Program-made: the position numbers and the translations under genes
Notes under the pieces: model-generated
Seen by the model: only the letters and a program-made list of their open reading frames with translations
Database searches by the model: none
What the model was told of the DNA's origin: nothing
Shown: positions 1 to 64,000 of the stretch, piece by piece
Numbering within the stretch: the first letter of the stretch is position 1
How the letters are laid out: each line of letters begins with the position of its first letter
NCBI GenBank assembly: GCA_020059915.1
Contig: JAGVBB010000003.1
Coordinates: 160,610 to 224,609 of the forward strand
Source: Minisyncoccota bacterium
GTDB taxonomy: Bacteria; Patescibacteriota; Minisyncoccia; UBA6257; GWB1-50-10
Direction of reading: 5' to 3'
DNA length: 64,000 bases

Positions 1-1478
1 ACAACGACAGTGGAAACTGCGGTAGCAATTGCTGTTTGATTAAGGCCATCATCACTATGACCAGTAGCAATTGCAGTGTTCGTAGTAGTTTTTGAAAGTG
101 TTGTAGTACACGCATACTTCCAATTCTCACCTACATCAAGTTTGTTGTTACTATTTAAATCACCAGAAAGAAAACTAATTGAATTACATTTATCATCAGC
201 TACTGAAACATTGCTGAGCGCCTGTTGTGTTCCAACATTCCAAACTGTGTAATTATATGTTACAGAACCAGATCCACTAGGTAATGACAAAGGATTTGGA
301 ACTTTTAAAATGCCAATAAGAGGAACAGTTATACTTCCACCTCCCTGAGCACTAACTACTGGCAACGGAATATCAGTATTGACGATCGTACATGTTTTAT
401 TGTCACCTGCTAAAAGAGTTACATTACCACTCGAATCACATCCAGTTCCACTAAAGCTTTGAGTATAAAGTGCATTTACATCTTCACTTACCACATAATT
501 TCCTGCAGTAAGAGTATAAGGGGTTCCCGGCGCCGAAGTTCCAACAGTTGGACTTCCCGACACATCAACACCACCGCTCTTTACATGAACCAAAAAGTCA
601 GAAGGCACCAACGTATGACTCGCATTGACAACAAGTTTAACAACGTTCAAGGTAGCCGGGGTTGAACCAGCAGGAATTGAAACAGTGTTTGCATCAAGTG
701 TTACTTGTGTCTGAGCTAATGCTCTCCCATTCAATACTGCCCCCGTTTCAAAAATAACTTGTTTTGCACTCAATATGTTTCCATTAAAAGTGGAGTATGT
801 CCCCAGTGTTGCACCTGTCACACCTCCTACTTGCCAAAATATATTCTTTACCTGAGCTCCACCGGTGAGAACTACTTTTGCGCCAGCAGGAATGCTCCCA
901 CCTGAGGCAACATTAAGATTTCCCGCTATTTGAAATATCCATACATCATCTGCGCCCCCAGACAACGTGACATCTGTCGATGTAGAAGCTGAGGCAGGTA
1001 TTGAAACATCTGTACCCCATTTATAAAGTCCTGGAGTAAACGTCTGTCCGCCAAGAAGACCACCATAAAGCTCAGTGCCATCAGGTAATGCTCTTCCCGC
1101 TGCATCGGTATATGCCGCCTCCATATTACTTATAGCAGTAGTCATATACGAAGGAGTTGGGGCAGTATAGTTTGCTGCATATATCTTTCCCGTTACCAAC
1201 GCTGAAGTTGAAAACGTATTTGAAATGTCCATAGTGAGTCCAAATCCGGTTATAAATGTTGCCGCGGCTGGGCTTATTCCAATATCTCCAGTAATCACGG
1301 TGACTCCTGTAGTAGTAACTGCGGTCTTTCCCAAGATAACAAAGTTACCTGCAGATAAAAGGTTCACCGAAGCCGGACCAGCGGCATATGCGGTTAACGG
1401 ACCGATTGGACCAACAAAGCTGAACACAAAGGGAACGACTAATGCGACCACCATCAAACTCTTATTGAATTTTGTCAT
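1..1478 (-). CDS. Secreted DUF3494 ice-binding-like repeat protein, truncated at the window edge (C-terminus beyond position 1)
   Basis: Hand translation of the minus strand starting at ATG 1476-1478 gives MTKFNKSLMVVALVVPFVFSFVGPIGPLTAYAAGPASVNLLSAGNFVILGKTAVTTTGVTVITGDIGISP. This is a signal peptide followed by the characteristic N-terminal motif of DUF3494/ice-binding-like proteins. No minus-strand stop is seen down to position 1. Downstream domains have repeated C..SG..T...C motifs. Confidence 0.5.
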   Translation of the reverse strand, partial: MTKFNKSLMVVALVVPFVFSFVGPIGPLTAYAAGPASVNLLSAGNFVILGKTAVTTTGVTVITGDIGISPAAATFITGFGLTMDISNTFSTSALVTGKIYAANYTAPTPSYMTTAISNMEAAYTDAAGRALPDGTELYGGLLGGQTFTPGLYKWGTDVSIPASASTSTDVTLSGGADDVWIFQIAGNLNVASGGSIPAGAKVVLTGGAQVKNIFWQVGGVTGATLGTYSTFNGNILSAKQVIFETGAVLNGRALAQTQVTLDANTVSIPAGSTPATLNVVKLVVNASHTLVPSDFLVHVKSGGVDVSGSPTVGTSAPGTPYTLTAGNYVVSEDVNALYTQSFSGTGCDSSGNVTLLAGDNKTCTIVNTDIPLPVVSAQGGGSITVPLIGILKVPNPLSLPSGSGSVTYNYTVWNVGTQQALSNVSVADDKCNSISFLSGDLNSNNKLDVGENWKYACTTTLSKTTTNTAIATGHSDDGLNQTAIATAVSTVV

Positions 1479-1616
1479 ATATTTTTATGTATTGTTTTTT
1501 TATATACCCTATAATAAGGCCGTTTCAGCAGATGTAATATTACAGTCGTACCATAAATTTATTTATCAAAAACACCATATATCATATATGGTGTTTTTTT
1601 TAGAACGTTACCAACA

Positions 1617-2270
1617 TTAATTAGTGAGAAATGTAGAAGGCCATGTCACACTCACATTACCAGATTGATCTGTTGAATAAATCAAATAGTAGTACGTTGT
1701 GTTTCGCAATAGTCCAGAAATAGAAACATTCTGTGTTGTATTTAACATGGTATCGGTAATAGCGGTGTATCCGCTTACATCAACTGAATTTGGATATTCA
1801 TATGTTGTAAGTGGTGTATTGCTATAATATACCATTCCCTTAGCAAGCTCATTGGTATTCCAAGATACATTTGCAGTATTTCCATTTATACCAACATTTC
1901 TGTTATAGATAATCGGCGAAGAAATATCTGCGCCACCGACATTCCCTCCAGACATCTGGGAATTAAGTGCTAAAAGCGTAACAGGTCCAACTCGACCAAC
2001 AGCAGAAATTCCATTTTTTGTTTGAAACTTTGAAACCGCTGAACTAGTAAGTGGGCCAAAATATCCCGTTACCAATCTCTCTGGATATATCGATGTATCT
2101 TGCGCTAAAAATGATTGAAGTGCAGAAACATCAGTACCAGAACTTTCTATATCAAGCTGACGGTTGAGTGTCTCAGCATCAGCAGATAACGGATTACCAA
2201 AAACCGAAGCAAAAACTATAACCATGGCAAACATAAACATTAAACTCTTCCCAATTTTAGATGAAAACAT
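1617..2270 (-). CDS. Secreted protein with a peptidoglycan-binding (PG_binding_1-like) domain and a fibronectin-III-like C-terminal domain
   Basis: N-terminal signal peptide. The motif SGTDVSALQSFLAQ...TGYFGPLTSSAVSKFQTKNGISAVGRVGP resembles PG-binding repeats. The C-terminus is Thr/Ser/Tyr-rich and beta-like. Confidence 0.55.
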   Translation of the reverse strand: MFSSKIGKSLMFMFAMVIVFASVFGNPLSADAETLNRQLDIESSGTDVSALQSFLAQDTSIYPERLVTGYFGPLTSSAVSKFQTKNGISAVGRVGPVTLLALNSQMSGGNVGGADISSPIIYNRNVGINGNTANVSWNTNELAKGMVYYSNTPLTTYEYPNSVDVSGYTAITDTMLNTTQNVSISGLLRNTTYYYLIYSTDQSGNVSVTWPSTFLTN

Positions 2271-2378
2271 AATATTTTATTTTAATTTTAAATTTTTGTT
2301 TGGTATAGAAATTCGACTATATAACATATACCTCTACAAGTAAGCCGATGTAAGAAAAAGATTATTACAGCAATCTAC

Positions 2379-2951
2379 TTAAACTGTTTTTGTTTTTAAC
2401 TCATTTATTTCCTTATCCAATTTTTCAATGTGCGCTTCTAATTTCTGCGAGCGCTCAATAAACTTTGCTTCAAGTTGTCGCGCCTGACTGGCAAATGTCT
2501 CTGCAACCATCATCATTTCAGTAACGTCCTCCATTGCAAGAAGTATAATTGGTGGAAATAATTCTGAAGAAGATTTCTCTTTAAAATGAATTTGGCGTGC
2601 ATTCAACATCATTATCTTGCGTCCAATAGAGGGGAATTCATGAGTAACTTCAAAACCCTTAAAGAAGGTGTTTTTAGGAAGAATATCCTCAAGAAGTTTT
2701 CGCAATGCAGGAATATCCCACTGACCATTCCCAAGATCATATACAATCTTCTTTTCTGTATCTTTTGGTTCAACCTGAAAAGCCCTATAAAATGATTCAT
2801 TCGCCGCCATTACGCGGAAATCTTTATCAAGTATAAGAACTGGCTCTCTCACAACATCTACTACTGTTTTGATGTACGTCCAACTCTCTTCCCACAACCT
2901 ATCAAAAAAATCTGTTCCGATGTTCCCGGTCTCCTTTGTTTTCGTTTCCAT
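2379..2951 (-). CDS. PAS domain protein with C-terminal coiled coil
   Basis: PAS-like core (ILDKDFRVMAANESFYRAFQVEPKD...GFEVTHEF...RKIMMLNARQIH) followed by a charged heptad-like tail. Confidence 0.55.
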   Translation of the reverse strand: METKTKETGNIGTDFFDRLWEESWTYIKTVVDVVREPVLILDKDFRVMAANESFYRAFQVEPKDTEKKIVYDLGNGQWDIPALRKLLEDILPKNTFFKGFEVTHEFPSIGRKIMMLNARQIHFKEKSSSELFPPIILLAMEDVTEMMMVAETFASQARQLEAKFIERSQKLEAHIEKLDKEINELKTKTV

Positions 2952-3035
2952 ACTATAAAGACGGTAAAGACCTCAAATTATTGCAACAAAAAGCCACCAT
3001 ATTGTTATAGGTGGTTTTTCCAACACCAACATAAA

Positions 3036-3356
3036 TCACAGCTGATGCTTTTTAATATGTTTCCAGGATTTTTTTGCGTGAGCAATAATTTCCTTTTTTT
3101 CCTTTTCGGAAAGACGCTTCTTTTGTGCATATGTTTCCATTGCAGTTTTTATAAATGAATTGTATTCTTCCTCTCCAACCTGCTTCATTTTTTTAAATTG
3201 TGGGGCAATATATGCATGAAATTCTGCAGACTTCTTTTTTACATCACCCAAAAACTTTTTTGTTGATTCAGAAACAAGTATAATTCCAGCCGCAATACTC
3301 AGTGCAGCGCCAATAAGTCGTCCTTCTATAATTTTTGCTCTATTATTTTTTTTCAT
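3036..3356 (-). CDS. Hypothetical small membrane-anchored Lys-rich protein
   Basis: ORF with one N-terminal TM helix; no recognisable family. Confidence 0.35.
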   Translation of the reverse strand: MKKNNRAKIIEGRLIGAALSIAAGIILVSESTKKFLGDVKKKSAEFHAYIAPQFKKMKQVGEEEYNSFIKTAMETYAQKKRLSEKEKKEIIAHAKKSWKHIKKHQL

Positions 3357-3369
3357 AATGTAATGTTAA

Positions 3370-3708
3370 TTAGTCTAATCGTAATATAAAAAATAGTGTG
3401 ATTACTGCTATTTGTATCTGAATAATACCAACCACAACAAATGTAATAACCAACCACTTTAGCGATTTCATTGAGATTTCATTATTTTTCTTCATTTCTT
3501 CAATTGTGTCTGATGTTCCATCAGAATGCTTTGTTTCCATGTATAAAAGCCGATGAAACGGCAAAATTATTGCATACAATACACAACACGGATTAAAGAG
3601 TATACTTATTAATGAGATAAATATCTCTCCTAGACCAAACGTGCTGTAATGCCGATCCCAAGATATAGAGCCTAATTTCATAAAGCTGCTATAGATATAC
3701 CTCCACAA
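3370..3708 (-). CDS. Hypothetical small membrane protein (start uncertain)
   Basis: ORF with hydrophobic segments, divergently oriented to the ECF sigma factor gene. It may start at the internal METKHSD. Confidence 0.3.
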   Translation of the reverse strand: MWRYIYSSFMKLGSISWDRHYSTFGLGEIFISLISILFNPCCVLYAIILPFHRLLYMETKHSDGTSDTIEEMKKNNEISMKSLKWLVITFVVVGIIQIQIAVITLFFILRLD

Positions 3709-3763
3709 TTACAGAAAACTGTAATGTTTGTGTAATAAAAATTGCCGAGATTCGGCTTATTAT

Positions 3764-4297
3764 ATGATGACCCTAGAAGATGAGGAAAAGATACGAACGA
3801 TATTCACTTCGGGACACCAAAACTTCAATCGAGGACTTAATTTGTATGCTCGTTCAAAAATTCAGGATCAAGCGACAAGCGAAGATCTTGTAGAAGATAC
3901 ATTTATGAAGACCTGGGTCTATCTTGTAAAAGGGGGAAAGATTGATATGATGAAATCCTTTTTATATCACATATTAAACAATCTCATTGTCGACGAATAT
4001 AGAAGACACAAAACACTTTCACTCGACAGCGCACTTATAAAAATTGGAATTGAACCAACCGCTCGTGATCCAAATCTCTCTGAAAAACTTGATGGGAAGG
4101 TGGTCATTCTTCTTGCGCGCGACCTCCCCGAACCATATAGAAATATTATAAATATGCGATATATAAGAGATTTATCGCTTACCGAAATGTCCCTGATTAC
4201 TGGTCAGACAAAAAATACCATCGCCGTACAAATACATCGTGGACTCACAAAATTGAAAACTTTGTATAAAGATAAAAGTCACACAAAATTTAATTAA
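3764..4297 (+). CDS. RNA polymerase ECF-type sigma-70 factor
   Basis: Sigma-70 region 2 (DLVEDTFMKTWVYL) and region 4 HTH (LPEPYRNIINMRYIRDLSLTEMSLITGQTKNTIAVQIHRGLTKLK). ATG at 3764 is preferred over the TTG at 3728 used by the ORF track. Confidence 0.75.
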   Translation: MMTLEDEEKIRTIFTSGHQNFNRGLNLYARSKIQDQATSEDLVEDTFMKTWVYLVKGGKIDMMKSFLYHILNNLIVDEYRRHKTLSLDSALIKIGIEPTARDPNLSEKLDGKVVILLARDLPEPYRNIINMRYIRDLSLTEMSLITGQTKNTIAVQIHRGLTKLKTLYKDKSHTKFN

Positions 4298-4305
4298 CAC
4301 AACAC

Positions 4306-4437
4306 ATGCTTTGGACAATTATTATCGTATTAGCAATTCTTTGGTTTCTTGGATTTAGTTTTAAATTCGGAGGAAAATTAATTCACACATTACTTATCGC
4401 AGCACTCATTACGCTTGCAATTAAAATTATATTTTAA
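4306..4437 (+). CDS. lmo0937-family small membrane protein (43 aa)
   Basis: Hand-translated MLWTIIIVLAILWFLGFSFKFGGKLIHTLLIAALITLAIKIIF; matches the pattern of the small lmo0937/DUF5670-type membrane proteins. Confidence 0.5.
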   Translation: MLWTIIIVLAILWFLGFSFKFGGKLIHTLLIAALITLAIKIIF

Positions 4438-4440
4438 AAT

Positions 4441-4472
4441 CAAAAAACAACATAAATATGTTGTTTTTTTGA
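4441..4472 (+). terminator. Rho-independent terminator hairpin (aaaaaacaacata/tatgttgttttttt)
   Basis: Perfect inverted repeat followed by a T-run directly after the small membrane protein gene. Confidence 0.5.
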
Positions 4473-4475
4473 TAT

Positions 4476-4633
4476 GTGCGGGGAGCAGTAGGAATCGCCT
4501 CTCGCTCTACTGAGCTCGAGACCTACGGCTTCTCTTCGAAGCCTGCGGCACTAAAGTATTGCTATTTGTAGTTAATTACTTCGTAATTAAACAAACAGGG
4601 AACCCGCGGTTCGATTCCTGCCACTTACAAAAT
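4476..4633 (-). repeat. tRNA-Trp 3'-end pseudo-copy (4476-4497) plus about 135-bp structured insert; member of the gene-3'-end-associated element family
   Basis: tgcggggagcagtaggaatcg matches the 3' acceptor/T-arm of the intact tRNA-Trp (tgcgggggcagtaggaatcg) about 200 bp away. The insert carries an AACCCgCGGTTcg hairpin module shared with the rpsI-associated element (AACCCaCGGTTt) and a 38-nt block shared with the tRNA-Tyr locus. Confidence 0.45.
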
Positions 4634-4676
4634 AAAACGAGCACATCATAAAAGACGTGTTCGTTTTATTTTTTTT
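4634..4676 (-). terminator. Bidirectional terminator hairpin directly 3' of tRNA-Trp
   Basis: aacgagcac...gtgttcgtt stem flanked by an A-run and a T-run. Confidence 0.5.
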
Positions 4677-4677
4677 G

Positions 4678-4748
4678 CGGGGGCAGTAGGAATCGAACCC
4701 ACATTAGCGGTTTTGGAGACCGCTGTCCTACCGTTGAACGATACCCCC
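4678..4748 (-). tRNA. trnW: tRNA-Trp (anticodon CCA)
   Basis: Hand-folded. Acceptor GGGGGTA/TGCCCCC, D-arm GTTC..GGAC, anticodon stem GCGGT/ACCGC with loop CTCCAAA, T-arm GTGGG-TTCGATT-CCTAC. Closely resembles E. coli tRNA-Trp. Confidence 0.85.
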
Positions 4749-4834
4749 AACACACCAATAATACACAAAAATATATCAAAAGAAAACCCACATTTCTGTG
4801 GGATTTGCTAATTTCTAAAAGCTAACTGCTATCT

Positions 4835-5005
4835 TTACTTCTTTCCTTCCTTGTGTGGAGTCTTGGCGCGACACCAACTACAGAACTTCTCAAGCTCAAT
4901 TTTGCGTTGAACCTGTTTCTTGTTTTTTCGAGTCGTGTAATTCGCGTGCTTACATTTTGAACAACGAAGACGGATCAATTTTTCGGTAAATTTTCCCTGT
5001 GACAT
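4835..5005 (-). CDS. rpmG: 50S ribosomal protein L33
   Basis: A 56-aa ORF missed by the track: MSQGKFTEKLIRLRCSKCKHANYTTRKNKKQVQRKIELEKFCSWCRAKTPHKEGKK, with the CxxC...CxxC and YTTxKN L33 signature. The rpmG-tRNA-Trp linkage is classical. Confidence 0.75.
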   Translation of the reverse strand: MSQGKFTEKLIRLRCSKCKHANYTTRKNKKQVQRKIELEKFCSWCRAKTPHKEGKK

Positions 5006-5084
5006 AATAACGATATATAACTAATACAACTTACAATACTTTCAACAAAAAGTAAAGAAAATCACCTCTTCTTTATATTTTGTG

Positions 5085-5341
5085 AGCCGATGGTCGGGAT
5101 TGAACCGACGACCTACTCCTTCGCTTACACCTCTTTTTCTGATTACGCGTATAAGAGGACTAGACTGTATCTTTCCGCTCGTGGCGGACCCTTGTCAGTC
5201 GTTCGAGCGCATAATGCGCTACGGTCTTGACCATGCGTTGGCTATTAACCGTAATTCGGGATTCACATATGCATTGCTACATATGTGGGCAGAGAACGAG
5301 CGTTCTACCATGGAGTTGCTCTACCGCTGAGCTACATCGGC
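5085..5341 (-). tRNA. trnT: tRNA-Thr (anticodon GGU) interrupted by a 185-nt intron after position 36
   Basis: 5' exon 5307-5341 is GCCGATG-TA-GCTCAGCGGTAGAGC-A-ACTCC-ATGGT. 3' exon 5085-5121 is AA-GGAGT-AGGTC-GTCGG-TTCAATC-CCGAC-CATCGGC-T. The anticodon stem ACTCC/GGAGT and acceptor stem pair perfectly; the mature length is 72 nt. Confidence 0.7.
5122..5306 (-). ncRNA. Putative group I self-splicing intron in the tRNA-Thr(GGU) anticodon loop
   Basis: The 5' exon ends in U and the intron ends in G (omegaG). It has a P7-like GACUG...CAGUC pairing with a P8 hairpin (UCCGCC-ACGA-GCGGA), and an S-element-like AAGAUACAGUCUAGUCC (compare AAGAUAUAGUCC). The intron lies between anticodon positions 36 and 37. 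Confidence 0.55.
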
Positions 5342-5558
5342 TTATTACATTTTCAAATGCATCATATAATGCACTTCTCCATTGTACGAAAAATACAGGA
5401 AATGTCCACAATCCCCAGTTTTTAACTGCACTGAATACACTATCTCATAACCTCTGAGTTAATTTATAACTAAATAATGCCAAATTCCTAAATTAATTTT
5501 GAACTAAAAAGATATCCTCCAATAAAGATCTCAACAAATCTGATAATCAATACACCTC

Positions 5559-5600
5559 ATTGGTCCAGCTACTTCATATATGAAGTAGCTGGACCAATTA
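5559..5600. repeat. Perfect palindrome (about 19-bp arms) abutting the stop of the LAGLIDADG-like gene
   Basis: cattggtccagctacttcatat|atgaagtagctggaccaatt; it shares the outer stem TTGGTCCAGC with the palindrome at 6340-6381. Confidence 0.6.
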
Positions 5601-6323
5601 CTATTTTAACTTTTCAATTTCTTCCATCAAAATCTTTTTCAATTTTGAATTATGAAAATAAATAGTAACAACACCATGCTCACTTTTTCGTTTATACGTT
5701 CCCCTCCCTCGAAGTTTTGTCACAACGGGTTTTTGGAACTGCTCCTTTGGTACTCCCAATGATTTACACCAAAACCGCAAAATTTCTCGTTCATCTAAAT
5801 CACCAAAAATTTGTAAACCAAATTTCAATGCTTCTTTTTTTATTCCATATATTTTTTCAAGAAAATTGATAAATTGGATAATAACTCCAGGATCACTATT
5901 CCCCAACCGAATACTATTTCCCACCTTTGTTCCCTCGCCCCAGTATAGTCCAATTCCCAGGCCGAATAAAAACGAAGCATTGTTTGTTTCTGGATGATTA
6001 ACTAAAAAAGGATCTCCTCCCTTGTTTCTCTTTACATATGTCGCTTCACTTTGACTCCTTACTTGGATATTATGTGCAGTCATCCAATATATAACTTTAT
6101 GTTTTGAACATGAATAATATTCAGCAATCTCTTTCATTGATAGTCCTCGTTTTATATATAGAGTCTCCAATTCATTCTTAGAAAACGGACCACGAACTGG
6201 TGCCTTTCGTTCTTTTTTAACTTTCTTTAAAGAATCTATATATCGCAAACTTCTCTCCATTCTTTCTTTCTCCCTTTTTTCTCTCAATTTAACTGGATCA
6301 TATACTAACTTTTGTATTCCCAT
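5601..6323 (-). CDS. LAGLIDADG-type homing-endonuclease-like protein with N-terminal HTH (free-standing)
   Basis: FLFGLGIGLYWGEGTK motif and downstream KFGLQIFGDLDEREILRFW resemble LAGLIDADG/DOD-family endonucleases. HTH-like LSMKEIAEYYSCSKHKVIYWMTAHNI. The ORF is bracketed by two palindromes. Confidence 0.45.
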   Translation of the reverse strand: MGIQKLVYDPVKLREKREKERMERSLRYIDSLKKVKKERKAPVRGPFSKNELETLYIKRGLSMKEIAEYYSCSKHKVIYWMTAHNIQVRSQSEATYVKRNKGGDPFLVNHPETNNASFLFGLGIGLYWGEGTKVGNSIRLGNSDPGVIIQFINFLEKIYGIKKEALKFGLQIFGDLDEREILRFWCKSLGVPKEQFQKPVVTKLRGRGTYKRKSEHGVVTIYFHNSKLKKILMEEIEKLK

Positions 6324-6339
6324 ATCTACGGTATATCAC

Positions 6340-6381
6340 TCATTGGTCCAGCAATGTTGTATACAACATTGCTGGACCAAT
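6340..6381. repeat. Perfect palindrome upstream of the LAGLIDADG-like gene (partner of 5559-5600)
   Basis: cattggtccagcaatgttgtat|acaacattgctggaccaatg. Confidence 0.6.
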
Positions 6382-6486
6382 GCTTTTCCCATGCCACTAT
6401 AATTTTATCCAAAGAAAATCTCTTACGAGAATTGCATCAGAAATAAATTTTTGGTACATTAGATGGAGGAACTTTATTGTTCCTAT

Positions 6487-6558
6487 GCCACCTTAGCTCA
6501 GCGGTAGAGCAACGCTTTTGTAAAGCGAAGGTCCTCGGTTCAAATCCGAGAGGTGGCT
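6487..6558 (+). tRNA. trnT: tRNA-Thr (anticodon UGU)
   Basis: Hand-folded. GCCACCT-TA-GCTCAGCGGTAGAGC-A-ACGCT-TTTGTAA-AGCGA-AGGTC-CTCGG-TTCAAAT-CCGAG-AGGTGGC-T. Similar to E. coli tRNA-Thr(UGU). Confidence 0.85.
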
Positions 6559-6567
6559 CAAAAAATA

Positions 6568-6597
6568 AAACACCCGGTCATCCGACTGGGTGTTTTT
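6568..6597. terminator. Bidirectional terminator hairpin between tRNA-Thr(UGU) and the MFS gene 3' end
   Basis: acaccc...gggtgt stem followed by a T6 run; an A-run lies on the other side. Confidence 0.5.
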
Positions 6598-7789
6598 TAT
6601 GGTTGATAATACGAAGTGCTATTCCCCCGCTCATAATAACAAGAAATATAGAGGAAGTGAGCCACGCATATCGTATAGAATAGTTATCCGCGATCCATCC
6701 ACTTATGGGGAGTCCAATTGCCATTCCAACATGTCCCGCAAGCGCTTGTAGTGAAAGCAATGATGCTCGTTCTTCTGAAGGAATATGTGCATTCATATAT
6801 GCATCTGCAAATACACCATATGATCCACGAGAAATTTCGTGCATCAGAAACATGAATATTGAAAGAGATATTATAGGAGACAATGACGTACATATCATTA
6901 CCACACCAATAACAATTAATGAAATAATAAGCGGAACAGCAAAATCATTTCCCCCATTTTTTATTATCCTTTTTGATATGGATATACCAATAAAACTGAA
7001 TACTATAATTGCTACAAAGAACCAACCAAGCTGTGATGCTGATTGAATATATCCCTTAAAAAACGGTTGCCATTGCATGTTATATGCCTGCATTGCACAT
7101 GTTGCGATCCCAACAATAAGAAGAACATTTACCACATGTCTGCTCTGTTTTGCAAAAGACATTGTCTTTTTTGCTGTTGAAAGAAGATCTTTAAAACCTT
7201 CAGATACAGATACATAATTTCTTTTGACATGCTCTTCTTTCATGTAGATAACTGCGACAACACCAACAATGAAGAACACTAAACTACTCATAATCCATGG
7301 AGTTTGTAATCCGAATATCTCCGCGGCATATGAACCCATAAGAACACCAAATACTGCCCCAAGTTTTCTTACCTGCCCCGCACGAGTAAAAAGATTTCCT
7401 AGATCAACACTTCCTTCATGGAATGTGATGGTATCAACAATCCAGGCATCAAACGCACCAGTGGTGCATGTCATGCCAATTGCGATAATAACCTCGGCAA
7501 TTACGAACCATAAAAATTCTGGAGCAAATGCATACACAAATGTTCCAAAAGCAATAAGAAAACAAGAAACGATAAATGATGCCTTTCTCCCCCACGTGTC
7601 TGCAATAACCCCTGTCGGAAATTCGGCAAGAATAAGTGTTACTGCATACGCGGTGTTAACTAAGCTCGCATCAAGGATTGACAATCCCCTTGAAAGAAGG
7701 AACATTACATACGTAGCAAAATGAAATGACATTCCCCACTGTGTAATTCCTCCAAATGCGAGATACAAAAGATACATTCTCCGTGCCAT
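6578..7789 (-). CDS. MFS family transporter (12 TM)
   Basis: 403-aa highly hydrophobic ORF with MFS-like motifs (GVIADTWGRK, multiple TM pairs). Confidence 0.75.
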   Translation of the reverse strand: MARRMYLLYLAFGGITQWGMSFHFATYVMFLLSRGLSILDASLVNTAYAVTLILAEFPTGVIADTWGRKASFIVSCFLIAFGTFVYAFAPEFLWFVIAEVIIAIGMTCTTGAFDAWIVDTITFHEGSVDLGNLFTRAGQVRKLGAVFGVLMGSYAAEIFGLQTPWIMSSLVFFIVGVVAVIYMKEEHVKRNYVSVSEGFKDLLSTAKKTMSFAKQSRHVVNVLLIVGIATCAMQAYNMQWQPFFKGYIQSASQLGWFFVAIIVFSFIGISISKRIIKNGGNDFAVPLIISLIVIGVVMICTSLSPIISLSIFMFLMHEISRGSYGVFADAYMNAHIPSEERASLLSLQALAGHVGMAIGLPISGWIADNYSIRYAWLTSSIFLVIMSGGIALRIINHKKHPVG

Positions 7790-7873
7790 GATATCCTCCT
7801 TTCACGCACGGGCGCGATTATTAATTTTTTAAATAACTTTTGTATTGAACGAGATGTTCAATACCTAGAAAGC

Positions 7874-7900
7874 AAAAAATCTCGGCTTCCTAGCCGAGAT
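7874..7900 (-). terminator. Terminator hairpin (atctcggct/agccgagat) for the minus-strand tRNA-Tyr region
   Basis: 9-bp perfect stem with a tcct loop. The A6 run on the plus strand is a T-run on the minus strand. Confidence 0.45.
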
Positions 7901-8130
7901 GTTCTAGAATATGTTACTTACGTAAGAATTAGGTTGTGGGGGTCACTATCTCTACACGCGCCTCGGCAAGAAAACAAAATATAGCTTCTGGAAGGTTCCA
8001 TCCAAAAAAGGTATATGACTGCTTATTCTCGACATGACGCATAATGTGTTTCATGATTTTATTGTCTTTACTAGTAAAACGCCCGGTTTTTAAAAGTGTT
8101 ACAAGAAGATTTGCCATTCCGGTTAATTGC

Positions 8131-8150
8131 TCCTGCCTACCGGCAGGCAG
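8131..8150. repeat. REP-like palindromic element CCTGCCTACCGGCAGGCAGG (copy 1 of 3, inverted relative to the other two)
   Basis: Exact reverse complement of the CCTGCCTGCCGGTAGGCAGG core found at 19842 and 31278. Confidence 0.6.
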
Positions 8151-8162
8151 GCGCCGTCTCAA

Positions 8163-8413
8163 CGCAGGGGAGGATTCTCCTCTCACTCTGCTGAGTTCGA
8201 GACCTACGGCTTCAAAATCAAAGGATGCGGGTCGCGATGTTTTTTGGGGAGGATTTTCCTCACCCGTCACTTTCGCTCCTCCTTCGGAATCCAGGGTTCC
8301 TCGCTTTCGTTCGTTTCACTCACTCTTCGCATTCGCGCGCTCGGATACCCTTCGAATCCTCCTAGACATGAAACTAAAAAAGAAAGGACAAGTCCTTTCT
8401 TTTTTAGTTTGTG
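8163..8413 (-). repeat. tRNA-Tyr 3'-end pseudo-copy (8163-8177) plus about 235-bp insert; member of the gene-3'-end-associated element family
   Basis: cgcaggggaggattc is identical to the tRNA-Tyr 3' acceptor/T-arm 15-mer. The adjacent block ctctcactctgctgagttcgagacctacggcttc is paralogous to the tRNA-Trp locus block. A diverged match (cgctttcgttcgtttcactcactc) to the rplK/rpsI module is present, about 11/19 ungapped. Confidence 0.45.
8376..8406 (-). terminator. Terminator hairpin (aaaggac/gtccttt) directly 3' of tRNA-Tyr
   Basis: 7-bp stem flanked by A- and T-runs. Confidence 0.5.
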
Positions 8414-8496
8414 TGCGCAGGGGAGGATTCGAACCTCCGTAGCCGATAGGCGTCAGATTTACAGTCTGATACAATTGACCGCTCTGTCACCTGCGC
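8414..8496 (-). tRNA. trnY: tRNA-Tyr (anticodon GUA) with long variable arm
   Basis: Hand-folded. Acceptor GCGCAGG/CCTGCGC, anticodon stem-loop TCAGA-CTGTAAA-TCTGA, long variable arm, T-arm GGAGG-TTCGAAT-CCTCC. Confidence 0.85.
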
Positions 8497-8537
8497 ATCT
8501 TGTCTGATTATATTAATTAAACTTCCCTATCGCAATA

Positions 8538-8852
8538 TTACTTTTCCTCCTCTTTTTTCTCCATGGGAAATGCTATCTCACGTTCCTGTTCTTTCTTGAA
8601 TCTTGCAAGTCGCTTTGAGATAGTGTTATCAAGCTTCATAATATTTACTTTTAATTTGCGGAGAAACTTTTCAAATAACCATAACAACCAGTCATCAACC
8701 CGTTCAAGATATCCAACAAGCCAGTGAAATAACGATGTTTCTTTTGCTTTTTCAATATCAGTTTCATGCACACGAGGAACAACACGTCCCAACATATACA
8801 CAATGAAACCGAGGGCAATAATGGCTATAATTTGCAAAATAAAAGTTATCAT
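8538..8852 (-). CDS. Hypothetical small membrane protein
   Basis: N-terminal TM helix with a charged C-terminus; no recognisable family. Confidence 0.35.
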   Translation of the reverse strand: MITFILQIIAIIALGFIVYMLGRVVPRVHETDIEKAKETSLFHWLVGYLERVDDWLLWLFEKFLRKLKVNIMKLDNTISKRLARFKKEQEREIAFPMEKKEEEK

Positions 8853-8909
8853 AAAAAAGTTTTATCTATGCAACGGACAGTATCCGTTGCATAGACCCTT
8901 ATAGAGTAA

Positions 8910-9350
8910 TTATATCGAATAACGAATAAATCGCTCTACTTTTATATTTTCTCCTACTATTCCAGTGACACTCTTGATAAGATTTTCAATAGTTGTTGAT
9001 TCATCTTTTACAAAAGGTTGTGCAAGTAGCTCTTCCACTGTCTCAGGACCCATTGCAGCAATATGCATTGCAATATCACGCGCAAGATTTCTGAATAAAT
9101 CACCACGGACTACGAAATCAGTTTCTGCATGAATTTGGAGCATTACTCCAACACGCTCGTTGTGAATATAGGAAATCAACATTCCCGCTCCCGCAACGCG
9201 GTCTTTCTTTGATTCTGCTTTAACCAATCCTCGCTCGTGAATAATTACTTTTGCTTTTTCAAAATCCCCCTTTGCCTCATCGAGTGCGCGTTTGCACTCC
9301 ATAACGCCTGCGCCAGTCATCTCGCGCAATTTTTTTATGTCGTCGCTCAT
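8910..9350 (-). CDS. tsf: Translation elongation factor Ts (short form)
   Basis: N-terminal UBA-like motif LREMTGAGVMECKRALDEAKGDFEKA and the EF-Ts core. The start is set at MSDDIKKL (the track ORF starts 26 codons upstream and would overlap rpsB). rpsB-tsf synteny. Confidence 0.75.
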   Translation of the reverse strand: MSDDIKKLREMTGAGVMECKRALDEAKGDFEKAKVIIHERGLVKAESKKDRVAGAGMLISYIHNERVGVMLQIHAETDFVVRGDLFRNLARDIAMHIAAMGPETVEELLAQPFVKDESTTIENLIKSVTGIVGENIKVERFIRYSI

Positions 9351-9382
9351 GATACGATGTAATTTTTTAATTTCGACTAAAC

Positions 9383-10078
9383 TTATTTTTTCTTTCCCAA
9401 ACCTTCCTGAATTTTTGCGATAACCCACGAAATGCTGTCTCGTGCATGATCATTTGCAAAAATTGGTTTTGTTACTAATTTTGGATCATCATTGGTATCC
9501 ATAATAGCAACTACTGGAATGTTCAAACGAACTGCTTCTTTAATTGCCGTCATGTGTTCCTTGGGATCAATCACTAAAAGAACATTTGGTGTTCGTGTTA
9601 GTTTTAACAATCCATCAAAGGTAACTGACATTTTTCCAATTTCTTCAGAAAACTTTAACTGTTCTTTCTTTGTATATTTACTCAATTCTCCCTTCTCTTT
9701 CTTATCTCTCAAATCCACATAATAGCGGATTCTTTCTGATATCACTTTAAAATTGGTAAGTGTACCACCAAGCCACCGTGTTACGACATACGGATACTTT
9801 AAATCGCGCGCAAATGCTTTTACTGCTTCGCGTGCAGGGGCCGTCGTTCCCACTACCATAAGGAGTCCATCCGTACCAAGCTTTTCGGCGATAAACTTTA
9901 CCGCTGCATCCAGAGACGTAATTGTTGACTCAGGATCTAAAAGCTCGATTTCATTGCGATTGAGCGCAATGTGTTGTCTCATACGAGGATGCGTTTTTGA
10001 ACGCTTATGCCCCGTGAGGACACCCGCGGTAACGAGTTCCGCGACCAACTCACTGGTTATTTCTCTTTCTTTACTCAT
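9383..10078 (-). CDS. rpsB: 30S ribosomal protein S2
   Basis: S2 signatures (GHKRSKTHPRM, VVGTTAP, IPVVAIMDTNDDP). Confidence 0.9.
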   Translation of the reverse strand: MSKEREITSELVAELVTAGVLTGHKRSKTHPRMRQHIALNRNEIELLDPESTITSLDAAVKFIAEKLGTDGLLMVVGTTAPAREAVKAFARDLKYPYVVTRWLGGTLTNFKVISERIRYYVDLRDKKEKGELSKYTKKEQLKFSEEIGKMSVTFDGLLKLTRTPNVLLVIDPKEHMTAIKEAVRLNIPVVAIMDTNDDPKLVTKPIFANDHARDSISWVIAKIQEGLGKKK

Positions 10079-10184
10079 AAAAATTCGCCCTTTTTAGGCC
10101 TCACTACTATATATGAAATATATTCACTTGTAAATTCCGACCATTGGGATATAGTGCACATAGAATATTAATAAGGAGGCACAC

Positions 10185-10622
10185 GTGAAACACCCACAAA
10201 AATCTATTACAGTAGAAGAAAAAAAGCGACATCTTTTGGAAAAGAAAGCTGGATATATGGGAGCATTCTCGCGTATATTCAGAGTATTCCTTAAAGAGGG
10301 AAAGCCCAACACAAAACATATCCTTCCTATCTTCCGAAAGCTTGCCAAATACTGTACAGGCGCATACGACGACCCACGCCGTATGTTTTTAGGGATTTTG
10401 AAAAATGAAGATTCTGCATGGGAAACATTTTTCCGTTTTGCAGACGAATTACGTCCTGGATTTCTATTTGATACTAGAAACGGGAACATATTAAAACGGA
10501 TACCATTTGAAATTGTTCTCAAAAAAAGAGGACAACAAATACAAGTTTCTATTGCATCATCAAAGTTTCAAACAATGGATGTCACTTCGTTTAAAAGATA
10601 TCTAAGAAATCTAAAAAAATAA
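10185..10622 (+). CDS. Hypothetical protein (isolated plus-strand gene)
   Basis: Strong SD AAGGAGG 7 nt before a GTG start; an intrinsic terminator follows immediately; basic 145-aa product. Confidence 0.45.
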   Translation: MKHPQKSITVEEKKRHLLEKKAGYMGAFSRIFRVFLKEGKPNTKHILPIFRKLAKYCTGAYDDPRRMFLGILKNEDSAWETFFRFADELRPGFLFDTRNGNILKRIPFEIVLKKRGQQIQVSIASSKFQTMDVTSFKRYLRNLKK

Positions 10623-10651
10623 CAGCAGTCTATGACTGCTGTTTATTTTTT
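10622..10651 (+). terminator. Rho-independent terminator
   Basis: acagcagtc-tat-gactgctgt followed by a T-run. Confidence 0.55.
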
Positions 10652-11346
10652 CTCCACTCTTCTATTAGCTTATGATTTCCAGATTGAAGCACCTCAGGTA
10701 CTTTCCAAATTTTTTTTCGTTTTCCTTTTTCTTGAATCACTACTTCCGCAGGTTTTGTATATACCGGATACGAACCCTTTATTTCTTCTAACGATTCCGT
10801 TTTTCCTAACACTCCAGGAATCTGACGCGATACTGCATCCATCACCACAAGTGCAGGTAATTCACCACCAGAAAGCACAAAATCTCCTATTGAGACCTCC
10901 TCATCTGCAATATATTCCGCAACACGTTCGTCTACTCCTTCATAGCGACCACAAATAAAAATGAGATGATTATATTTTGAAAGTCGCTTTGCATCCTCAT
11001 TGGTAAACACTTTTCCTCGTGTTGAAAACAAAATGGTTCGGCTCTGCTCACCACGGGCTGTTCGTGTTTTTCCCTTTTTTATTTTTGATAATACTTTTTC
11101 TACCGCTTTATAAATCGGTTCAACCTTGAGCACCATCCCCGGTCCTCCCCCGTATGGTGATTCATCAGTTATTTTATGTTTTCCCAATCCAAACTGGCGA
11201 AGTGCTACTGGATTTATTTTTATTAATTTCTTTTCTTGTGCGCGTCCAATAATTGAAGCATTACAGTATGACTCCAAAGATTCTGGAAATAACGAGATAA
11301 TGTGAAATGTTTTCATTGTCTTGCTTATTGAAACTATACCAAACAA
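10630..11346 (-). CDS. trmD: tRNA (guanine37-N1)-methyltransferase
   Basis: SPOUT/TrmD motifs (ISIGDFVLSGGELPALVVMDAVSRQIPGVLG). Confidence 0.85.
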   Translation of the reverse strand: MFGIVSISKTMKTFHIISLFPESLESYCNASIIGRAQEKKLIKINPVALRQFGLGKHKITDESPYGGGPGMVLKVEPIYKAVEKVLSKIKKGKTRTARGEQSRTILFSTRGKVFTNEDAKRLSKYNHLIFICGRYEGVDERVAEYIADEEVSIGDFVLSGGELPALVVMDAVSRQIPGVLGKTESLEEIKGSYPVYTKPAEVVIQEKGKRKKIWKVPEVLQSGNHKLIEEWRKNKQQS

Positions 11347-11382
11347 AAACCCCGCCAGTCCATGGACCGGCGGGATTCTTTT

Positions 11383-11667
11383 TTATTCTGTTTCTGCGTG
11401 TTGCTGTTGTCCGCGAGTGGAACCTTCTGGTTCATCAATCTTTAGATTAACGCGTGCGTTGTTTTTTACTCCAACGATACGGAGAAGGGTTCGGATTGCC
11501 TTGGCGGTTGAGCCTTGTCGTCCAACAATCTGTCCCATATCTTGTGCATTAACCTTGAGGGTTAAAAGAACACCCATTTCATCAACCTTGCGGTCAATAA
11601 CCACCTCATCTGGATGATCAACAACAGACTTTACCACGTACTCCAAAAAATCCTTATCTGACATCAT
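11383..11667 (-). CDS. KH-domain RNA-binding protein (YlqC/UPF0109 family)
   Basis: KH motif IVGRQGSTAKAIRTLLRI; conserved position between rpsP and trmD. Confidence 0.7.
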   Translation of the reverse strand: MMSDKDFLEYVVKSVVDHPDEVVIDRKVDEMGVLLTLKVNAQDMGQIVGRQGSTAKAIRTLLRIVGVKNNARVNLKIDEPEGSTRGQQQHAETE

Positions 11668-11725
11668 AAAACGAATAGAATACTGATTATCTTATCATTC
11701 GACCTTTCGTTACTTGATTACGTTA

Positions 11726-12010
11726 TTATTTTTTTTCTGCTTTTACTGGCTTCTTATGAAGTACTATCTTTTCGGTTTTGATAATTCCCTTTTTAACAAG
11801 GATATTGTGAACAGTTGCAGTTGGTTGTGCTCCCTTCTTCATCCAATCAAGTGCTTTTTCAGAAGCAATAACACTCTTATTTTGGTGTGGATTCCACCAT
11901 CCCAAATCATCGGTAAATTTACCGGTCATTTTTGATCGTTTCTCTGCAACCACAATGCGATAGGTTGCCTGTCCTTTCTTTCCTATTCTTTTTAGCTTTA
12001 TTGCCAACAT
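11726..12010 (-). CDS. rpsP: 30S ribosomal protein S16
   Basis: MLAIKLKRIGKKGQATYRIVVAEKRSK... typical S16 N-terminus. Confidence 0.85.
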   Translation of the reverse strand: MLAIKLKRIGKKGQATYRIVVAEKRSKMTGKFTDDLGWWNPHQNKSVIASEKALDWMKKGAQPTATVHNILVKKGIIKTEKIVLHKKPVKAEKK

Positions 12011-12053
12011 AATTTCGAAATTAGTGTATCGTATTTATTGTGATGTGTCAAAA

Positions 12054-14222
12054 TTACTTCATCCCCTCAAGCTTAAGTGAAAGTATAGTTGAAACACCAT
12101 CATCGCCCATAGTTACCCCATAGAGTACATCCGCTGCCTCCATAGTCGCCCGATTGTGGGTGACAATCACAAACTGGCTACTCTTTGAAAAATCTTTAAC
12201 GAGATCAGAAAATCTGCGTGCATTATCTTCATCAAGTGGTGCATCAATCTCATCAAGAACTAAAAATGGCGGTGGACTCACAGAAATTAACGCAAATAGT
12301 GCGGCAAGTGATACCAAACTTTTTTCTCCACCAGAAAGCATCTCCAAACTGGTAATTTTTTTTCTCGGAATAGAAATTTCAATCTCAACTCCTGCTTGAA
12401 GCTCGGAACCCTTTTCTTTCTTTTCTTCAATCACTTCTTCTCCGCTTTCCTGAACAACAATATCTTGAACCTTAATTTCAGGGATCTTTAATTTCATCTT
12501 TGCTTTTCCGCCACCAAACATCAATTTAAAATAATGATCGAATGCATCATTAATGGATGAAAATGCATTTTTAAAATCTGCATGAATCTTGTGTTCAAGT
12601 TCTTTGATAAGGGATCTCAAATCAGCAACTGCATTGGTAAGATCTTCAAGTTCTTTACTGAGAAACATATATCGTGCCTCAGTATCCTCTGCCTCCTTCA
12701 TAAGATTTGGATCAATCTCTCCTATCGCAGCAAGCTCTCCGCGCAAACGGATCATCTTTCTTTCAATATCACTTGATACAACCACATCTTTTATTTCTGG
12801 AAGTTTTTCCAAATCTTCTTTTTTGTTTCCTAATGTTGCCCATTCTCGTTCAAGTTCTTCTCTTCTCATTACCACGCGTTCATAATCAAACCGGAGATTT
12901 ACGAGTTCTTGATCAAGTTTTCTTAACTCATTCTTTTTGTTTTCCAAAACCTCAACCTTAGAACGGAATTCTTGATTCGCTCGTTGCCCCGATTCAGCAA
13001 GTTCCTCTTCTGCAACACGCAATGTATCTATTTCCTTTCCAACAACTTCCAACTCTTCACGAATACGTTCAAGTTCCTTTTTCAGATCTGATGTATCACG
13101 ATGCGTGACATCCCTATCAAAAAATCTGGTAATTCTTTCGGTAATGGATTGTAACGAAATTTTTATTTTTTCTATCTCATGCCAATCTACTATAATCGCG
13201 ATTTCTTCTTTTATAGTTCCCAAAAATGTATGCATATCTGCAGCACTTTTTTCTGCCTGTGTAATGGGAACCGACTCAATTTCAATGCGTGCTTCCGCCT
13301 TTGCAAATGCCCGTTCAAGTTCTGCACGTTTTTTAAATAATTCATTCAATGACTCACGAAGCATTTTCCCCCGCTCCACTCCTCCATGTTCTTGATCAAC
13401 CGCCTTCACTTCCTGTTCTGCTAAAAATACCTCCTTTTCCTTTTTATTTTTTTCTTCCTCAAGACGTGCAACAGGAACACTTGTCTTCTTTAGATCATGG
13501 GCTATTGCATAATAACGATGGGAAAAATAGGCAGTCTCAAATGTCTGTAATTCACTTTCAATCTCTGTTCTTCGTTCAAATCGAGATTTTTGTCTGCGCA
13601 ACAATTTTAAGTGTGGGGTTATTTCGTCTAACATCGCGCGAACCTTCTCCATATTAATCTCACTTGTTGAAAGTTGGCGTTCTGCCTGGTTCTTTTTTAA
13701 ACGAAATTCACGGAGACCAAGTATTTCTTCAATCATCCCCCTGCGATCTTCGGGAGTTGATCGAACAAACAAATCACTTTGTCCTTGCCCTATCATGGTA
13801 AGTCCGCGAGCACCAAGTTTTGCTCGTGCAAGAATTGGTTGGAGATCCTTCAATCTCATCTCTGAGTCATTCAAAAAAAATTCAGAAGCACCAGAACGAT
13901 CTATTTTTCTCGTCACGGTAACTTCTGGTGCGTCTATCGGAAATAATTTTTTACTATTATCAAATACAAGAGAAACTTTTGCAAAACCAACCGCAGGACG
14001 TTTTGGTGTCCCAGCAAAAATAAGATTCGCAAGTGAATCACCTCGAAGCTGTTTTGCTTCGCGTTCTCCCAATACCCAACGTAATGCATCAATAACATTT
14101 GATTTTCCTGAACCATTTGGACCGACAACTGCGGTTACTCTATCGGGAAACTCAAATACTGTTTTCTGTGCGAATGATTTAAATCCCTGGAGTTCTAATC
14201 TGCGTAAAAATGTATGATGCAT
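12054..14222 (-). CDS. smc: SMC-family chromosome segregation ATPase (shortened, 722 aa)
   Basis: N-terminal Walker A (VVGPNGSGKSNVIDALRWVLGE), long coiled coils, C-terminal ABC signature LSGGEKSLVSLAALFAL and Walker B LVLDEIDAPLD. rnc-smc synteny. Confidence 0.7.
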   Translation of the reverse strand: MHHTFLRRLELQGFKSFAQKTVFEFPDRVTAVVGPNGSGKSNVIDALRWVLGEREAKQLRGDSLANLIFAGTPKRPAVGFAKVSLVFDNSKKLFPIDAPEVTVTRKIDRSGASEFFLNDSEMRLKDLQPILARAKLGARGLTMIGQGQSDLFVRSTPEDRRGMIEEILGLREFRLKKNQAERQLSTSEINMEKVRAMLDEITPHLKLLRRQKSRFERRTEIESELQTFETAYFSHRYYAIAHDLKKTSVPVARLEEEKNKKEKEVFLAEQEVKAVDQEHGGVERGKMLRESLNELFKKRAELERAFAKAEARIEIESVPITQAEKSAADMHTFLGTIKEEIAIIVDWHEIEKIKISLQSITERITRFFDRDVTHRDTSDLKKELERIREELEVVGKEIDTLRVAEEELAESGQRANQEFRSKVEVLENKKNELRKLDQELVNLRFDYERVVMRREELEREWATLGNKKEDLEKLPEIKDVVVSSDIERKMIRLRGELAAIGEIDPNLMKEAEDTEARYMFLSKELEDLTNAVADLRSLIKELEHKIHADFKNAFSSINDAFDHYFKLMFGGGKAKMKLKIPEIKVQDIVVQESGEEVIEEKKEKGSELQAGVEIEISIPRKKITSLEMLSGGEKSLVSLAALFALISVSPPPFLVLDEIDAPLDEDNARRFSDLVKDFSKSSQFVIVTHNRATMEAADVLYGVTMGDDGVSTILSLKLEGMK

Positions 14223-14228
14223 ATCGTA

Positions 14229-14921
14229 TTATTTTTGTTCAATCGTTTCTAGCGCTTTGAGTGCCGCATTTACTTCCGCTTCTTGTTTTGATGTTCCTTC
14301 CGCTTCCGCTTCCATCCTGTGCCCAATAAAAACCCCAACCCGAAATACCTTTGCATGATCTGGTCCTTCCTCACTCAAAACCTTGTATACAGGAGTGATC
14401 CGCTCTCGTTCTTGTACCAATTCTTGTAACTCACTTTTTGGATCACGATATAATTTCTTTTCAATAATTTCATCAAGATGAGGAAGCACCCACTGTTCAA
14501 CCACCTGCTTTGTTGCATCATATCCACGATCAAGATAAATTGCCCCCAACAATGCCTCCATTGCATTTGCAAGAATTACCTCTCGTGCTTTTCCAAAATC
14601 ACGAGCCTCCCCACGTGACAAAAAGAGAAATTTATCAAGCGTTAATTCCTTTGCAACCCTTCCAAGCATTTGATAGTTAACCAATGACGCACGCAAACTG
14701 GTTAAATGTCCTTCTTGGAAATCAGGAAACTTTTCGTATAAAAATTTCGTCACTATTAATTCAAGTACCGCATCACCCAAAAATTCTAACCGTTCATTGT
14801 GTGGTAGTGCCCACTCAGGATTCTCATTCAAATATGAACGATGTGTTAACGCTTCTTTAAGCGTATCAATATTAAGAAACTGAATTCCTATTTTTTCTTC
14901 AAATTGCCTCGGATCTTTCAT
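14229..14921 (-). CDS. rnc: Ribonuclease III
   Basis: RNase III signature ERLEFLGDAVLELIV plus a C-terminal dsRBD. Confidence 0.85.
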   Translation of the reverse strand: MKDPRQFEEKIGIQFLNIDTLKEALTHRSYLNENPEWALPHNERLEFLGDAVLELIVTKFLYEKFPDFQEGHLTSLRASLVNYQMLGRVAKELTLDKFLFLSRGEARDFGKAREVILANAMEALLGAIYLDRGYDATKQVVEQWVLPHLDEIIEKKLYRDPKSELQELVQERERITPVYKVLSEEGPDHAKVFRVGVFIGHRMEAEAEGTSKQEAEVNAALKALETIEQK

Positions 14922-14923
14922 GT

Positions 14924-15391
14924 TTATTCCTCATCTTTTTTTTCTGGCTTTGGTACGTCCACCAATTTTCCCGACTCAATAAGCTCCTTGTAGACCGTCC
15001 CCAAAACACCATTGATAAATTTTGGCGAACTCACTCCACCATATGCTTTTGCCACCTCAATTGCCTCGTTGATTGCAACGCGAGGGGGTACCTCTTCATG
15101 GTCTGCAAACATCAATTCGTATAGCCCAATACGCAAAACATTTCTATCAATGATTGCAATCTGGTCCACGGGCCATTCGGGAGCAACACGGGTAATGGTC
15201 GTATCAAGTTCAGCAAGATTAGCAACAATTCCTGTTACCATAGTCACCACAAATTGTGGTTCATCAATTCCTGGACCAAATTCTTCAATATTGCGTGTTA
15301 TCACCTGGGGTAAATCTACGTTTTTTTTATAAAAATCCCACTCGTAGAGCGACTGCAATACAATGGTTCGGATTAAATGTCTTGTTGCCAT
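14924..15391 (-). CDS. nusB: Transcription antitermination factor NusB-like
   Basis: NusB-fold helical protein ([17 protein letters not shown]..., [14 protein letters not shown]). Confidence 0.7.
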
Positions 15392-15456
15392 AAATGTACG
15401 AGAAAGAACAAAAAAGTTTTAAAAATTATTCGGCTATAAAAATAAAAGAAGTGGCA

Positions 15457-15633
15457 TTATTTTGCCGACTTCTTTTTTGGCTGTTTTGCATATGAACCAC
15501 ATTGTGGACAGCTCTTGTGTGCAAACGATGGACCACCACATTTCTTACATGCAACTACTGGCAACTTCTTGAGTGCCTGCTGTGAACGTCGGCGTCCTAC
15601 TTTTGACGTTGAATGATGACTTAACCGTGACAT
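15457..15633 (-). CDS. rpmF: 50S ribosomal protein L32
   Basis: 58-aa ORF missed by the track: MSRLSHHSTSKVGRRRSQQALKKLPVVACKKCGGPSFAHKSCPQCGSYAKQPKKKSAK. L32 zinc-ribbon CxxCG..H..CxxCG.Y. Confidence 0.7.
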   Translation of the reverse strand: MSRLSHHSTSKVGRRRSQQALKKLPVVACKKCGGPSFAHKSCPQCGSYAKQPKKKSAK

Positions 15634-15673
15634 ATAGGGTTAGTGTACACTAAACAAACTTAAAACGCAAAAA

Positions 15674-16327
15674 TTAAAATACAAAATTGTCTAAAAATGA
15701 GATTCGGTGAAACTTTGAAGGACCGTATTTTTTAAGTGCCTCTATATGTCCCCTTGTCCCATATCCCTTGTGTCTTTTCAACCCATATTGGGGATATTTT
15801 TTGTCTTGTGTGACCATGTATCTATCCCGCATCACTTTTCCATAGATTGATGCAAAACTAATGATCTTCACCGTTTCGTCCCCTTTTATGATTGTCTTCG
15901 TATAAAATACACATTTTGGAAAAAATGCTTCAAGTTTTTCTTTATCTACATACAGATTTCCATCAAGTACAATGCGTATCATTCCAGAAGTAATATGCGC
16001 TTTTTTGAGCACCTTCATTACCGCTTCTGTTGCACCACATCGTGTTGAATACGAAATTCCTTTTGAATCAATGATTTTGGGTGTAATTGCAGAATATTCA
16101 ATAAACAATTCTCCATCTTTTCTTTTTTCATTTAAAATCTTCCACCATTCTTCGCGTTGCTTTTCAGAAAGTTTTTTAGAATCCCGCACGGGACATGTTT
16201 TTGTTGGTTTGGGAAGTTTTTTGAGATCAAATACTCCACACGCACACACATACAGTGGACCCGCAAGTGGTCCGCGCCCCATTTCGTCAACGCCAATGGT
16301 ACATGTTTTTTCTGATCCACCTTTCAT
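15674..16327 (-). CDS. rnhB: Ribonuclease HII
   Basis: IGVDEMGRGPLAGPLYVCAC catalytic N-terminus of RNase HII. Confidence 0.85.
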   Translation of the reverse strand: MKGGSEKTCTIGVDEMGRGPLAGPLYVCACGVFDLKKLPKPTKTCPVRDSKKLSEKQREEWWKILNEKRKDGELFIEYSAITPKIIDSKGISYSTRCGATEAVMKVLKKAHITSGMIRIVLDGNLYVDKEKLEAFFPKCVFYTKTIIKGDETVKIISFASIYGKVMRDRYMVTQDKKYPQYGLKRHKGYGTRGHIEALKKYGPSKFHRISFLDNFVF

Positions 16328-16450
16328 ATCAAATAATGTCCTAAATATATCACGTATTATACAAAGACCCTACTAGACAACAATACCTTACCAAACTGCA
16401 ACGTTGCATCGTTCTCAAAAAAAATTACAATGAAGGAGATACGTATTCGC

Positions 16451-19400
16451 ATGTCCAAATTTATTCACCTACACGTTCATAGCCATTACTCACTACTTGA
16501 TGGACTTGCTAAAATCGACGACCTTATCAAACGCGCAAAAGAATTGAAGATGGATTCACTTGCACTCACCGATCATGGAAATCTATATGGTGCAATTGAG
16601 TTCTATAAAAAAGCAAAAAAAGCAGGAATAAAACCAATTCTTGGTGTTGAAGCATATGTCGCTCCACACTCTCGATTTGATAAACGCGCAAAAGTTGATG
16701 ATGCACGATATCATCTCATATTGCTCGCAAAAAACGAAACAGGATGGAAAAACATTCTAAAATTAGTAACACTTTCAAATCTTGAGGGTTTTTATTATAA
16801 ACCAAGAATTGATAAAGATATCTTAAAAGAGCACTCTGACGGAATTGTTTGTCTGTCGGGATGTTACAGTGGAGAAATTTCCCATCTTGTTGCTCGAAAA
16901 CAAATTGCAGAAGCACGTGCGGTAGCGTTGTGGTACAAGGAAACATTTGGAGAAAATTTTTATATAGAAATACAAAAACACTCACCCGACCTTCATGCTC
17001 CACTTATCGCTCTTGGAAAAGAGTTGGGAATTGGTGTAGTTGCAACACAAGATGTTCACTATACAAACAAAGACGATCAGATGGCACATGAAATTCTTCT
17101 TGCAGTTCAGACCGCAAGTAGGCTTGATGATGAGGATCGATTATCACTGAAAAATTATGATATTTCACTTTCTTCGGCAGAAGAGATGGAAACTGCCTTT
17201 TCACATATTCCTAAAGCATTGGAAAACTCAGTAAAAATTGCTGAACAGTGCAATGTCACACTTGAACTCGGGAAGGTCCTCCTTCCTAAATATGTTCCCC
17301 CAGATCCAATGATGTCTGCGTTTGATTATCTAAAACAACTAACGTATGAACGCATAAAAAATCGCTATCCAGAGATAACTCCGGAAATTGAAGATCGTCT
17401 CAAATTGGAATTGGATGTCATTGAACGAACAGGGTATGCTGACTACTTTTTGATCGTTCAGGATTATATTAATTGGGCAAAAGACCACGGAATCGTTGTC
17501 GGTCCAGGAAGAGGGTCTGCCGCCGGCTCAATCGTTACCTATATTCTTCGCATCACAAACATAGATCCGTTAAAATATGATCTTCTTTTTGAACGTTTTT
17601 TGAATCCCGATCGCATTCAGATGCCTGATATTGATACCGACTTTACCGACGTTCGTCGCGATGAGGTACTCTCATATGTTCGTGAAAAATATGGAAATGA
17701 TAAGGTTGCGCAAATCATAACATTTGGAAGTATGGCAGCACGTGCCGCAATTCGCGATGTTGGTCGCGCAACAGGCGTTCCTTATGCGGTGTGTGATGAA
17801 CTATCAAAAATGATTCCATTCAATCCAACACAAGGAATGAAGGAGGGTTGGATTGATGAATGTTTGAACGTGGTGCCTGAGTTTAAAGAAAAATATGAAA
17901 AGGATCCACAAGCAAAAAAATTAATTGATTCTGCAAAAAAATTGGAAGGTGTTGCTCGGCACGCATCGGTACACGCATGTGGCGTGGTGATTGCACCAGA
18001 ACCGCTCACCAATTATATGTCGCTACAAAAAGCACCACAGGGAGAAGATGCGATTATTACGCAATTTGAAATGCATGCTGTTGAGGATGTAGGTATTTTA
18101 AAAATGGATTTTTTAGGACTCAAGAACCTCACTATTATTGAATACACACTCCGCTTGATTCGTGAATATCATGGAATTGATTTAGATATTGATACCCTCC
18201 CTCTCGACAGCGACAAGGCATTTGAACTATTCCGCACTGGAGACACCACTGGCGTATTCCAATTTGAATCCTCTGGAATGAAACGATACCTTAAGGAATT
18301 AAAACCAACAGAATTAGAAGATATTATCGCAATGGTTGCGCTGTACCGTCCTGGACCAATGGATCTTATTCCTTCTTATATTTTAAGAAAACATGGGAAA
18401 GAGGAGGTAACCTATCTCCACCCAAAACTTGAACCAATTCTTGGAAAAACATATGGTGTAGGAATTTATCAGGAGCAAATGATGCGTATTGCGCGCGATC
18501 TTGCGGGGTTCACACTTGCAGAAGCAGACACGTTGCGCAAAGCAATTGGAAAAAAGATAAAAGAACTTCTTGCGGAACAACAAGGAAAATTAATTAATGG
18601 GATGATACACAACGGCATAGACAAAGAAACCGCTGAAGCAATTTGGGAGTTGTTTCCCCCGTTTGCACGGTATGGATTCAATCGCAGTCACGCCGCCTGC
18701 TATGCACTTATTGCATATCAAACCGCATATCTTAAGGCGCATTATCCGATTGAGTTTATGACCAGCCTCTTAAATATTTCGGGAACAGACGTTGATCGTA
18801 TTAATTTTCTGGTTGGCGAGGCAAAACATTTAAAAATAAAAGTACTTCCCCCGGATATAAACACAAGCGTAAAGGAATTTGCCGTCGATGGAACAAATAT
18901 TCGCTTTGGGCTCACTGCGATTAAAGGTGTTGGCGTTGGCGTGGTGGATGCGATTATTGAATCAAGAAACCGCATGGGACCATTTCTCAATCTCACCGAC
19001 TTCCTCAATCGTATTCACAATCGCGACTTAAATAAAAAATCAATTGAAGCATTTGCAAAAGCGGGTGCATTTGATTCATTTGAAATCAAACGGGCGGACA
19101 TATTGGAAAATATTGAAGACATACTGGAATTCAATCAAGGAGTCCGAAAAAGCGCATCAGCGAATCAATCATCATTGTTTGGAAAGGACTCACATATACA
19201 TCAATTAAAATTAAAACCTGCCCAACACGACATTCCAAAGGCGGAAATGCTTCGATGGGAAAAAGAGCTCTTGGGTCTCTATATTAGCGATCATCCATTT
19301 ACTCCATATAGAGAAATACTGAAAGAAAAAATTCCAACATTATCGGATGTTTTGAAAATACCAAAAAACGGTGATCGTGGACCACGTATCTGGATTGCGG

Positions 19401-19642
19401 GAATTGTTGCATCTATTCAAAAATATGTAACAAAAAAACAAACGACTATGTATTTTGTAACCCTTGAAGACCTGAGTGATACATTGGAACTACTCGTATT
19501 TGATGAGGCAATAAAACGAAATCAAGATCTTTGGGTTGAGGGAAAAGCCATTGCTGTAGTTGGACGTCTTAGTTGGAAAAATGATGAAACAAAATTCATT
19601 GTTGACGACGCACGCGGACTTCCCACACCAAAAGAAACATAA
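16451..19642 (+). CDS. dnaE: DNA polymerase III alpha subunit
   Basis: PHP domain (FIHLHVHSHYSLLDG), polymerase core and a C-terminal OB fold. The start is taken as ATG 16451, 12 nt after the SD AAGGAG; the track start at 16430 overlaps the SD. Confidence 0.9.
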   Translation: MSKFIHLHVHSHYSLLDGLAKIDDLIKRAKELKMDSLALTDHGNLYGAIEFYKKAKKAGIKPILGVEAYVAPHSRFDKRAKVDDARYHLILLAKNETGWKNILKLVTLSNLEGFYYKPRIDKDILKEHSDGIVCLSGCYSGEISHLVARKQIAEARAVALWYKETFGENFYIEIQKHSPDLHAPLIALGKELGIGVVATQDVHYTNKDDQMAHEILLAVQTASRLDDEDRLSLKNYDISLSSAEEMETAFSHIPKALENSVKIAEQCNVTLELGKVLLPKYVPPDPMMSAFDYLKQLTYERIKNRYPEITPEIEDRLKLELDVIERTGYADYFLIVQDYINWAKDHGIVVGPGRGSAAGSIVTYILRITNIDPLKYDLLFERFLNPDRIQMPDIDTDFTDVRRDEVLSYVREKYGNDKVAQIITFGSMAARAAIRDVGRATGVPYAVCDELSKMIPFNPTQGMKEGWIDECLNVVPEFKEKYEKDPQAKKLIDSAKKLEGVARHASVHACGVVIAPEPLTNYMSLQKAPQGEDAIITQFEMHAVEDVGILKMDFLGLKNLTIIEYTLRLIREYHGIDLDIDTLPLDSDKAFELFRTGDTTGVFQFESSGMKRYLKELKPTELEDIIAMVALYRPGPMDLIPSYILRKHGKEEVTYLHPKLEPILGKTYGVGIYQEQMMRIARDLAGFTLAEADTLRKAIGKKIKELLAEQQGKLINGMIHNGIDKETAEAIWELFPPFARYGFNRSHAACYALIAYQTAYLKAHYPIEFMTSLLNISGTDVDRINFLVGEAKHLKIKVLPPDINTSVKEFAVDGTNIRFGLTAIKGVGVGVVDAIIESRNRMGPFLNLTDFLNRIHNRDLNKKSIEAFAKAGAFDSFEIKRADILENIEDILEFNQGVRKSASANQSSLFGKDSHIHQLKLKPAQHDIPKAEMLRWEKELLGLYISDHPFTPYREILKEKIPTLSDVLKIPKNGDRGPRIWIAGIVASIQKYVTKKQTTMYFVTLEDLSDTLELLVFDEAIKRNQDLWVEGKAIAVVGRLSWKNDETKFIVDDARGLPTPKET

Positions 19643-19841
19643 ATGTTATTAAAGGATTGAAGTATTGAAAATTTAAAAATTTTTAGACTGACTTTATTCA
19701 CACTCTGTTGAAAACCCCATAGGTGCGACCTTTTTGCTATCTCATTGGGGTCATTCCCACATCCTCCTCGTCATTCCCGCGAATGCGGGAATCCATTGTT
19801 TCGAATTTTGTCCTTTACTCCTCAATCTTTCAATCCTGCCT

Positions 19842-19862
19842 GCCGGTAGGCAGGCTTCAATC
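19842..19862. repeat. REP-like palindromic element CCTGCCTGCCGGTAGGCAGG (copy 2 of 3) with flanking TTCAAT repeats
   Basis: Identical core to 31278-31316 and inverted copy at 8131-8150; flanked by the ttcaatttttcaatt motif also present at 31250-31275. Confidence 0.6.
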
Positions 19863-19950
19863 CTTCAATTTTTCAATTCTTTCTGCTATCCTCAAAAAAC
19901 CCTTTATTTATCATCATTTTTCCCCCTATCCTTTGTGGCTTGTGGGGGTA

Positions 19951-19979
19951 TTGACTTTTTTATGAAATGGGTGTATACT
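19951..19979 (+). promoter_or_regulatory. Near-consensus sigma-70 promoter (TTGACT-17-TATACT)
   Basis: -35 at 19951-19956 and -10 at 19974-19979 with a 17-nt spacer, about 70 nt upstream of the GTG at 20048, which is preceded by an AGGAGG SD. Confidence 0.6.
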
Positions 19980-20047
19980 ATAGGTACAACAGTGATAGAA
20001 GATAACTGTTATTAACAAATTAATATTAAAAATCTTAGGAGGTTCAA

Positions 20048-20476
20048 GTGGAAAATCTATTATTGATTGCCGTCGTCGTATTAGCAATTGCAGTTGTAGC
20101 TCTCTACAACAAAAAAGAAAAATTCGGTCTTAACCAATTTTCAGCAATGCGCGCCGAAGCAAAGGCAAAATATGGTGAAAATTACAAAAGTGCACTTGCT
20201 GGCGCAAAGTTAGCAATAAAGTACATGTCAAAAGTAAATTTTACCGCAGATGCTGAAGCTAAAACACTAGTCTCAAATCACAGTGCTGCTGCTGCTAAGT
20301 TTAATCAAACTGCAATAGAAGAACTTGATTCAGCAAAGATACAAGCAGCCGAACTTGAGAAACAAGCAGCTCAAGCAAGAAAAGAAGGCGAAGAAGCATT
20401 CGAAGAAAATATCGCAAAAGCTAATAACGAAGCTGCAACCGCAAAGAAATACAACGATATTCTTGCAGATATGTAA
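20048..20476 (+). CDS. Hypothetical Ala/Lys-rich coiled-coil protein with N-terminal TM anchor
   Basis: Strong promoter, SD AGGAGG, and a terminator; the product has a TM helix followed by an Ala-rich helical repeat. Confidence 0.45.
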   Translation: MENLLLIAVVVLAIAVVALYNKKEKFGLNQFSAMRAEAKAKYGENYKSALAGAKLAIKYMSKVNFTADAEAKTLVSNHSAAAAKFNQTAIEELDSAKIQAAELEKQAAQARKEGEEAFEENIAKANNEAATAKKYNDILADM

Positions 20477-20506
20477 TCCCTCCACCGATTTTCCCCTATT
20501 TACAGC

Positions 20507-20530
20507 CCCGTGCAATGCACGGGCGCTTTT
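20507..20530 (+). terminator. Rho-independent terminator (cccgtgca-at-tgcacggg then T-run)
   Basis: 7-bp GC-rich stem followed by TTTTTT. Confidence 0.55.
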
Positions 20531-20571
20531 TTATTGCACACTTTCCTTCCTTAGCGTTATAATTCTGAGTA

Positions 20572-22446
20572 ATGGCCATGAAACAGAAAAAGTCCTCAGA
20601 ATCAATAAAGGACAAATCCCTCGACCCCGCTCGAGATAAACAATTACACAACGTTCGCCACTCACTTTCTCACCTGCTTGCAACAGCAGTTCTTGAAACA
20701 TATCCAGATACCAAGCTTGGTATTGGCCCAGTTATTGAAAATGGTTTTTATTATGATTTTGAATTTTCAAAACCAATAACGGACGAAATTCTTTCCGTGC
20801 TTGAAAAACGGATGAGAGAGCTGGTAAAAGAAAAACTGACATTTTCAAAGAAATCAATTACTCCCGCAGAAGTAACAAAGAAGTTCAAAAACGCTCCATA
20901 CAAAAAAGAACTTATTGCAGATTTAAAGAAACAGAAAAAGCCCCTATCAATATATGAAACCGCGCGCGGAACGGGAAAAAATAAGATGGTTGTATTTATG
21001 GATCTCTGTTCTGGCCCACACGTGAAAAATACATCAGAGATTCCTGTAGATGCATTTAAATTGATGTCTATTGCGGGAGCATACTGGAGAGGAGATGAAA
21101 AGAATAAAATGCTCACCCGTATCTACGGAGTAGCATTTGAATCAAAAAAAGAGCTTGATGAATACATCCATCGAATGGAGGAGGCAGCAAAGCGCGATCA
21201 CAGAAAACTTGGAAAAGAGTTGGATCTCTTTCATATGGATGAGATGGTTGGACTTGGTCTTCCGTTGTGGCATCCAAAGGGAGCTCTTCTTTGGAGAATT
21301 ATTGAAGAATTTTGGTATCAAAAACATCTAGAAAATGGATATGACCTCGTGCGTTCTCCTCACATTGGGAACCGATCACTGTGGGAAATATCGGGACACT
21401 GGGGATTTTATAACAAATCAATGTATCCTCCAATCGAAGCGGGACAAACTCTGGAAGAAAAACAACAAAATAAGAAGGCAGAATTTTCGGAAGAATATCT
21501 TCTAAAACCAATGAACTGTCCGTTCCACGTCCAAATTTACAAGAGTAATATTCGTTCGTATCGTGATCTCCCCTATCGTTGGGCAGAATGTGGAACTGTA
21601 TACCGATTTGAAAAGAAAGGAGAACTCTCTGGTCTTACCCGCGTTCGAGGATTCACACAAGATGATGCACACATTATGTGCCGAAAAGATCAAATTGAAG
21701 ATGAGTTGAAATTAGTTATCGATTTCATTCTCTTTATTTATAAATCATTCGGTTTTGATATTGATAAGATACACGTATTCCTCTCACTCCGCGATCCAAA
21801 GAACAAGAAAAAATATTCAGGAAACGATGCGGGATGGAATTTTACAGAAACTGTTCTTCGTAAGGTTGCAAAAGAAAAGAAATTGAATTTCAAAGAAGAA
21901 CTTGGAGAGGCAGCGTTTTATGGACCAAAACTTGATTTTAAAATTGAAGACGCAATCGGAAGGCAGTGGCAATGTTCAACGCTTCAGTTTGACTTCAATC
22001 TTCCTGCACGATTTAAAATGTCTTTTATTAACGACAAAGGAAAGGAGGAACAACCATTTATGCTCCACCGTGCTCTTTTTGGATCATATGAGCGCTTCAT
22101 TGGACTTCTCATTGAGCACTACGCGGGAAACTTCCCTGTCTGGCTGGCACCAAAACAGGTTCGCATACTCCCCGTGAGCGAGCGACACGCTGATTATGCA
22201 CATGAAGTCGCACAAGAATGTAAAGCAAATGGAATACGGGTCGAGGTTGATGATGCTTCAGAAACGCTTGGAAAAAGGATAAGAAGTTCTGAAATGGAAA
22301 AAATCCCCTACACTATCGTTGTGGGAGATAAGGAAATTGAATCAAAATCGGTGAATGTCCGTACACGACATCAAAAAGAAACAGAAACAATTTCAACAAA
22401 AGAATGTATTGAGAAAATAAAGAAGGTAATTGAAGAAAAGAAATAA
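20572..22446 (+). CDS. thrS: Threonyl-tRNA synthetase
   Basis: Class II aaRS motifs and ThrRS-specific zinc site (CPFHVQIY, HRALFGSYERFIGLLIEH). Confidence 0.9.
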   Translation: MAMKQKKSSESIKDKSLDPARDKQLHNVRHSLSHLLATAVLETYPDTKLGIGPVIENGFYYDFEFSKPITDEILSVLEKRMRELVKEKLTFSKKSITPAEVTKKFKNAPYKKELIADLKKQKKPLSIYETARGTGKNKMVVFMDLCSGPHVKNTSEIPVDAFKLMSIAGAYWRGDEKNKMLTRIYGVAFESKKELDEYIHRMEEAAKRDHRKLGKELDLFHMDEMVGLGLPLWHPKGALLWRIIEEFWYQKHLENGYDLVRSPHIGNRSLWEISGHWGFYNKSMYPPIEAGQTLEEKQQNKKAEFSEEYLLKPMNCPFHVQIYKSNIRSYRDLPYRWAECGTVYRFEKKGELSGLTRVRGFTQDDAHIMCRKDQIEDELKLVIDFILFIYKSFGFDIDKIHVFLSLRDPKNKKKYSGNDAGWNFTETVLRKVAKEKKLNFKEELGEAAFYGPKLDFKIEDAIGRQWQCSTLQFDFNLPARFKMSFINDKGKEEQPFMLHRALFGSYERFIGLLIEHYAGNFPVWLAPKQVRILPVSERHADYAHEVAQECKANGIRVEVDDASETLGKRIRSSEMEKIPYTIVVGDKEIESKSVNVRTRHQKETETISTKECIEKIKKVIEEKK

Positions 22447-22452
22447 AAAATC

Positions 22453-22474
22453 CCCCGCTCCTGCGGGGGTTTTA
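22453..22474 (+). terminator. Rho-independent terminator (cccccgc-tcct-gcggggg-tttt)
   Basis: Perfect GC stem plus a T-run right after the thrS stop. Confidence 0.6.
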
Positions 22475-22642
22475 AGTGTTTCTAATAATATAATATTTTA
22501 ACGTCGCTGAATTTTTGCTTTTTTTTCATTTTGGCTCCAAGGCCACTGTTAAGTAAATCCGGAAAAGAATTCCATCCTGCCCTCCTTTCTTGTTAGCCAG
22601 TTCCTGTCCGATCTTTTTTACCTCTTCCCAAAGGATAATCTA

Positions 22643-22768
22643 CTAAGAAATGTAGTCCTCGGGATCAAAAAACTTTTTGCGCGACTTCCAAACAAACGCG
22701 CCAATACCAACAATTGCCAAGCCAGCGAGGCCAGCAAAAATAGATCTTTTGTGTTTTAGTAACGTCAC
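22643..22768 (-). CDS. Possible 41-aa single-TM membrane peptide (GTG start)
   Basis: AAGGAG SD 7 nt before GTG; VTLLKHKRSIFAGLAGLAIVGIGAFVWKSRKKFFDPEDYIS. Below the ORF-track cutoff; speculative. Confidence 0.25.
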   Translation of the reverse strand: MTLLKHKRSIFAGLAGLAIVGIGAFVWKSRKKFFDPEDYIS

Positions 22769-22865
22769 CGTACAACTCCTTTTTAATTGGAAATGTTCAA
22801 ACTTTTATGCATTTAAAATGCCTATATACAATAGCACCTAATGTCTATAGTGTCAATATCTCTTC

Positions 22866-22923
22866 ATAAACACATCTCATGGGTAGACTTTAGAGATTTA
22901 GTCTGCCCATGAGATGTGTTTAT
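22866..22923. promoter_or_regulatory. Long near-perfect inverted repeat (23-bp arms, 12-bp spacer) upstream of miaA
   Basis: ataaacacatctcatgggtagac ... gtctgcccatgagatgtgtttat; one mismatch. Confidence 0.45.
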
Positions 22924-22977
22924 TCATTTTTGATGAATATATCTATAATGATTTAATTTTTCCTGTTACTATACAGA

Positions 22978-23877
22978 ATGATGAAGGAACCAAGAATTTT
23001 TGTAATAGTTGGCCCAACGGCAAGTGGAAAAAGCGATTGTGCTGTTTTAATTGCAAAAAAGGTAAATGGAGAAATCATTTCAGCCGACTCACGTCAGGTG
23101 TATAAGGGAATGAATTTAGGTACGGGGAAAATAACAAAAAAAGAAATGGCTGGAATCCCCCATCATCTTCTTGATACAACAAACCCATGGAACGAATTTT
23201 CCGTTTCTAGATATAAACGCTTGGGAAGAAAAATAATCATAGAAATTATACAACGAGGAAAAACACCAATTGTTTGTGGTGGAACGGGCCACTATATTGA
23301 GGCACTTGTTGATGGGTTAATCATTCCAGAGGTAAGGCCAGATAAACAACTAAGAAAAGTGTTACAAAATAAAACTCCGCAAGAATTATTCAAACAACTA
23401 CAAAAACTTGATCCAGAGCGCGCATCCACTATCGATATGCACAATCCACGAAGACTTGTGCGAGCAATTGAAATTGCTACACATTTAGGACGTGTTCCCC
23501 AAAAACAATATGACCCACTCCCCTACAAGACACTATGGATTGGGATTTCAAAAGAAAAAGAAGAACTAGAAAAGCGAATACACACTCGACTTCTTTCACG
23601 AATAAAAAAAGGGATGATACAAGAGATTCAAAATCTACATGACGGAAAATTAGGAAGGTCTGTCTCTTGGAAAAAACTTGATAATTTTGGATTGGAATAT
23701 CGCTATGTTTCAAGGCATCTTAGAGGATTGATCACAAAAGAAGAAATGATTCATCAACTTGAAAAAGAAATAATTGATTATTCAAAGCGCCAACATACGT
23801 GGTTTAAACGAAACAAACGTATTCAATGGATAAACAATGAAAAGGGAATTGAAGAAATACTAAACTCTAATTCCTAA
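22978..23877 (+). CDS. miaA: tRNA dimethylallyltransferase
   Basis: P-loop IVGPTASGKS and the MiaA core (SADSRQVYKGMNLGTGKIT). Confidence 0.85.
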   Translation: MMKEPRIFVIVGPTASGKSDCAVLIAKKVNGEIISADSRQVYKGMNLGTGKITKKEMAGIPHHLLDTTNPWNEFSVSRYKRLGRKIIIEIIQRGKTPIVCGGTGHYIEALVDGLIIPEVRPDKQLRKVLQNKTPQELFKQLQKLDPERASTIDMHNPRRLVRAIEIATHLGRVPQKQYDPLPYKTLWIGISKEKEELEKRIHTRLLSRIKKGMIQEIQNLHDGKLGRSVSWKKLDNFGLEYRYVSRHLRGLITKEEMIHQLEKEIIDYSKRQHTWFKRNKRIQWINNEKGIEEILNSNS

Positions 23878-23959
23878 ATACTAAACAATATATAAATTCA
23901 AATATTTTTGGGTTTAGATTTTTGAATTTGTTTAGGATTTATAAATTCGTGCTTAGAGT

Positions 23960-25390
23960 TTATTCACTAAGTTTCTTCTCAAACAAAACTTTTAATATAT
24001 CTGGACTTGCCTGCCCCTTTGTGCGGGCCATTCCCTGTCCCACAAGAAACTGAATCGAATTCATCTTTCCCTTTTTAAAATCTTCTATTGCTTTTGGATT
24101 CTTTGAAAGTATCTCCTCAATGACTGGCATAAGTTCTTCTTCTCCACCAATGACACGAATACCACCTTCTCTCATAATTACCTCTGGATCCTCTCCTGTT
24201 TCAAACATCTTCACAAGTATGTCTTTTGCAAGACGACTAGATAATTTTCCATCATCAACCAAACGAACAAGATCGGCAAAATTTTCTGGAGTAATTTTTA
24301 ATTGATCAAATCCAACATTTTTTACATTCATCAGTCCCTTAAGATCACTTGTTAAATAGTTTGCGAGTAATACTATATTTGGATCCTTTTCTTCAGTACG
24401 AAGTTCTGAGACTGCATTTTCAAAATAATTTGCCCATTCCGGTTGATCAATAAGTAATTCAACTAAATCTTTTGATAATCCATACTGAACAACCAAACGA
24501 TCTCGCTTTGCTTCTGGTAACTCGGGAAGCCCTCTCTTCATACCTTCTATGTCCCAACTTGATAAATCTATTGGCGCAAGATCTGGCTCGGGAAAATAGC
24601 GATAATCGTGTGCTGATTCTTTTGAGCGCTGGCTTTCTGTTATTCTCTTAACATCATTCCATCCACGTGTTTCTTGATGTATTGTTCCTCCAGATTCCAA
24701 AACCTCTTCCTGTCTTTGTAATTCAAATAGAATCGCATCATGTACCGCACGAAATGAATTTATATTTTTTACCTCAACCTTCGTCCCCAATTCTCCCGAC
24801 TTTTTACTAATTGATATATTTGCCTCAACGCGCATCTGTCCCTTTTCCATATCTGCATCGGAAATTCCGAGATATCGAACAATTCGCTGTAGTTCTTTTG
24901 CAAAAGCAACTGCCTCATCAGCATTTTTTATATCTGGTTCCGTTACCAACTCCATGAGTGGCGACCCCGCACGATTATAGTCAACATATGTTGCATCTGC
25001 TTTTTTTCCCGCAATATCATGCAACAATCGTCCAGCGTCTTCTTCTAAATGTACTCGAGTGATTCGAATCCCATGTAACATACCATGAGAAACAAATGGT
25101 TCATCATATTGGGAAATTTGATACCCCTTCGGAAGATCGGGATAAAAATAACTCTTTCTATCAAAATGTGATGTTGTTGCAATAGCCCCATTGAGTGCCA
25201 AACCAAGACGCACTACAGCGCGAATGGCCTCCTCATTTGCAACAGGAATGGTCCCTGGATGCGCCAAACAAACCGGACATACATTTATGTTCGGATTGCC
25301 ATCCTCAAACGAATTTGGACAAGAACAAAACATTTTCGTTTTGGTCTTCACAATCATATGGATTTCAAGTCCAATAGTCGGAATATACAT
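23960..25390 (-). CDS. gatB: Asp-tRNA(Asn)/Glu-tRNA(Gln) amidotransferase subunit B
   Basis: GatB N-terminal signature (IGLEIH..., CPVCLAHPGTIP) and a C-terminal YqeY-like tail. Confidence 0.9.
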   Translation of the reverse strand: MYIPTIGLEIHMIVKTKTKMFCSCPNSFEDGNPNINVCPVCLAHPGTIPVANEEAIRAVVRLGLALNGAIATTSHFDRKSYFYPDLPKGYQISQYDEPFVSHGMLHGIRITRVHLEEDAGRLLHDIAGKKADATYVDYNRAGSPLMELVTEPDIKNADEAVAFAKELQRIVRYLGISDADMEKGQMRVEANISISKKSGELGTKVEVKNINSFRAVHDAILFELQRQEEVLESGGTIHQETRGWNDVKRITESQRSKESAHDYRYFPEPDLAPIDLSSWDIEGMKRGLPELPEAKRDRLVVQYGLSKDLVELLIDQPEWANYFENAVSELRTEEKDPNIVLLANYLTSDLKGLMNVKNVGFDQLKITPENFADLVRLVDDGKLSSRLAKDILVKMFETGEDPEVIMREGGIRVIGGEEELMPVIEEILSKNPKAIEDFKKGKMNSIQFLVGQGMARTKGQASPDILKVLFEKKLSE

Positions 25391-25486
25391 AATTAATTAG
25401 GTCAAAATGCAAAAATCAAACCTCAAAAGCACCGAAAATACATAATGACAATTAAGTATATTATCAAGGTTCAAAAAATAAAAGTC

Positions 25487-25520
25487 AAAAAAATCCCGTC
25501 TGCCTTGAGCACGACGGGAT
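25487..25520 (-). terminator. Terminator hairpin (atcccgtc...gacgggat) downstream of the 25534-25875 gene
   Basis: 8-bp stem; the A-run on plus is a T-run on minus. Confidence 0.5.
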
Positions 25521-25533
25521 TAAGAATTAATTA

Positions 25534-25875
25534 TTATTTTTTGTACTTTTTCTTTAACATTGAGTGAACTTTACCAATAAAGATATCATTAAGCTTGCTT
25601 TCTGCCTCCAACGCGTTGCCACGCACGGCGAGATCGTCACTTAGATTAAATGATATGAAATCTTGAGAAAACGGAACTGACTGTATCCAAAGCTTCATAT
25701 GTTGGAAACTTCGTTCTACTGGTCGCTTTGACTCTAATGCTTTTTTTATCTCTTCCATATCTGATGTATGGACGTAGCGAATTAGATTTCCACCAACTAC
25801 TGTATCAAAGACTCTAATGACATCTTGAAGCATCTCAAAAGTAAACTCTTTTAAAGATATTTTAATCACTTCCAT
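25534..25875 (-). CDS. Hypothetical protein
   Basis: 113-aa ORF with its own terminator; no confident family assignment. Confidence 0.4.
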   Translation of the reverse strand: MEVIKISLKEFTFEMLQDVIRVFDTVVGGNLIRYVHTSDMEEIKKALESKRPVERSFQHMKLWIQSVPFSQDFISFNLSDDLAVRGNALEAESKLNDIFIGKVHSMLKKKYKK

Positions 25876-25980
25876 TATATATTCCTTTTTTTATGAACAA
25901 ATGTACAGTAAATCTTTTTTATCATTCCGTCAATTAAAAATCCCCGCCCGCTTTAACGCGACGGGGATTGATTATTCCCC

Positions 25981-36187: not shown

Positions 36188-36216
36188 TTGACTACAATCA
36201 TTTTTCAGTTTATAAT
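36188..36216 (+). promoter_or_regulatory. Consensus sigma-70 promoter (TTGACT-17-TATAAT) for the small membrane protein operon
   Basis: -35 at 36188-36193 and -10 at 36211-36216, about 40 nt upstream of the ATG at 36255, which has a GGAG SD. Confidence 0.6.
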
Positions 36217-36254
36217 CTGAATAACATTAACAAACTAAATTTACAGGAGAAAAA

Positions 36255-36530
36255 ATGGATTTACCAAAAATCATCGGCATCATTGCCATGTTCCTTGCTT
36301 TAGCAAGTTTCGTTTATGCATTAGTAACTGATCCGTGGGATCCAAACGTAAAAAGAAAACAATTATTAGTTTCCTCTGCACTCATTGCTTTTTTTGGAAC
36401 AATCTTTGGTGTCTGCGTTGGTGTTGATTGCGCTAGTATAGCAGCTGGATTGACGTGTAGCGGAATATTTATTTTACTTGCGTTCATAATATTATTAGTA
36501 CGAAGAAATATAGAACCGATTATATATTAG
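36255..36530 (+). CDS. Hypothetical small membrane protein
   Basis: Three predicted TM segments, SD GGAGA. Confidence 0.4.
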   Translation: MDLPKIIGIIAMFLALASFVYALVTDPWDPNVKRKQLLVSSALIAFFGTIFGVCVGVDCASIAAGLTCSGIFILLAFIILLVRRNIEPIIY

Positions 36531-36545
36531 AAAATAGGAGGTTAT

Positions 36546-36881
36546 ATGCTATTTTTCCCTTTTTGGTGTTACTCGTTGCTTGGCTTATTGGGCATCTTCT
36601 ACGGACTCTATTTAGGAAGCTCTTTCCTAAGAAAGGAGTCCGGAACAAGTTACAGAAGTAAACTTGCAACCGTGATTGTAGTTCTCACTCTCAGTTCTTT
36701 AATTGTTGTACTCTCAGTTGCTGAAAGCATGAGGTATCTTCTATACCTTTCCATCATTACTTGGATAGTAATGATATTTATATGGACAGATAAAAAGATA
36801 AAGGGAATACAGAATTTCATTTCGTTTGTTCTTTTACTGCTTGCATCGGCGTTACTGATTTATATACGATTTCATTCATAA
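36546..36881 (+). CDS. Hypothetical small membrane protein
   Basis: SD AGGAGG before the ATG; multiple TM helices; a terminator hairpin (gaccc-taaat-gggtc plus T-run) follows. Confidence 0.4.
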   Translation: MLFFPFWCYSLLGLLGIFYGLYLGSSFLRKESGTSYRSKLATVIVVLTLSSLIVVLSVAESMRYLLYLSIITWIVMIFIWTDKKIKGIQNFISFVLLLLASALLIYIRFHS

Positions 36882-37013
36882 GACCCTAAATGGGTCTTTT
36901 TATTAAAAATAACAAAAATATACAATGGGGAGATTTTTGAAATTTAATCTCCTCATCGTATATTTCTTATATTATCCTGTTTTTACATATTTTTTATTGA
37001 TATAATTTATAGA

Positions 37014-38288
37014 ATGTTCAAAGGAATACGAAAGTTTGCTAGGTCAGCCGGCCCAGGAATAATTACTGGTGCTGCTGATGATGATCCATCTGGAATCGCA
37101 ACGTACTCACAAACTGGTGCCCAATTCGGATACGGACAATTATGGACCGCACTCTTTACGCTTCCCTTTTTGATTTCTATTCAAGAAGCGTGCGCACGTA
37201 TCGGCGCGGTACAAGGAAAAGGAATTGCCGCAGTAATAAAAGAACATTACAAAAAATGGGTTTTATATACAGTTGTATCCCTTGTTCTTATCGCTAACAC
37301 TATAAACATCGGGGCAAATCTCGGTGCTATGGGAGCAGCAACAAAACTTATTATCCCTATTCCCCTTCCGATACTTTTGCTATTTTTTTCCTTTCTCATT
37401 CTCTTCCTCGAAATTTTTATCTCATACAAATCATACGCAAAAATCTTGAAATGGTTCACCATTACCCTCCTTGCATACCCCATAACCGTCCTCCTTATAC
37501 AAATTCCGTGGAGTAAAGTTTTTTATGCAACATTTGTCCCAAATTTTGAATTGAGTTTTGGGTTTTTATTTATTATCACTGGAGTGGTAGGAACTACTAT
37601 CTCTCCTTACATGTTTTTTTGGCAAGCATCAGAAGAGGTTGAGGAAGAACGCATGAAGCATCTGATAGTGCATGGAAAACCAAAAATAACTCAACGTTTT
37701 TTGAAAGCAATAAAAAAAGACACTGCTATAGGAATGTTTTCATCAAACGTTGCTACATGGTGTATTATCGTTGTCGCGGGAACAGTACTATTTGCAGAAG
37801 GCATTACCGACATAAGAACAGCGGCAGATGCAGCACGAGCATTAGAACCACTTGTACAAACGTTTCCTAATGCCGGTTTCCTCGCAAAACTTATATTTTC
37901 AATTGGAATACTAGGTCTTGGGTTCCTTTCGATCCCCATACTCTCTGCTTCTGCATCATATGCAATATCAGAGGCATTTGGCTGGAAAGAGGGTTTGAAC
38001 CATAAATTTAAGCAAGCACAAGGGTTCTACGGTGTTATTATCGTAGCAACTGTCGTGGGACTCATGATTAATTTCATTGGTATTAATCCCATGAAAGCTC
38101 TTGTGTTTACTGCTGTGTTTAATGGGGTTGCTGCCATCCCTCTCATATTTATCATTGCCCGCACCGCACAGAACAAAAAAATAATGGGCGAATATGCAAG
38201 TGGCATACTTTCAAAAATATTTGTTTGGGTAACATTTATACTTATGGCAACTGCCGCTATTTTGATGTTCTATACACTAGCGAGATAG
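37014..38288 (+). CDS. mntH: NRAMP-family divalent metal cation transporter
   Basis: Nramp signature (GPGIITGAADDDPSGIATYSQTGAQFGY...LWTALFTLPF) and 11-12 TM helices. Confidence 0.8.
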   Translation: MFKGIRKFARSAGPGIITGAADDDPSGIATYSQTGAQFGYGQLWTALFTLPFLISIQEACARIGAVQGKGIAAVIKEHYKKWVLYTVVSLVLIANTINIGANLGAMGAATKLIIPIPLPILLLFFSFLILFLEIFISYKSYAKILKWFTITLLAYPITVLLIQIPWSKVFYATFVPNFELSFGFLFIITGVVGTTISPYMFFWQASEEVEEERMKHLIVHGKPKITQRFLKAIKKDTAIGMFSSNVATWCIIVVAGTVLFAEGITDIRTAADAARALEPLVQTFPNAGFLAKLIFSIGILGLGFLSIPILSASASYAISEAFGWKEGLNHKFKQAQGFYGVIIVATVVGLMINFIGINPMKALVFTAVFNGVAAIPLIFIIARTAQNKKIMGEYASGILSKIFVWVTFILMATAAILMFYTLAR

Positions 38289-38346
38289 GGTTTAGTGTCT
38301 AGGGGTTGGGGTTTAGAAAAATCTCCACATATATGTGGAGATTAAA

Positions 38347-38682
38347 CTAATTCTTTTTATATGCCGTATTCAATATATGTATAACATCAGAAAGATCCCT
38401 ACAATGCAAAATCGCATTAGAAAATGATTTTAAAACAGAATTTTTCATCCCATCTGGAGTTAAATCATCGGTATAAAAATTTAAGAAAACCTCCGCTGTT
38501 TTTGCAACAGAATAAAGATTCTTTTCCTTATACAATTCTGCACCAAAAAAACCTATATTTGATTTCTTAACAACTACACCATCCTGTGCAACACTAATCC
38601 AACATGGTTCATTTGTGTCAGTCCTAAATCTCGCCCAACAGGCTCCGCCCTCAACATCCTTAAACGAAATGATTTTTATCAT
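38347..38682 (-). CDS. Hypothetical protein (in a segment inserted between NRAMP and its displaced 3' end)
   Basis: 111-aa ORF, no family recognised. It lies between the NRAMP stop and an NRAMP 3'-end pseudo-copy. Confidence 0.4.
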   Translation of the reverse strand: MIKIISFKDVEGGACWARFRTDTNEPCWISVAQDGVVVKKSNIGFFGAELYKEKNLYSVAKTAEVFLNFYTDDLTPDGMKNSVLKSFSNAILHCRDLSDVIHILNTAYKKN

Positions 38683-38729
38683 ATTTGTATTCTAGTAGAA
38701 TTCAATAAATTTGAACAAACGTTATTATA

Positions 38730-38773
38730 GTTGCTGCTATTCTAATGCTTTACACGCTTTGTAATGGAGTTTA
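38730..38773 (+). pseudogene. Displaced pseudo-copy of the NRAMP gene 3' end
   Basis: In-frame translation VAAILMLYTLCNGV* against the real C-terminus TAAILMFYTLAR*. About 70% nucleotide identity to 38247-38288. Confidence 0.45.
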
Positions 38774-38800
38774 AAAAGACGAAACTCAACAAAAGTGAAA

Positions 38801-39223
38801 TTAGTCTTTTTTTGTTTTTAAAAAATAGATCAATAAAAATAGAATACTAATTCCTAAGGCCTGCTGGTATGTTCTCGTTGAGTCTGTTTTAATCGAACCT
38901 AAAAAAAGATTTTTTTGCTCTCCCTCTTCTAACTTATCTGCAAGTTCTTTACATTTTTGTGAAATTGGAGAAAAATGTGAAACACACAATTCAAATGAAT
39001 TACCTACGTAATTCATTTGAATATGCAAAACTGGAAAAAATAAACGTAAAACTATTAATAAAGTGCCAAAAACCAAAACTGTTTTTGGCTTTATATTTTT
39101 AAAAAATTCAAGAAGAAATTCCCAACCAATAATAATTTGAAGAACAAAAAGCAAAAATAGGTTCTCTGGTGTGACTTTTTTTCCTCCACTTTTTATTTTT
39201 TCTAATAAATCTATTTTCTTCAT
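38801..39223 (-). CDS. Hypothetical membrane protein
   Basis: The track ORF start at 39265 overlaps tRNA-Val; the internal start MKKIDLL at 39223 avoids the tRNA. Confidence 0.4.
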   Translation of the reverse strand: MKKIDLLEKIKSGGKKVTPENLFLLFVLQIIIGWEFLLEFFKNIKPKTVLVFGTLLIVLRLFFPVLHIQMNYVGNSFELCVSHFSPISQKCKELADKLEEGEQKNLFLGSIKTDSTRTYQQALGISILFLLIYFLKTKKD

Positions 39224-39229
39224 AACTCG

Positions 39230-39303
39230 TGGGCAATACTGGACTCGAACCAGTGACCTTTGCAATGTGAATGCAACGCTCTAACCAACTGAGCTAATTG
39301 CCC
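39230..39303 (-). tRNA. trnV: tRNA-Val (anticodon CAC)
   Basis: Hand-folded. GGGCAAT-TA-GCTCAGTTGGTTAGAGC-G-TTGCA-TTCACAT-TGCAA-AGGTC-ACTGG-TTCGAGT-CCAGT-ATTGCCC-A. Confidence 0.85.
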
Positions 39304-39346
39304 CTAGAACTTGTTTATACTATCATCCAAGCCCATCAAACTCAAA

Positions 39347-39376
39347 CCCCGCCACTCCATGGAGTGGCGGGGTTTT
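39347..39376. terminator. Bidirectional terminator (ccccgccactcc-at-ggagtggcgggg)
   Basis: 12-bp perfect stem followed by TTTT; lies between rplL and tRNA-Val. Confidence 0.6.
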
Positions 39377-39407
39377 CTAATAGCTAAACCCTAATCACTA
39401 GTGACTA

Positions 39408-39767
39408 TTATTTAAGTTCAACTACTGCACCTGCTGCTTCAAGAGTCTTCTTGAGCTCTTCTGCCTCTTCTTTCTTCATCCCCTTCTTCACCTCCTTTGG
39501 AGCTCCTTCAACCAAATCCTTTGCCTCTTTAAGACCAAGTCCAGTTGCCTCTTTGATGATCTTGATAACATTGATCTTCTGTTCGCCACCATTTGAGAGA
39601 ACAACATCCCACGATGTCTTCTCTTCTACTGCTGCCACTGCAGGTCCTGCTACTGCCATCGCTGCTGCTGAAACACCAAACTTCTCTTCGAGTGCTTTTA
39701 CTAATTCTGAAAGCTCAAGCACTGTAAGCTTTTCAACCTCTTCAATAATTTTGTTAAATTTTTCCAT
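39408..39767 (-). CDS. rplL: 50S ribosomal protein L7/L12
   Basis: L7/L12 N-terminal dimerisation region, Ala-rich hinge and C-terminal domain ([10 protein letters not shown]). Confidence 0.9.
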
Positions 39768-39780
39768 ATTATTATTTAAT

Positions 39781-40269
39781 TTACGACTTTTTTGCTTTTT
39801 CTTGTAAAACTACCATAAATGAACGAATTGGGGTTCCCAACATATATACCAACTGACCCAACAACACTTCTCTTCCAGGAAGTTGTCCAATTGCCTTCGT
39901 ATCGTTTGCACTAATAAAGCTTTTTTCAAGAACATTAAAACCACCCAATATTTTGAGTTTGTTTTGAACTTTTGAAAATTTATATACAACACCGGCAGTT
40001 TCCACCATATCTTTTGGAGAAAAAACTACGCCGGCTTGCCCCGCAAAGTTAGATGGAGTAAACTCCATTCCCTCTTTCTCAAAGACATATTTTAACAAAC
40101 GTTTCTTGAACACGGACATTGTTCCACCCAAATCAAACACATTCTTTCGAAGTGTATTCATTTCATTTGCAGAAAGACCGGTAAAATCAGTAATAACTAC
40201 TGACTGAGCATTTTTTAATGTCACCGCCCCTTCTTCAATTTGTGTTAATTTTTGTTTCTTTGTTTTCAT
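39781..40269 (-). CDS. rplJ: 50S ribosomal protein L10
   Basis: L10 core ([19 protein letters not shown]); start taken at MKTKKQ (ATG 40269). Confidence 0.8.
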
Positions 40270-40323
40270 GTTTTTTTGTTTGAGCGAAGCGAAATGACAA
40301 AATAACACCCCGTGAGATAACTA

Positions 40324-40572
40324 CTACCCATCATTTTTTATTCGTTGTTTTATATATCGTTTACCCCACGCAGACTTCAGATAAAGTTCACGAGCATGAA
40401 TATCCTTACTATTTCTACTTGCTTCATAATAAACAAGTTCTAATGGTAAACGATTTTTTGTACTTTGAACTCTACCACTACAATGTTCATCAAAACGCTT
40501 CTTAAGATCACTAGTCTTACCTACATAAAAATTCTGATCTTTTGCGCTTCTAAGAACATACACATAGTACAT
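40324..40572 (-). CDS. Stand-alone GIY-YIG nuclease domain protein (82 aa)
   Basis: YYVYVLRS...NFYVGKTSDLKKRFDEH...R...LVYYE GIY-YIG motif set. Confidence 0.7.
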   Translation of the reverse strand: MYYVYVLRSAKDQNFYVGKTSDLKKRFDEHCSGRVQSTKNRLPLELVYYEASRNSKDIHARELYLKSAWGKRYIKQRIKNDG

Positions 40573-40775
40573 ATCTCACGGGGTTAATTTTATCGTACTT
40601 CGTACTCAAAATTAAAAAACGGCTACGACCTTTATGCCGTAGACGTATACTCACACATGAGTATTGGTCTTTTCCTCGGTAGGACTTATGATGTATCTCT
40701 CAGTTTTGTCTTGAGATACTCAACCTACGGTCTACGGATATATGTACATATTACCCAATTTCCCCAAAAAGTCAA

Positions 40776-41879
40776 TTATAGTTCCCCTTCTAATTTCTCG
40801 AGTAATTCTTGCGCTTTTTTAGAAAGATGTTTCGGTGTTTTGAAAGTAATAGTTACAAAACAATCACCCCGTGATGCACCAAAAACACCTGGACGTGGCA
40901 TCCCCCTTCCTGTGACACGAAGTGGGGTTTTTATGTTAAATCCTTCTGGAACTTGTATAGAATATAAAGACCCATCGATATCTTTCATTGAGATATTTTT
41001 ACCTAAAAGGATGTCAGTGATGGGAACTTCTTTTGTGGTATATAAATCAGTTTTTACTCGCTCAAAATCTTTATGTGGTTTTATACGAATAACAATATAT
41101 AGATCACCACTGGGAGACCCAGTCTCACCGGCACCACCCTGTCCAGCGTATTTCATAATCTGACCATCTTCAATTCCTCTTGGAATATCAATAACAACCT
41201 CCTTCTTTCCAACAGTTCTTCCCATCCCATTACATTCTTTACAAGATTCATTGGGAATTTCACCATTTCCCTTACACGATGAGCAGACACGAACTGATGC
41301 AATAGTTCCTAATATGGTTCTTTTTTCTTCTCGTACTTGCCCCTTACCATGACAGACATGACATTGTTTTGTTCCTTTTTTTGCATGATACCCCTTTCCT
41401 GAACACACGGAACATGTTGAATGGGTCTCAAAGTGAATCTTCTTTTTAATTCCAGAAAATGATTCTTCTAATGTTATCGTTTCTGTAAATTCCATATCAG
41501 ATCCGCGTGAACGAGTTTTTGTGTGGCGACTCCCACCAAAAGGGTTTCCCCCAAACATCGCCTCAAAAATATCACCCATATCACCAGCATCAAAATTCAC
41601 ATTAAATCCACCATTTTGAAATCCACCCCATCCAGCAAATGGATTTTCACCTCCTGGCATTCCAGCTCCATCAAATGTCTGCCCAAACTGGTCATACTGT
41701 GATCGCTTTTCTTTACTAGAAAGAACCTGGTATGCCTCATTTATTTCTTTAAATTTTTGTTCATCACCACCCGATTTATCTGGGTGGTGTTGGTGGGCAA
41801 GTTTTCTGAATGCTTTTTTAATTTCTTCTTCGCTGGCGTTTTTTGAAACACCAAGTATTTTATAATAATCCTTTGACAT
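40776..41879 (-). CDS. dnaJ: Molecular chaperone DnaJ
   Basis: J domain (DYYKILGVSKNASEEEIKKAFRKLAHQHHPDK), G/F region, four CxxCxGxG zinc-finger repeats. Confidence 0.9.
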   Translation of the reverse strand: MSKDYYKILGVSKNASEEEIKKAFRKLAHQHHPDKSGGDEQKFKEINEAYQVLSSKEKRSQYDQFGQTFDGAGMPGGENPFAGWGGFQNGGFNVNFDAGDMGDIFEAMFGGNPFGGSRHTKTRSRGSDMEFTETITLEESFSGIKKKIHFETHSTCSVCSGKGYHAKKGTKQCHVCHGKGQVREEKRTILGTIASVRVCSSCKGNGEIPNESCKECNGMGRTVGKKEVVIDIPRGIEDGQIMKYAGQGGAGETGSPSGDLYIVIRIKPHKDFERVKTDLYTTKEVPITDILLGKNISMKDIDGSLYSIQVPEGFNIKTPLRVTGRGMPRPGVFGASRGDCFVTITFKTPKHLSKKAQELLEKLEGEL

Positions 41880-41885
41880 ATCGTA

Positions 41886-42935
41886 TTACGGTAAAATTAC
41901 AAACTCTCTTGTTCTTGTTTCATATCCGGGAACAGCAAAATTCGCGACAACAAGAAGTTTAAATATAAGAAACGCAAGAAGGTTGATAATCCAATATACA
42001 AGAAACGCAAATCCCTTAACCACCAAAAAGAGTAGAACGGTTGCCATAATTCCTAAAATGGTTCTCATATTTGGCGTGAGTGTATCCAACCACTCATTCA
42101 AAAATCTATATAATTCATCACTTACTGTTGCATTTTGATTGAGCGGACCAACTTTTTCTTCAACTTTTTTTTGTAATTCTGAAGATAATGTTCCCATAAT
42201 CTTCACCTGCATTTCCAATGGAAGTTCCTTTAATCCATCACGAATGTTTACCGGCACCCCATTTATAGTAACCTCCGGATTCTTTTTAATTTGTGATGTG
42301 GTAAGCGCAGAAAAGAATTCTCCAACCGTTTGGTCGGTCGAAATATCAGAATACCAAAGATGAACAATAGGTTCAGACGAACGTAAACTTTCATCAAATA
42401 TTCCCCGCGCCATTGTCTCATTGATAGACCCCCAAAGAAAATATTGGGCATAAAATAACACGCTTGCGAGAATAAGAAATCCAGTCACTAGTTTTGGCGT
42501 AACAACTTTTGTTATCTCAAAAAACCTCATCTTTATACTATTGCGAAACCGAGATACTCCCCTCCCAATACCCAACAAAAGAAAAATAAAAAATAAGAAA
42601 AATCCTCCAAGCAAAACTTCAATATGGGGTCCCTTGAAGTAAGAGAAAAAGAATATCAAGGGAAAAAATGCTTCTGCAAAAACCACCCCAAACGTAATCG
42701 CAAAATGCTTTACAAAAAATACTAAAAATATATTAAGTATCAACAATGCAAGCATTCCAAACAACGAGAACCAAAGAAATGCATATTGGAATGTTAAAAG
42801 AAACTGATTAAACTCATATACAGTAAATATACTTACCGCAACTGCAATAACACCTAATAATGTTATTTTAAGAGTATTATAGTCAGTCTCCTCTATTTTT
42901 GATTGGCTAACTATTTCCGGTGCTTGGTTGATCAT
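41886..42935 (-). CDS. Hypothetical polytopic membrane protein inserted between dnaK and dnaJ
   Basis: Long hydrophobic ORF. The track start at 43067 overlaps dnaK by 161 nt; the start is taken at the internal Met at 42935 (still overlapping the dnaK stop by 29 nt) and is uncertain. Confidence 0.4.
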
Positions 42936-44823
42936 TGTCGGTTTTTTCAGTTGGTTTCTCTTCCTCCTTATTATCTTTATACAAGATTTCACCGATCTTT
43001 TGTAGTTCTGTGGAAAGCTCCTGGGTTGCTGATTCAATTGGTTCTTTTTCTGAACCATCTTTAGCACTCTTGAGATTTGCTATTTTTGCTTCTATCAAGT
43101 TCTTCAATTCTGCGGGAACTTTTTCTCCAGCGTCTTTTAATGATTTTTCTGCAGTGTAAATTAATGTTTCTGCATGATTTTTTGCCTCAATAACTCCTCG
43201 CTTCTTTTCGTCCTCTGCTGCATGTGCAACTGCCTCTTGTTTTAGTCGCTCAATTTCCTCCTTTGAAAGCGCTGTTGATGCCTCTATCTTTACTGACTGC
43301 GTTTTTCCACTTGCCTTATCTTTTGCTGAAACATTTAAAATGCCATTTGCATCAATATCAAACGTCACCTCAATTTGTGGAACTCCCCTTGGTGATGGTG
43401 GAATTCCATCAAGAATAAATCTTGCAAGTGTCTTGTTGTCTGCCATCATCGGACGTTCTCCCTGACCAATATGTATTTCCACTGATGTTTGATTGTCTCC
43501 AGCTGTTGAAAACACCTGTGATTTTGTTGTTGGGATTGTGGTGTTTTTTGGAATCATTGGGGTTGCCACACTTCCCAATGTCTCAATCGAGAGGGTAAGT
43601 GGAGTAACATCAAGAAGGAGAATATCTTTTACATCTCCTTGAAGTATTCCTGCCTGAACAGCTGCACCAATAGACACAACCTCGTCTGGATTAATTCCTT
43701 TATGTGGTTCCTTTTCGAATAAATTTTTAACCGCTTCTTGAATGGCTGGCATACGCGTCTGTCCGCCAACAAGGACCACCTCATTAATATCAGACAACTT
43801 TAGTCCTGCTCCTTTTGGTGCTGGTGCGGTAACTGCCTCTTTTACCAAAGAGATCGAACGATCAATATATTCACGCACTAAATCTTCTAGCTTTGCGCGA
43901 GTGAGCTTTAAAAGAAAATGTTTCGGACCAGAAGCATCAGAAGTGATGTAAGGAAGATTTATTTCTGTCTCCATAGCGGTTGAAAGCTCATGTTTTGCAC
44001 GTTCTGCAGATTCCTTCAAACGTTGTAGCGCTAATGGATCATTTGAAATATCAACTCCTTCTGTTTTTTTATATTCCTGCACAAGATATTCAATAATTTT
44101 CTTATCAAAATCATCTCCACCAAGATGTGTGTCTCCCCCCGTTGATTTAACCTCAACTGTCTGTTCTTTTGATTCCGCATCATATCCAATTTCAAGAATG
44201 GAAATATCAAATGTTCCACCACCAAAATCATATACTGCAATTTTTTCATTCTTCATTTTATTCGCACCATATGCGAACGCTGCAGCTGTTGGCTCATTAA
44301 TAATTCTACGCACAGTAAATCCGGCAATCTCTCCAGCATTTTTTGTTGCCTGACGCTGTGAATCATCAAAATACGCAGGAACAGTAATAATTGCTTCAGT
44401 AATTGGCTCGCCAACTTTTGCCTCTGCATCTGCTTTTAGTTTTTGTAATACCATAGCAGAAATTTCTTCTGGAGTGTGCCAGCGATCTCCCATTTTTACC
44501 TCAACTCCACCCTGTCCTGATTGACGAATTTCATATGGAAGCCATTGATTGTCACGCTGCACTTCTTCGTCTGTCCACTTCCTTCCAATCAATCGCTTCA
44601 CTGAGGATATAGTATTTTTTGGATTTACTACCCCCTGTCTTTTTGCTAATAATCCGACCAAGCGCTCATTCGCCTTTGAAAGAGCAACTATGGATGGCGT
44701 GGTGCGATTTCCTTCTTGATTTTCAAGAACCTTGGGCTCTCCACCCTCCATAACCGCCATTGCTGAATTTGTTGTACCGAGATCTATTCCTAAAATTTTT
44801 GACATATACTTTGTAACCGACAA
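42907..44823 (-). CDS. dnaK: Molecular chaperone DnaK (Hsp70)
   Basis: Hsp70 signatures ([26 protein letters not shown]). Confidence 0.95.
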
Positions 44824-44891
44824 CGTGAGACATACAACTTACAACAAATTTGTTTTGGTTGTATGAATGTAGTTGTGATTGAATTAATTGT

Positions 44892-45389
44892 TTATTGTTT
44901 ATTGTTTATTTCCTTCGAACCTTTTGAAATTTTTACTTTTGTGGGACGTAATACCTTCCCATCAAGCATATACCCGATATTCACCTCCTCTATAATCACC
45001 CCTTCTGGATATTCTGATTTCTCTTCTCCAATTGCTTCATGAAGCGACGGATTAAATATATCTCCCACGCACACTGATATCCTTTCTAGCCCATATCTTT
45101 TTATAACATCCTCAAGTTGCATCTTGATAAGCTCCATACCCTTTTTAGATTGTTCATCACTTACTGAGCTTATTCCTAATTCAAAACTATCAAGCACAGG
45201 AAGAACATCTAATATCAACATCTCCTTTACCACACCGCCCAACTTTCTTATTCGTTCTGTTTCCTCCTGTTTGTAATTGATGAAATCCGCTTTTGCTCTT
45301 TTCCAACCATCTAAATATTCATCCCGTTCCTTCTTCACAACATCAAGATCATCTTGAATATTATTTATTTCTTTTTCTTCTTTATTCAT
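44892..45389 (-). CDS. grpE: Nucleotide exchange factor GrpE
   Basis: GrpE coiled-coil plus beta-domain pattern; hrcA-grpE-dnaK-dnaJ synteny. Confidence 0.85.
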   Translation of the reverse strand: MNKEEKEINNIQDDLDVVKKERDEYLDGWKRAKADFINYKQEETERIRKLGGVVKEMLILDVLPVLDSFELGISSVSDEQSKKGMELIKMQLEDVIKRYGLERISVCVGDIFNPSLHEAIGEEKSEYPEGVIIEEVNIGYMLDGKVLRPTKVKISKGSKEINNKQ

Positions 45390-45395
45390 AGTATG

Positions 45396-46082
45396 TTATT
45401 CGTTTGATAATAATTTCATAATTCCAATTGCTTCTTCATAATCCATTCGTTTTGGTCCGATCGAAAAGATAACGATATTACCATCTTCATTCGAAATTTT
45501 TCCTGCCACAACAGAAAGATCTTTGCTTTTAGTAATAGGGCTTTCACCAATAAAAACCCGAGGCCAAAAAGATTCACTTTGTATCCATTCCCTATGTTTT
45601 TGTATCCTCTCTCCAATCGCTTCGAAATCATTCAATACAGAAAGTATTTCTTCTTTTGCGGATGATGGCATTCGTTCAATTAACTCACACAATCCAGATT
45701 CTATGATCGTGTTTTCATACGTATTAAATCCAACGGAAAGCACTCCTAAATGACGCGATATATCATCAATAAATCCTTTAAAATCATCTTCAATTTTTTC
45801 CTCATCAATCCATCTATGTTCTTTTTTTGATTTTTTCTCAATAACACTGTCAACAAAATATTTATATGCTTTGTCAGTTGGATATCTTCCTCCTGAAGGG
45901 TGTGTCTGATAGAAAAAACCATCATTCGAGAGATCTCCAAGTTCAAGACGTATCATTGCCGGCTTGATACCAAAATCATATACGTCATACAAAACCTCCG
46001 AGGTTATTGGTTTCCCCGTTTTTATAAATTCCCTAACAGATGCTTCCAATATTGATTGAGTTCTGTCCCTCATCTCAACCAT
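45396..46082 (-). CDS. hrcA: Heat-inducible transcription repressor HrcA (short form)
   Basis: N-terminal wHTH resembling HrcA (IKTGKPITSEVL...IRLELGDLSNDGFFYQTHPSGGRYPTDKAYKYFVD), operon position, and a CIRCE element upstream. Confidence 0.65.
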   Translation of the reverse strand: MVEMRDRTQSILEASVREFIKTGKPITSEVLYDVYDFGIKPAMIRLELGDLSNDGFFYQTHPSGGRYPTDKAYKYFVDSVIEKKSKKEHRWIDEEKIEDDFKGFIDDISRHLGVLSVGFNTYENTIIESGLCELIERMPSSAKEEILSVLNDFEAIGERIQKHREWIQSESFWPRVFIGESPITKSKDLSVVAGKISNEDGNIVIFSIGPKRMDYEEAIGIMKLLSNE

Positions 46083-46088
46083 TATAAA

Positions 46089-46115
46089 TTAGCACTCAAT
46101 GATGTCAAGTGCCAA
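46089..46115. promoter_or_regulatory. CIRCE operator (TTAGCACTC-N9-AAGTGCCAA) upstream of hrcA
   Basis: The left half-site is a perfect match to the CIRCE consensus TTAGCACTC-N9-GAGTGCTAA; the right half-site has 2 mismatches. It lies 7 nt upstream of the hrcA start codon. Confidence 0.6.
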
Positions 46116-46931
46116 TTAGGGACAGGTAACACTTGCTGTCGTGAGAGTCCCCCCATTAGCAACCGTGACCCGATAACAGGTAGCATCAGGCGCTTTTAAG
46201 ATGATTCCTTTAGCCGAATCCATAAACGACACATCACCATTTACCTTAATTCCAGACGCAAGACCGGAAATATCTGATGGCTGAGTCCCCACCCCCAGTT
46301 TTCCGATAATATTTACCGCCCCCTCAAAAAAAGCATTTTTCCATGTCGATCCAGTTCCCCCAAGGTTCAACACATTTGATGTATTAGGAAGTAAATCTGA
46401 ATCGAATGTTGCTGCAGAAATTCTCGTTATTGCTCCACGCCAAAATCTAGTAACCCTTGCTCTATCTACTGTCGTATTTGTTGAAAGAGCAAGATCAATT
46501 TGTATAATGGCATTTCCTCCAGGATTTTCAAATTTTGTTGCAGAAAAAGAATCAACAACAACTTTGTTATTAGTGAGTTGTACCGCTTGGTTTGTTCCTT
46601 GTTGTAACATAATTGCACCTGCTGTTTGATCCCAATAAACGCGTGTTGGATCTGTTGAAGATGCAGTAGTACGGAGCAATATAGTGGAGCTTGCAACCCC
46701 AGCATTATTTTCAATCAAACTCGCTTCCCGTACAAAACGTTGTGTCGTATTACTCACAAAAGAAATTTGTTGTGCCACTTCATTTGTTGATGTCTGTTTT
46801 ATCTGAGTCTGAGTAATTGATGTAAGAATATTAACTAAAAAAACGGCGCTCACAGAAAAGATTGCCGCATAAATAAGAAGCTCAATAAGAGTGAAACCAG
46901 AATTTCTATCCTTGAATCTCAATAGCTCCAT
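46116..46931 (-). CDS. Type IV pilin-like / pseudopilin protein with prepilin leader
   Basis: Leader MELLRFKDRNSG followed by FTLIELLIYAAIFSV (class III signal with G|FTLIEL). The start is taken at the internal M at 46931. Confidence 0.65.
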   Translation of the reverse strand: MELLRFKDRNSGFTLIELLIYAAIFSVSAVFLVNILTSITQTQIKQTSTNEVAQQISFVSNTTQRFVREASLIENNAGVASSTILLRTTASSTDPTRVYWDQTAGAIMLQQGTNQAVQLTNNKVVVDSFSATKFENPGGNAIIQIDLALSTNTTVDRARVTRFWRGAITRISAATFDSDLLPNTSNVLNLGGTGSTWKNAFFEGAVNIIGKLGVGTQPSDISGLASGIKVNGDVSFMDSAKGIILKAPDATCYRVTVANGGTLTTASVTCP

Positions 46932-46951
46932 TATATTTAGTATACTAAACA

Positions 46952-47737
46952 TCATTTAAAATACACACGGTTTGATACACGTAAATCAATATAGGTAAGT
47001 TTTTCAAGTTGTGTCCTCTCAAAGACACCCTTGAATACTGAATCAAGATCTTCCGGGATGGTATTAAAACTAAAGCGGACAGAAAATCCATTTGGCGCTA
47101 CTGTCGCCCACTCTTTGAGCTCTTTATTTTGTAAGACAACCTCGGAAACAGGAATATTATTTTTTTTCACATGCTCTACTGCGTGGCTCATTAATCGAAA
47201 TTCCTCACTACTCAACACTGAAGATCCAAGAGAAACGGGTGTATTATTTTCATCCCGAATTTTTAGTATAAGAGAACCAGAGACATCAGGAGCATGTGCG
47301 AACAATATTCCATCTTCATCAAATACAAAACAGCCATTTAAAACACACCACACCCCCCTCATCACTCTCGGGGTTACGTCTGCGATAACCGTTTTTTCCT
47401 CAATATTACTAGTTACATTAATCGACGAGGCAAGAGGAAGAAATGAGGGAGATTTTATTTCCCCGTCATGACTCATCCAAAAAACAATTCTGTCGTGCGC
47501 TGGGGAAAAAAATGAATCCTGTGATGTTGCATAGTCCATAATTGCACTACGCACCTCTTCTACATCAGAAACACCTCGCACTAAAAACTCATTAACCCTA
47601 AACAGCGGGCTCCAATAATATAAATAAGCAAAAAAACCAAATATACAAAGGATGGTAAAAGTGATAATAAGAGTAATATGCACCCTTCTTTTTTTTGAAC
47701 CTGATTTATCTGTCTTAACAAATACTTGATCTTTCAT
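46952..47737 (-). CDS. Hypothetical bitopic membrane protein (possible FtsQ/DivIB-like)
   Basis: Cytoplasmic basic N-terminus, one TM, and a periplasmic alpha/beta domain; weak resemblance only. Confidence 0.35.
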   Translation of the reverse strand: MKDQVFVKTDKSGSKKRRVHITLIITFTILCIFGFFAYLYYWSPLFRVNEFLVRGVSDVEEVRSAIMDYATSQDSFFSPAHDRIVFWMSHDGEIKSPSFLPLASSINVTSNIEEKTVIADVTPRVMRGVWCVLNGCFVFDEDGILFAHAPDVSGSLILKIRDENNTPVSLGSSVLSSEEFRLMSHAVEHVKKNNIPVSEVVLQNKELKEWATVAPNGFSVRFSFNTIPEDLDSVFKGVFERTQLEKLTYIDLRVSNRVYFK

Positions 47738-47745
47738 TGGAATAA

Positions 47746-48435
47746 TTAATACACACGTATAGGAAATGAATACTCCGTTGTAGTTGATCCACTAGTAATC
47801 AAAAATTTTACACTATAATCCCCTTTGTGTTTCCAAGTATGACTTATTAGTTTTATATTTCCACTTGTTCCACTTCCCACGTCTTTATTTCCGTCTCCCC
47901 AATCAACTTCATATGAAACATTAGAGTTTATAGAAAATACCATAGGCGTGTCCTCTCCGACAATAATAGATGTGGATGATGGCGGTTGGAAATAAACAGA
48001 ACTTGTTGGTGCTGGAATCTCATTTGAATTTACGGAAGATCCACCCTGGTAATAGTTTTGAATAATACTTGGAACAGTAACAGGATTTATTTTTATGACA
48101 TCGGTTCCAGCAAGACTATTTCCAAGATTTGCAATAGTATCTCCAAGTGAAGATACTCCCTCTCCTATTTTTTCTTTAACAAAATCAAGGATTCCATTTT
48201 TTGCCTCTTCAACTACCTGATCGGTATATTCTTCCGCTTTTTCTTTTATTTCTGCGGTTTGCCCCTCTACAAAACTTTTTGCTTTCTGGGTCGTACTTGC
48301 GACCGTCCCCTGCACATTATCAGTTTTTGATTTCAACAAATCAGTATCCCACCATTTCGTATATGTCTGGTATCCAAAATACCCAACCACAGAGAGGATA
48401 ATTACCCACAATACAAATTTTACAAATCCATTCAC
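47746..48435 (-). CDS. Membrane-anchored protein with coiled coil and C-terminal PKD-like domain
   Basis: N-terminal TM; C-terminal VDWGDGNKDVGSGTSGNIKLISHTWKHKGDYSVKF matches the PKD fold consensus (WxFGDG...H.Y...G.Y.V). Confidence 0.5.
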   Translation of the reverse strand: MNGFVKFVLWVIILSVVGYFGYQTYTKWWDTDLLKSKTDNVQGTVASTTQKAKSFVEGQTAEIKEKAEEYTDQVVEEAKNGILDFVKEKIGEGVSSLGDTIANLGNSLAGTDVIKINPVTVPSIIQNYYQGGSSVNSNEIPAPTSSVYFQPPSSTSIIVGEDTPMVFSINSNVSYEVDWGDGNKDVGSGTSGNIKLISHTWKHKGDYSVKFLITSGSTTTEYSFPIRVY

Positions 48436-48599
48436 ATACTTATTTTAGCACGAATGAGTATATATGTTGTCCTCCATATAAAAACAATCCAACATAAATA
48501 TTGGACTGTTTTTTATAATATGTAATTATCTAATTTTTCAGCCCTGGACTAATCCACCTCGGGCGGAATATTTTGAGATCGTTTAGAGTCTAGTATTTT

Positions 48600-49862
48600 T
48601 TAGTCAATGACTTCTTTTCCTAGATATGCCTGTAATACTGTTGGAACCTTTATTGTCCCGTCTTTCTGTTGATTATTTTCAATAATAGCAATAATCGTTC
48701 TTCCAATTGCAAATGCCGTCGCATTTAACATGTGCACTAATTCTTTCTTTCCCTCTTTTGTTTTGTACTTAATATTTGTTCCCCGTGACTGAAAATCGGT
48801 GGTATTTGAACATGAATTTGTCTCGCGATATGTCCCCTGTCCTGGCATCCATGCTTCAATATCAAATTGTCGTGCATCGGTCCATCCCATATCTCCCGTA
48901 CATAGTTCAATAACACGATAAGGAATTTCAAGTTTTTTCCACAATGTTTCCTGACAATCTAAAAGAAACTTATGTTCATCTTCTGATGTATGCGGATTTG
49001 AGAATGAAAAAAGTTCAACCTTATCAAACTGATGTACTCGCAAAATTCCTTTTGTATCTTTTCCATAAGTTCCTGCCTCTCTCCTAAAGCAGGTAGAAAA
49101 GGCAACGTATCTTCGTGGTAATGTCCCTTCTTCTAGAACCTCATTCATATGAATTGGACCCATAGTATGTTCAGAACTCCCCACAAGATACAAATCATCT
49201 TTCTCAAAATAATATCGCTCATCTTTTTGATCTGCGGCCAATCTCCCCATTCCTTCATAGACATCTGGTTTTATCATTACTGGCGGAACAGCAGGAGTAA
49301 ACCCGCGCTCTAACAATATATCCATTGCAAGCTTTACCAATGCAAATTCCAATAGCACTGCATCCTTCAATAAATATCCAAAACGACTTCCAGAAACTTC
49401 TGCAGCTTTTTTAACATTTATAATCCCAAGTTTTTCTCCAAGAGCCAGATAGTCCAACGGCTTGAAGCCCTCTTTCTCAAAATCTCTTCTTTCTCCTACT
49501 TCTCTCAATACTTTATTCTCTGTCTCATCCTTCCCGACAATTACGTCATCAAATGGCATATTGGGAATACGAGAAAGAATATCGCTCCGCTTTTTTTCAA
49601 GCTCTGCGCGTTCAGTTTCGAGCTCTGCAATTCTTTTTTTCATCACCTGCGCCTTGTTCACCATATCTTCACTTCTTCCTACCGAAAGTTGCTTCGAAAG
49701 TGCGTTTTGTTCCGCACGCAATGTTTCAAATGCCAAAATCTTTGTACGTAGTTCTTCATCGGCATGCAAAAATTTATCAACAAGTTTTGAATCCTGTCTC
49801 TTCTTTTCCATCCCTTTTTTGACCTTATCAACGTTTTCACGAATATATTGAATATCTAACAT
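48600..49862 (-). CDS. serS: Seryl-tRNA synthetase
   Basis: N-terminal coiled-coil arm plus class II core motifs (FRREAGTYGKDTKGILRVHQFDKVE). Confidence 0.9.
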   Translation of the reverse strand: MLDIQYIRENVDKVKKGMEKKRQDSKLVDKFLHADEELRTKILAFETLRAEQNALSKQLSVGRSEDMVNKAQVMKKRIAELETERAELEKKRSDILSRIPNMPFDDVIVGKDETENKVLREVGERRDFEKEGFKPLDYLALGEKLGIINVKKAAEVSGSRFGYLLKDAVLLEFALVKLAMDILLERGFTPAVPPVMIKPDVYEGMGRLAADQKDERYYFEKDDLYLVGSSEHTMGPIHMNEVLEEGTLPRRYVAFSTCFRREAGTYGKDTKGILRVHQFDKVELFSFSNPHTSEDEHKFLLDCQETLWKKLEIPYRVIELCTGDMGWTDARQFDIEAWMPGQGTYRETNSCSNTTDFQSRGTNIKYKTKEGKKELVHMLNATAFAIGRTIIAIIENNQQKDGTIKVPTVLQAYLGKEVID

Positions 49863-49965
49863 GTTTTTATTGTTTTTTTGAGTTATAAGTTACGACTAAC
49901 ATAATTTCAGATAAAAGACTTTCGTGAATCAACAGCATCAATAAATGAACGTAATTTTCCTAATT

Positions 49966-50307
49966 TCATACTGTTTCTAAATGTTTTTTGTGCCTTTCTT
50001 CGATAATTTTTATTTTCTTCTCAATTGCATCTTCAAGATCAACGCCCATAGCATGTGCAAGCAAAGCACATACAATGATAACATCAGCGAATTCCCCTGA
50101 AATTTTTTCTTTACTTAATACTTCTAATTTTTCCTTCCGTTGAAATGAACAATGCGAAAGGATCATTTCACTAAGCTCTCCAACCTCCTCGGAGAGTTTT
50201 ACCGTACGCGCAAGAAGACGCTTTTCTTCATCCTCATAATTTCCATGCATGCTTCTCAGCCGTGTATCTTCGGCTTGAATAAATAAACTTAATTCCTTAA
50301 GAGTCAT
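49966..50307 (-). CDS. MazG-like nucleotide pyrophosphohydrolase domain protein
   Basis: EEVGELSEMIL...GEFADVIIVCALLAHAMGVDLEDAIEKKIKIIEER MazG/NTP-PPase helical motif. Confidence 0.55.
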   Translation of the reverse strand: MTLKELSLFIQAEDTRLRSMHGNYEDEEKRLLARTVKLSEEVGELSEMILSHCSFQRKEKLEVLSKEKISGEFADVIIVCALLAHAMGVDLEDAIEKKIKIIEERHKKHLETV

Positions 50308-50309
50308 GA

Positions 50310-51752
50310 TTACTCTTGCCTCATAAGAGGAAATATAACCGTTTCTCGAATCGGCCTATTCATGATTACGGAAAACAATCGCTCAGACAAACCAAAGCCC
50401 GCTGCCGGTGGCATACCATATTCAAGTGCCTCAAGAAAATCATTATCAATTCTTTGTGCTTCACTATCTCCTGCTTCTCGTAATTTCATCTGATCTTCAA
50501 ATCGCGCGCGCTGATCTATTGGATCGTTCAATTCAGAAAATCCCTTTCCCAATTCTGTTCCACCCGCCATTATTTGAAATCGTTCTACGCGTCCCTCATC
50601 TTTCTCACTTCGTTTTGCAAGTGGTTCTATGTCAACAGGAGGATTCACGAGAAAACAGGGCTGTAGGAGAAATGGACGAACAGTTTTTTTGTAAATTAAA
50701 TCAATGAGACGCCCACGACCCAGGTTTGGTTCCATTCTTATGCCCAACTCCTGTGCTCTTCTTTGTAAGTCAGAAATAGTTGCTTTTGTAAGATCCACAT
50801 TGGTTTTTTCTTTGAAAATTTCATAATAATCAACTTGTGGCCACTCACCACTCCAATCAATGTCCATATCCTGATACGTTGTTATATATCCACCAGTTAT
50901 CTGTTTCACTGTCTCCTGATACATCCTCCGAGTAAGATCCATCATATTATTATAATCAGCATATGCCCAATAGCACTCCATTTGTGTATAATCTTGAAGA
51001 TGTTCTCTGTCGATCCCCTCATTTCTAAAAATTCTCCCAATTTCAAAAACTTTTTCGTAGCCACCAACTAATAATCGCTTCAACGGTAATTCAAGAGAAA
51101 TGCGTAAATAAAAATCTGTATCGAGTGCATTATGATGAGTAACAAATGGTTCTGCCTCTGCACCACCAGGTACCGGCTCCAAAACAGCCGTTTCAACCTC
51201 GTGAAACTCCTCTTTTTTGAGAAAATTTCTAATTGTCGTCCAAAAAATATCCTTTTTAATAAAAAGGTCACGAATTTCTTGATGGGTAATTAAATCTAAA
51301 TAACGTTTTCGTAAACGAGTTTCAATGTCTTCAATTCCATACCATTCAGATGGAATTGGACGAATACTTTTTCCAATAATACGGGCCTGGGAAGGAAGGA
51401 TGCTTTTCTCCCCACGTTTTGTAGAGAATAAGGTCCCAGATACTTCCAAAAAATCCCCCATATCAAGCGTCTCTTGGATAAGAGAAAAATCTTTTAATTC
51501 CGCCTCATTGAGAACCACCTGAATTTTTCCCCGTTCATCTTTTAAATCACAAAAAATAATTTTTCCTTGATCACGTAGTGCGGTAATTCTTCCCACCAAA
51601 GAAATTGATTTTTTCTCCTCTGAGAGGGTATCAAATTGCTCTATTGCAACAGAAATACTCATATCGCGGGTTACGCGTGCGGGATATGCACTTGCAACCT
51701 TGGAATACGCTTTTAATTTCTTTTTTCGTTCATCAATAATATGATCAAGCAT
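50310..51752 (-). CDS. lysS: Lysyl-tRNA synthetase (class II)
   Basis: OB anticodon-binding domain plus class II motifs (FRNEGIDREH, GGTELGKGFSELNDP). Confidence 0.9.
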   Translation of the reverse strand: MLDHIIDERKKKLKAYSKVASAYPARVTRDMSISVAIEQFDTLSEEKKSISLVGRITALRDQGKIIFCDLKDERGKIQVVLNEAELKDFSLIQETLDMGDFLEVSGTLFSTKRGEKSILPSQARIIGKSIRPIPSEWYGIEDIETRLRKRYLDLITHQEIRDLFIKKDIFWTTIRNFLKKEEFHEVETAVLEPVPGGAEAEPFVTHHNALDTDFYLRISLELPLKRLLVGGYEKVFEIGRIFRNEGIDREHLQDYTQMECYWAYADYNNMMDLTRRMYQETVKQITGGYITTYQDMDIDWSGEWPQVDYYEIFKEKTNVDLTKATISDLQRRAQELGIRMEPNLGRGRLIDLIYKKTVRPFLLQPCFLVNPPVDIEPLAKRSEKDEGRVERFQIMAGGTELGKGFSELNDPIDQRARFEDQMKLREAGDSEAQRIDNDFLEALEYGMPPAAGFGLSERLFSVIMNRPIRETVIFPLMRQE

Positions 51753-51757
51753 AAATA

Positions 51758-52228
51758 TTACTCAATTGAAAGAATTTGGTATTCAACCGTCAAACCATTT
51801 GGAGTCACAATAGTAACTTTGTCTCCATCCTTCTTTCCAATGAGTGCTTGTCCAATTGGTGATTCGTTTGAAATCAAACCTTCCGTCGGTTTTGATTCAT
51901 TTGATCCAACAATAGTAAATACTCTCTTCTCTCCACCTTTTTTAACAGTAACCCTTGATCCCACACGAATTCCGCCAGAACTATTTCCTGTTTTTTCAAT
52001 GATTGCAGAACTCCGAAGTAGATCCTCAAGTTCAGCTATTTTCCCCTCAAGTCGAGCCTGCTCATCGCGTGCTTCCTGATATTCAGAATTCTCCGAGAGA
52101 TCACCCAATTCCTTTGCGTGTTTTAAACGCTCAGCAACCGTACGCCTCCCCTCGAGCTTCAAACCCTCAAGCTCAGATATAATTTCCTCATATCGCTCTT
52201 TTGTAAGATAATTTTTCTTTATTGCCAT
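51758..52228 (-). CDS. greA: Transcription elongation factor GreA
   Basis: GreA N-terminal coiled coil (YLTKERYEEIISELEGLK) and C-terminal FKBP-like domain. Confidence 0.85.
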   Translation of the reverse strand: MAIKKNYLTKERYEEIISELEGLKLEGRRTVAERLKHAKELGDLSENSEYQEARDEQARLEGKIAELEDLLRSSAIIEKTGNSSGGIRVGSRVTVKKGGEKRVFTIVGSNESKPTEGLISNESPIGQALIGKKDGDKVTIVTPNGLTVEYQILSIE

Positions 52229-52246
52229 ATTATTTATATTTCGAAA

Positions 52247-54121
52247 TTAAGGAGATGTAGACCCCTTAAGACGATTATTATAGTACCACAGGAGAACATC
52301 CCTGGCTACTGGAGTTGCATTTAGACTCCCCTCTAGAGAATCCTCAATAAGAATAAGAATTGCAATTCTTGGATTGTCCGCCGGCGCATATCCAACAAAA
52401 AATGCATTCGTCTTTCTATTATTTTGAACCTGTGCAGTTCCTGACTTTGCCGCAATACTCATGGGAATATCATGTAACAAGTATGCGGTTCCATACGGCA
52501 TATCAACAGTGTCTTTCATTGCCTCTTGAACCTCATGAAGAACATCTTTTGAAATTGATGTTCTTAGGTCTTTCAACACGCTTGGTTGTGTCTTCAAAAA
52601 TTCGTTTTGTGATGAATCAAAAATACTTTCAACAATTCTTGGTTTATAAAGAATACCTCCATTTGCAATTGCACTAATATAATTAAGAAGTCCAATAGGA
52701 GTAATTGAAAAATCACCCTGTCCAATAGAAACGTGGTATGTGTCACCCAATCTCCATGGTACTCCTGTTTCCTCCTCTTTCCATTCTGGGTCGGGAAGAA
52801 AACCCGTCTTTTCCCCAGGAAGATCAATATTTGTTTTTTCAGAGAACCCAAATAGCTCCCACCATTTTTTCAATGTATATATACCAAGACCTTTTTGATT
52901 CTGAAAACCTCCACCAAGAATATAAAAATAGACATTACTCGATCGGGCAATTGCAGAGCGAACATTCACCCATCCATGTGCCTTATTATCGGGAAACCGC
53001 GATGGTAATGATGGGTTATACGGATTCGGTATCTCTAACATCCCAGAAGAGAAAAAACTTGTTGTTGGAGTAACGAGACCTTCAGCAAGCCCCGCTACCG
53101 CTACTAATGGTTTTATAGTAGATCCTGGATTGTATACACCACTTATTGTCCTACTAAATAATGGTCTGCGCGCGTCAACAAGCGCATTTCCTATTTTTTG
53201 AGAATTGAAACCTGGCACACTGGTAAGCGCAAGCACTTCCCCATTTTGTGGATTAATTGCAATACCGATACCAACATCCCTTCCTAAGTGAATTAGCTGT
53301 TCTTTTAATTTTGTGTAAAAATATTCTTGAAACTCAGAATCAATGAATGTTGAAATATCTTTACCTGGTTTTGGTTCCCGTTCAATTTTTTCATTTTTTA
53401 TTTCTCCTTTTGCGGTCTTATAAAGAACCTCTTTTCCATTTATACCTCTCAAAAAATTGTCATAATACATCTCAAGTCCAGATCTTCCAATCTGATCATC
53501 AATAGTTAATTCTTCATTTTTTTGTATATCTTTTGCGTTGACCAACCCCGTATATCCAATAAGTTCCGAAAATGCGAAAGGAACGGTGTGTGCCCTCTTA
53601 AAACTTTCTTCTATTGAAATTCCCAAATATTCAGAAGAAGAAAGTGCAACCAATTGATCTTGTGTTATATCATCTGAAAGAAGCATCTTACCAGAAATTG
53701 TCCAATCTTTTTTTTCTATTTTATTTAGTATCTCCCATTCCGATATATTCAAAATACTGGCAACACGCCGAATCGCCTCACTTCTCTTCTCTTTCTCAAC
53801 AGGGAGTTTATTTGGGATTAAATACACATTAAACGCCGGAGCGTTTTCTGTCATTGCAACATCAAATCGATCATATACTATTCCTCGGGGAGAATGTTTT
53901 ACTTTTGTATCAGAAACATTATCGAGTGCGCGTTCAGTATATAATGTGCGCTTCCCCACATTCAACCAAAAAAGGTCGCCAATCACAATCCCAATCACAA
54001 GTGAAACAATGATAATATAGATGAAAAATGTATGTTCTTGGATGGGAACCTCCCGCGTGCTTCCCTCAACTTCTCTATCTGATAGAATTTCTTCAAATTC
54101 AATTGTTCTTTTGTGCTTCAT
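52247..54121 (-). CDS. mrdA: Penicillin-binding protein 2 (elongasome transpeptidase)
   Basis: PBP dimerisation plus transpeptidase domain (STIKP, KSGTA); immediately downstream of mreBCD. Confidence 0.8.
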   Translation of the reverse strand: MKHKRTIEFEEILSDREVEGSTREVPIQEHTFFIYIIIVSLVIGIVIGDLFWLNVGKRTLYTERALDNVSDTKVKHSPRGIVYDRFDVAMTENAPAFNVYLIPNKLPVEKEKRSEAIRRVASILNISEWEILNKIEKKDWTISGKMLLSDDITQDQLVALSSSEYLGISIEESFKRAHTVPFAFSELIGYTGLVNAKDIQKNEELTIDDQIGRSGLEMYYDNFLRGINGKEVLYKTAKGEIKNEKIEREPKPGKDISTFIDSEFQEYFYTKLKEQLIHLGRDVGIGIAINPQNGEVLALTSVPGFNSQKIGNALVDARRPLFSRTISGVYNPGSTIKPLVAVAGLAEGLVTPTTSFFSSGMLEIPNPYNPSLPSRFPDNKAHGWVNVRSAIARSSNVYFYILGGGFQNQKGLGIYTLKKWWELFGFSEKTNIDLPGEKTGFLPDPEWKEEETGVPWRLGDTYHVSIGQGDFSITPIGLLNYISAIANGGILYKPRIVESIFDSSQNEFLKTQPSVLKDLRTSISKDVLHEVQEAMKDTVDMPYGTAYLLHDIPMSIAAKSGTAQVQNNRKTNAFFVGYAPADNPRIAILILIEDSLEGSLNATPVARDVLLWYYNNRLKGSTSP

Positions 54122-54594
54122 GCTTGGACAATTGGATTGTGTCTAAGATACGGCCGAAGCATTACATACAAAAGAATACTCCATATACCATTAAAAAATA
54201 TTTCGTATAATACCCCCACTACAAAAAATGGAGAATCGGTAAAAATAATATGTAATATTAAAAATAATACAGTTCCTAATGAAGATAATATAAGAATATC
54301 TCCAACCATATTTCCAAAAAGGAACCTCCTTAGTATAAGCATACAAATCACAGAACAGATAATAAATATGTATTCTATTACCCAAAATTGATAGAAATAG
54401 AAAGAAAACAAGAATAATAAAAAAAGCATTCCAAACAGAGCAAAATTTCTAACTTTGTGAACAATAAGCACAGAAAAGATGGCAAATAATAAATTTGGAT
54501 TTACGTCAAAAAAATTGAAAATGCGTGAATGCATAACAATTAAAAGACTGATGAGAATGATACAAAAAGAAAAAAAATAAATAAGTGTGCGCAT
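54118..54594 (-). CDS. mreD: Rod shape-determining protein MreD-like membrane protein
   Basis: Small polytopic membrane protein in the conserved position between mreC and pbp2. Confidence 0.5.
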   Translation of the reverse strand: MRTLIYFFSFCIILISLLIVMHSRIFNFFDVNPNLLFAIFSVLIVHKVRNFALFGMLFLLFLFSFYFYQFWVIEYIFIICSVICMLILRRFLFGNMVGDILILSSLGTVLFLILHIIFTDSPFFVVGVLYEIFFNGIWSILLYVMLRPYLRHNPIVQA

Positions 54595-54599
54595 AACAT

Positions 54600-55301
54600 T
54601 TATGGAAATTGCGTAAGAATAAGAACAGAATCAACTGCATCCAAAGAAAAAGGTGTCTCAACATCAGCAATTTGCCAGAGCTTCTTTTCGTCTTCTTGTA
54701 TTGACCGTATGTTACCAATAAATGATCTCATGGGAAATTCTGGGGCAGAATTTAAGATCTCATCTCCATTAAAAACAGATGCGTCCTTGGGTATAAATTC
54801 TATTCCTGGTGTATTCCCCCCTTGAAGAACCGCCCGCACACTACTAGTGCCAATAACAACACTTGTTTTCCATGAAGGATCAAAAATAGTTTGTACTTCA
54901 CTTTGTGTTTTATGAACAGAAATAACTTTTCCAAAAATAATACCCTTTTTAAACATAACGGGCATACCAACATCAATACCATCATCGCTTCCCTTATCAA
55001 TGATAATATGCACCTTATCATTAAATGGATATGTGGAGTATACAAATGCAGAAATTACTCCATCATCTTTTTTATTACGAACACCTAACTTGAGATTAAG
55101 TAAATCAATTTGTTTTTGTAATGATATGTTTTCTGCTTCAATATCTTGTATTTTTTTTACATCATAAGAAGGACCAAAAATTCCATATACTATATCGCGT
55201 AAACCCACAATAAAATCTCGCGCCTCGCCTCGAAAGAAGATAAGAGCAACTATCATGACAATAAGAAAAATTCCTTGGAATAATATACGGGTTGTCTTCA
55301 T
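54600..55301 (-). CDS. mreC: Rod shape-determining protein MreC
   Basis: N-terminal TM, coiled coil, and beta-rich MreC domain; position downstream of mreB. Confidence 0.75.
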   Translation of the reverse strand: MKTTRILFQGIFLIVMIVALIFFRGEARDFIVGLRDIVYGIFGPSYDVKKIQDIEAENISLQKQIDLLNLKLGVRNKKDDGVISAFVYSTYPFNDKVHIIIDKGSDDGIDVGMPVMFKKGIIFGKVISVHKTQSEVQTIFDPSWKTSVVIGTSSVRAVLQGGNTPGIEFIPKDASVFNGDEILNSAPEFPMRSFIGNIRSIQEDEKKLWQIADVETPFSLDAVDSVLILTQFP

Positions 55302-55489
55302 CCCGTTAGAGACAGGAAATGTTTATGTGACAAGAATTAATCACACAAGCACTTGCTGTATTGTATTGCGACTGATGTTGGTTATTGGTATATATCATAA
55401 ACATTTCCGTGGTGATTATGCTTTATATATTGAGTAGAGATAGTAATGAGAATGAATATTATCTATTCATAAATCGTCTCTAACGGGAT
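55302..55489. repeat. About 185-bp intercistronic segment bracketed by 13-17-bp inverted repeats (cccgttagagac ... gtctctaacggg) with an inner IR (ggaaatgtttatg/cataaacatttcc)
   Basis: The outer IR arms are at 55302-55314 and 55476-55488. The left arm abuts the mreC start codon. Confidence 0.45.
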
Positions 55490-55510
55490 TCATATAGATT
55501 TGTCCCCAAA

Positions 55511-56536
55511 CTACTCATCAAGTTTTAAACGAGAAAAATTGTTCAATAAGTGCTTGTGAGTATCAAATTTTTCGCACACAAGACCGGTTCCCCGTGCAAC
55601 ACACGCAAGTGGGTCATCAACAATCTGCACACGAACTCCTATTTCTTTTTCAGCAACGGTGTCTATCCCTCGCAACAAACTACCTCCTCCACAAAAAAAC
55701 ATACCATTTTTATAAATATCACCAACAAGCTCTGGTGGAGCAGATTCAATGAGATCTTTTATAGCTTCAATAATTTGTTTAATAGGTCTGATAAGCCACA
55801 AACGAACCTGGGTATCACGAATACTAATTTCGCGAGGCAACCCAGAAGCAACATCCCTTCCCCGAACAATTATCTCAAGACGCTCCCCTGTTGGTATCAC
55901 AGATCCTACTGCAATCTTAATTTCTTCTGCGGTCGGTTCGCCAATATGAAGACGTAGTTCATCGCGAACTCCTTTTATAATTTCCTGATTTAAATAATCG
56001 CCCGCTATCTTGAGACGGCGAGAAACAACTATTCCATTCATTGAAATAATTGCCATATCTGTTGTACCCGCTCCAATATCAACAACAAGAAATGCAGATG
56101 GCATATTGATATCAAGCCGGCTTCCAAATGCTGCAGCAAGTGGTTGTTCAATGAGATACACAGAATTTGCACCAGATTCCTTTAATAAATCCTCAACAGA
56201 TTTTCTTTCAACCTCGGTAAGGTTTGTTGGAATACTTACAATCGTCTCCGTTATCCAAGACCAAGGAATATTGTCTTGTTTAAGAAAGCTTTGTAATAGT
56301 TCCTTCACCATATCAAAATCAGCAATTACTCCATTCATAATTGGACGAAGTGCGGTGATGTGAGCGGGAGTTCTTGCGAGCATTTTTTTTGCCTCATTCC
56401 CAACCGCCACAACGCGGTCTGTCCTATTGTTACAAGCAACTATTGTTGGCTCATTCACTACCACGCCAGACCCCTTGAGATATATTTGGGTTGTATCTGT
56501 TCCAAGATCAATTCCAATTATTTTTTTGAATATCAT
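55511..56536 (-). CDS. mreB: Rod shape-determining protein MreB
   Basis: Actin-fold motifs (IGIDLGT, DIGAGTTD, GGGSLLRG). Confidence 0.9.
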   Translation of the reverse strand: MIFKKIIGIDLGTDTTQIYLKGSGVVVNEPTIVACNNRTDRVVAVGNEAKKMLARTPAHITALRPIMNGVIADFDMVKELLQSFLKQDNIPWSWITETIVSIPTNLTEVERKSVEDLLKESGANSVYLIEQPLAAAFGSRLDINMPSAFLVVDIGAGTTDMAIISMNGIVVSRRLKIAGDYLNQEIIKGVRDELRLHIGEPTAEEIKIAVGSVIPTGERLEIIVRGRDVASGLPREISIRDTQVRLWLIRPIKQIIEAIKDLIESAPPELVGDIYKNGMFFCGGGSLLRGIDTVAEKEIGVRVQIVDDPLACVARGTGLVCEKFDTHKHLLNNFSRLKLDE

Positions 56537-58299
56537 TAGTTTGTTTTAATAAGTGTAATAAATTCTTCGACTGTCATAAATGTTACTGAATTATCGGCAC
56601 GTTTCTTTACCTCAATTTTTCCCTGGTTCATTGTCTTTTCACTAACAACAACTCGATAAGGAATTCCGATTAGATCTGCATCTGCAAATTTTGCACCAGC
56701 AGACATTCCATCTCGATCATCAAAGAGAACCTCTATACCCTTTGTATTAAGCGTAGTATAGAGTGAATTCGCTACTTTTTTCAAATCTTCGGTTTGACTG
56801 CCAATAATTAATTCGTGCACTAAAAATGGTGCCACAGAAATCGGCCATACTATACCTTTTTCGTCATGATATTTTTCAACAATGGCAGCCATGGTACGAC
56901 CAATACCAATTCCGTAACAACCCATATAATATGGTTTTTCACTTCCATCCTCATCTCGATACACTGCCCCCTTCATGAGATTAGTGTAATGGTATCCAAG
57001 TTGAAATGTATTCCCAACCTCTATTCCTTTTCGTAACGATAATGGACTTCCCGATGATACAGATATATCACCCTCTTTTGCAACTGCAATGTCATATAGC
57101 GCCTCACATGAAAAATCTCTTCCATAGTTTACATTAATGGAGTCTGTTGTATCTTCTTTTTGTCCTCCAATAAGATTTCGAGCACTACTCAAAACAACGT
57201 CACCAATATATCGTGCACCTGCGTGTCCCCAGCAATGAACATATCCATGCTTTGTTCCAATTGACTCAAGATCTGTGTCTTCGGCGGGAATTAATTGTCC
57301 TACCATTGATAGAGCATGCTCAAGTTTTGTCTGATTCACTTCTAAGTCTCCTGTTACTACCGCAATAATAATTTCATTGGTAACGCGATTCTTATACACA
57401 ACATTTTTAAGAAAATGATTTTTTTCTTTTTGATAATGTTTTACATTATCATCCATGGTTTTTACCCATTCAGGTTGAGAAATAATTTCAAATGGAAGCA
57501 TCTCAGAATCTGCATTTGCTGGATTTCTTTTAAATACTGCAACATCTTCATGGGCTGCATACGTTCCATCGTTACTAGTAAAATACCTACTTTCTCCACT
57601 GTCTGCCTCGACAATAAATTCATGACAATACTCACCACCAATATATCCATTATCTGCCTCAACAATGGCTGTATGTAGTCCCATTCGGGCAAAAATGCGT
57701 GAATACACACGTTTCATTTCTTCATATGTAGAAGAAAAATCATTCTCATCCCGATGAAATGAATATCCATCTTTCATGATAAACTCACGAACACGCAACA
57801 AGCCACCACGAGCGCGGAGTTCGTCACGAAATTTTGGAGAAAATTGATATAGATGAAATGGGAGATCTTTATAACTAATTTCAAGCTTACGAACCAAATC
57901 AACAAACATTTCCTCCGCTGTTCCTCCAAGAGCAAATTCAGAGCCTCTTCTATCTCTTACTTTCATAAGCTCAAACCCTGTGGTACTTGTTCGATTTGTT
58001 TCTTTCCAAAGTTCAACAGGATGCAATATTGGTGAAATCATTTCTTGGGCACCAACACCATCCATTTCTTCTTTAACGATTTTCATTATTTTTTGCTGAA
58101 CTTTATGTCCAATCGGTAAAAAATAATATCGTCCAGCAACCGATTCTTGAATGAACCCTGCCCGCTTTAAAAGACGAGCAGAGATGATTGAATCCTCCTC
58201 AGAAAATGTCTTACTGGTTTTAAGAAAGTATTGAGATTGTTTCATGTATAAAAACCGTTCTATAAACACAGTATAGAACGATTTGCCTTGATTTTTCAA
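56536..58299 (-). CDS. proS: Prolyl-tRNA synthetase
   Basis: Class II core with an editing-domain-sized insert and a C-terminal anticodon-binding domain. Confidence 0.9.
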   Translation of the reverse strand: MKNQGKSFYTVFIERFLYMKQSQYFLKTSKTFSEEDSIISARLLKRAGFIQESVAGRYYFLPIGHKVQQKIMKIVKEEMDGVGAQEMISPILHPVELWKETNRTSTTGFELMKVRDRRGSEFALGGTAEEMFVDLVRKLEISYKDLPFHLYQFSPKFRDELRARGGLLRVREFIMKDGYSFHRDENDFSSTYEEMKRVYSRIFARMGLHTAIVEADNGYIGGEYCHEFIVEADSGESRYFTSNDGTYAAHEDVAVFKRNPANADSEMLPFEIISQPEWVKTMDDNVKHYQKEKNHFLKNVVYKNRVTNEIIIAVVTGDLEVNQTKLEHALSMVGQLIPAEDTDLESIGTKHGYVHCWGHAGARYIGDVVLSSARNLIGGQKEDTTDSINVNYGRDFSCEALYDIAVAKEGDISVSSGSPLSLRKGIEVGNTFQLGYHYTNLMKGAVYRDEDGSEKPYYMGCYGIGIGRTMAAIVEKYHDEKGIVWPISVAPFLVHELIIGSQTEDLKKVANSLYTTLNTKGIEVLFDDRDGMSAGAKFADADLIGIPYRVVVSEKTMNQGKIEVKKRADNSVTFMTVEEFITLIKTN

Positions 58300-58307
58300 A
58301 TATAGCC

Positions 58308-59339
58308 CTAAAATAACCGGGATACGTCTTTAAAGGTAACCACAATCATAAGGACAATAAGAGCGAGAAAACCAACCATGTTAACTGTCTGCTCAACTTT
58401 GGGAGAGACCGCCCTTCCTCGAAATTTTTCTATAATCAAAAATAAAACTCTCCCCCCATCAAGAGCAGGAAATGGAACAAGATTCAATATCGCCAAATTT
58501 ATTGATATAAGCCCAATAATTTGAAAAACATACGCGAGTCCAAGTTTGCCCATATCCGCTGCGATCTTCACCACTCCAACAGGACCAGCAACTGAATCAA
58601 ATGCTCCGGGAGAAAATAAATTTGCAAAAAAACTAACAAGCCCAAGAATGATTGCAATAGTAACGTCAATGGTAGTAAGAAATCCCTGCCACAACCCAGA
58701 AAAAAAACTATGCTTTTCAAACCCCGCATTCGTTATAACAACACCCAAAGCCCCCTCTCCCTCCGGCGGATGTTCGCGAGGAATAAGAGAAACGCTCTCT
58801 GTTCTTCCAGAACGTGAGACCTCTATAGTAATTGCTTTTTCTACTGATCGTTTTGTGAATGATGTAAATTCATCAGCATTTGGTATTTTTAAAAGTTCTG
58901 TAGGGGAACTCACCGCTATAACTATATCTCCATTCTTTAATCCTGCGATTGATGCTGGGGTATTTTCTTTTACCTCCATAATGATTGCCCGTGCAGGACT
59001 TCCTGTTATATAGACGCCAGAAAAAAATATCCAACCAGCAATCATATTCATACATATTCCCGCACAAAGAATCATGATCCTTTTCCAAATTTTTTGACGA
59101 GAAAATGATTGTGGATCGTTTTCCCCTCCATCTTCTCCTAATATTTTTACAAAACCTCCAAAAGGGAGTGCGTTTATGCTCCATAATACTCCGCCCTTCA
59201 TTTTACTCCACACACGTGGAGGGTATCCTATACCAAATTCCTCAACACGAACATGAAAAAATCGAGCAACAATAAAATGACCAAATTCATGTACAAGAAT
59301 TAAAAATACGAGTCCAATAATAACAAGTGTAGTAATCAT
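58308..59339 (-). CDS. rseP: RIP metalloprotease RseP (site-2 protease)
   Basis: HEFGHFIVA HExxH in the first TM, a PDZ domain, and the LDGG motif. Confidence 0.8.
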   Translation of the reverse strand: MITTLVIIGLVFLILVHEFGHFIVARFFHVRVEEFGIGYPPRVWSKMKGGVLWSINALPFGGFVKILGEDGGENDPQSFSRQKIWKRIMILCAGICMNMIAGWIFFSGVYITGSPARAIIMEVKENTPASIAGLKNGDIVIAVSSPTELLKIPNADEFTSFTKRSVEKAITIEVSRSGRTESVSLIPREHPPEGEGALGVVITNAGFEKHSFFSGLWQGFLTTIDVTIAIILGLVSFFANLFSPGAFDSVAGPVGVVKIAADMGKLGLAYVFQIIGLISINLAILNLVPFPALDGGRVLFLIIEKFRGRAVSPKVEQTVNMVGFLALIVLMIVVTFKDVSRLF

Positions 59340-59345
59340 AAATAA

Positions 59346-59897
59346 CTATTCGTGAATTTCAGTAATTTTCTTATCAAGAATTTCTTCTATTAATGTATTT
59401 GTGTCCTCAGTATGCTTTTGAACCTCCTCTTTTAATTTGAATTTTAAATCTTCTCCAATCTCCTTGTCGTCAAATGCTGATTGTATCGTTTTATTCGCTT
59501 CATCTCGCACATGACGAAGTTTAATGCGATATTCTTCCGATATTTTTTTTGCATATTTCGCAAGTTCATCGCGTCGCTCAGATGAGAGTTCTGGAAGGAA
59601 TATGCGGATAGTATTTCCCTCGACATTTGGATTGAGGCCCAACGCAGAGCCCTCTATCGCCTTTGCAGATGGTTGTACTGCCTCTTTGTCCCAAAACTGC
59701 ACCTGAAGTTCACGTGGTGGTAATACTGATATGGTTCCAACATGTTTTAGTGGTGTTGGGTTTCCATAATACATAACCCTTATTTCTTCAATAAGAGCTG
59801 CCGAAGGACGATTTGCGCGTACCCCAGAAATTTCTTTTTTAAAATCTTCAATAATTTTTTTTGCTGCCTCCTTAAATGTATTTATACTTTCGTGCAT
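59346..59897 (-). CDS. frr: Ribosome recycling factor
   Basis: RRF signatures (RANRPSAALIEEIRV, ELSSERRDELAKYAKKISEEYRIKLRHVRDEA); the start is taken at MHESINTF, adjacent to the holB stop. Confidence 0.75.
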   Translation of the reverse strand: MHESINTFKEAAKKIIEDFKKEISGVRANRPSAALIEEIRVMYYGNPTPLKHVGTISVLPPRELQVQFWDKEAVQPSAKAIEGSALGLNPNVEGNTIRIFLPELSSERRDELAKYAKKISEEYRIKLRHVRDEANKTIQSAFDDKEIGEDLKFKLKEEVQKHTEDTNTLIEEILDKKITEIHE

Positions 59898-59904
59898 AGA
59901 TATA

Positions 59905-60663
59905 TTATACCTCACTTTCGAAATATTGGATTGAGCGCTTTTGTAGCGGACCATTTAATACAAATTCATGTAACTCAGACTCTTTTTTTAATAATTTCTT
60001 AAGTAATCCACTATATTGAATAAGTCCTTTCGTATAAAAATATTCTATCCTCTGCTCAAGATATTCAAGGGTATTTTCTTTTGCTATCTCTTCATCTTTC
60101 TTCTCAAGATGTTCAATCGCCCTCCCCAAACTTCCTAATGAGCGTAACGCTATCTGCTCAGCAATATTTCCATTTACTTTTTTTATTTCTACAAGAAAAT
60201 CAACAATCTGTTTACGAGAATATCTTGGAAAATATAGTGTATGCAACCGTGACAGTAGTGGAGGAAATAATATATCTTTGTTCTTTACAATGATAATAAT
60301 CAATGAATGCTCCGGTGGCTCTTCTACCAACTTTAAAAGCGCCGATTGTGCATGATTAGTTATAGCATCCCCCGATTGAATAATTGCTATCTTTCTCTTT
60401 GCTCTTAGTGGCGCACTAGAACAAAATTCTTTTATATTCCGAACCTCCTCAATTCCTAGAGATCCTTTCTCATTAGGTGTGAATATATAAGTATCAACCA
60501 TAGTGGTTGGTTCAAATGTTCCTGTTTCTATATATGATGCAATTTCTCGTGCAGTGGTAGTCTTCCCAACTCCCCCATCACCAAAAAAACAGTACGATGT
60601 ATGAAGCGTATCGTGTTTGAACGCATTAATAAAAGTGTCTCGATGATAGGTATTCCCCCACAT
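59905..60663 (-). CDS. holB: DNA polymerase III delta' subunit-like AAA+ protein
   Basis: Walker A GDGGVGKTT, SALLKLVEEPP, and an SRL (sensor 1) motif. Confidence 0.6.
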   Translation of the reverse strand: MWGNTYHRDTFINAFKHDTLHTSYCFFGDGGVGKTTTAREIASYIETGTFEPTTMVDTYIFTPNEKGSLGIEEVRNIKEFCSSAPLRAKRKIAIIQSGDAITNHAQSALLKLVEEPPEHSLIIIIVKNKDILFPPLLSRLHTLYFPRYSRKQIVDFLVEIKKVNGNIAEQIALRSLGSLGRAIEHLEKKDEEIAKENTLEYLEQRIEYFYTKGLIQYSGLLKKLLKKESELHEFVLNGPLQKRSIQYFESEV

Positions 60664-60666
60664 ATA

Positions 60667-61671
60667 TTATTTGCGAAGCAGGGTTCGCTTGTAGATATCA
60701 AGGTGGTTCAATATAGTTGCGGTTCCCTTTGCAACACAAAGTATTGATTCCTCAGCAAGATAGGCAGAAACACCAAGAGACCGCTTAAAAAATTCTTCAA
60801 AATCCCGAAGATTCGAGCTTCCTCCAGAAAGAATAATACCCTTTTCCATAATATCTGCAGCAAGTTCTGGTGGTGTTACATTAAATACACCTTGTACCGC
60901 ATTCATAATTTCAACAAGATGTGGATTTATTGCTTCTGCAATTTCATTTGAATTTATCGTCATATCTTTTGGTAATCCAGAATGCAAATCTCTTCCCCTA
61001 ATTTTCATTTCCATTTTGTTCCGATTTTGCATTGCGGTTCCAATAGTAATTTTTATATTTTCTGCAGTATTTTCTCCAATAGCAAGAGCATATTTCTTTT
61101 TTATATATTCGGAAATTGCATGATCAAGTTTATTTCCTGCAACACGCAAGCTGTTCCACGTCACGATACCTCCCAAAGATATAACAGCAACCTCAGTGGT
61201 TCCCCCTCCAATATTAACAATCATATTGCCCTCTGCTGAATGAATTGGTATTCCAGCCCCCAATGAGGCAAGAAGTGGCTCTTTGACCAAATAAACCTCC
61301 CGAGCACCAGCCTCTTTTGCGGCATTCATGACCGCACGATATTCTGTCGATGTTATTCCAGCTGGAACAGAGATGACCACTTCTGGTTTAATGATGTTAA
61401 ATTTTCCAATACTCTTTGAAATAAAATATTTAAGCATTGCCTGAGTAATAAAATATTCGGCAATAACTCCATCCTTAAGCGGACGATACGTTACAATATC
61501 ATCTGGCGTCCTCCCTACCATTTCCTTTGCTTCTGCCCCTACCGCCAATACAGTATTATCTGGCCTACGTAGAGCAACCACCGTAGGTTCGTTAATAACA
61601 ATTCCACGCTCGGGCAAAAAAACGAGTGTATTTGTAGTTCCAAGGTCAATTCCAATTTTTCTTGTAAACAT
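60667..61671 (-). CDS. Second MreB/Mbl-family actin homolog
   Basis: [33 protein letters not shown]; a paralog of the mreB at 55511-56536. Confidence 0.85.
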   Translation of the reverse strand: MFTRKIGIDLGTTNTLVFLPERGIVINEPTVVALRRPDNTVLAVGAEAKEMVGRTPDDIVTYRPLKDGVIAEYFITQAMLKYFISKSIGKFNIIKPEVVISVPAGITSTEYRAVMNAAKEAGAREVYLVKEPLLASLGAGIPIHSAEGNMIVNIGGGTTEVAVISLGGIVTWNSLRVAGNKLDHAISEYIKKKYALAIGENTAENIKITIGTAMQNRNKMEMKIRGRDLHSGLPKDMTINSNEIAEAINPHLVEIMNAVQGVFNVTPPELAADIMEKGIILSGGSSNLRDFEEFFKRSLGVSAYLAEESILCVAKGTATILNHLDIYKRTLLRK

Positions 61672-61827
61672 AAAATGAAATCACTTTCACTCTACTATCC
61701 TTTATTTAAAAATGCAAAATATCGGCCATTTCTCTATATACTGGCTAGAAATTTATAAAAAATGGAATAGTAAATAAATCCTACAAAAGATTCACAATAT
61801 TAAAAAAACGTGGTATAGTGCGACTCA

Positions 61828-63180
61828 ATGGTTGTTAGAAAAAACGTGCGAAATGCCCTTCTCGTACTCTGTACGGTCATTTTTGTTATCGGTGGCACCT
61901 ATGCAATATTCACTATGCAGGGCCTCGTATTTGATCCTAGTAGTTTTGAAATTACAAAATCAGGATCAATATATATTCATTTCACCCCGACTAATGCTGT
62001 ACTCTCTGTAAATGGAAAACCTTATTTAAAAAAACAAAGTATTTTTGGTGGAGGGATACTTATTTCAAACCTTATTCCAAAAACATATACCATCTCCATA
62101 GCAAAAGATGAATATACCCCATGGACAAAAGAGCTTGAGGTTGTCCCCGGAAAAGTTTCAGTTGCAGCACGTATCACGTTATGGAAAAACATTGATTTCC
62201 AAAAAGAAGGTTCTAGCACAATCAAAAGTTTTTATCACACAGGAGAAGGGTTTATATTTGAAACGCCTACTAGTTCGCTTATATTTAACGATAAAATTAT
62301 CAACGGAAATTCAGTTGAAGCACATAATGACAACACCCAATATGTCATCACAAAAACAAAACAGGGTAATTTATTTCTTATAGATCTCACAAAACCAGAC
62401 ATTGTGAGAGATTTTCGAATACTTTTTTCAACTGTCATGCAAACACAAGAAACAATTGATTCTACAAAAATCGAGAAAACAGCTTTTCATCCATTTAGTA
62501 AAAATAAGTTAATTGTTGAAACACAACAGGATATGTATATATACGACTTAAAAAAGAACACTATTGATCCGGTTAATACGGAAGGTATTCCAAAAAACTG
62601 GAATATGGGTTCAAGTGAGTTATTTATAATTAACGACAAAGGAGATTTGGTGATAAAAAATCTTATTGTTGGATCAAAATATGTATACCCCATTGAAGCA
62701 TCAAGTACCCAAGACATAGTACCAAGTAATGATGGGAATTACATTTTTATAACAACAAAGAAAAAATCGCTATTTTTATTTGATAGAGAAGAACAAGCAT
62801 CAAAAAAAATAGGAGAAAATATTCTTTTTACTTCCATCTCTCCAGATAACACACGAGCGCTATATATTGATAATAAAAATAATGTCTATATCTTATATCT
62901 TGATGACTACGAGGGCGACTCAATAAAGACAAAAGGAACCATTGAAAAGCTTTCTGTGCCCAAAGGAACAGATCTTAAATCATTTACATGGATCCCTGCT
63001 GAGGAAAATTATGCAATGGTGCGTGTTGGAAAAACAATAAGAATCATGGAACTCGATATGCGAGAGCCACACAATGCAGCAACTATAGCAAAGGACATAA
63101 CATATGCACAACTTATCGGAAAAAATCTCTTTGCAATAAACAGCGATGGAGAATTCCTCATGGGGTCAATTGAGGAGTAA
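61828..63180 (+). CDS. Membrane-anchored PEGA-like domain plus beta-propeller-like protein
   Basis: N-terminal TM; a PEGA-like segment (IHFTPTNAVLSVNGKPY...YTISIAKDEYTPWTKELEVVPGKV); C-terminal repeated beta-strand blades. Confidence 0.45.
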   Translation: MVVRKNVRNALLVLCTVIFVIGGTYAIFTMQGLVFDPSSFEITKSGSIYIHFTPTNAVLSVNGKPYLKKQSIFGGGILISNLIPKTYTISIAKDEYTPWTKELEVVPGKVSVAARITLWKNIDFQKEGSSTIKSFYHTGEGFIFETPTSSLIFNDKIINGNSVEAHNDNTQYVITKTKQGNLFLIDLTKPDIVRDFRILFSTVMQTQETIDSTKIEKTAFHPFSKNKLIVETQQDMYIYDLKKNTIDPVNTEGIPKNWNMGSSELFIINDKGDLVIKNLIVGSKYVYPIEASSTQDIVPSNDGNYIFITTKKKSLFLFDREEQASKKIGENILFTSISPDNTRALYIDNKNNVYILYLDDYEGDSIKTKGTIEKLSVPKGTDLKSFTWIPAEENYAMVRVGKTIRIMELDMREPHNAATIAKDITYAQLIGKNLFAINSDGEFLMGSIEE

Positions 63181-63191
63181 AGAAAAACACA

Positions 63192-63406
63192 ACAGTGGAG
63201 AAAGCAAAAATCCCGCCTTTGGCGGGATTTACTTTAACGCTTTCTCCGAATGCTGCATCGCTTCGCTCTTTAGAAACCCACGGTTTCTAACGCTCGTTTT
63301 ACTCGCTGTTTTCCTCCACGGGGAGAGACTCATTTCCTGTCTCTCCCCGAACCCCTCTCTCACAACAGTGGAGAAAGCAAAAATCCCGCCAAAGGCGGGA
63401 TTTACT
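63192..63406 (-). repeat. rpsI-associated structured element: insert (63251-63367) between the rpsI terminator region and a pseudo-copy of the rpsI 3' end plus terminator (63192-63250)
   Basis: About 58-bp direct repeat carrying ggagaaagcgttaa, terminator aaatcccgcc-NNNN-ggcgggattt, and gctttctccactgttgt. Insert modules CGCTCGTTTTACTCGCT, AAACCCACGGTTT and TTTCCTCCAC-GGGGAGAGAC..GTCTCTCCCC match the rplK-associated element. Confidence 0.55.
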
Positions 63407-63844
63407 TTAACGCTTTCTCCACTGTTGTGGTCTGCGGGCTTTACGAAGTCCAGGATGTTTTCGTTCCACCATTCGTGGATCACGCTTTAAGAAACCAAGT
63501 ACTTTCAAATTTGCTCTCCAAATTGGATTGAGCATAATGAGCGTTCGGGAAATTCCCAAACGAATTGCTTCTGCTTGTGCGGTTGTTCCCCCACCAACAA
63601 CATTCACTGAAACCTTATAGGAATCAAGGGATAATGTAGTAAATGGATCAATTACTATTTTTCTCAATCTTTCCGTACCAAAATATTTAGCAAAACTTTT
63701 TTCGTTAACAAGCACCTCTGATTTATCAAATTTCCCAGTAAATAATCGAACTCGAGCAACTGCAGTTTTTCTTCGTCCAACAGCCTCAAAATATTTAGTT
63801 CCTTTTATTGACTTTGTAGTCTCTTTTACTTTTGTAGTTGTCAT
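63407..63844 (-). CDS. rpsI: 30S ribosomal protein S9
   Basis: S9 core and C-terminal KARRPQQWRKR; rplM-rpsI synteny. Confidence 0.9.
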   Translation of the reverse strand: MTTTKVKETTKSIKGTKYFEAVGRRKTAVARVRLFTGKFDKSEVLVNEKSFAKYFGTERLRKIVIDPFTTLSLDSYKVSVNVVGGGTTAQAEAIRLGISRTLIMLNPIWRANLKVLGFLKRDPRMVERKHPGLRKARRPQQWRKR

Positions 63845-63849
63845 AATAA

Positions 63850-64000
63850 TTAGTCAATAATTTTAAGTCGCTTTAATCGAACTGCCTGGAGTTTGTTTTT
63901 GGGAAGCATAAGACGAACTGCATGACGCAATACCCATGCTGGATTACGCTCAAAAACATCAGTAAATTTCCTTTCCTTCAAATGTCCCAATGGTCCTGTG
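63850..64000 (-). CDS. rplM: 50S ribosomal protein L13 (partial, N-terminus beyond window)
   Basis: Hand translation ...GPLGHLKERKFTDVFERNPAWVLRHAVRLMLPKNKLQAVRLKRLKIID* matches the L13 C-terminus. Confidence 0.8.
   Translation of the reverse strand, partial: TGPLGHLKERKFTDVFERNPAWVLRHAVRLMLPKNKLQAVRLKRLKIID

Follow-up and report, generated by a model that had tools for sequence, protein, structure and literature searches.

The window, as we call the whole 64-kb stretch of DNA analysed here, carries on its minus strand two halves of a canonical tRNA-Thr(GGU), 5341-5307 and 5121-5085, with a 185-nt insert between them. ARAGORN in intron mode reported this gene as tRNA-Thr(ggt) i(36,185) and called the spliced sequence as an uninterrupted tRNA-Thr(ggt), which forms a perfect cloverleaf (z = -3.3). 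An open reading frame (ORF) lies upstream on the same strand. The features of the locus are listed below.

5307-5341, minus strand: 5' exon of tRNA-Thr(GGU), GCCGATGTAGCTCAGCGGTAGAGCAACTCCATGGT, from ARAGORN intron mode and the cloverleaf fold; contains the acceptor 5' strand, D arm, anticodon-stem ACUCC, loop AU and anticodon GGU (5309-5307)
5122-5306, minus strand: group I intron of 185 nt, AGAACG...GTAAGCG, between tRNA positions 36 and 37
5085-5121, minus strand: 3' exon of tRNA-Thr(GGU), AAGGAGTAGGTCGTCGGTTCAATCCCGACCATCGGCT; contains A37, A38, the GGAGU stem strand, variable loop, T arm, acceptor 3' strand and discriminator U
5601-6323, minus strand: 240-aa ORF, candidate free-standing homing endonuclease, 259 nt upstream of the tRNA

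CCA is not encoded in the 3' exon. The insert is preceded by U and its last base is G. An earlier sequence-only reading of the window had picked out both tRNA-Thr(GGU) halves, their 185-nt spacing and these two boundary bases. ARAGORN intron mode and the cloverleaf bore out the halves, and both boundary bases proved invariant in the 106 homologues described below. The minus-strand orientation of the split gene was absent from that reading. Neither ARAGORN in default mode nor Rfam 15 made a tRNA call for the split gene. The Rfam 15 search of 4950-5450 (501 nt), run at the gathering score and at E ≤ 10, gave no group I or tRNA match at the locus.

The surroundings of the locus are bacterial, with genes for S2, EF-Ts, TrmD and a sigma factor. 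ORF P0001 of the window is identical to NCBI protein C4565_10905 (Candidatus Parcubacteria bacterium), which places the host MAG within Patescibacteria. A phage origin was considered and rejected, as blastn of 4500-6700 against phage records matched only tRNA-Thr(UGU). The contig is also present in JGI sample 3300007351.

Conserved Group I Fold of the Insert

Homologues of the insert were collected by an exon-anchored metagenome scan for GAGCNNCTCCATGGT ... AAGGAGNNGGTC with AGTC required within the insert, which matched at least 120 contigs. Among the matches listed were 106 distinct introns of 169-202 nt. Their alignment, A1, is the basis of all covariation counts given here. The structure assigned to the window intron has 11 helices ordered P1-P2-P3-P4-P5-P6-P7-P3'-P8-P7'-P9, with a P3/P7 pseudoknot. 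Its elements, all on the minus strand, are as follows.

5288-5309, minus strand: P1, exon GGU (5309-5307) and intron AG (5306-5305) with CUGCC (5292-5288)
5264-5287, minus strand: P2 hairpin, CACAUAUGUA/UGCAUAUGUG, with double changes in all 10 pairs
5258-5260, minus strand: P3 5' strand CCC, pairing with GGG 5191-5189 and forming a pseudoknot with P7
5206-5252, minus strand: P4, ACGGUU 5252-5247 with GACCGU 5226-5221; P5, 5242-5239 with 5233-5230; P6, 5220-5215 with 5211-5206
5189-5205, minus strand: R-like element, comprising J6/7, the P7 5' strand A(C)GACUG, J7/3 ACAA and the P3 3' strand GGG
5174-5188, minus strand: P8 hairpin UCCGC CACGA GCGGA, with double changes in 5 of 5 pairs
5162-5173, minus strand: S-like element, J8/7 AAGAUA and the P7 3' strand CAGUCU
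5122-5160, minus strand: P9.0, GU 5160-5159 with GC 5124-5123; P9, CCUCUU 5158-5153 with AAGAGG 5135-5130; omega-G at 5122

On A1, 92.5% of the cells in this structure were paired, compared with 30-45% when the partners were slid by 1-3 columns. Changes on both sides were found in 39 of its 56 pairs. The covariation score was 0.468 against at most 0.137 in the slid controls, and none of 500 shuffles reached the observed values. Compensatory changes occurred in P2 (10/10 pairs), P3 (3/3), P5 (4/4), P6 (5/6), P8 (5/5), P9.0 (2/2) and P9 (5/6), and P1 also showed them across the 106 homologues. P4 and P7 are fully paired and essentially invariant, so covariation neither supports nor contradicts them. 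RNAalifold independently returned P1, P2, P4-P9 and an inter-exon anticodon stem (CUCC/GGAG), and the single-sequence fold of the insert showed the expected hairpins. Near-invariant or fully invariant blocks in A1 are GAAU.ACGGU, AGACCGU, CGAACGACUG.CAAGGG, A.AUACAGUCU, the guide GCC and the terminal G, while the stems between them vary.

At the 5' splice site, G5290 is the U·G wobble partner, and an optional extension hairpin lies between the two P1 strands. The U·G and two G-C pairs of P1 were kept in 106/106 sequences, and the guide G of U36·G is invariant although the search pattern left it free. The second intron pair of P1, G-C in the window, covaries (GC:57/AU:43). An alternative P1 with a CU bulge and a long extension helix was paired in only 77%, and the continuous GGUAG/CUGCC helix was preferred by RNAalifold and covariation. 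P2 is closed by a GNAA tetraloop (GCAA here, 5277-5274) whose G-N-A-A form is conserved in A1. P3 is only 3 bp long; 99.7% of its cells are paired, with C-G to U-A double changes at each pair. P4 is invariant save for a U·G to C-G change at one pair.

The putative guanosine-binding P7 consists of A(C)GACUG/CAGUCU with a bulged C (C5201), and the adjoining AAGAUA is invariant. P7 is 100% paired and its pairs never vary, which leaves no covariation signal; CGAACGACUG-CAA is near-invariant or fully invariant and A.AUACAGUCU is invariant in the 106 sequences. UAGUC at 5163-5159 was also tried as the P7 3' strand. It was discarded, as the family-invariant block is CAGUCU and 5160-5159 covary with the intron 3' end as P9.0. 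This 2-bp helix joins the two bases after CAGUCUA to the two before the terminal G (AU:63/GC:42 and UA:51/CG:46) and is the predicted selector of the 3' splice site. The omega-G itself is invariant (106/106).

Taken together, the comparative results establish a group I architecture under selection. The insert can be assigned as a group I intron despite the silence of Rfam because its homologues show a conserved fold. The sequence-only reading had reached this interpretation from GACUG/CAGUC as P7, CCGC/GCGG as P8 and AAGAUACAGUC as J8/7-P7'. All three are present and are invariant or covarying in the 106 homologues, and the manual P1-P9 fold that it suggested was carried out and is supported by covariation. 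The group I interpretation thus stands on the comparative evidence, the curated model having failed. The covariance-model search with RF00028, which the same reading offered as a refutation, gave no match even at E ≤ 10 and here amounts to a false negative. For one homologue (L041), RF00028 gave a full-length match below threshold, at 32.7 bits against the 50-bit threshold (E 7e-7, 301-nt search).

Host Specificity and Distribution

A second scan was based on the intron core only and used one genome per species. Its pattern, CGAAYGACTGNCAA N15-45 ATACAGTCT, includes the R-like element and makes no use of the exons. At least 120 species were matched. With at least 120 matches in each of two independent pattern scans, the family is far beyond chance. 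After correction of the boundaries, every one of the 106 resolvable core-only matches yields tRNA-Thr(GGU) on splicing, and the intron always begins right after GGU. Of the remaining 14, 12 have these exons too, in some cases truncated by the locus ends; L133 is cut, and L134, from an Oscillospiraceae MAG, is the only listed match with a related core outside a tRNA. No long reading frame crosses the guessed splice junction of this non-tRNA copy.

By record title, nearly all listed matches are Patescibacteria MAGs, with at least one exception, a Niastella populi isolate. The groups matched include Saccharibacteria, Parcubacteria/Paceibacteria, Kaiser-, Wolfe-, Yanofsky-, Morani-, Doudna-, Komeili-, Uhr- and Peregrinibacteria. 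Many copies come out of ARAGORN as Arg(GCG) or His(GUG), since the boundary can shift by 2 nt when the intron ends in GCG or GUG.

A LAGLIDADG-Fold ORF at the 5' Edge of tRNA Genes

The upstream ORF (5601-6323) encodes an N-terminal helix, a helix-turn-helix (HTH) at about residues 49-99 and a single LAGLIDADG-fold domain at about residues 114-239. Its AlphaFold2 model, built with 58 homologues, has a pLDDT of 91.8 and a predicted alpha-beta-beta-alpha-beta-beta-alpha order, that of the LAGLIDADG fold. The first helix of this domain ends in GLGIGLYWGEG with an invariant G-E-G, and G121, G123, G125, L126, W128, G129, E130 and G131 are invariant in the 58 homologues. This segment, a helix with a conserved acidic residue, would correspond to the catalytic LAGLIDADG motif. 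The protein gave no Pfam LAGLIDADG match at E ≤ 10, where only weak HTH and DUF3606 matches appeared, no NCBIfam or PDB sequence match, and nothing in Foldseek. Its HTH (residues 45-97) matches PHROG families annotated as HNH endonucleases (E ~1e-8). The LAGLIDADG-like gene that had been noted from sequence about 260 bp from the tRNA is thus supported at the level of the fold, and the gap is 259 nt.

To describe the linkage, loci were collected purely by intron or tRNA DNA patterns and not by protein. Of the 200 loci with enough upstream sequence, 88 (44%) have an orthologue (45-56% identity) immediately upstream in the same orientation, at a median gap of 21 nt, and 10 further loci hold C-terminal remnants only. 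The distance from tRNA-Tyr to tRNA-Thr(GGU) is below 1100 nt with the ORF and often below 150 nt without it. Because this spacing shrinks in ORF-less loci, the ORF is an insertion that some loci have and others lack, within a conserved cluster of tRNA genes. Sampling by protein gave the same picture from the other side: 10 of 10 orthologues stand directly upstream of a tRNA-Thr(GGU) gene, seven of these genes having the intron and three lacking it. In several of these orthologues the stop codon falls about 10 nt inside the tRNA.

Distant paralogues (25-37% identity) occupy the matching position, immediately upstream, at genes for tRNA-Tyr, Met, Trp, Val and Thr(UGU). Over all loci the family counts 128 ORFs, and for 93 of these the end lies no more than 30 nt from a tRNA gene on the same strand. 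A profile search recovered 153 clusters at E ≤ 1e-30, part of which are proteins that repeat only the HTH module. Rather than a leftover of a gene once carried inside an intron, the ORF is a member of a distinct family that is tied to particular tRNA genes at their 5' edge. We found no description of a linkage between this ORF and tRNA genes in the searchable literature, which did not include Castelle 2018.

This family is probably selfish. Indirect signs of homing are the presence/absence polymorphism, the decayed remnants and an HTH common to phage families annotated as HNH endonucleases. The protein may cleave DNA, act as a maturase or serve as a domesticated WhiA-like regulator. We tentatively propose that the ORF at 5601-6323 may belong to a so far unannotated family of LAGLIDADG-type homing endonucleases that are free-standing and in which every clade has its own tRNA gene to flank on the 5' side. 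For the clade seen here this gene would be tRNA-Thr(GGU); for the paralogues it would be the gene for tRNA-Tyr, Met, Trp, Val or Thr(UGU). On this view tRNA-Thr(GGU) would be the common target of two selfish elements, its ORF clade and the ORF-less intron, and the endonuclease might mobilise the intron in trans by co-conversion. Strict collaborative homing, with the intron shielding the tRNA gene from the ORF nuclease, was also considered. It is weakened by the three orthologues at intron-less tRNA-Thr(GGU) genes, since an ORF found with intron-less genes does not require the intron for its maintenance.

Predicted Splicing Pathway and Alternatives

The gene structure, the integrity of the exons, the covarying conserved fold, strict specificity for the host gene and a wide occurrence were observed directly. 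The locus 5341-5085 on the minus strand is very probably a functional tRNA-Thr(GGU) gene whose group I intron is genuine, is spliced out and belongs to a family known from Patescibacteria. We infer that the intron is catalytic and that its splicing is independent of protein.

Following established group I chemistry, splicing would proceed in four steps. The anticodon GGU and the first intron bases would pair with the guide CUGCC to form P1, in which U36·G marks the 5' splice site. The compact core (P3-P4-P5-P6 and P7-P3'-P8, with the P3/P7 pseudoknot) would then bind exogenous guanosine in P7 for attack on the 5' splice site. P9.0 would place the terminal G185 in the same pocket. Finally, the exon-exon anticodon stem (CUCC/GGAG) would hold the 3' exon, and ligation would yield a 72-nt tRNA.

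LAGLIDADG maturases serve some organellar group I introns. The intron could accordingly need a protein cofactor, with the upstream ORF acting as a maturase that stabilises the compact core. The LAGLIDADG fold of the protein, its position directly upstream on the same strand in 88/200 intron loci and the minimal core, with a 3-bp P3 in only 169-202 nt, agree with such a role. A dedicated maturase would not be expected to be missing as often as this ORF or to keep intron-less company. Of 188 intron loci with 900 nt or more of upstream sequence, 104 have no ORF at the locus and 10 have only remnants, though such genomes may hold a copy elsewhere. Orthologues precede an intron-less tRNA-Thr(GGU) in 3 of the 10 protein-first samples, and intron-less genes for tRNA-Tyr, Met, Trp and Val have paralogues in front of them. 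We consider a maturase role unlikely.

A dead tRNA pseudogene, with an insertion no longer removed, would explain why standard tRNA and group I detectors are silent at the locus. Its exons rebuild a flawless tRNA, and compensatory changes maintain the exons and the intron helices over more than 200 loci and more than 100 species. In the accessible part of Table S2 of Nakagawa et al. 2026 (PMC13011429), the tRNAscan-SE count of Thr genes is two for the intron-bearing genomes and three for most of the others listed. On these entries the complete intron-bearing genomes lack another Thr(GGU) gene, and the split gene would be their sole Thr(GGU) copy. This sole-copy argument is drawn from the published genomes; for the present organism the count covers the 64-kb window, and an uninterrupted second tRNA-Thr(GGU) may lie elsewhere. 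Decay of the gene is very unlikely on these grounds. The least probable reading is that the insert belongs to another class, such as a BHB-type intron that depends on a protein endonuclease, an intron of group II or a small inserted mobile element. It stems only from the absent Rfam match, with nothing specific in its favour. Against it stand the 36/37 site in place of the canonical 37/38 bulge-helix-bulge, helices, pseudoknot, U·G, omega-G and P9.0 of group I type, the absence of group II domains at the locus (Rfam 15, to E ≤ 10), and a length of 185 nt without terminal repeats, too small for a transposon. A spliced group I intron in a working tRNA gene remains the preferred reading.

Implications

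In many Patescibacteria, the gene that would be the sole tRNA-Thr(GGU) is overlooked by default tRNA finders and by Rfam, or is wrongly called Arg(GCG) or His(GUG). Such missed or mislabelled genes distort tRNA-based estimates of completeness and decoding. With at least 120 matches per scan, the Thr(GGU) intron family is far commoner than three published examples suggest. A natural group I intron of 169-202 nt, whose P3 has 3 bp, whose L2 is a GNAA loop and whose P9.0 has 2 bp, also offers a small predicted ribozyme scaffold. The intron itself is of modest interest; the family of LAGLIDADG-fold genes beside tRNA genes is the more promising line to pursue. If the ORF is an active endonuclease, it would add a family of endonucleases that target tRNA genes, and the spread of ORF-less tRNA introns in reduced genomes would again be an open question. 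Mobilisation in trans, if true, would contradict the published inference that these tRNA introns have low mobility for want of endonuclease genes.

Comparison with Known Systems

Compared with I-DmoI, I-CreI, I-CeuI, I-Tsp061I and WhiA, the protein encoded here combines a single LAGLIDADG-fold domain with an N-terminal HTH and has no sequence match. To our knowledge, the 5' edge of tRNA genes has not been described as a position for any of these families. Zeng, Bonocora and Shub reportedly described "collaborative homing" in 2009 for a cyanophage psbA intron and the free-standing endonuclease F-CphI. As in that case, an ORF-less group I intron in a conserved gene is accompanied here by a separate endonuclease-like gene, and the present ORF, likened to F-CphI, is sporadic and leaves decayed remnants. 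In contrast to the F-CphI case, the ORF also stands beside intron-less tRNA-Thr(GGU) genes, so that the intron is not needed for immunity, and the nuclease here is putative.

Among tRNA introns, the Azoarcus tRNA-Ile(CAU) intron has a CAU/GUG P1 in which the three anticodon bases form the exon side, as in the Thr intron. The Azoarcus intron and the Agrobacterium tRNA-Arg(CCU) intron likewise lie directly after the third anticodon base, and both are about 200 nt long and ORF-less, like the Thr introns. These 36/37 introns were described by Reinhold-Hurek and Shub 1992, as cited in PMC13011429. They differ in belonging to subgroup IC3 and in being found by RF00028, whereas the Thr family is invisible to RF00028 and is placed in the IA clade, on long branches, by PMC13011429. 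The Anabaena/cyanobacterial tRNA-Leu(UAA) intron differs in its 34/35 site, its tRNA and its subgroup (IC3). It shares an inter-exon anticodon stem expected to align the splice sites, as CUCC/GGAG would here; the Anabaena pre-tRNA needs this stem (Zaug et al. 1993, as cited in PMC13011429).

The closest relatives are the published Thr introns. The sequence-only reading had regarded tRNA-Thr(GGU) as an unusual host, which is outdated now that the family has been published. Nakagawa et al. 2026 (PMC13011429) reported tRNA-Thr(GGU) 36/37 introns in three Patescibacteria genomes among 95 complete genomes, and the same host, site and RF00028 failure are also found in Williams 2020 (bioRxiv 10.1101/2020.01.27.920355). 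In PMC13011429 these are "divergent group I introns", missed by RF00028 and ARAGORN, a term which that paper credits to Castelle et al. 2018. The tFind model gpI_bact_tRNA.cm detects the Thr introns (PMC13011429; Williams 2020). Table 1 of PMC13011429 gives the ARAGORN miscall of Thr introns as Arg(GCG) 34/35 (row GCA_001029635.1), and the shortest tRNA intron in that paper is 184 nt.

The invariant core of the window intron matches that of the intron in CP011209.1 (L186), a complete Wolfebacteria genome in which ARAGORN also miscalls Arg(GCG). CP011209.1 is presumably GCA_001029635.1 of PMC13011429, given the identical ARAGORN miscall and the class Paceibacteria. Homology to the published introns was established through this core match. 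The window intron shares with the published family the host tRNA, the 36/37 site, the phylum, the length class, the RF00028 failure and the Arg(GCG) miscalls. It is one more member of that family, and nothing essential differs. What is new here is the scale of the family, with at least 120 matches in each scan, and an explicit secondary structure supported by covariation.

Association of the ORF family with tRNA genes

tRNA-Thr(GGU) is directly preceded by a gene of the ORF family, comprising candidate free-standing homing endonucleases, both in the window and in orthologue loci from other genomes and metagenomes (locus handles L). Members of this family are unannotated proteins of 180-280 aa, with a predicted fold of an HTH followed by one LAGLIDADG-fold domain, and their stop codon often lies about 10 nt within tRNA-Thr(GGU). 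Among the matches listed, the upstream ORF was found at 88 of 200 tRNA-Thr(GGU) intron loci. Intron-less tRNA-Thr(GGU) genes also carry it (L245, L255/L256, and L259).

ORF-family genes upstream of tRNA-Thr(GGU)
window 5601-6323 (-), ORF-family gene
L050:1997-2683, orthologue example
L242:2501-3049, orthologue example
L244:2501-3094, orthologue example
L245:1501-2088, orthologue example

At L256:333-1700, the gene order is ORF-Thr(GGU)-Tyr-Thr(UGU)-Tyr-Thr(GGU)-Trp. Adjoining the ORF is an additional copy of Thr(GGU), with a second Thr(GGU) alongside. This arrangement looks like a partial tRNA-cluster duplication that moved together with the ORF.

Paralogues with 25-37% identity to the ORF were located directly upstream of tRNA-Tyr, Trp, Val(GAC), Thr(UGU), and Met genes. 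Because these paralogues directly precede different tRNA genes, our results suggest that each clade of the family is tied to its own tRNA gene. At L219, the tRNA-Tyr downstream of the paralogue carries an intron.

ORF paralogues upstream of tRNA genes
L137:1873-2448
L010:1429-1980
L106:6376-6948
L078:2173-2529
L152:1234-1554
L188:5570-6127
L219:7476-7814, upstream of intron-containing tRNA-Tyr

The N-terminal HTH module of the ORF spans profile positions ~3-55. In a profile search of the same protein set, proteins of 400-800 aa (P0126, P0128, P0144, P0145, and others) contained 5-14 copies of this module.

tRNA clusters and further introns

Most related loci share the cluster Thr(UGU)-Tyr-Thr(GGU)-Trp. 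The window holds a rearranged form of it, differing by an inserted MFS transporter gene (6578-7789) and by Thr(UGU) on the opposite strand.

tRNA genes flanking the split tRNA-Thr(GGU)
window 4677-4748 (-), tRNA-Trp
window 6487-6559 (+), tRNA-Thr(UGU)
window 8413-8496 (-), tRNA-Tyr

Elsewhere in the window, a ribosomal protein L10 leader match (40605-40755, -) scored 45.6 bits, barely above the Rfam gathering score of 44 bits, which fits a bacterial rplJ operon.

At some tRNA-Thr(GGU) intron loci, neighbouring tRNA genes carry other group I-type introns, for example tRNA-Asp i(37,219), tRNA-Tyr i(37,192), and tRNA-Met i(33,~225), given as ARAGORN intron position and length. Therefore, some Patescibacteria hold multiple introns per tRNA cluster.

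Group I-type introns in neighbouring tRNA genes
L053:1426-1712 (-), RF00028 match at 38.4 bits (gathering threshold 50)
L145:2661-2954
L219:7162-7436
L201:2728-3026
L105:5977-6270

Intron relatives outside Patescibacteria or tRNA

Several of the MAGs with core matches bear the names Gammaproteobacteria, Pedobacter, and Bdellovibrionales, labels that may be binning or naming artefacts. An Oscillospiraceae MAG (L134; genome GC 58%) contains a 183-nt element with the R and S core of tRNA-Thr(GGU) introns and P1 GGU|...GCC, located outside any tRNA. No long reading frame was found across its presumed splice junction, itself a guess. The cultured Bacteroidota isolate Niastella populi CCTCC AB 208238 carries a 181-nt intron of the tRNA-Thr(GGU) family on a 300-kb contig, at a locus lacking the upstream ORF.

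Intron relatives
L134, about 6500-6770 (-), intron-like element, JAFYHU010000012.1
L189:5269-5313, Niastella populi intron core, NZ_LWBP01000002.1

The Niastella populi intron could be a horizontal transfer out of Patescibacteria, and this isolate offers a culturable system in which splicing could be tested.

What the first reader, a model, noticed from the sequence alone, without database searches (positions are those of the whole stretch)
5559..6381. LAGLIDADG-like endonuclease gene bracketed by two perfect 40-bp palindromes, wedged between two tRNA-Thr genes
The 240-aa ORF has an HTH plus LAGLIDADG-like architecture (GLGIGLYWGEG). It is flanked on each side by a perfect palindrome: cattggtccagctacttcatat|atgaagtagctggaccaatt at its 3' end and cattggtccagcaatgttgtat|acaacattgctggaccaatg at its 5' end. 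The two palindromes share the outer 10-bp stem TTGGTCCAGC but have different inner stems. Such symmetric bracketing suggests a mobile cassette or a paired terminator and cleavage-site arrangement. The palindromes could also be the endonuclease's own recognition sites. The cassette sits between tRNA-Thr(UGU) and the intron-containing tRNA-Thr(GGU).
Basis: partly seen in the sequence, partly recalled or inferred. Interest (0 to 1): 0.6.

Follow-up and report, generated by a model that had tools for sequence, protein, structure and literature searches.

The report
tRNA-docked LAGLIDADG endonuclease gene cassette
The gene belongs to a large, unnamed family of probable selfish DNA-cutting enzyme genes in ultra-small (Patescibacteria) bacteria that always sit at the front end of one threonine tRNA gene, and the two palindromes mark the exact edges of the piece that a close relative lacks.

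Summary
A 240-aa ORF (5601-6323, minus strand) lies between perfect palindromes of 40 bp (5559-5598) and 42 bp (6341-6382). It sits between tRNA-Thr(UGU) and an intron-containing tRNA-Thr(GGU).

The main result is context. In 76 of 80 Patescibacteria species, relatives lie directly 5' of tRNA-Thr(GGU). In 35 of them the stop codon is tRNA nucleotides 8-10. Fifty-four of these tRNAs carry the known ORF-less group I intron. A paralogous family docks on tRNA-Trp in the same way, and distant relatives sit in tRNA arrays of large viral contigs.

A relative with about 80% nucleotide identity has one palindrome and no ORF. The window differs by 783 bp bounded by 14-bp direct repeats inside the palindromes. 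Two further relatives lack ORF, palindromes and intron.

The upstream palindrome is homologous to a covarying inverted repeat just upstream of the family's promoter, so an autoregulatory operator is likely.

Best reading: a free-standing homing-endonuclease cassette targeting a tRNA gene. Cleavage activity and target are untested.

The parts
5601..6323 (-). 240-aa ORF. It has an N-terminal K/E-rich helix (aa 10-38), an HTH domain (about aa 48-99) and a single LAGLIDADG-like domain (about aa 110-240) with the motif GLGIGLYWGEG and E130.
6341..6382 (.). Palindrome B, a perfect 42-bp palindrome ending 2 nt upstream of the extended -10-like box of the ORF. It is homologous to the ATTGG-N6...N6-CCAAT inverted repeat found upstream of relatives.
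   Evidence: for the palindrome itself. Architecture shared with L001, L007, L013, L017, L020, L056 and L060. The arms covary across 13 species, and no shuffle of 500 reaches the observed score. It is 41/42 identical in relative L100, whereas the flanks are 54-65% identical.
6330..6338 (-). Extended -10-like box TGATATACC, 6 nt upstream of the ATG. This suggests a leaderless-type promoter, though the box is weaker here than the TGATATAAT of relatives.
   Evidence: 46 family loci carry TGnTAnnnT 3-13 nt (mostly 6-8) upstream of the start codon.
5559..5598 (.). Palindrome A, a perfect 40-bp palindrome starting 2 nt after the ORF stop codon. It has the same 11-bp outer arms as B and a different inner 18 bp.
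   Evidence: As RNA it folds into a hairpin within a -44.9 kcal/mol structure. Other family loci have no equivalent, because there the ORF abuts the tRNA.
5556..5569 (+). 14-bp direct repeat CTCATTGGTCCAGC, copy 1. It is one boundary of the 783-bp segment absent from relative L100.
   Evidence: (family D1) and alignment A2.
6339..6352 (+). 14-bp direct repeat CTCATTGGTCCAGC, copy 2, the other boundary of the insertion/deletion difference.
5084..5341 (-). tRNA-Thr(GGU) with a 185-nt ORF-less group I intron after position 36. The intron is at 5121-5305 and the exons at 5306-5341 and 5084-5120.
   Evidence: ARAGORN with its intron option. Splice reconstruction gives a 73-nt mature tRNA identical to the intron-less alleles of L114 and L115. 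Introns of this type at this tRNA position are described in PMC13011429.
5381..5408 (-). Promoter-like site TGGACA-16-TACAAT, about 40 nt upstream of tRNA-Thr(GGU). It gives the tRNA its own promoter.
   Evidence: 10 of 12 consensus positions matched. The block is conserved in L100 at 81%.
6487..6559 (+). tRNA-Thr(UGU), transcribed divergently from the ORF. Its terminator is at 6567-6596.
4835..5005 (-). rpmG (ribosomal protein L33), the conserved downstream neighbour. The family-wide gene order is ORF, tRNA-Thr(GGU), rpmG, tRNA-Trp.
   Evidence: and the gene contexts.
4677..4748 (-). tRNA-Trp. In this genome it has no docked paralogue upstream; only 86 nt separate it from rpmG.
   Evidence: Contrast with L100 and L115.

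Best explanation
The ORF is a free-standing, single-domain (presumably homodimeric) LAGLIDADG-type homing-endonuclease gene with an N-terminal HTH DNA-binding module. It belongs to an unnamed Patescibacteria-wide family that lives immediately 5' of the tRNA-Thr(GGU) gene.

Shown:
- The fold and motif are LAGLIDADG-like.
- The family is anchored to tRNA-Thr(GGU), and in about half the species the stop codon is tRNA nucleotides 8-10.
- It frequently co-occurs with an ORF-less group I intron at position 36/37 of that tRNA.
- Close relatives differ in presence or absence of the ORF.
- A paralogous family docks on tRNA-Trp.
- Distant relatives lie in tRNA arrays of large viral contigs.

Inferred:
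- The enzyme cuts ORF-less or intron-less tRNA-Thr alleles, so that double-strand-break repair copies the ORF (and the intron) into them.
- The intron, or sequence variants in the tRNA, protect the carrier allele. This is 'collaborative homing'.
- Palindrome B is the family's promoter-proximal inverted repeat. It most likely acts as an operator where the dimeric protein binds without cutting and represses its own promoter, as I-TevI does.
- Palindrome A is a diverged second copy placed after the stop codon.
- The shared arms form direct repeats, and recombination across them removed the ORF in the relative's lineage.
For: Fold and motif:
- The AlphaFold2 model has pLDDT 89.9.
- GLYWGEG with E130 is invariant in 31 sequences.
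- LAGLIDADG_3 is hit below threshold in 8 of 31 members, and NUMOD1 in 2 of 31.
- The HTH region matches phage 'HNH endonuclease' PHROGs at E 1e-8.

Anchoring to tRNA genes:
- Of 80 GTDB species loci, 76 have tRNA-Thr(GGU) downstream on the same strand. Thirty-five have the stop codon at tRNA positions 8-10, and 35 lie 1-60 nt upstream. Fifty-four tRNAs have the intron and 22 do not.
- The Trp-type paralogue shows the same geometry in L100, L115 and L117-L119.
- All eight distant relatives on viral contigs lie inside tRNA arrays.

Mobility:
- L100 is 77-85% identical in nucleotide sequence and syntenic. It has the intron-containing tRNA and one palindrome but no ORF. The difference is exactly 783 bp between the 14-bp repeats.
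- L114 and L115 have an intron-less, inverted tRNA-Thr(GGU) with an identical mature sequence, and no ORF or palindrome.
- L114 is the closest relative of L100 (85-90% identity), so the cassette's distribution conflicts with relatedness.
- The tRNA-Trp alleles next to the paralogue are identical in L100 and L115 but only 71-76% identical to ORF-less alleles.

Operator:
- Palindrome B aligns with the inverted repeat plus TGATATAAT plus ATG architecture of relatives.
- Across 11 arm pairs, 86% of cells are paired and 7 pairs show changes on both sides. No shuffle of 500 reaches this, and GG/CC are invariant.
- In L001 and L007 the repeat copies 17 and 13 nt of the tRNA-Thr D-arm and anticodon stem. 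This parallels the similarity between the I-TevI operator and its homing site.

Precedents: segB in the T4 tRNA cluster and I-TevI autorepression (PMC2988022); collaborative homing (PMC6083498, PMC2790892).
Against: - No nuclease activity, target site or dimerisation was tested.
- No Pfam LAGLIDADG model reaches its threshold. Foldseek and sequence searches against the PDB found nothing.
- All 80 retrieved ORFs are intact, and 33 residues are invariant. That also fits a domesticated host protein. The scan did select for conserved motifs, which biases the sample.
- 22 loci have the ORF without an intron, and L100 has the intron without the ORF. The intron link is therefore statistical, not obligate.
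- Three intron-less alleles next to an ORF (L013, L017, L029) keep the TCC-ATGGTAA-GGA core typical of intron-bearing alleles.
- The operator model does not explain why the inner 18 bp of palindromes A, B and C are each perfectly palindromic yet differ from one another.
- It also does not explain why B stays 41/42 identical in the ORF-less L100, or why a third copy (L090) sits at an unrelated intergenic site.
- The -10 box in this window (TATACC) is weak.
Confidence: 0.55

Rival explanations
1. The protein is a domesticated regulator, not a mobile nuclease. It would be a WhiA-like LAGLIDADG-plus-HTH DNA-binding factor retained by Patescibacteria to control the tRNA-Thr(GGU)-rpmG-tRNA-Trp-secE region, and the palindromes would be its operators.
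For: - The gene has a conserved position in 76 of 80 species.
- All 80 ORFs are intact, and 33 residues are invariant.
- Palindrome B is conserved even in the ORF-less L100.
- The palindromes lie 50-150 nt upstream of tRNA promoters.
Against: - The metal-binding acidic residue of the LAGLIDADG motif is invariant. WhiA has lost it (own knowledge).
- Close relatives L100, L114 and L115 do without the gene.
- The gene was detected in only 314 GTDB species.
- A paralogue docks on a different tRNA, and distant relatives sit in viral tRNA arrays.
- The HTH resembles modules of phage homing endonucleases.
Confidence: 0.2
2. The palindromes act at the RNA level. They would be 5' and 3' stem-loops of the ORF's mRNA that stabilise it, block translation, or serve as RNase III or terminator signals insulating the gene from the neighbouring tRNAs.
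For: - Both fold into perfect 18-19-bp stems capped by a 4-nt loop, with z-scores of -5.7 and -8.5.
- The inner stems differ between copies but stay perfectly paired. This argues for selection on pairing.
- The single mismatch in the L100 copy would be a G-U pair on the ORF-sense strand.
- Very stable hairpins upstream of homing-endonuclease genes are known in T4-like phages (PMC2988022).
- Palindrome A scores as terminator-like.
Against: - Palindrome B lies upstream of the extended -10 box, and the ATG follows that box by 6 nt. The ORF's own transcript would therefore not contain B.
- B sits between divergently transcribed genes, so it cannot be a terminator.
- The T-rich tail of A is on the strand that has no upstream gene.
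- All 8 outer arms (11-12 nt) are identical in sequence across two genomes that differ by about 20%. Pairing alone does not require that.
- In relatives the element has a 19-nt unpaired spacer of constant length.
Confidence: 0.15
3. The palindromes are the endonuclease's own cleavage (homing) sites, or the recombination sites of a small palindrome-bounded mobile element, comparable to an integron attC site or a REP or MITE element.
For: - A homodimeric LAGLIDADG enzyme with two flanking HTH modules would recognise a long symmetric site of about 40 bp (inference).
- The ORF-less allele L100 retains one intact palindrome at exactly the junction.
- A third copy exists at an unrelated locus of that same genome.
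Against: - Intact cleavage sites on both sides of an active nuclease gene would be cut in the carrier genome. Homing normally splits or removes the site.
- No recombinase lies next to the cassette, and there is no GTTRRRY core of the attC type (direct reading of the sequence).
- Only two copies occur in 64 kb. Only three related loci appeared in the whole metagenome collection; the other 23 pattern hits were unrelated.
- Palindrome B belongs to the promoter architecture inherited with the gene across distant species.
Confidence: 0.08
4. The protein is a maturase that helps the divergent group I intron of tRNA-Thr(GGU) to splice.
For: - LAGLIDADG maturases exist (own knowledge).
- 54 of 76 neighbouring tRNAs carry the intron.
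- The intron is too divergent for Rfam RF00028 (PMC13011429).
Against: - 22 loci keep the ORF next to an intron-less tRNA.
- L100 keeps a 91%-identical intron without the ORF.
- The Trp-type paralogue docks on an intron-less tRNA.
- The protein carries a DNA-type HTH and retains the catalytic acidic residue.
Confidence: 0.04

Closest known systems
Single-motif homodimeric LAGLIDADG homing endonucleases (I-CreI, I-CeuI, I-MsoI, I-Vdi141I)
   Different: These genes are free-standing rather than intron- or intein-encoded. They carry an extra N-terminal HTH domain and, in this subclade, a K/E-rich helix. They fall below all Pfam LAGLIDADG thresholds. Activity, dimer state and target are unknown.
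Free-standing homing endonucleases in phage tRNA clusters, and collaborative homing (T4 SegB; F-CphI next to the psbA intron; mobE with I-TevIII)
   Same: The nuclease gene lies beside the conserved gene it presumably targets, rather than inside it. Its neighbour is a tRNA gene, as with SegB. An adjacent ORF-less group I intron could provide immunity and be co-mobilised, as with F-CphI and mobE (PMC2988022, PMC6083498, PMC2790892).
   Different: The catalytic family differs: LAGLIDADG versus GIY-YIG, HNH or EndoVII. The hosts are cellular, reduced-genome bacteria rather than phages. The gene is docked at nucleotide precision on the tRNA 5' end, with the stop codon inside the tRNA. I found no description of that arrangement for any homing endonuclease.
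I-TevI autorepression (an operator that mimics the homing site and overlaps the endonuclease's own promoter)
   Same: An inverted repeat lies directly upstream of the -10 box of the endonuclease gene. In L001 and L007 it copies 13-17 nt of the presumed target gene, tRNA-Thr. An HTH-type binding module is separate from the catalytic domain.
   Different: Binding was not shown here. The operator is a symmetric two-half-site element with a 30-bp centre-to-centre spacing, and in this window it is a perfect palindrome and is duplicated.
WhiA (a domesticated LAGLIDADG-plus-HTH transcription factor)
   Different: WhiA has two degenerate LAGLIDADG domains without catalytic acidic residues and a C-terminal HTH, and it is near-universal in Gram-positive bacteria (own knowledge). 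This family has one domain, an invariant glutamate and an N-terminal HTH, and its distribution is patchy.

Membership tests
LAGLIDADG endonuclease superfamily | Alpha-beta-beta-alpha-beta-beta-alpha core fold | tested here: met
LAGLIDADG endonuclease superfamily | Motif helix ending in a conserved acidic residue (D or E) that binds the catalytic metal | tested here: met
   The motif LFGLGIGLYWGEG lies at the end of helix 114-130. G129, E130 and G131 are invariant in 31 sequences.
LAGLIDADG endonuclease superfamily | Significant match to a curated LAGLIDADG sequence profile (Pfam LAGLIDADG_1, _2 or _3) | tested here: not met
   The window protein has no hit. LAGLIDADG_3 is hit only below threshold in 8 of 31 members, best E 0.014. 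The Trp-type paralogue scores E 0.1.
LAGLIDADG endonuclease superfamily | Site-specific double-strand DNA cleavage leaving 4-nt 3' overhangs; homodimer for single-motif enzymes | not testable with these tools
   This needs a biochemical assay.
Homing endonuclease gene (selfish, mobile) | Presence or absence differs at the same locus among close relatives, and the distribution conflicts with relatedness | tested here: met
   The window has the ORF. L100 has an empty site with one palindrome. L114 and L115 have no cassette. L114 is the closest relative of L100.
Homing endonuclease gene (selfish, mobile) | Degenerate or pseudogenised copies, as expected from the gain-decay-loss cycle | tested here: not met
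   All 80 retrieved ORFs are intact by tblastn. Retrieval required conserved peptide motifs, so decayed copies would have been missed.
Collaborative homing (free-standing endonuclease plus ORF-less intron) | The endonuclease gene lies adjacent to a gene interrupted by an ORF-less group I intron | tested here: met
   54 of 76 downstream tRNA-Thr(GGU) genes carry a 165-229-nt intron at position 36/37. The intron type is described in PMC13011429.
Collaborative homing (free-standing endonuclease plus ORF-less intron) | The enzyme cleaves the intron-less allele at or near the intron insertion site, and the intron disrupts the recognition site | not testable with these tools
   There is only indirect support. 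The repeat upstream of the gene in L001 and L007 copies tRNA positions 16-33, next to the insertion site.
Intrinsic terminators | A G+C-rich hairpin followed by a U-tract, placed downstream of a transcription unit | tested here: not met
   Palindrome B lies between divergent genes. Palindrome A has a T-rich tail only on the plus strand, where no gene lies upstream. Canonical terminators in this window look different, for example 6567-6596.
WhiA family | Two LAGLIDADG-like domains lacking catalytic acidic residues, plus a C-terminal HTH | tested here: not met
   This protein has a single domain, an invariant E130 and an N-terminal HTH.
Repeated palindromic elements (REP, MITE or integron attC) | Many dispersed copies per genome, or an associated recombinase with conserved core sites | tested here: inconclusive
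   There are two copies in this 64-kb window. A related 746-kb contig has two loci, one at the syntenic site and one elsewhere. The rest of the source genome could not be searched.

The most novel reading that the evidence does not exclude
Patescibacteria, and some large phage-like contigs, would harbour an undescribed superfamily of free-standing LAGLIDADG homing endonucleases that specialise in tRNA genes. The genes dock on the tRNA 5' end so precisely that the tRNA's conserved U8-A9-G10 serves as their stop codon. RNase P processing of the tRNA would then cut the stop codon off the endonuclease mRNA, coupling and limiting its expression.

These enzymes would mobilise tRNA alleles. For tRNA-Thr(GGU) they would also mobilise the ORF-less 'divergent' group I intron by collaborative homing. 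A palindromic operator that mimics the target would keep the nuclease repressed.
Probability: 0.35. Interest if true: 0.8.

Novelty: new variant of a known kind. Interest (0 to 1): 0.62.

Why it matters
A 2026 survey (PMC13011429) concluded that tRNA introns of Patescibacteria mostly lack homing-endonuclease genes and are therefore barely mobile. It also treated the tRNA-Thr(GGU) introns as an oddity. This analysis shows a conserved, unannotated LAGLIDADG-like gene directly beside that tRNA in hundreds of species. The gene could be the missing mobility factor, and it makes collaborative homing testable in cellular genomes.

The nucleotide-precise overlap of a protein-coding stop codon with tRNA positions 8-10, seen in two paralogous families, is a new gene arrangement. 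It has an obvious and testable regulatory consequence through RNase P and trans-translation.

The family also offers compact HTH-plus-single-LAGLIDADG scaffolds with long symmetric candidate sites. In addition, it explains why annotation pipelines miss both the tRNA and the gene's identity.

Tried and rejected
Searches that found nothing:
- Pfam and NCBIfam on the ORF gave only weak HTH hits.
- An HMM profile of the family against PDB sequences gave nothing relevant.
- Rfam found no family for the intron or the palindromes; the microRNA hits are hairpin artefacts.
- The window's own contig is not on record for exact look-up and is not in the scanned collections.
- tblastn against GenBank phages gave no match.
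- Of the 26 metagenome hits to the palindrome pattern, 23 are unrelated hairpins in high-GC contigs.

Ideas rejected:
- That the upstream inverted repeat is in general a copy of the tRNA. This is significant only in L001, L007 and marginally L013. L076 also scores but is probably a real upstream tRNA gene. It is not significant in this window.
- That intron-less alleles next to the ORF always differ in the anticodon stem. L013, L017 and L029 keep the core.
- That the palindromes are terminators.
- That the protein is a maturase.
- That additional family copies exist in the window. An hmmsearch of all six-frame ORFs finds only this one.
Full report
**1. Observation**

The window comes from a Candidatus Parcubacteria (Patescibacteria/CPR) contig. 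The ORF product is identical to NCBI hypothetical protein C4565_10905.

The features are as follows.
- The 240-aa ORF is at 5601-6323 on the minus strand.
- Palindrome A is a perfect 40-bp palindrome at 5559-5598. It starts 2 nt after the stop codon.
- Palindrome B is a perfect 42-bp palindrome at 6341-6382. It ends 17 nt before the ATG.
- A and B share the 11-bp outer arm ATTGGTCCAGC. On one side they share a 14-bp direct repeat, CTCATTGGTCCAGC, spaced 783 bp apart. Their inner 18 bp differ.

About 2e-7 such palindromes are expected by chance. The 10-mer TTGGTCCAGC occurs nowhere else in the 64 kb.

tRNA-Thr(UGU) is at 6487-6559. The intron-containing tRNA-Thr(GGU) is at 5084-5341 on the minus strand, with a 185-nt intron after position 36. 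Default ARAGORN and Rfam miss it. ARAGORN run with its intron option finds it. Such 'divergent group I introns' at 36/37 of Patescibacteria tRNA-Thr(GGU), invisible to RF00028, are already published (PMC13011429).

**2. The protein**

Sequence-profile searches gave no assignment.
- Pfam and NCBIfam give only weak HTH hits.
- A profile of the family finds no solved structure by sequence.

The structure prediction does give an assignment.
- With 31 homologues, the AlphaFold2 model is confident (pLDDT 89.9).
- It shows a long N-terminal helix, a three-helix HTH region, and an alpha/beta domain whose first helix (114-130) ends in GLYWGEG.
- Foldseek found nothing.

G129-E130-G131, Q171 and 30 other residues are invariant in the alignment. 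The metal-binding acidic residue that defines active LAGLIDADG enzymes is therefore retained.

Several weaker matches agree. LAGLIDADG_3 is hit below threshold in 8 of 31 members and NUMOD1 in 2. The HTH region matches two PHROG families annotated 'HNH endonuclease' at E about 1e-8. That is the kind of DNA-binding module that phage homing endonucleases share.

**3. What the family does in genomes**

The family is large and confined to Patescibacteria.
- There are 426 or more clusters at 90% identity.
- Relatives occur in 314 GTDB species.
- A profile search of 1.84 billion representatives gives 154 proteins at E<=1e-30 and 2,846 at E<=1e-10. Many of the weaker hits, and some of the strong ones, come from the HTH module alone.

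In 76 of 80 species loci, the gene is followed on the same strand by tRNA-Thr(GGU). The positions relative to the tRNA are:
- In 35 loci the stop codon TAG is tRNA nucleotides 8-10. The last codons (LPM, LPL, MPM and similar) are read from the acceptor stem.
- In 3 loci the stop lies in the D-loop.
- In 35 loci the tRNA starts 1-60 nt after the stop.
- In 3 loci it starts more than 60 nt after the stop.

Fifty-four of these tRNAs carry the intron and 22 do not. rpmG and tRNA-Trp follow. The window has a 259-nt spacer and a palindrome after the stop codon, which makes it the extreme outlier.

A paralogous family is 30% identical over the LAGLIDADG domain (E 4e-13) and has 104 members. It sits between rpmG and tRNA-Trp. 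In all four checked genomes that overlap this way, its stop codon is at nucleotides 8-10 of tRNA-Trp or further inside the tRNA. Some genomes carry both families.

Eight distant relatives (22-32% identity, GLYWGEG retained) occur on IMG/VR contigs of 100-497 kb. All eight lie inside dense tRNA arrays.

**4. Comparative evidence on the cassette and the palindromes**

A metagenome-wide scan for the palindrome pattern gave 26 hits, of which 23 are unrelated. The three real hits are as follows.
- L100 is the syntenic locus of a relative with 77-85% nucleotide identity. L097 is the same locus from another sample.
- L090 is a second site on the same 746-kb contig.

L100 contains tRNA-Trp, a Trp-type paralogue, rpmG, tRNA-Thr(GGU) with a 186-nt intron (91% identical to the window's), one palindrome, and tRNA-Thr(UGU). 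It has no Thr-type ORF. Its palindrome is 41/42 identical to B. Its flank on the tRNA-Thr(GGU) side matches the flank of A, and its other flank matches that of B (alignment A2). The two genomes therefore differ by exactly the 783 bp between the 14-bp direct repeats.

B belongs to the gene's promoter architecture in distant relatives (section 5). The simplest history is therefore that L100 lost the ORF by recombination between A and B.

Neighbours of the adjacent MFS gene led to two more relatives, L114 (GCA_041659005.1) and L115. Both have an intron-less tRNA-Thr(GGU) with a mature sequence 100% identical to the window's. In both it is inverted and in tandem with tRNA-Thr(UGU), with no ORF and no palindrome.

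L114 is the closest relative of L100 (85-90% identity). The window and L115 are each about 77-80% identical to all the others. The cassette state is therefore incongruent with relatedness. That favours horizontal acquisition of a block of about 1.4 kb containing palindrome, ORF and intron-bearing tRNA. The alternative is two independent, identical losses.

For tRNA-Trp the pattern is similar. The two genomes with the docked paralogue (L100 and L115) have identical tRNA-Trp genes, but these are only 71-76% identical to the ORF-less alleles. The ORF and its tRNA allele travel together.

**5. What the palindromes are**

In 46 family loci, an extended -10 box (TGnTAnnnT) lies 3-13 nt (mostly 6-8) before the start codon, which suggests leaderless transcripts.

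Directly upstream, at least 13 species have an inverted repeat of the form ATTGG-N6, then a spacer of about 19 nt containing a TATAAT-like box, then N6-CCAAT. Palindrome B aligns to it almost position for position:
- L001: ATTGGTAGAGC-19-GCTCTACCAATGTATGATATAATGTACGTATG
- window: ATTGGTCCAGC-18-GCTGGACCAATGAGTGATATACCGTAGATATG

The arms covary. 86% of cells are paired, 7 of 11 pairs have changes on both sides, and no shuffle of 500 reaches the observed score. GG and CC are invariant.

This position is where an operator would lie, spanning roughly -18 to -59 if transcription starts at the ATG. A dimeric HTH protein encoded just downstream is the obvious candidate to bind it. I-TevI represses its own promoter in this way through an operator that resembles its homing site (PMC2988022). 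In L001 and L007 the repeat copies 17 and 13 nt of the tRNA-Thr D-arm and anticodon stem, which hints that the tRNA gene is the true target. This similarity is absent in most loci, including the window.

B cannot be a terminator, because it lies between divergent genes. The T-rich tail of A is on the wrong strand.

Three points remain unexplained.
- The inner 18 bp of A, B and the third copy C (L090) differ at 3-5 of 9 positions per half, yet each is perfectly palindromic. All eight outer arms are identical.
- B is almost unchanged in the ORF-less L100, although its flanks are only 54-65% identical.
- C lies at an unrelated intergenic site.

These points keep two readings alive: an RNA or cruciform structure, and an independent palindromic repeat family.

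**6. Mechanism proposed**

Shown:
- the fold and motif;
- anchoring of the family to the tRNA gene;
- the stop codon lying inside the tRNA;
- co-occurrence with the intron;
- the insertion/deletion difference bounded by the repeats;
- linkage between the ORF and its tRNA allele;
- the conserved, covarying repeat next to the promoter.

Inferred:
- The protein is an active homodimeric endonuclease that cuts ORF-less tRNA-Thr(GGU) loci.
- Repair copies the ORF with the adjacent tRNA allele and intron.
- The intron or tRNA sequence variants protect the carrier, as in collaborative homing with F-CphI or mobE (PMC6083498, PMC2790892).
- The protein represses itself at B, and perhaps at A.
- In the overlapping arrangement, RNase P cleavage at the tRNA 5' end would remove the last three codons and the stop codon from the mRNA. 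This would limit expression. The inference rests on established RNase P and trans-translation biology and was not tested.

**7. Novelty**

Homing endonucleases, free-standing endonuclease genes in tRNA clusters (T4 segB) and collaborative homing are all known. Three things appear to be undescribed in the literature I could search:
- an unnamed LAGLIDADG-plus-HTH family spread through Patescibacteria;
- its nucleotide-precise docking on tRNA 5' ends, in two paralogous families;
- its adjacency to the tRNA-Thr intron, which the 2026 survey considered to lack an endonuclease gene.

I rate this a new variant of a known kind. My confidence in the overall reading is about 0.55. The main rival is a domesticated WhiA-like regulator, at about 0.2.

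Noticed in passing
L100 630-1337 (-); L115 5827-6534; L117 1501-2163; L118 1501-2169; L119 1501-2148: A paralogous HTH plus LAGLIDADG-like family lies between rpmG and tRNA-Trp. It is 30% identical to the window ORF over the nuclease domain and has 104 members. Its stop codon lies inside tRNA-Trp, at positions 8-10 in L117-L119. The window lacks it; only 86 nt separate rpmG from tRNA-Trp.
   Followed up: yes
window 4677-4748 compared with L100 608-680, L114 4197-4268 and L115 6484-6556: tRNA-Trp is 100% identical in the two genomes that carry the docked paralogue, but only 71-76% identical to the ORF-less alleles. In contrast, tRNA-Thr(GGU), tRNA-Thr(UGU) and tRNA-Tyr are 94-100% identical in all four genomes. 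This suggests the ORF and its tRNA allele are inherited as a unit.
   Followed up: partly
L120-L127 (IMG/VR contigs of 100-497 kb): Eight distant relatives (22-32% identity, GLYWGEG retained) all sit inside dense tRNA gene arrays. Several overlap the 3' end of a tRNA on the opposite strand, and their C-termini read as antisense T-arm sequence, for example EGIEPT and AGFEPAS.
   Followed up: partly
P0242, P0244, P0257 and others: The roughly 45-aa HTH module of the family also occurs as 5-14 tandem repeats in proteins of 400-820 aa of unknown function.
   Followed up: no
L090 3931-3968 (same 746-kb contig as L100): A third perfect palindrome has the same outer arms and an intermediate inner sequence (TACATTGTA|TACAATGTA). 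It lies between a uvrC-like gene and a 198-aa hypothetical gene. No family ORF is nearby.
   Followed up: partly
window 8371-8410: An A/T-rich palindrome with 19-bp arms (AAACTAAAAAAGAAAGGAC aa GTCCTTTCTTTTTTAGTTT) lies 3 nt downstream of tRNA-Tyr. It looks like a bidirectional terminator.
   Followed up: no
window 39344-39375 and about 11346-11377; L090 9798-9827; L007 63-92; L115 2828-2857: A G+C-rich perfect palindrome with a CCATGG centre (AAACCCCGCCACTCCATGGAGTGGCGGGGTTT and close variants) recurs within this genome and in distant Patescibacteria. It is a conserved terminator-like repeat family.
   Followed up: no
L039 about 3080-3215; L066 about 3070-3130; L013, L058 and L081 just after the ORF stop: In several species the ORF ends in a duplicated copy of the tRNA 5' end (for example GCCAATGTAG). 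A short hairpin-containing insert follows, and only then the real tRNA. These look like intermediate steps in uncoupling the ORF from the tRNA.
   Followed up: no
L114 3576-3788; L115 5288-5451: In two close relatives, tRNA-Thr(GGU) is intron-less, inverted relative to the window, and in tandem with tRNA-Thr(UGU). Its mature sequence is nevertheless identical to the window's. It is a natural intron-less, ORF-less 'recipient' allele.
   Followed up: yes
window 5084-5341 and most of L001-L086: Default ARAGORN and Rfam miss the intron-containing tRNA-Thr(GGU). With its intron option, ARAGORN often miscalls it as tRNA-Arg(gcg) or tRNA-His(gtg) with a shifted intron. PMC13011429 reports the same problem.
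   Followed up: yes

Follow-up and report, generated by a model that had tools for sequence, protein, structure and literature searches.

Small gene-less inserts with target-derived arms behind tRNA and ribosomal-protein genes of Patescibacteria

The CTX-phage attP(+) hairpin and the attC sites of integrons are described in two published accounts (PMC3442271, PMC4792948) as recombining in the form of folded single strands. The genomes of CPR/Patescibacteria are tiny, and few mobile elements have been recognised in them. The 64 kb stretch of DNA analysed here (64,000 nt, hereafter the window) contains an element type that had not been annotated before; at its four loci, essential genes are targeted and not broken. 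The inserts are 90-250 nt long and lack an ORF. In each unit, a core of 60-180 nt stands between an inverted and a direct copy of the 3′ end of the host gene; the two arms pair over 9-19 bp, and the duplication measures 9-60 nt. This architecture is identical across more than 20 units and at least 10 host genes.

CTX-type IMEX, in which a folded ssDNA attP hairpin recombines with dif through XerCD, have much in common with these units. In both, an inverted target-like site, a spacer and a direct target site fold to a hairpin that reproduces the target duplex, and the inverted target-like sites are ~90 nt apart in CTX and 60-180 nt apart as the arms of the units. The target stays functional at one end in both, and serial integration therefore builds tandem arrays. 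One strand is active in CTX-type IMEX and, by analogy, would be in the units. The targets differ, however, being dif in one case and the 3′ ends of tRNA genes, rplK and rpsI in the other, and so does the cargo, a phage genome as against a terminator hairpin only. The spacer of the units is a conserved multi-hairpin core, and whereas XerCD catalyses the CTX reaction, the units are known from sequence only. Their stem takes a different sequence at each target, so that no single sequence-specific recombinase could account for every copy.

Integron cassettes share with the units the topology of core site, cargo, inverse core site, variable structured centre and core site, as well as the conservation of structure over sequence, in a one-strand imperfect palindrome with a variable centre. 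They also form arrays in which the newest member adjoins the primary site. Unlike integrons, the units come without intI, attI or Pc (no integrase is nearby) and without ORF cargo, their 9-60-nt repeat is the 3′ end of a host gene, and their junction lies at the inner rather than the outer end of the stem. The R″/R′ consensus of attC (RYYYAAC/GTTRRRY) is missing: the outer ends of the units are acceptor-stem sequence, and the T-loop GTTCGAA stands at the inner end.

MITEs and IS200/IS605-derived palindromic elements are, like the units, small, non-coding, structured and located at gene ends, with strand-specific hairpins and an enzyme that presumably acts in trans. But MITEs have constant terminal inverted repeats and a short, fixed target-site duplication or none, whereas the arms of the units vary with the host gene, the duplication is long and variable, and the units are few per genome (four loci in 64 kb, with two core types). 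IS200/IS605-derived elements and TnpB omega-RNA insert 3′ of a short TAM without duplication, whereas the units duplicate a long target. No transposase domain (tnpA/tnpB) was found in the neighbours of the units. As a lead, TnpB omega-RNA resembles the units in having a scaffold followed by a target-identical 3′ segment; a TnpB omega-RNA with a flank guide was nonetheless rejected, given the duplicated target and the lack of a TAM common to the tRNA, rplK and rpsI targets. A CAST-like homing spacer was also rejected, since units stand at anything from ~21 to 62 nt from the T-loop and lack Tn7 ends.

We scanned the whole window for direct repeats of at least 13 nt, spaced 60-600 nt apart, with an inverted copy in between. 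Exactly four loci carry this signature, behind tRNA-Trp, tRNA-Tyr, rplK and rpsI. At the two tRNA genes the order on the tRNA strand is a complete tRNA, a long perfect A/T-flanked terminator-like hairpin, an inverted arm, a GC-rich core and a direct copy from the T-loop on. The inverted arm is a short reverse complement of the T-loop and the 3′ side of the T-stem, and folding of the Tyr and Trp elements pairs it with the direct arm, closing the core (z -3.9 and -6.7). This inverted target copy and the stem that it closes had been overlooked in the original prediction.

The host at the Tyr locus is an intact tRNA-Tyr (GTA) gene on the minus strand (8413-8496; ARAGORN, Rfam tRNA 59.8 bits), for which a promoter scan places a promoter-like site at 8535-8507. 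Between the gene and the first unit lies a perfect 18-bp A/T-flanked hairpin, bidirectional and terminator-like by sequence and fold (8371-8410, minus strand). The same design follows the tRNA in L001, L003, L005-L008, L054 and L055 (L numbers denote comparative sequences, all of them metagenome-assembled).

Two units follow, both on the minus strand. The proximal one (8246-8362) opens with an inverted arm, GGAGGATTCGAA on the minus strand (8351-8362, with a 9-nt inverted copy at 8354), that is the reverse complement of the tRNA-Tyr T-loop and T-stem 3′ side. Its core (8262-8350) begins with TCGAAGGG, includes AGTGAGTGAAACGAACG and is rpsI/rplK-like ("type B-like") by fold and local alignment, being co-linear with the rpsI core and weakly alignable with that of rplK. 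It ends in a degenerate direct arm, minus strand GAGGAAAATCCTCCCC (8246-8261), of which L046 has an orthologous remnant, GACGGGTGAGGAAAATCCTCCCC. The distal unit (8163-8240) is of a second kind, type A, with a decayed 5′ half. Its core (8178-8240) retains an intact 3′ hairpin, H2 (8179-8204), with a G-C to A-U compensatory variant, and is recognised by pattern and by the type-A covariance model (8178-8238, 28.8 bits, E=2.7e-5). Its direct arm (8163-8177) is an exact copy of tRNA-Tyr positions ~57-71 (GAATCCTCCCCTGCG). This 15-nt copy (cgcaggggaggattc) had been predicted correctly, but its partner lies at 8416-8430, one base away from the 8415-8429 first given.

In the window the type-A model matches 4485-4567 and 8178-8238 only. 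The Tyr locus therefore consists of two units, in tandem or nested, a division absent from the original prediction. Two stretches that had been described as degenerate tRNA-like pieces are real: cccttcgaatcctcc (~8349-8363) contains the inverted arm of the proximal unit and ggggaggattttcctc (8246-8261) is its degenerate direct arm, so the pieces are the arms of the second Tyr unit. The best explanation of 8163-8412, held tentatively, is a stack of two small gene-less insertion cassettes. A second assembly (L044, a JGI contig) reads the tRNA-Tyr 3′ end, the terminator hairpin and the start of the inverted arm identically, and the whole Tyr element is present in NCBI record QZJB01000103.1 (L045); it is therefore not a one-off assembly artefact.

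A sister type-A element lies behind tRNA-Trp (4677-4748), at 4477-4624 on the minus strand (pattern and fold; model match 4485-4567, 66 bits). A terminator hairpin (4629-4672, minus strand) precedes its inverted arm (4608-4624), its core with an extra AT-rich hairpin (4498-4607) and its direct arm (4477-4497). The block said to be common to the two tRNA loci is borne out, with 88% identity across 43 nt (8171-8213 versus 4490-4532), and the 35-nt pattern GAAGCCGTAGGTCTCGARCTCAGYAGAGYGAGAGG has these two blocks as its only matches in the window (0/100 in shuffles). Behind rplK, a type-B element (26951-27142, minus strand) is bounded by a 34-nt direct repeat of the rplK 3′ end (26951-26984 and 27109-27142), with an inverted copy at 27072-27092 and the core in between. 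The type-B element behind rpsI (63188-63420, minus strand) has a 60-nt direct repeat of gene end and terminator around a 113-nt core. At both genes the repeated segment comprises the final 14-30 nt of the coding sequence and the start of the terminator, and the inserts have the same architecture as those at the tRNAs, with another core.

The likeness (11/19) reported between the Tyr insert and the CGCTCG..ACTCGCT module of the rplK and rpsI inserts is present but marginal. Local alignment of the Tyr insert gives z=2.5 against rplK (reached by 14/300 shuffles) and z=2.8 against rpsI (4/300), as compared with z=5.2 between the rplK and rpsI inserts. The tie of the Tyr insert to the other two rests more on shared architecture than on the 11/19 match. 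We also noted that the two 60-nt repeats at rpsI are identical save for a flip of the 3-nt terminator loop (63218-63220 versus 63391-63393; TTT versus AAA), which is a signature of quasi-palindrome template switching.

The type-A consensus runs from the inverted arm, ending in ...GGATTCGAACC, through GCGGGCCGCA, H1, G(A/U)AGG, H2 and GG(C/A)GA to the direct arm, and GCGGGCCGCA is the point at which optional extra hairpins are inserted. H1 is a 6-bp stem of free sequence with the loop GAAGA; H2 is UCUCGAGCUC-AGCA-GAGCGAGA, with tandem G.A. In the 11 type-A copies, standard pairs occupy 93.2% of cells as against 78.4% when shuffled (0/500), and compensatory change occurs at 16 of the 24 pairs. 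Pairing falls to 37-55% in a control with slid partners. Covariation extends to all six pairs of H1. In H2, the G-C to A-U change of the window Tyr copy is common to a Saccharibacteria copy (L006), and L055 has three compensatory pairs and one C-G to U.G change. Type D, known from five copies behind tRNA-Tyr and tRNA-Trp, has compensatory change at 27 of 50 predicted pairs.

Judging by the pattern of base pairs, it is probably the gene strand that is structured: the U.G in H2 is invariant, the L055 change mentioned above is from C-G to U.G, and the closing stems contain ~8 G.U versus 2 A.C. Folding energy was discarded as evidence of strand. It favours the gene strand in 20 of 21 units, but random segments of the window are equally biased (mean -3.6 kcal/mol, 72% negative).

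An exact pattern of the conserved hairpin was used to scan one genome per species across 185,579 species. The six loci found are all in CPR MAGs (Paceibacterota, Parcubacteria, Nomurabacteria and two Saccharibacteria), and each follows, at a distance of 25-200 nt, a tRNA on the same strand (Lys, Tyr, Gln, Glu, Tyr and Gln). A metagenome scan added four contigs, all CPR/Patescibacteria, with tRNA-Met, tRNA-Arg and, in two, no detectable tRNA. The type-A core is thus 25-200 nt downstream of a tRNA at eight of ten loci (Lys, Tyr twice, Gln twice, Glu, Met and Arg), and with the window its hosts are Lys, Tyr, Gln, Glu, Met, Arg and Trp tRNAs. Such rarity and patchiness fit transfer, not an essential RNA. 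In the two contigs where the core has no upstream tRNA (L010, L011), a large-cargo version was sought, and the sequence examined contained no proximal repeat and no integrase. In a Saccharibacteria sequence (L004, 6840-6900), a type-B core motif (GGGAAAACTACAGTTTTCCC..CCCTTTCGG, compare the rplK insert) occurs in opposite orientation upstream of tRNA-Glu, so that type B, too, is common to distant CPR lineages.

The original prediction invoked one element family at different tRNAs, with relaxed or multiple target specificity or recombination between elements, and a search for further copies indeed locates the same core at other tRNAs in CPR contigs. Multiple targets are evident from the occurrence of one core behind at least seven tRNA species (eight isoacceptors) in distant CPR lineages, and relatives have exchanged cores at one and the same site, but specificity is not relaxed: the arms of each copy match its own host gene. 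The longest exact run of the direct arm averages 13.3 nt with the cognate tRNA versus 5.2 nt with non-cognate tRNAs, and that of the inverted arm 13.2 versus 7.1 nt, the leftover non-cognate match being the universal T-loop. In all type-A units the direct repeat starts at T-loop position ~56-58 and runs to or past the discriminator. Together, the comparisons show a CPR-wide superfamily of structured inserts, small in size, whose direct and inverted arms derive from the target. They occupy the 3′ ends of tRNA genes and of a small number of ribosomal-protein genes, and their cores are interchangeable. The family looks like undescribed site-specific insertion elements, and a full-text literature search found no description of these inserts.

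Orthologous tRNA-Tyr sites, located via homologues of a 104-aa neighbour, differ in what they carry. Type A occurs in the window, L054, L055, L058 (a remnant), L002 and L005, and a single type D in L050/L051. In L046 three or more D units form an array together with remnants; L061 has type D, an A remnant and one further remnant; and L048 has a fifth core, type E. The window's own site has the B-like unit beside type A. The tRNA-Trp site has type A in the window, C in L002 and D in L051, and is empty in L005; the L051 copy has Trp-specific arms, including the TTCGACC T-loop variant. Arrays are present in L046, L061, L002 and the window. Decay also varies. The window copy lost its 5′ half, L054 and L058 (flanking protein 74-75% identical) retain the full type-A 5′ half at the Tyr site and lost H2, and L055 retains the whole unit. 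With type A behind tRNA-Tyr in six genome lineages and decay that differs by lineage, movement may be rare.

At a finer scale, L050/L051 and L052 have an identical neighbour protein and flanks and are separated by one substitution and a 153-nt indel. In L052 the core and direct arm are gone save for the last base, while the terminator and inverted arm are kept, a product not predicted by simple excision between direct repeats. Among the loci compared, we saw no clean empty site in close relatives and no excised form. These comparisons show that the inserts decay, form arrays and vary between strains, and they could act as strain markers. The units interrupt metagenome assembly at tRNA genes: three assemblies stop in or at the element, and L053 and L057 both terminate within tRNA-Tyr just upstream of it. 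The units also create pseudo-tRNA fragments.

By analogy with the folded-strand systems described above, we suggest, at a little under even confidence, that the units may be non-autonomous, site-specific insertion cassettes in which a folded single strand mimics the target. On the host strand, a unit consists of a replacement 3′ part, a terminator-like hairpin, an inverted 3′ copy and a core of covarying hairpins, with a further 3′ copy downstream. It would enter inside the 3′ part of the gene (in tRNAs at T-loop 56-58) and restore the gene with its own 3′ copy and terminator, displacing the previous 3′ end downstream. Repeated entry would build arrays in which older units move downstream and decay. 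The active form would be a folded single strand, of ssDNA or RNA, in which the two arms pair to re-create the target duplex as a stem, capped by the conserved core. The enzyme would act in trans; no recombinase, transposase or reverse transcriptase is encoded beside any unit in the neighbouring ORFs examined, and none of 40 neighbouring ORFs matches the Phage_integrase domain. Hypothetical excised circles have dumbbell folds (z -5.9 to -8.2).

All core types except the rpsI copy start with TCGAA and finish in purine-rich sequence (GAGAGG, GGGAGA), which makes recombination at these ends plausible for core swapping. Transfer of cores to new genes, and replacement of a core at the same gene, would probably proceed by recombination in the T-loop-derived TCGAA/GAATCC core boundaries. 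Should the folded-strand model be true, these would be the smallest known site-specific integrative units and a natural case in which the recombination site is a copy of the target, of relevance to genome-insertion tools. Against it, the model gives no account of how both arms are re-derived for a new target, nor of the L052 haplotype. A programmable, homology-directed insertion is conceivable, though in our judgement unlikely: a conserved single-stranded core, ssDNA or RNA, would be sent to any gene 3′ end encoded forward and reverse in the closing stem, with retargeting by copying of the new target during or after insertion. In that case the arms would have an active part, and the mechanism would differ from those of integrases, integrons, IS110 bridge RNAs and TnpB/CAST homing.

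To the reading of the units as structured small-RNA genes, with a cellular or element-encoded function and transcribed by host read-through or from their own promoter, we assign a low probability. Their stem would mimic the acceptor/T-helix of a tRNA or the 3′ end of an RNA. Strong covariation, the conserved loops (GAAGA, AGCA and tandem G.A), which resemble those of protein-binding RNAs, and the U.G pair that is invariant on the gene strand would all be in keeping with such genes. So would the fact that several related genomes have kept type A behind tRNA-Tyr, in L055 with compensatory changes. Co-transcription is plausible in L002, where no terminator stands between the tRNA and the unit. 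Usually, however, a strong terminator hairpin stands between the unit and the sole visible promoter. Units are free to decay (L054 and L058 have no H2 left, and the window copy no 5′ half), their distribution is patchy and rare, and unrelated cores swap at one site, all of which count against RNA genes; nor can the same architecture at rplK and rpsI mimic a tRNA. That this interval might hold a known structured RNA was considered in the original prediction, and the units match no Rfam family: whether gathering or E-value thresholds are applied, none is present in 8100-8420. In the window as a whole, gathering scores are reached by tRNAs and the L10 leader only, and in E-value mode the interval 8100-8420, the L001 element and the L046 array yield only chance matches on terminator hairpins.

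Islands and prophages that target tRNA genes by tyrosine integrases offer another comparison. As in the units, a direct repeat of the tRNA from T-loop to 3′ end flanks the insert, the gene is restored by an element-borne copy, and repeated use of the site leaves fragment arrays. Such arrays of 3′ fragments are known from tRNA island hot spots. Work by Williams (NAR, 2002) reportedly distinguishes sublocation classes, in which the T-loop is said to be used by one class of tRNA-targeting integrases and a repeat from the T-loop to the tRNA end to be the signature of T-loop-targeting tyrosine integrases. The direct repeat, the 3′-fragment arrays of hot spots and defence genes near two units (SIR2 in L006, ThsB-TIR in L011) might therefore suggest that the units are scars, the att-proximal arms of integrase-bearing prophages or islands integrated in the tRNA T-loop, with the interior since deleted. 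We regard this as improbable. Unlike islands, the units are 90-250 bp long, with no genes or integrase, an extra inverted target copy and a covarying hairpin core. At more than 15 independent loci the interior is a neat terminator hairpin without gene fragments, unlike the outcome of random deletion. The core is absent from 2.9 million viral contigs, 50,697 phage records and 72,556 plasmids, there is no integrase nearby, and double-stranded arm sites account for neither the target-specific inverted arm nor the hairpin covariation.

Local template switching during replication at terminator palindromes, with gene-end and inverted duplication and no mobile unit, is very improbable: although the 3′ part, terminator and inverted arm make up a single long imperfect palindrome with the terminator loop at its centre, the repeat often reaches into the terminator stem and the TTT/AAA loop is flipped between the rpsI repeats, it cannot yield a near-identical 60-nt core at many unrelated loci in phyla-level lineages and leaves the covarying core hairpins unexplained, so that it is largely refuted by the shared cores and may at most contribute to the origin of the arms.

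Several further identities were considered for the inserts and rejected. A tmRNA, Y-RNA or tRNA-like gene is not detected by ARAGORN and would not fit a T-loop sequence that is paired instead of looped, nor the non-tRNA arms at rplK and rpsI. For a phage attP, two scans of viral contigs for the hairpin block returned nothing and one chance match in a GC-rich coding region. A 15-mer viral scan gave 31 matches at loci lacking a tRNA, which were regarded as fortuitous; the element has no BLAST match among phages and plasmids. A retroelement primer-binding site was rejected because the inverted arm omits the last 3-6 nt of the tRNA and CCA, and also because group II introns are reported absent from Patescibacteria (PMC13011429). 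For a group I/II intron, the upstream tRNA is complete without the insert and no intron model matches.

Defence-type genes adjoin two of the type-A units, in tRNA-proximal regions that are variable islands. In L006 the neighbour is a gene with a SIR2-like domain (651-1682); in L011 it is a Thoeris ThsB TIR domain (3588-4157), near which a LexA-like gene and a DNA methylase also lie. At tRNA-Tyr in L058/L059/L060 (~1850-2180) there is a second type of mobile insertion, an 81-aa GIY-YIG nuclease ORF (Pfam E=4.9e-19) inserted directly upstream of the tRNA. Ahead of this ORF stands a duplicate of the 5′ part of the tRNA, remodelled so that a GC hairpin replaces the anticodon arm. L054 has only a 3′-end remnant of this ORF.

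Elsewhere in the window, a tRNA-Thr(GGU) on the minus strand (5083-5340) is split after anticodon position 36 by an insert of ~190 nt, with GCCGATGTAGCTCAGCGGTAGAGCAACTCCATGGT as the 5′ half and AAGGAGTAGGTCGTCGGTTCAATCCCGACCATCGGCT as the 3′ half. ARAGORN and Rfam, even at E<=1, missed this gene, and L046 and L050 have an intact tRNA-Thr(GGT) in the same place. A group I intron is the probable identity of the insert, and PMC13011429 lists Thr(GGU) 36/37 among its calls for Patescibacteria. A 240-aa ORF without a Pfam match (5601-6323) lies between two near-perfect palindromes of 41-43 nt (5556-5598 and 6339-6381; CATTGGTCCAGC...GCTGGACCAATG). L058 has one palindrome (~2533-2573) and no such ORF, and L059, with the same flanking protein, has the ORF (2589-3293); the region is a palindrome-bounded presence/absence cassette.

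Near-identical terminator hairpins (AAAAACCCCGCCAGTCCATGGACTGGCGGGGTTTT) stand at gene ends at 11340-11377, 26913-26950 and 39337-39374 of the window, and a member of this family also ends one unit of the L046 array (~3668-3705). The family behaves like a REP-like dispersed terminator. A GC-rich hairpin, CTGCCTGCCGGTAGGCAGG, occurs twice, downstream of the tRNA-Tyr array (8125-8155) and downstream of tRNA-Glu (31270-31320).

Follow-up and report, generated by a model that had tools for sequence, protein, structure and literature searches.

A relic NRAMP C-terminus in a variable slot beside tRNA-Val of a Minisyncoccota genome, and its probable origin as a recombination scar

How did a second, dead copy of a gene end come to lie downstream of an intact gene? 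The question is raised by the NRAMP locus of a 64,000-nt stretch of Minisyncoccota DNA, analysed here at its full length (the window). The transporter gene is complete and, beyond a minus-strand ORF, a short stretch on the gene's own strand reads like the transporter's C-terminus once more. A sequence-only reading took this stretch for the gene's own end, displaced by an inserted mobile element of ~440 nt. The features are as follows (window positions).

37014-38288, plus strand: NRAMP divalent-metal transporter gene, 424 aa (Pfam PF01566, E 1.6e-73)
38250-38288, plus strand: live NRAMP C-terminal tail of the 424-aa type, TAAILMFYTLAR and stop
38286-38288, plus strand: NRAMP stop codon TAG, closing the gene end ...TAAILMFYTLAR
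38289-38326, plus strand: NRAMP 3' flank, GGTTTAGTGTCTAGGGGTTGGGG..., common to strains L007 and L003 (by alignment)
38320-38343: perfect 10-bp stem hairpin, terminator-like, between the convergent NRAMP gene and ORF111
38347-38682, minus strand: ORF111, accessory cargo, protein-coding
38683-38726, minus strand: promoter-like stretch of the ORF111 cassette, at the right end of the DNA common with L003
38727-38774, plus strand: relic NRAMP tail of the 426-aa type, IVAAILMLYTLCNGV and stop (TAA at 38772-38774)
38775-38800: spacer from the relic stop to the convergent ORF141 stop, with a weak AAAAAGAC/GTCTTTTT stem and a T-run
38801-39226, minus strand: ORF141, an orphan membrane-like ORF of uncertain coding status that fills the rest of the slot
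39229-39303, minus strand: tRNA-Val(CAC) (ARAGORN, Rfam), conserved and bounding the variable slot on the right

The NRAMP protein matches the Nramp profile over its full length (248 bits with a cut-off of 29.8, residues 28-396), and its nearest named relatives come from "Candidatus Paceibacterota" and "Parcubacteria group" MAGs. Between the two tails lies a compact cassette made of the terminator hairpin, ORF111 on the minus strand and the promoter-like stretch. The hairpin folds at -16.2 kcal/mol on the minus strand (z -5.0) and is followed there by UUUUUC. Promoter hexamers can be assigned by eye as TTGTTC (38718-38713) and TAGAAT (38694-38689), 18 nt apart, with 6 nt remaining to the ORF111 ATG, a start that may be leaderless. 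The spacer downstream of the relic has no significant fold on either strand (z -0.7 on the plus strand, -1.95 on the minus strand). Two nt lie between the start of ORF141 and the 3' end of tRNA-Val(CAC), beyond which come a palindromic terminator and then rplL. Except for tRNA-Val, no Rfam family was found between 35800 and 39500.

The relic is a genuine leftover of an NRAMP C-terminus, 16 codons long and without function. It reads ATA GTT GCT GCT ATT CTA ATG CTT TAC ACG CTT TGT AAT GGA GTT TAA. The cores of the two tails, TAAILMFYTL (38250-38279) and VAAILMLYTL (38730-38759), are identical at 8 of 10 residues and at 20 of 30 nucleotides (67%, for which about 70% had been given), and the tails are in the same frame since they lie exactly 480 nt apart. 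The relic ends at 38774, one base beyond the limit originally drawn, and the start of the real tail, first placed at 38247, took in one extra codon. In a six-frame scan of the whole 64 kb nothing but the NRAMP end itself matches that end better than the relic (BLOSUM62 score 37; the next scores 26), and the pair comes out on top when the test is extended to all ORFs of 100 aa or more. Against a profile HMM made solely from the C-termini of 120 database homologues the relic reaches 12.8 bits (E 0.022; 5,664 six-frame peptides searched), aligned with the extreme end of the profile. The best small peptide in 80 other NRAMP loci (33,893 peptides) attains 10.1 bits, and this control maximum compares with the 12.8 bits of the relic over ~39,500 peptides. 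L008, a JGI metagenome contig listed separately, spans 31843-39341 and has the same arrangement with 100% identity. Searched with the full-length profile, the window contains no displaced NRAMP 5' end or further fragments. A candidate second relic in strain L003, IVMTTFYILGNTY and stop, right after the shared cassette, seemed suggestive by eye but was rejected, as it is not among the top 25 profile matches (the lowest of which has 4.0 bits).

Two types of NRAMP ending have to be distinguished. The nearest homologues (80-82% identical, 426 aa) terminate in ...AA(I/V)LMFYTL(G/S/T)(S/N/K)G(V/I), whereas the live NRAMP of the window, those of the close strains and that of P0009 have 424 aa and terminate in ...YTL(A/L)(R/K). 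The tails of L003 and L007 are the same as the live tail of the window; L093 has the variant ...YTLLK and L006 ...YTLLR. The relic carries the 426-aa ending (...YTLxxGV), in register with the stop. Stop-aligned with 81 live NRAMP tails, it is 67% identical to those of L005 and L009, 62.5% to that of L004 and 60% to that of L010, with a median of 33%; the tails closest to it among the 81 are those of the nearest syntenic relatives. This comparison, together with the scan and the profile, bears out the proposal that the stretch is a pseudo-copy of an NRAMP C-terminus.

Of the 10 nucleotide differences between the live tail and the relic, 6 fall at third codon positions (binomial P 0.077, over 30-48 nt only), and the codon differences in this 30-48 nt stretch comprise 5 synonymous and 2 non-synonymous changes. 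The tails are 64-67% identical to each other, and the live tails of the window and L005 agree at 21 of 33 nt (~64%, counted by eye). The distance between the tails thus equals that between live tails of different lineages and the differences are mostly at third positions, which suggests that the two tails diverged as working gene ends in separate lineages. The same two observations speak against the earlier idea that the weaker repeat marks an older event.

The surroundings of the gene are well conserved. In the relatives L004, L005 and L006 the order is murE-pbp-ftsL-rsmH-mraZ-(small ORFs)-NRAMP-[slot]-tRNA-Val-rplL-rplJ-...-dnaJ-dnaK, with protein identities to the window of 74-95% across the locus, bracketing the 76-82% of NRAMP. 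The content of the slot, from the NRAMP stop to the tRNA-Val 3' end, is different:

L004: GDSL lipase
L005: 255-aa gene
L006: inverted tRNA-Val and a retroelement (RVT_1 reverse transcriptase and bAvd)
L003: ORF111, ORF137 and ORF264
window: ORF111, relic and ORF141
L093 and L007: empty, ~90 nt

The slot is small, hypervariable and fast-turning-over, and the NRAMP coding sequence and tRNA-Val/rplL are its conserved anchors. A lone convergent gene that starts beside tRNA-Val adjoins the NRAMP stop in L004 (gap of 0 nt) and in L005 (4 nt), and the relic, ORF141 and tRNA-Val of the window reproduce this geometry. The position of tRNA-Val is the same in L004, L005 and L093. The relic itself is absent from every relative and does not lie inside any conserved gene or UTR there, a placement that the sequence-only reading had named as fatal to its case. 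A displaced NRAMP tail is found in 0 of the 80 other GTDB NRAMP loci.

All four close strains (the window, L003, L007 and L093) carry a 424-aa NRAMP. At the nucleotide level the NRAMP of the window is about 94.4-95.0% identical to those of L003 and L007 and 93.0% identical to that of L093. L007 is closer to the window in rsmH (96.5%) and mraZ (99%) than in NRAMP (~94.4%), and L093 is 96.9% identical to the window in the flanks, with an identical MraZ. In L093 only ~90 nt separate NRAMP from tRNA-Val(CAC), and ORF111, the relic and ORF141 are all missing. L007 has an empty-slot right half like that of L093, but its AR ending and the next 38 nt are as in the window. Relatives lacking the insert, which it had been suggested to look for, were thus found in L093 and L007, but both have the 424-aa tail and neither has a pseudo-copy. 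This undercuts the view that the relic is the gene's own displaced end. Since the close strains all have 424 aa, it could equally have arrived with the segment that holds ORF141 and tRNA-Val. The slots of L093 and L007 also carry a 10-nt repeat of the tRNA-Val 3' end; no tRNA-Val fragment was found on the NRAMP side of the window's slot.

L003 shares the cassette. Its ORF111 is 87.5% identical to that of the window (NRAMP, 94.7%) and has an extra 137-aa membrane ORF (ORF137) upstream; the promoter-like stretch found before ORF111 in the window precedes ORF137 in L003. From the alignment, ORF111 of the window appears joined to this stretch in the way that a deletion of ORF137 between two TTATCATA repeats would produce. 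The outer flanks of L003 differ, with a DHFR-like gene upstream and ORF264 and tRNA-Val(TAC) downstream.

In every pairwise comparison the left edge of homology falls at 37013, at the NRAMP start codon. The right edge is at 38279 in L093, right after YTL, and at 38326 in L007, ~38 nt past the stop; the block common to the window and L003 runs from 37013 to ~38726 and ends exactly where the relic starts. Because homology stops at its edges, the NRAMP coding sequence stands out as a conserved island with a variable gap on either side. Within it, the window is 99% identical to L007 and L003 in the centre and 90-92% at the ends. Elsewhere, the window and L092 are 83-91% identical from rplJ to the 5' part of rplL and 97.7% in dnaJ. 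The tRNA-Val and its hairpin are 97.9% identical to those of strains with different slot content. The T-loop of the window's tRNA-Val is as in L005 and L010, and its 5' part and spacer are as in the same-species L093 (a signal of 3 nucleotides). Relative to L003 and L007, no segment of NRAMP stands at between-genus identity, and an internal crossover with the 426-type relatives is therefore not placeable.

ORF111 is the one gene inside the cassette. Between the window and L003 it has 33 synonymous and 7 non-synonymous codon differences, and 36 of 42 nucleotide changes are at third positions, a pattern indicating a real gene under purifying selection. The insert of ~440 nt with a minus-strand coding cargo, as originally described, stands. 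A homologue 64% identical is found in L001, beside tRNA-Arg and with no NRAMP nearby, and others at 41-44% identity occur on GC-rich contigs. An exhaustive profile search returns 296 representative clusters at E<=1e-3. Many of these matches are N-terminal domains of 250-540-aa proteins, and some of the longer members have PilZ, Sel1 or zinc-ribbon parts, from which nothing can be read about mobility. ORF111 has no match in Pfam, NCBIfam or PADLOC, its best PHROG match is non-significant (E 0.096), and no relatives were found in phage, plasmid or IMG/VR sets. Its AlphaFold model has a pLDDT of 52 and is consequently too poor for a structure search. Judged by its homologues, the family is uncharacterised and gives no sign of a DNA-moving role. 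ORF141 retrieves only itself in the database search, and neither it nor ORF137 and ORF264 of L003 belong to a family in Pfam, NCBIfam or PADLOC. ORF141 contains a perfect 15-bp palindrome (38989-39022).

Our preferred explanation, held with moderate confidence, is that the relic tail is the scar of a segment replacement by recombination with homology on one side only. We infer the one-sided mechanism, the uptake route and the direction from the arrangement just described. DNA of a related but diverged lineage would have been taken up, plausibly by natural transformation. Homologous recombination would have joined it to the chromosome on one side and an illegitimate join, at 38726/38727, on the other, a process of the type known as homology-facilitated illegitimate recombination (HFIR). 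Such a join would put two NRAMP 3' ends of different lineages in one locus. On the live side there would be the 424-aa-type end, its terminator and the self-contained ORF111 cassette (promoter, ORF and terminator); on the dead side, 16 codons of a 426-aa-type end still facing a convergent ORF141 and tRNA-Val, as in the relatives. ORF111 would be passive cargo and not the agent of the event. The locus has a conserved anchor, common to other strains, beside a variable segment, and the junction near 38726 is abrupt and non-homologous, without att sites, target-site duplication (TSD) or terminal inverted repeats (TIRs). One-sided-homology replacement that leaves displaced 3' ends has been proposed for the T6SS loci of Vibrio and for rhs loci (PMC5361080). 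Saccharibacteria, which belong to the Patescibacteria, have been shown to be naturally competent (PMC10633639/PMC10187176); by analogy, this makes the uptake route plausible for a Patescibacteria locus.

Which of the two ends was the newcomer can be answered only tentatively. We lean slightly towards a foreign origin of the relic tail, which would have come with ORF141 and the 3' part of tRNA-Val. The species would natively have a 424-aa NRAMP, and the foreign fragment would extend from 48 nt inside a 426-type NRAMP through ORF141 into tRNA-Val. It would have been anchored by homology in the tRNA, with the illegitimate join just past the ORF111 promoter. Fewer events have to be assumed for this direction, given that NRAMP has 424 aa in each of the four close strains and that the slot is empty in two of them, and the L005/L010-like T-loop of tRNA-Val next to its L093-like 5' part is in its favour, with a signal of 3 nucleotides. 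The opposite direction is only somewhat less likely. A former 426-aa NRAMP would have faced ORF141, and an incoming segment with the 424-aa NRAMP and ORF111 would have displaced the old resident tail, replacing all but its last 16 codons. No donor or ancestor with ...AAILMLYTLCNGV and stop, followed by ORF141, was found. Since ORF141 is an orphan, the event is not reconstructable and no donor can be named.

Two observations fit less well with a recombination scar. The junction at 38726/38727 is only 8 nt beyond the -35 hexamer assigned by eye (38713-38718), as would suit a discrete cassette with a defined end. In addition, the 3'-end repeats of rplK, tRNA-Trp and tRNA-Tyr elsewhere in the window hint at a more specific process.

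One known system with a comparable layout is icd/e14 of E. coli (and phage 21), where a prophage lies in the 3' end of icd and the icdC pseudo-fragment is found at its far end (PMC13626634; integration described by Hill et al. 1989, as cited there). Applied to NRAMP, a site-specific recombinase would have integrated an element at the 3' end of the gene, the element providing a substitute tail and pushing the native one to its far end; the integrase and most of the element would since have been lost, leaving ORF111 in a decayed or non-autonomous remnant. We regard this as unlikely. The layout is that of icd-e14-icdC, with an intact gene whose last codons come from the insert, then the insert, then a displaced C-terminal pseudo-fragment on the same strand (PMC13626634), and in both cases the copies differ largely by conservative or synonymous changes, here mostly at synonymous sites. 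The slot also borders a tRNA 3' end, with the 10-nt tRNA-Val repeat in L093 and L007, and the window has other gene-3'-end repeats. However, e14 has 15 kb, an integrase and precise att excision, whereas the NRAMP insert has ~440 nt and neither recombinase nor identical core. No recombinase is found in the slots of the window, L003, L004 and L005, and the tails have at most 6 consecutive nt in common, which leaves no usable att core. The differences between the empty-slot strains and the window do not lie at the repeat boundaries: these strains keep the 424-aa tail and hold ~90 nt of their own sequence, which does not correspond to a precise loss between repeats, and strain polymorphism does not track these boundaries. 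None of the 80 other NRAMP loci has a displaced tail, and the NRAMP 3' end is accordingly no recurrent attachment site; nor does ORF111 have phage, plasmid or viral relatives. The absence of a recombinase, TIRs, an att core and any phage or plasmid link also counts against the insert being a mobile element, as had been claimed. A transposon, IS or MITE was rejected because there are no TIRs at 38289/38726, no other copy in the window and no transposase; inverted or direct repeats at the insert boundaries and a target-site duplication were looked for and not found. A homing endonuclease, intron or intein finds no backing in Pfam for ORF111 or in Rfam beyond tRNA-Val.

Alternatively, insertion of the cassette might have duplicated its target, as a long TSD or in tandem, with later decay of the downstream copy. 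The copies are indeed direct, in the same frame (480 nt) and flank the insert, but their identity is only 64-67%, against a difference between strains of just 5-12% in the flanking cassette, and 6 of their 10 changes fall at third positions. Moreover, the relic ends in CNGV where the gene ends in AR, an ending of the relatives' type and 2 codons longer, and L003 and L007 have the same live tail but no relic. These points make an in-situ duplication very improbable. Still less credence is due to chance resemblance or to a chimera in which the assembly joined two strain haplotypes. With 16 codons the relic is short, it is hydrophobic and of low complexity, and the genome is metagenome-derived; against this, the relic is an outlier in three independent null tests, sits in stop register and is nearest to the tails of the closest relatives, the identical arrangement (100%) is present in a second listed contig, and the tails share no k-mer long enough for a mis-join. 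Least probable of all is that the relic remains from a mostly deleted second NRAMP paralogue in tandem. Such a deletion would leave a 3' fragment on the same strand, as observed, but NRAMP is single in all 80 GTDB loci and in all syntenic relatives, and the full-length profile detects no other NRAMP fragment in the window.

We return to the preferred reading, a recombination scar, to compare it with systems in which similar scars are known. The rhs loci (3'-end displacement: Jackson et al. 2009, PMC2935791, as cited in PMC5361080) and the T6SS effector loci of V. cholerae come closest. They likewise combine a conserved 5' anchor with a new 3' end and a small downstream gene, the former 3' end being shifted downstream as an orphan fragment; no integrase is present, and alternative alleles occupy one slot in the population. 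Unlike them, NRAMP is a housekeeping transporter and not a polymorphic toxin, its exchanged tail is the end of a membrane helix and not a toxin domain, and ORF111 is on the opposite strand and shows no sign of being an immunity gene. There is also one relic at the NRAMP locus and not an array. A polymorphic toxin/immunity module of the Rhs or CdiA kind was itself rejected, the tail being the last membrane helix of a transporter and ORF111, on the opposite strand, matching no defence or immunity family. The locus also resembles the variable islets at tRNA 3'-end hot spots, in that the slot abuts the tRNA-Val 3' end, its content varies, and L093 and L007 carry the short tRNA 3'-end repeat. It departs from them in having no integrase, in the repeated piece being the end of a protein-coding gene, and in the lack of a tRNA-Val fragment on the NRAMP side of the window's slot.

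The NRAMP relic had been said to bear the same signature as repeats at rplK, rpsI and tRNA genes of the window; rpsI was not located among the ORFs scanned. The likeness holds for the layout. Downstream of rplK, its 3'-end sequence cggaatatgggaatagaaattattgactaa recurs after 158 nt with 26 of 30 nt identical; for tRNA-Trp and tRNA-Tyr, 13-15 nt of the 3' end are repeated ~190-250 nt downstream, and both of these repeats are preceded by a shared 43-nt motif. The notion of a single element does not hold, as a search of the window found no sequence in common between the rplK, tRNA-Trp and tRNA-Tyr repeats and the NRAMP insert. A bolder proposal is that the scars at NRAMP, rplK, tRNA-Trp and tRNA-Tyr are all products of a class of tiny, recombinase-less "tail-replacing" cassettes of Patescibacteria, which we think improbable. 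Each such cassette would bring a new gene end together with a terminator and a small cargo that has a promoter of its own. Insertion would take place a few codons ahead of the stop in conserved genes and tRNAs, and would depend either on a trans-acting enzyme or on dedicated uptake and recombination. The NRAMP relic is real but fairly ordinary, a further case of an already known kind. Taken alone it has no functional consequence, the transporter being intact and ORF111 an ordinary accessory gene.

The relic can be regarded as a small molecular fossil. It would record that, even in the ultra-small, gene-poor genome of a Patescibacteria member, diverged lineages exchange the gaps that flank conserved genes and tRNAs, and that such exchange can leave dead gene ends behind. 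In uncultured bacteria, relics of this sort could point to donor lineages and to earlier gene orders, and the presence of several similar scars in one window suggests that the process is frequent here. A minor observation concerns the DNA just past the live NRAMP stop: the stretch 38293-38320 resembles, in inverted orientation, the leader of the rplL terminator at 39373-39400 (21/28), a lead only, as the statistic for this 28-nt match is circular, the pattern having been built from the two copies themselves.

The variable slot between the stop codon of the NRAMP gene and tRNA-Val(CAC) (39229-39303, minus strand), which in the window holds ORF111, the leftover NRAMP tail and ORF141, contains, in the syntenic relative L006, genes for a reverse transcriptase (RVT_1) and for bAvd (7631-9362), a pair that looks like a diversity-generating retroelement. 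No homologue of ORF141 (38801-39226, minus strand) was found among 5.8 billion proteins. This frame, possibly not a genuine gene, contains a perfect 15-bp palindrome (38989-39022) as well as a second hairpin (39057-39097). In the close strains L093 (reverse strand) and L007, where the slot is empty, 10 nt of the tRNA-Val 3' end (GTGGGCAATA) are repeated 30 nt ahead of the tRNA, perhaps left over from a past integration or excision event at tRNA-Val.

Slot and tRNA-Val together are flanked by two terminator leaders, that of NRAMP (38293-38320) and that of rplL (39373-39400), which match each other in inverted orientation at 21 of 28 positions. In L006 the segment comprising tRNA-Val and a hairpin (7276-7443) is inverted and adjoins NRAMP, an arrangement that recombination between inverted copies of this kind would be expected to produce. 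A palindromic terminator, AAACCCCGCCAnTCCATGGAnTGGCGGGGTTT, occurs in three copies in the window, after three unrelated genes:

11340-11377, first copy
26918-26957, second copy
39337-39374, third copy

Short-read contigs of the related strains L092 and L093 end inside this element.

The gap upstream of NRAMP (35998-37012) is also variable between strains, and in every comparison the NRAMP start codon is the exact point where homology restarts. Its contents are as follows:

Window, two small membrane ORFs of 91 and 111 aa
L093, a single ORF of 93 aa
L007, no ORF, 283 nt
L003 (a further close strain), a DHFR-like gene

Beyond tRNA-Val, rplJ and the 5' half of rplL (within 39781-40269 and 39408-39767) are only 83-91% identical to their counterparts in L092, while dnaJ of the same strain is 97.7% identical to that of the window and the RplL protein is identical. 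The low-identity stretch resembles a tract acquired by recombination with a diverged lineage. A stand-alone GIY-YIG nuclease ORF of 82 aa lies between rplJ and dnaJ (40324-40572, minus strand); at this site L092 and the syntenic relatives L004 and L005 carry other small ORFs.

Repeated gene ends are found elsewhere in the window. The final 30 nt of rplK and its stop codon recur 158 nt downstream (26918-27142, minus strand), the two copies (27106-27142 and 26946-26984) being identical at 26 of 30 nt. A small new hairpin follows the live end, and the CCCCGCC...GGCGGG palindrome the displaced one. Likewise, at 4485-4532 and 8163-8213, tRNA-Trp and tRNA-Tyr have partial copies of their 3' ends, 13-15 nt long and some 190-250 nt downstream of each gene. 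Both of these repeats are preceded by a common 43-nt motif, GAAGCCGTAGGTCTCGARCTCAGYAGAGYGAGAGG (88% identical). The pattern suggests a small family of inserts located in the T-arm and 3' end of tRNAs. tRNA-Thr has a 20-nt exact, inverted partial copy (5315-5334) 1.1 kb away from the gene. A direct repeat of 60 nt (63188-63247 and 63361-63420; 95%), with a start-to-start spacing of 173 nt, lies close to the end of the window.

In L001 (229-770 and 1921-2024), a contig with an ORF111 homologue in an unrelated context, an array of similar AAAGTTTTGCGACGGCAAAACTTT-like hairpins, which had been annotated as small genes, lies upstream of that homologue. A SAM riboswitch is situated close by on the minus strand.

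Follow-up and report, generated by a model that had tools for sequence, protein, structure and literature searches.

A structured element family of Patescibacteria, apparently undescribed, flanked by antisense and sense copies of its host gene's end

Two ribosomal protein genes in the window, the whole 64-kb stretch of DNA analysed here, are followed by copies of one small structured element, and further copies occur on metagenomic contigs behind tRNA and other genes. The same core stands behind at least 18 different genes, with repeats drawn from each host gene. Read along the gene, the usual order begins with the gene end (X1) and a terminator hairpin (T1). The core comes next, preceded by a segment antisense to the gene end (X') and followed by one that repeats the gene end in sense (X2), and the series usually closes with a second terminator, often a different one (T2). 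This is apparently an undescribed element family of Patescibacteria (CPR), the lineage labels being those of the named genome contigs L002-L009, generic in two cases; a literature search for a description of the element found none. We lean towards the interpretation that it is a structured 3'-trailer RNA element maintained by selection and, so far as we could find, new.

The clearest trace of the element at rpsI is a 60-nt direct repeat (63188-63247 and 63361-63420, identity 57/60, 173 nt from start to start), the longest among the short-range direct repeats of the window, with the rplK locus second. On the gene strand each unit runs from GGAGAAAGCGTTAA, which encodes WRKR and the stop, through a hairpin, AAATCCCGCC-NNN-GGCGGGATTT, to GCTTTCTCCACTGTTGTG, which is complementary at 18/18 positions to the last 18 coding bases of rpsI. 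A preliminary description of this DNA had noticed that the rpsI 3' end and terminator occur twice and had taken the distal WRKR* for a displaced rpsI 3' end. Both observations hold; the repeat itself, which it placed at 63192-63250 and 63368-63425, about 175 apart, is refined to the positions given above. The parts of the locus are these:

63407..63844, minus strand: rpsI, ribosomal protein S9, 145 aa (Pfam Ribosomal_S9, E=5.5e-37)
63407-63429, minus strand: X1, the target segment, the final 23 nt of rpsI at the end of the ORF, CACAACAGTGGAGAAAGCGTTAA
63381..63403, minus strand: proximal terminator hairpin T1, AAATCCCGCC-TTT-GGCGGGATTT, then TTGCTTTCTC; an inverted repeat, terminator-like on the minus strand only
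63361..63378, minus strand: X', GCTTTCTCCACTGTTGTG on the gene strand, antisense of the final rpsI codons (18/18 complementary to 63412-63429)
63248..63360, minus strand: core, 113 nt (match of covariance model R1 at 63263-63362, minus strand, 35.5 bits, E=6e-8)
63234..63256, minus strand: X2, displaced sense copy of the rpsI 3' end, GCAGCATTC-GGAGAAAGCGTTAA; 14 nt exact, first 9 diverged
63208..63230, minus strand: distal terminator hairpin, the T1 stem with a flipped loop (AAA on the gene strand), terminator-like on the minus strand
63188..63205, minus strand: distal second X', completing the 60-nt repeat, from direct and inverted repeat detection

The three mismatches between the units are all loop bases, TTT against AAA, so that the two hairpins are exact reverse complements of each other. 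In other words, the difference is a hairpin-loop inversion and not three independent substitutions. The distal stem is 10 bp and GC-rich, as in T1, and both terminator-like hairpins point in the rpsI direction. X' is able to pair with X1, lengthening the T1 hairpin, and this pairing is present in the MFE fold. The core comprises a purine-rich joint J1, hairpin P2 (63319-63349, with stem arms 63319-63329 and 63339-63349), the joint GTGGAGGAA, a 17-nt inserted module (63291-63307), hairpin P3 (63270-63290) and a GAGCGAAGCGAT tail. Both hairpins reported earlier between the repeats are there, in a segment of 113 nt (63248-63360) rather than 117. The coding bases that the distal copy was said to have lost are in fact present in diverged form (GCAGCATTC against CAACAGT in rpsI), and the same TTC variant is found in X2 of the related locus L002, described below. 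Since the nine bases before the distal WRKR* are diverged rpsI codons, the distal copy is about 23 nt, not 14. No ORF fits into the 113-173 nt of the element, no promoter-like site was found ahead of the core, and the neighbours are rpsI itself and a beta-propeller protein gene.

The second copy in the window, behind rplK, has the order of parts usual in the family:

27113..27538, minus strand: rplK, ribosomal protein L11 (Pfam Ribosomal_L11_N and Ribosomal_L11); its final 30 nt are the target segment
26955..27112, minus strand: second family copy (R1 match at 27000-27072, minus strand, 77.3 bits, E=1.3e-19)
27092-27115, minus strand: T1, overlapping the rplK stop
27072-27092, minus strand: X'
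about 26985-27072, minus strand: canonical core
26955-26984, minus strand: X2, reading RKVGIEIID* against RNMGIEIID* in rplK
26917-26954, minus strand: terminator T2, unlike T1

Here the direct repeat is 34 nt long (26951-26984 and 27109-27142), and in the MFE fold X' is paired with X2 and the core is closed. The rpsI and rplK inserts have hairpin and GC-rich modules in common, and their pairwise local alignment scores 26 against 14.9 +/- 2.2 for dinucleotide shuffles, 2/1000 of which reach that score. The CGCTCG..ACTCGCT module occurs in the window at 26986 and 63291 only. On the gene strand, AGCGAGT..CGAGCG, it lies at its usual place 3' of P3 in the rplK copy, and in the rpsI copy between the central joint and P3, where other members carry unrelated extra hairpins; to call the order of modules "rearranged", as was done before, is fair. 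A search for an rplK site without the element recovered the identical strain only. T2 was considered as a shared part of the element and rejected: its pattern is found in L032 and the window only and is a common terminator type, also present at 11345-11377. Two further elements in the window, behind tRNA-Trp and tRNA-Tyr, have the same architecture with other cargo.

To collect the family we used a degenerate pattern of 19 bases derived from the rpsI and rplK inserts, AAACCGNTGGGTTTN{3,6}GAGCGA. It matched 68 metagenomic contigs, about 50 of them with the same strongly conserved motif, which on the gene strand reads GGGAAAGGGGTC - hairpin P2 - GTGGCGGAAG - hairpin P3 - AAGGAGCGA(..)AGCGAC; viral contigs searched with the pattern held no copy. 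Covariance model R1 was then built from 27 metagenomic copies only, with the window copies kept out. Scanned with filters off over the whole 64-kb window, R1 gives exactly two significant matches, rplK and rpsI (E=1e-19 and 6e-8), with the next best at E=0.1, the E-values of the model being rough. An independent model thus agrees with the kinship of the two inserts that had been proposed from their modules. In total R1 finds 58 matches in 56 sources, both window sites counted and some of them redundant or partial, in loci gathered through the motif pattern.

Members measure about 75-115 nt and are multi-copy. The hosts identified are 13 tRNA species, rpsI (in the window, L002, L020 and L065; Pfam S9), rplK, alaS (L057), a glycosyltransferase gene (L048) and the gene of a giant protein (L025/L075). 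All copies with an identified upstream gene (28/28) are co-oriented with that gene, and tandem arrays occur in L052, L068 and L048. Bit scores diverge within a single contig (77 and 35 in the window, 98 and 41 in L017), and copies on the same contig are no more alike than copies on different contigs, which gives no sign of recent bursts. When the window and 28 related loci were scanned with Rfam 15 at gathering thresholds, only tRNA and the L10 leader passed; for the two inserts at E up to 10 there was no family, the sub-threshold matches being hairpin noise. A tRNA/tmRNA scan of the inserts also found none.

The core is built of two covarying hairpins, P2 and P3, with near-invariant purine-rich joints between them and a P2 loop that is often GNRA. 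RNAalifold, run on an unfitted MAFFT alignment, predicted P2 and P3 independently. In that alignment paired cells amount to 99.1%, and compensatory changes support 9 pairs, where shuffles give 3.2 +/- 0.7; in a larger, model-fitted alignment compensatory changes are seen at 17/17 pairs, and slid controls collapse. Taken together, the two alignments have 98-99% of cells paired and 9-17 compensatory pairs, reached by 0/500 shuffles, with an apparent conservation that is inflated because the search pattern fixed six P3 pairs and the GAGCGA tail. P2 is wholly replaced in L055 and in the window rpsI copy, where the flanking joints stay invariant, and unrelated extra hairpins occur at three fixed positions of the core.

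Read on the gene strand, the helices contain 10 G·U pairs against 2 A·C, and GNRA loops (GGGA, GGAA, GAGA, GTGA) account for 28/47 of the short P2 loops. Together with the co-orientation, this bias points to a core that would be read as RNA in the same direction as its host gene. Hairpins of single-stranded DNA can likewise contain G·T pairs and stable purine loops, and an element acting at the DNA level is thus compatible with the strand evidence. Several other identities were tried for the core and rejected. A small protein, MAE(V/I)(L/I)KP(L/M)GF.., lacks a conserved start codon (GTG/GAG/GCG/GAT) and is put out of frame by insertions of 16-20 nt at fixed positions. A G-quadruplex in GGGAAAGGGGTCGGG..GGGA is not conserved in L055 or the rpsI copy; the helices of HDV-like, hammerhead and group I (P4-like GGGAAAGGGGUC) ribozymes do not match, and Rfam returns no matches; and for a GUC/GAC mini-helix closing the junction, covariation is absent by inspection.

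The flanks mirror the host gene across the family. T1 is a long, A/T-flanked terminator hairpin. Behind a tRNA gene, X' is complementary to the T-loop, to the 3' strand of the T-stem and to some of the acceptor stem, and X2 copies the last ~22 nt of the tRNA. A tRNA-primer-binding site was rejected: X' mostly has no complement of the extreme tRNA 3' end, and X2 has no CCA. Complementarity between X' and X1 scores at least 9 in 38/49 copies, and identity between X2 and X1 at least 11 in 34/49, against shuffle means of 5-6.5 for the flank scores. X' fits X1 better than X2. The X':X2 pairing has a median score of 6 and reaches 8 or more in 16/49 copies only. Some rpsI X2 segments differ from the gene mainly at synonymous sites: in L065 it reads PKWAKR* against PQWAKR*, with 3/5 changes synonymous, and in L007 WRKR*, with 3/3 synonymous and the stop kept. 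This, and the better fit of X' to X1, suggests that X1-T1-X' may behave as one unit.

How common the architecture is can be gauged from tRNA genes. About half of 57 tRNAs scanned, on CPR contigs chosen for carrying the motif, have a downstream direct copy scoring 12-22, where the null maximum is 8, and most of these also carry the antisense copy. Nine CPR rpsI loci were retrieved independently of the motif, and X' and/or X2 is present in 5/9. In most copies only X is duplicated, T1 is unlike T2 and the distal X' is absent; the whole X-T-X' unit is duplicated at window rpsI and in L025/L075, and the duplications across loci span 14-60 nt. Solo X-T-X' units without a core occur in L001, in L006 and at the tRNA-Lys gene of L072, which is orthologous to the filled L010 locus. 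In L055, X' and X2 derive from tRNAs other than the adjacent one.

Related rpsI loci allow the history of the window copy to be reconstructed. Loci with and without the insert exist, as the preliminary description had envisaged, and the insert is thus not universal as an ordinary 3' UTR. The empty one, L001, is a 1.9-kb public contig with an identical RpsI protein and nucleotides 98.7-99.1% identical to the window. It lacks exactly 173 nt, keeping one 60-nt unit and no core, and its hairpin carries the AAA loop of the distal copy. Between the two window repeats, exact identity extends over 30 nt at most, and assembly collapse is, by inference, an unlikely cause of the empty site. The filled one, L002, belongs to another Paceibacterota species (RpsI 90% identical) and has the same core with the same junctions. 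Its T1 and T2 are unrelated to one another and to those of the window, and it has no distal X'.

Between the window and L002 the core is 92.0% identical (104/113) without an indel, compared with 83.0% for the rpsI coding sequence and 61% for the 3' end of the neighbouring gene, while the terminators have been replaced and are unalignable. We interpret this difference as an argument that the core at rpsI may be under purifying selection. In L003 (RpsI 87% identical) the core is decayed to its 5' half and followed by an unrelated insert of ~330 nt, so it is dispensable there. In the most parsimonious history, the element would be older than the split of the window and L002 species; in the window lineage gene conversion or unequal exchange then replaced the distal terminator region with the proximal X-T-X', which created the 60-nt repeat. 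The absence of the distal X' from the outgroup L002 marks the full 60-nt duplication in the window as secondary. The core of L001 was most likely lost by recombination between the 60-nt repeats, within their first 27 nt. The rpsI insert is therefore probably old in its lineage rather than a recent insertion, with the L001 state a loss.

As a 3'-trailer RNA element, the core would be maintained by selection as RNA produced when transcription reads through T1. With a terminator-like hairpin on either side of it and no promoter-like site found ahead, any RNA would depend on such read-through, and at rpsI that RNA would end at the distal hairpin. In it, X' would have two mutually exclusive partners. 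Paired with X1, the MFE state at rpsI, it would extend the terminator stem into the gene end; paired with X2, the MFE state at rplK, it would close the core as a three-way junction. Such a bistable module could govern how transcripts of highly expressed translation genes, once they have read through T1, are folded, processed, stabilised or terminated. Counter to a general switch, X':X2 is weak in most copies, so the P1-closed junction would not form throughout the family, and a folded tRNA would resist invasion of its end by X'. The mirrored flanks may have been written when the element was installed behind a gene, by templated copying of the target 3' end; candidate processes are fold-back or template switching at a hairpin, or recombination. 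Part of the flank data could be explained by fold-back or template switching, part by a target palindrome that was duplicated, and part by a small circle that entered by Campbell-type recombination.

Other readings of the same evidence give more weight to mobility. One, to which we attach limited credence, is a class of self-propagating structured elements that write first an antisense and then a sense copy of the host gene's last ~20 nt around themselves. They would do so by copy-back or template switching at hairpins, possibly via RNA or a small circular intermediate, and the outcome would be a target-matched, guide-like pair of flanks. Rather unlikely, in our estimation, is a non-autonomous, MITE- or REP-like mobile DNA element, mobilised in trans, that targets and duplicates terminator palindromes. 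Its target would perhaps be hairpin or cruciform DNA, the conserved hairpins would serve as protein recognition sites on single-stranded DNA, and replication direction, rather than transcription, could set the orientation. When a palindrome is duplicated, the insert necessarily ends up between one inverted and one direct copy of the gene end. The X-T-X' units that stand to either side of the core in L025/L075 and at window rpsI fit this, and so do the solo units of L001, L006 and L072, the spread over at least 18 genes, the presence/absence polymorphism and the tandem arrays in L052, L068 and L048. However, a simple palindrome duplication misfits the majority of copies, in which only X is duplicated, and the 60-nt duplication that illustrates it best in the window is secondary by comparison with L002. 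Nor would an inert insert be expected to outconserve the adjacent coding sequence, as the orthologous core does; copies on one contig are not closer than those between contigs, without recent bursts, and no transposase was seen near copies.

The repeats had previously been interpreted as att sites of an integrative and conjugative element, and the wider comparison does not support this. In its fullest form, attL/attR remnants of an ICE, IME or cis-mobilisable derivative that brought a replacement rpsI 3' end and was mostly deleted later, we hold it to be very improbable. Its attraction lies in direct repeats that hold the gene 3' end (60 nt at rpsI, 34 nt at rplK) and in the choice of target, the conserved 3' ends of tRNA genes and rpsI being classical integrase targets; rpsI is, as had been pointed out, a documented ICE target in streptococci (PMC4701971), and it recurs as a host here at four loci. 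The mostly synonymous changes and retained stops of X2 in L065 and L007 would also suit a foreign or formerly functional gene end. Yet one att core per family is expected, whereas here the repeats around one conserved core come from 13 tRNA species, rpsI, rplK, alaS and others, each of the at least 18 genes with its own; this combination, together with the antisense copy, is incompatible with a site-specific att site. Integrase recombination leaves the antisense X' unexplained, att sites do not carry a constant copy of this kind, covarying hairpins and conserved joints are not features of att arms, and in L055 both X' and X2 mismatch the adjacent tRNA. No integrase was seen in or beside any of the ~50 copies, and no recombinase, transposase or reverse transcriptase either; by inspection, housekeeping genes follow 11 other copies. 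An integrase or reverse transcriptase was also considered for copies without a nearby X2, where the downstream ORFs are housekeeping-like by inspection, and a GIY-YIG nuclease beside two inserts shows no consistent adjacency by tblastn.

An integrated tiny circular replicon or excised circle, viroid-like or a minicircle, with X-T-X'-core as its unit (173 nt here), is improbable as well, and it accounts for some features neatly. The rpsI locus equals 1.35 unit lengths; Campbell-type entry through homology over X alone would leave T1 unlike T2, and over X-T-X' the layout with the 60-nt repeat. Multimers in tandem occur in the family, the exact loss seen in L001 is what excision would leave, and X1-T1-X' behaves as one coherent palindromic unit, with X' closer to X1 than X2. 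Against a circle, Rfam scans detected no ribozyme or replication motif, viral contigs gave no matches and a circular form was not observed. It also leaves the acquisition of new X/X' pairs for new targets unexplained, and T1 sequences vary between loci. Slippage at hairpins can also produce short direct repeats, and on that view the rpsI terminator would have undergone a single local event of tandem duplication or replication slippage, without wider meaning and with the rplK likeness due to chance. We regard this explanation as refuted: the core matches, with significance, a family that has dozens of other copies, and the same insert stands in another species (L002).

CPR genomes are tiny, with little space for non-essential DNA, and about half of the tRNA genes on motif-selected CPR contigs carry the architecture despite this. 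As a functional RNA, the core would be an orphan motif of wide occurrence, linked to the places where translation genes end, and it would point to a so far unrecognised level of 3'-end processing, of termination or of quality control in hosts without many of the standard RNases and regulators. As a mobile element whose flanks mirror its target, it would have to insert by a chemistry different from those of transposases, integrases and introns. Were the element self-propagating, its flanks would record successive hosts and its core would be a novel CPR-specific functional RNA, such as a ribozyme, a protein- or ligand-binding module, or an antitermination or processing signal. In practical terms, displaced gene ends and long palindromes can mislead the annotation of tRNA and ribosomal protein gene ends and confuse assembly, and the presence/absence polymorphism offers a strain marker.

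Several known systems resemble the element in part. With ICEs, IMEs, prophages and their cis-mobilisable remnants it shares the conserved 3' end of a tRNA or ribosomal protein gene as target, a gene end duplicated as a direct repeat that leaves the gene intact, and removal of the insert by repeat recombination. It differs in having no recombinase, a length of only ~100-170 nt and one core with the repeats of many genes, as well as an extra antisense copy of the gene end and RNA-like covarying core hairpins. MITEs and REP/BIME sequences resemble it as short, hairpin-rich, non-coding repeats that occur in many copies between genes, often directly behind one. Their inverted flanks are element termini, whereas here they are locus-specific copies of the host gene end; the duplication spans 14-60 nt rather than 2-10, and the short palindrome typical of REP sequences, with its conserved tetranucleotide, is missing. 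Small, non-coding and multi-copy like a MITE, the element has neither element-borne terminal inverted repeats that are the same in all copies nor a fixed 2-10 bp target duplication.

Class C (IIC) bacterial group II introns insert just downstream of intrinsic terminators, co-oriented and pairing with the upstream flank. The element does the same just 3' of T1, with a pairing segment of 15-20 nt rather than a few and with no reverse transcriptase. A group II intron was rejected, since Rfam scans, which would detect its RNA domains (5' GUGYG, domains V/VI), gave no intron family even at E up to 10. A group I intron was also rejected, with no Rfam Intron_gpI match and a core of two hairpins only, not P3-P9. 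The tRNA-Asn gene of L013 has a group-I-type intron adjoining the element, and the two show no similarity by eye. The attP of CTX phage and the attC of integrons are folded single-strand sites of fixed sequence, recognised by Xer or IntI. Like them, the X1-T1-X' hairpin reproduces the chromosomal target as a duplex in its stem, but that stem changes in sequence at every locus. At tyrT of E. coli, 178-bp repeats each end in the last bases of tRNA-Tyr. There too, a tRNA 3' end recurs in every one of the repeated units behind the gene, at a single locus of one species, with no antisense copy and no structured core common to other genes. Group II introns have been reported to be absent from Patescibacteria (PMC13011429).

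Intrinsic terminators with extra-long stems resist processive antitermination (PMC10325885). X' similarly lengthens the T1 stem into the gene end, and the solo hairpin of L001 is followed by TTTTTCTTT; in most copies there is no U-tract after X', and the core and X2 would be left unexplained. Riboswitch expression platforms differ from the element in lying 5' of their gene rather than 3', and the element matches no Rfam family and has a closing helix that is weak in most copies. Like them, it combines a conserved junction closed by a helix, a segment (X') with an alternative partner (X1), covarying stems and invariant joints.

The rpsI terminator occurs twice in the window (63208-63230 and 63381-63403); the copies differ solely in an inverted 3-nt loop (TTT/AAA), which makes them exact reverse complements of each other. 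This flip of the hairpin loop suggests that the two arms of the stem recombined or that template switching took place between them. The AAA version of the loop is present in L001, a nearly identical strain without the insert. The conserved 3' tail of the core (window 63257-63268; consensus GAGCGAAGCGAC) is similar to the 3' end that rpsI has in other CPR lineages (TGGGCGAAGCGATAA; contigs L059 and L065), and the antisense gene-end copy of the rplK-associated element retains TCGAA, a relic of an antisense T-loop. The flanks of the element may accumulate remnants of earlier hosts.

Two inserts behind tRNA genes of the window have the same layout as the element, with different cargo:

4478-4676, insert behind tRNA-Trp (4677-4748, minus strand)
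8162-8412, insert behind tRNA-Tyr (8413-8496, minus strand)

Both run in the order tRNA end, terminator, antisense copy, cargo and sense copy of the tRNA end, and both contain the 3' module GAAGCCGTAGGTCTCGArCTCAGyAGAGyGAGAGG, which was not found in the other fetched loci. Neither insert matched R1, the covariance model of the family core.

Terminators of the form CCCGCCAGT..ACTGGCGGG occur at unrelated loci (window 26917-26954 and 11345-11377; contig L032 713-733); rather than belonging to the element, they probably represent a terminator type that is common in the lineage. A palindromic hairpin of 20 nt, CCTGCCTGCCGGTAGGCAGG, lies at window 8132-8151 and 19835-19854, against 0 chance matches expected in the window, and recurs on contigs L042 (six copies), L017 and L072; a longer, related hairpin lies behind tRNA-Glu, near 31270-31315. 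In these genomes, the CCTGCCTGCCGGTAGGCAGG hairpins look like a distinct family of REP-like repeats.

At the rpsI loci of two other Patescibacteria, sequence 3' of the gene takes different forms. In L007 (2900-3010), a 58-nt insert of two hairpins is followed by a second WRKR* (TGGCGCAAACGTTAA), which differs from the real rpsI end (TGGCGCAAGAGATAA) by three changes, all synonymous; this insert has neither an antisense copy nor the family core. In L003 (2980-3350), rpsI is followed by a terminator, an antisense copy, the 5' half of the core in decayed form and then ~330 nt of non-coding sequence, which is unrelated and matches no Rfam family.

An ORF beside the L007 insert is 42% identical to one in the window:

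40333-40572, minus strand, small GIY-YIG-type ORF adjoining the L10 leader at 40605-40755

Similar ORFs are present in several related contigs, with no consistent adjacency to the family element.

The element also lies directly 3' of tRNA-Asn in L013 (11060-11365) and L018 (~2070-2180). ARAGORN overlooked both genes because the anticodon loop holds an intron, a feature already described for Patescibacteria (PMC13011429).
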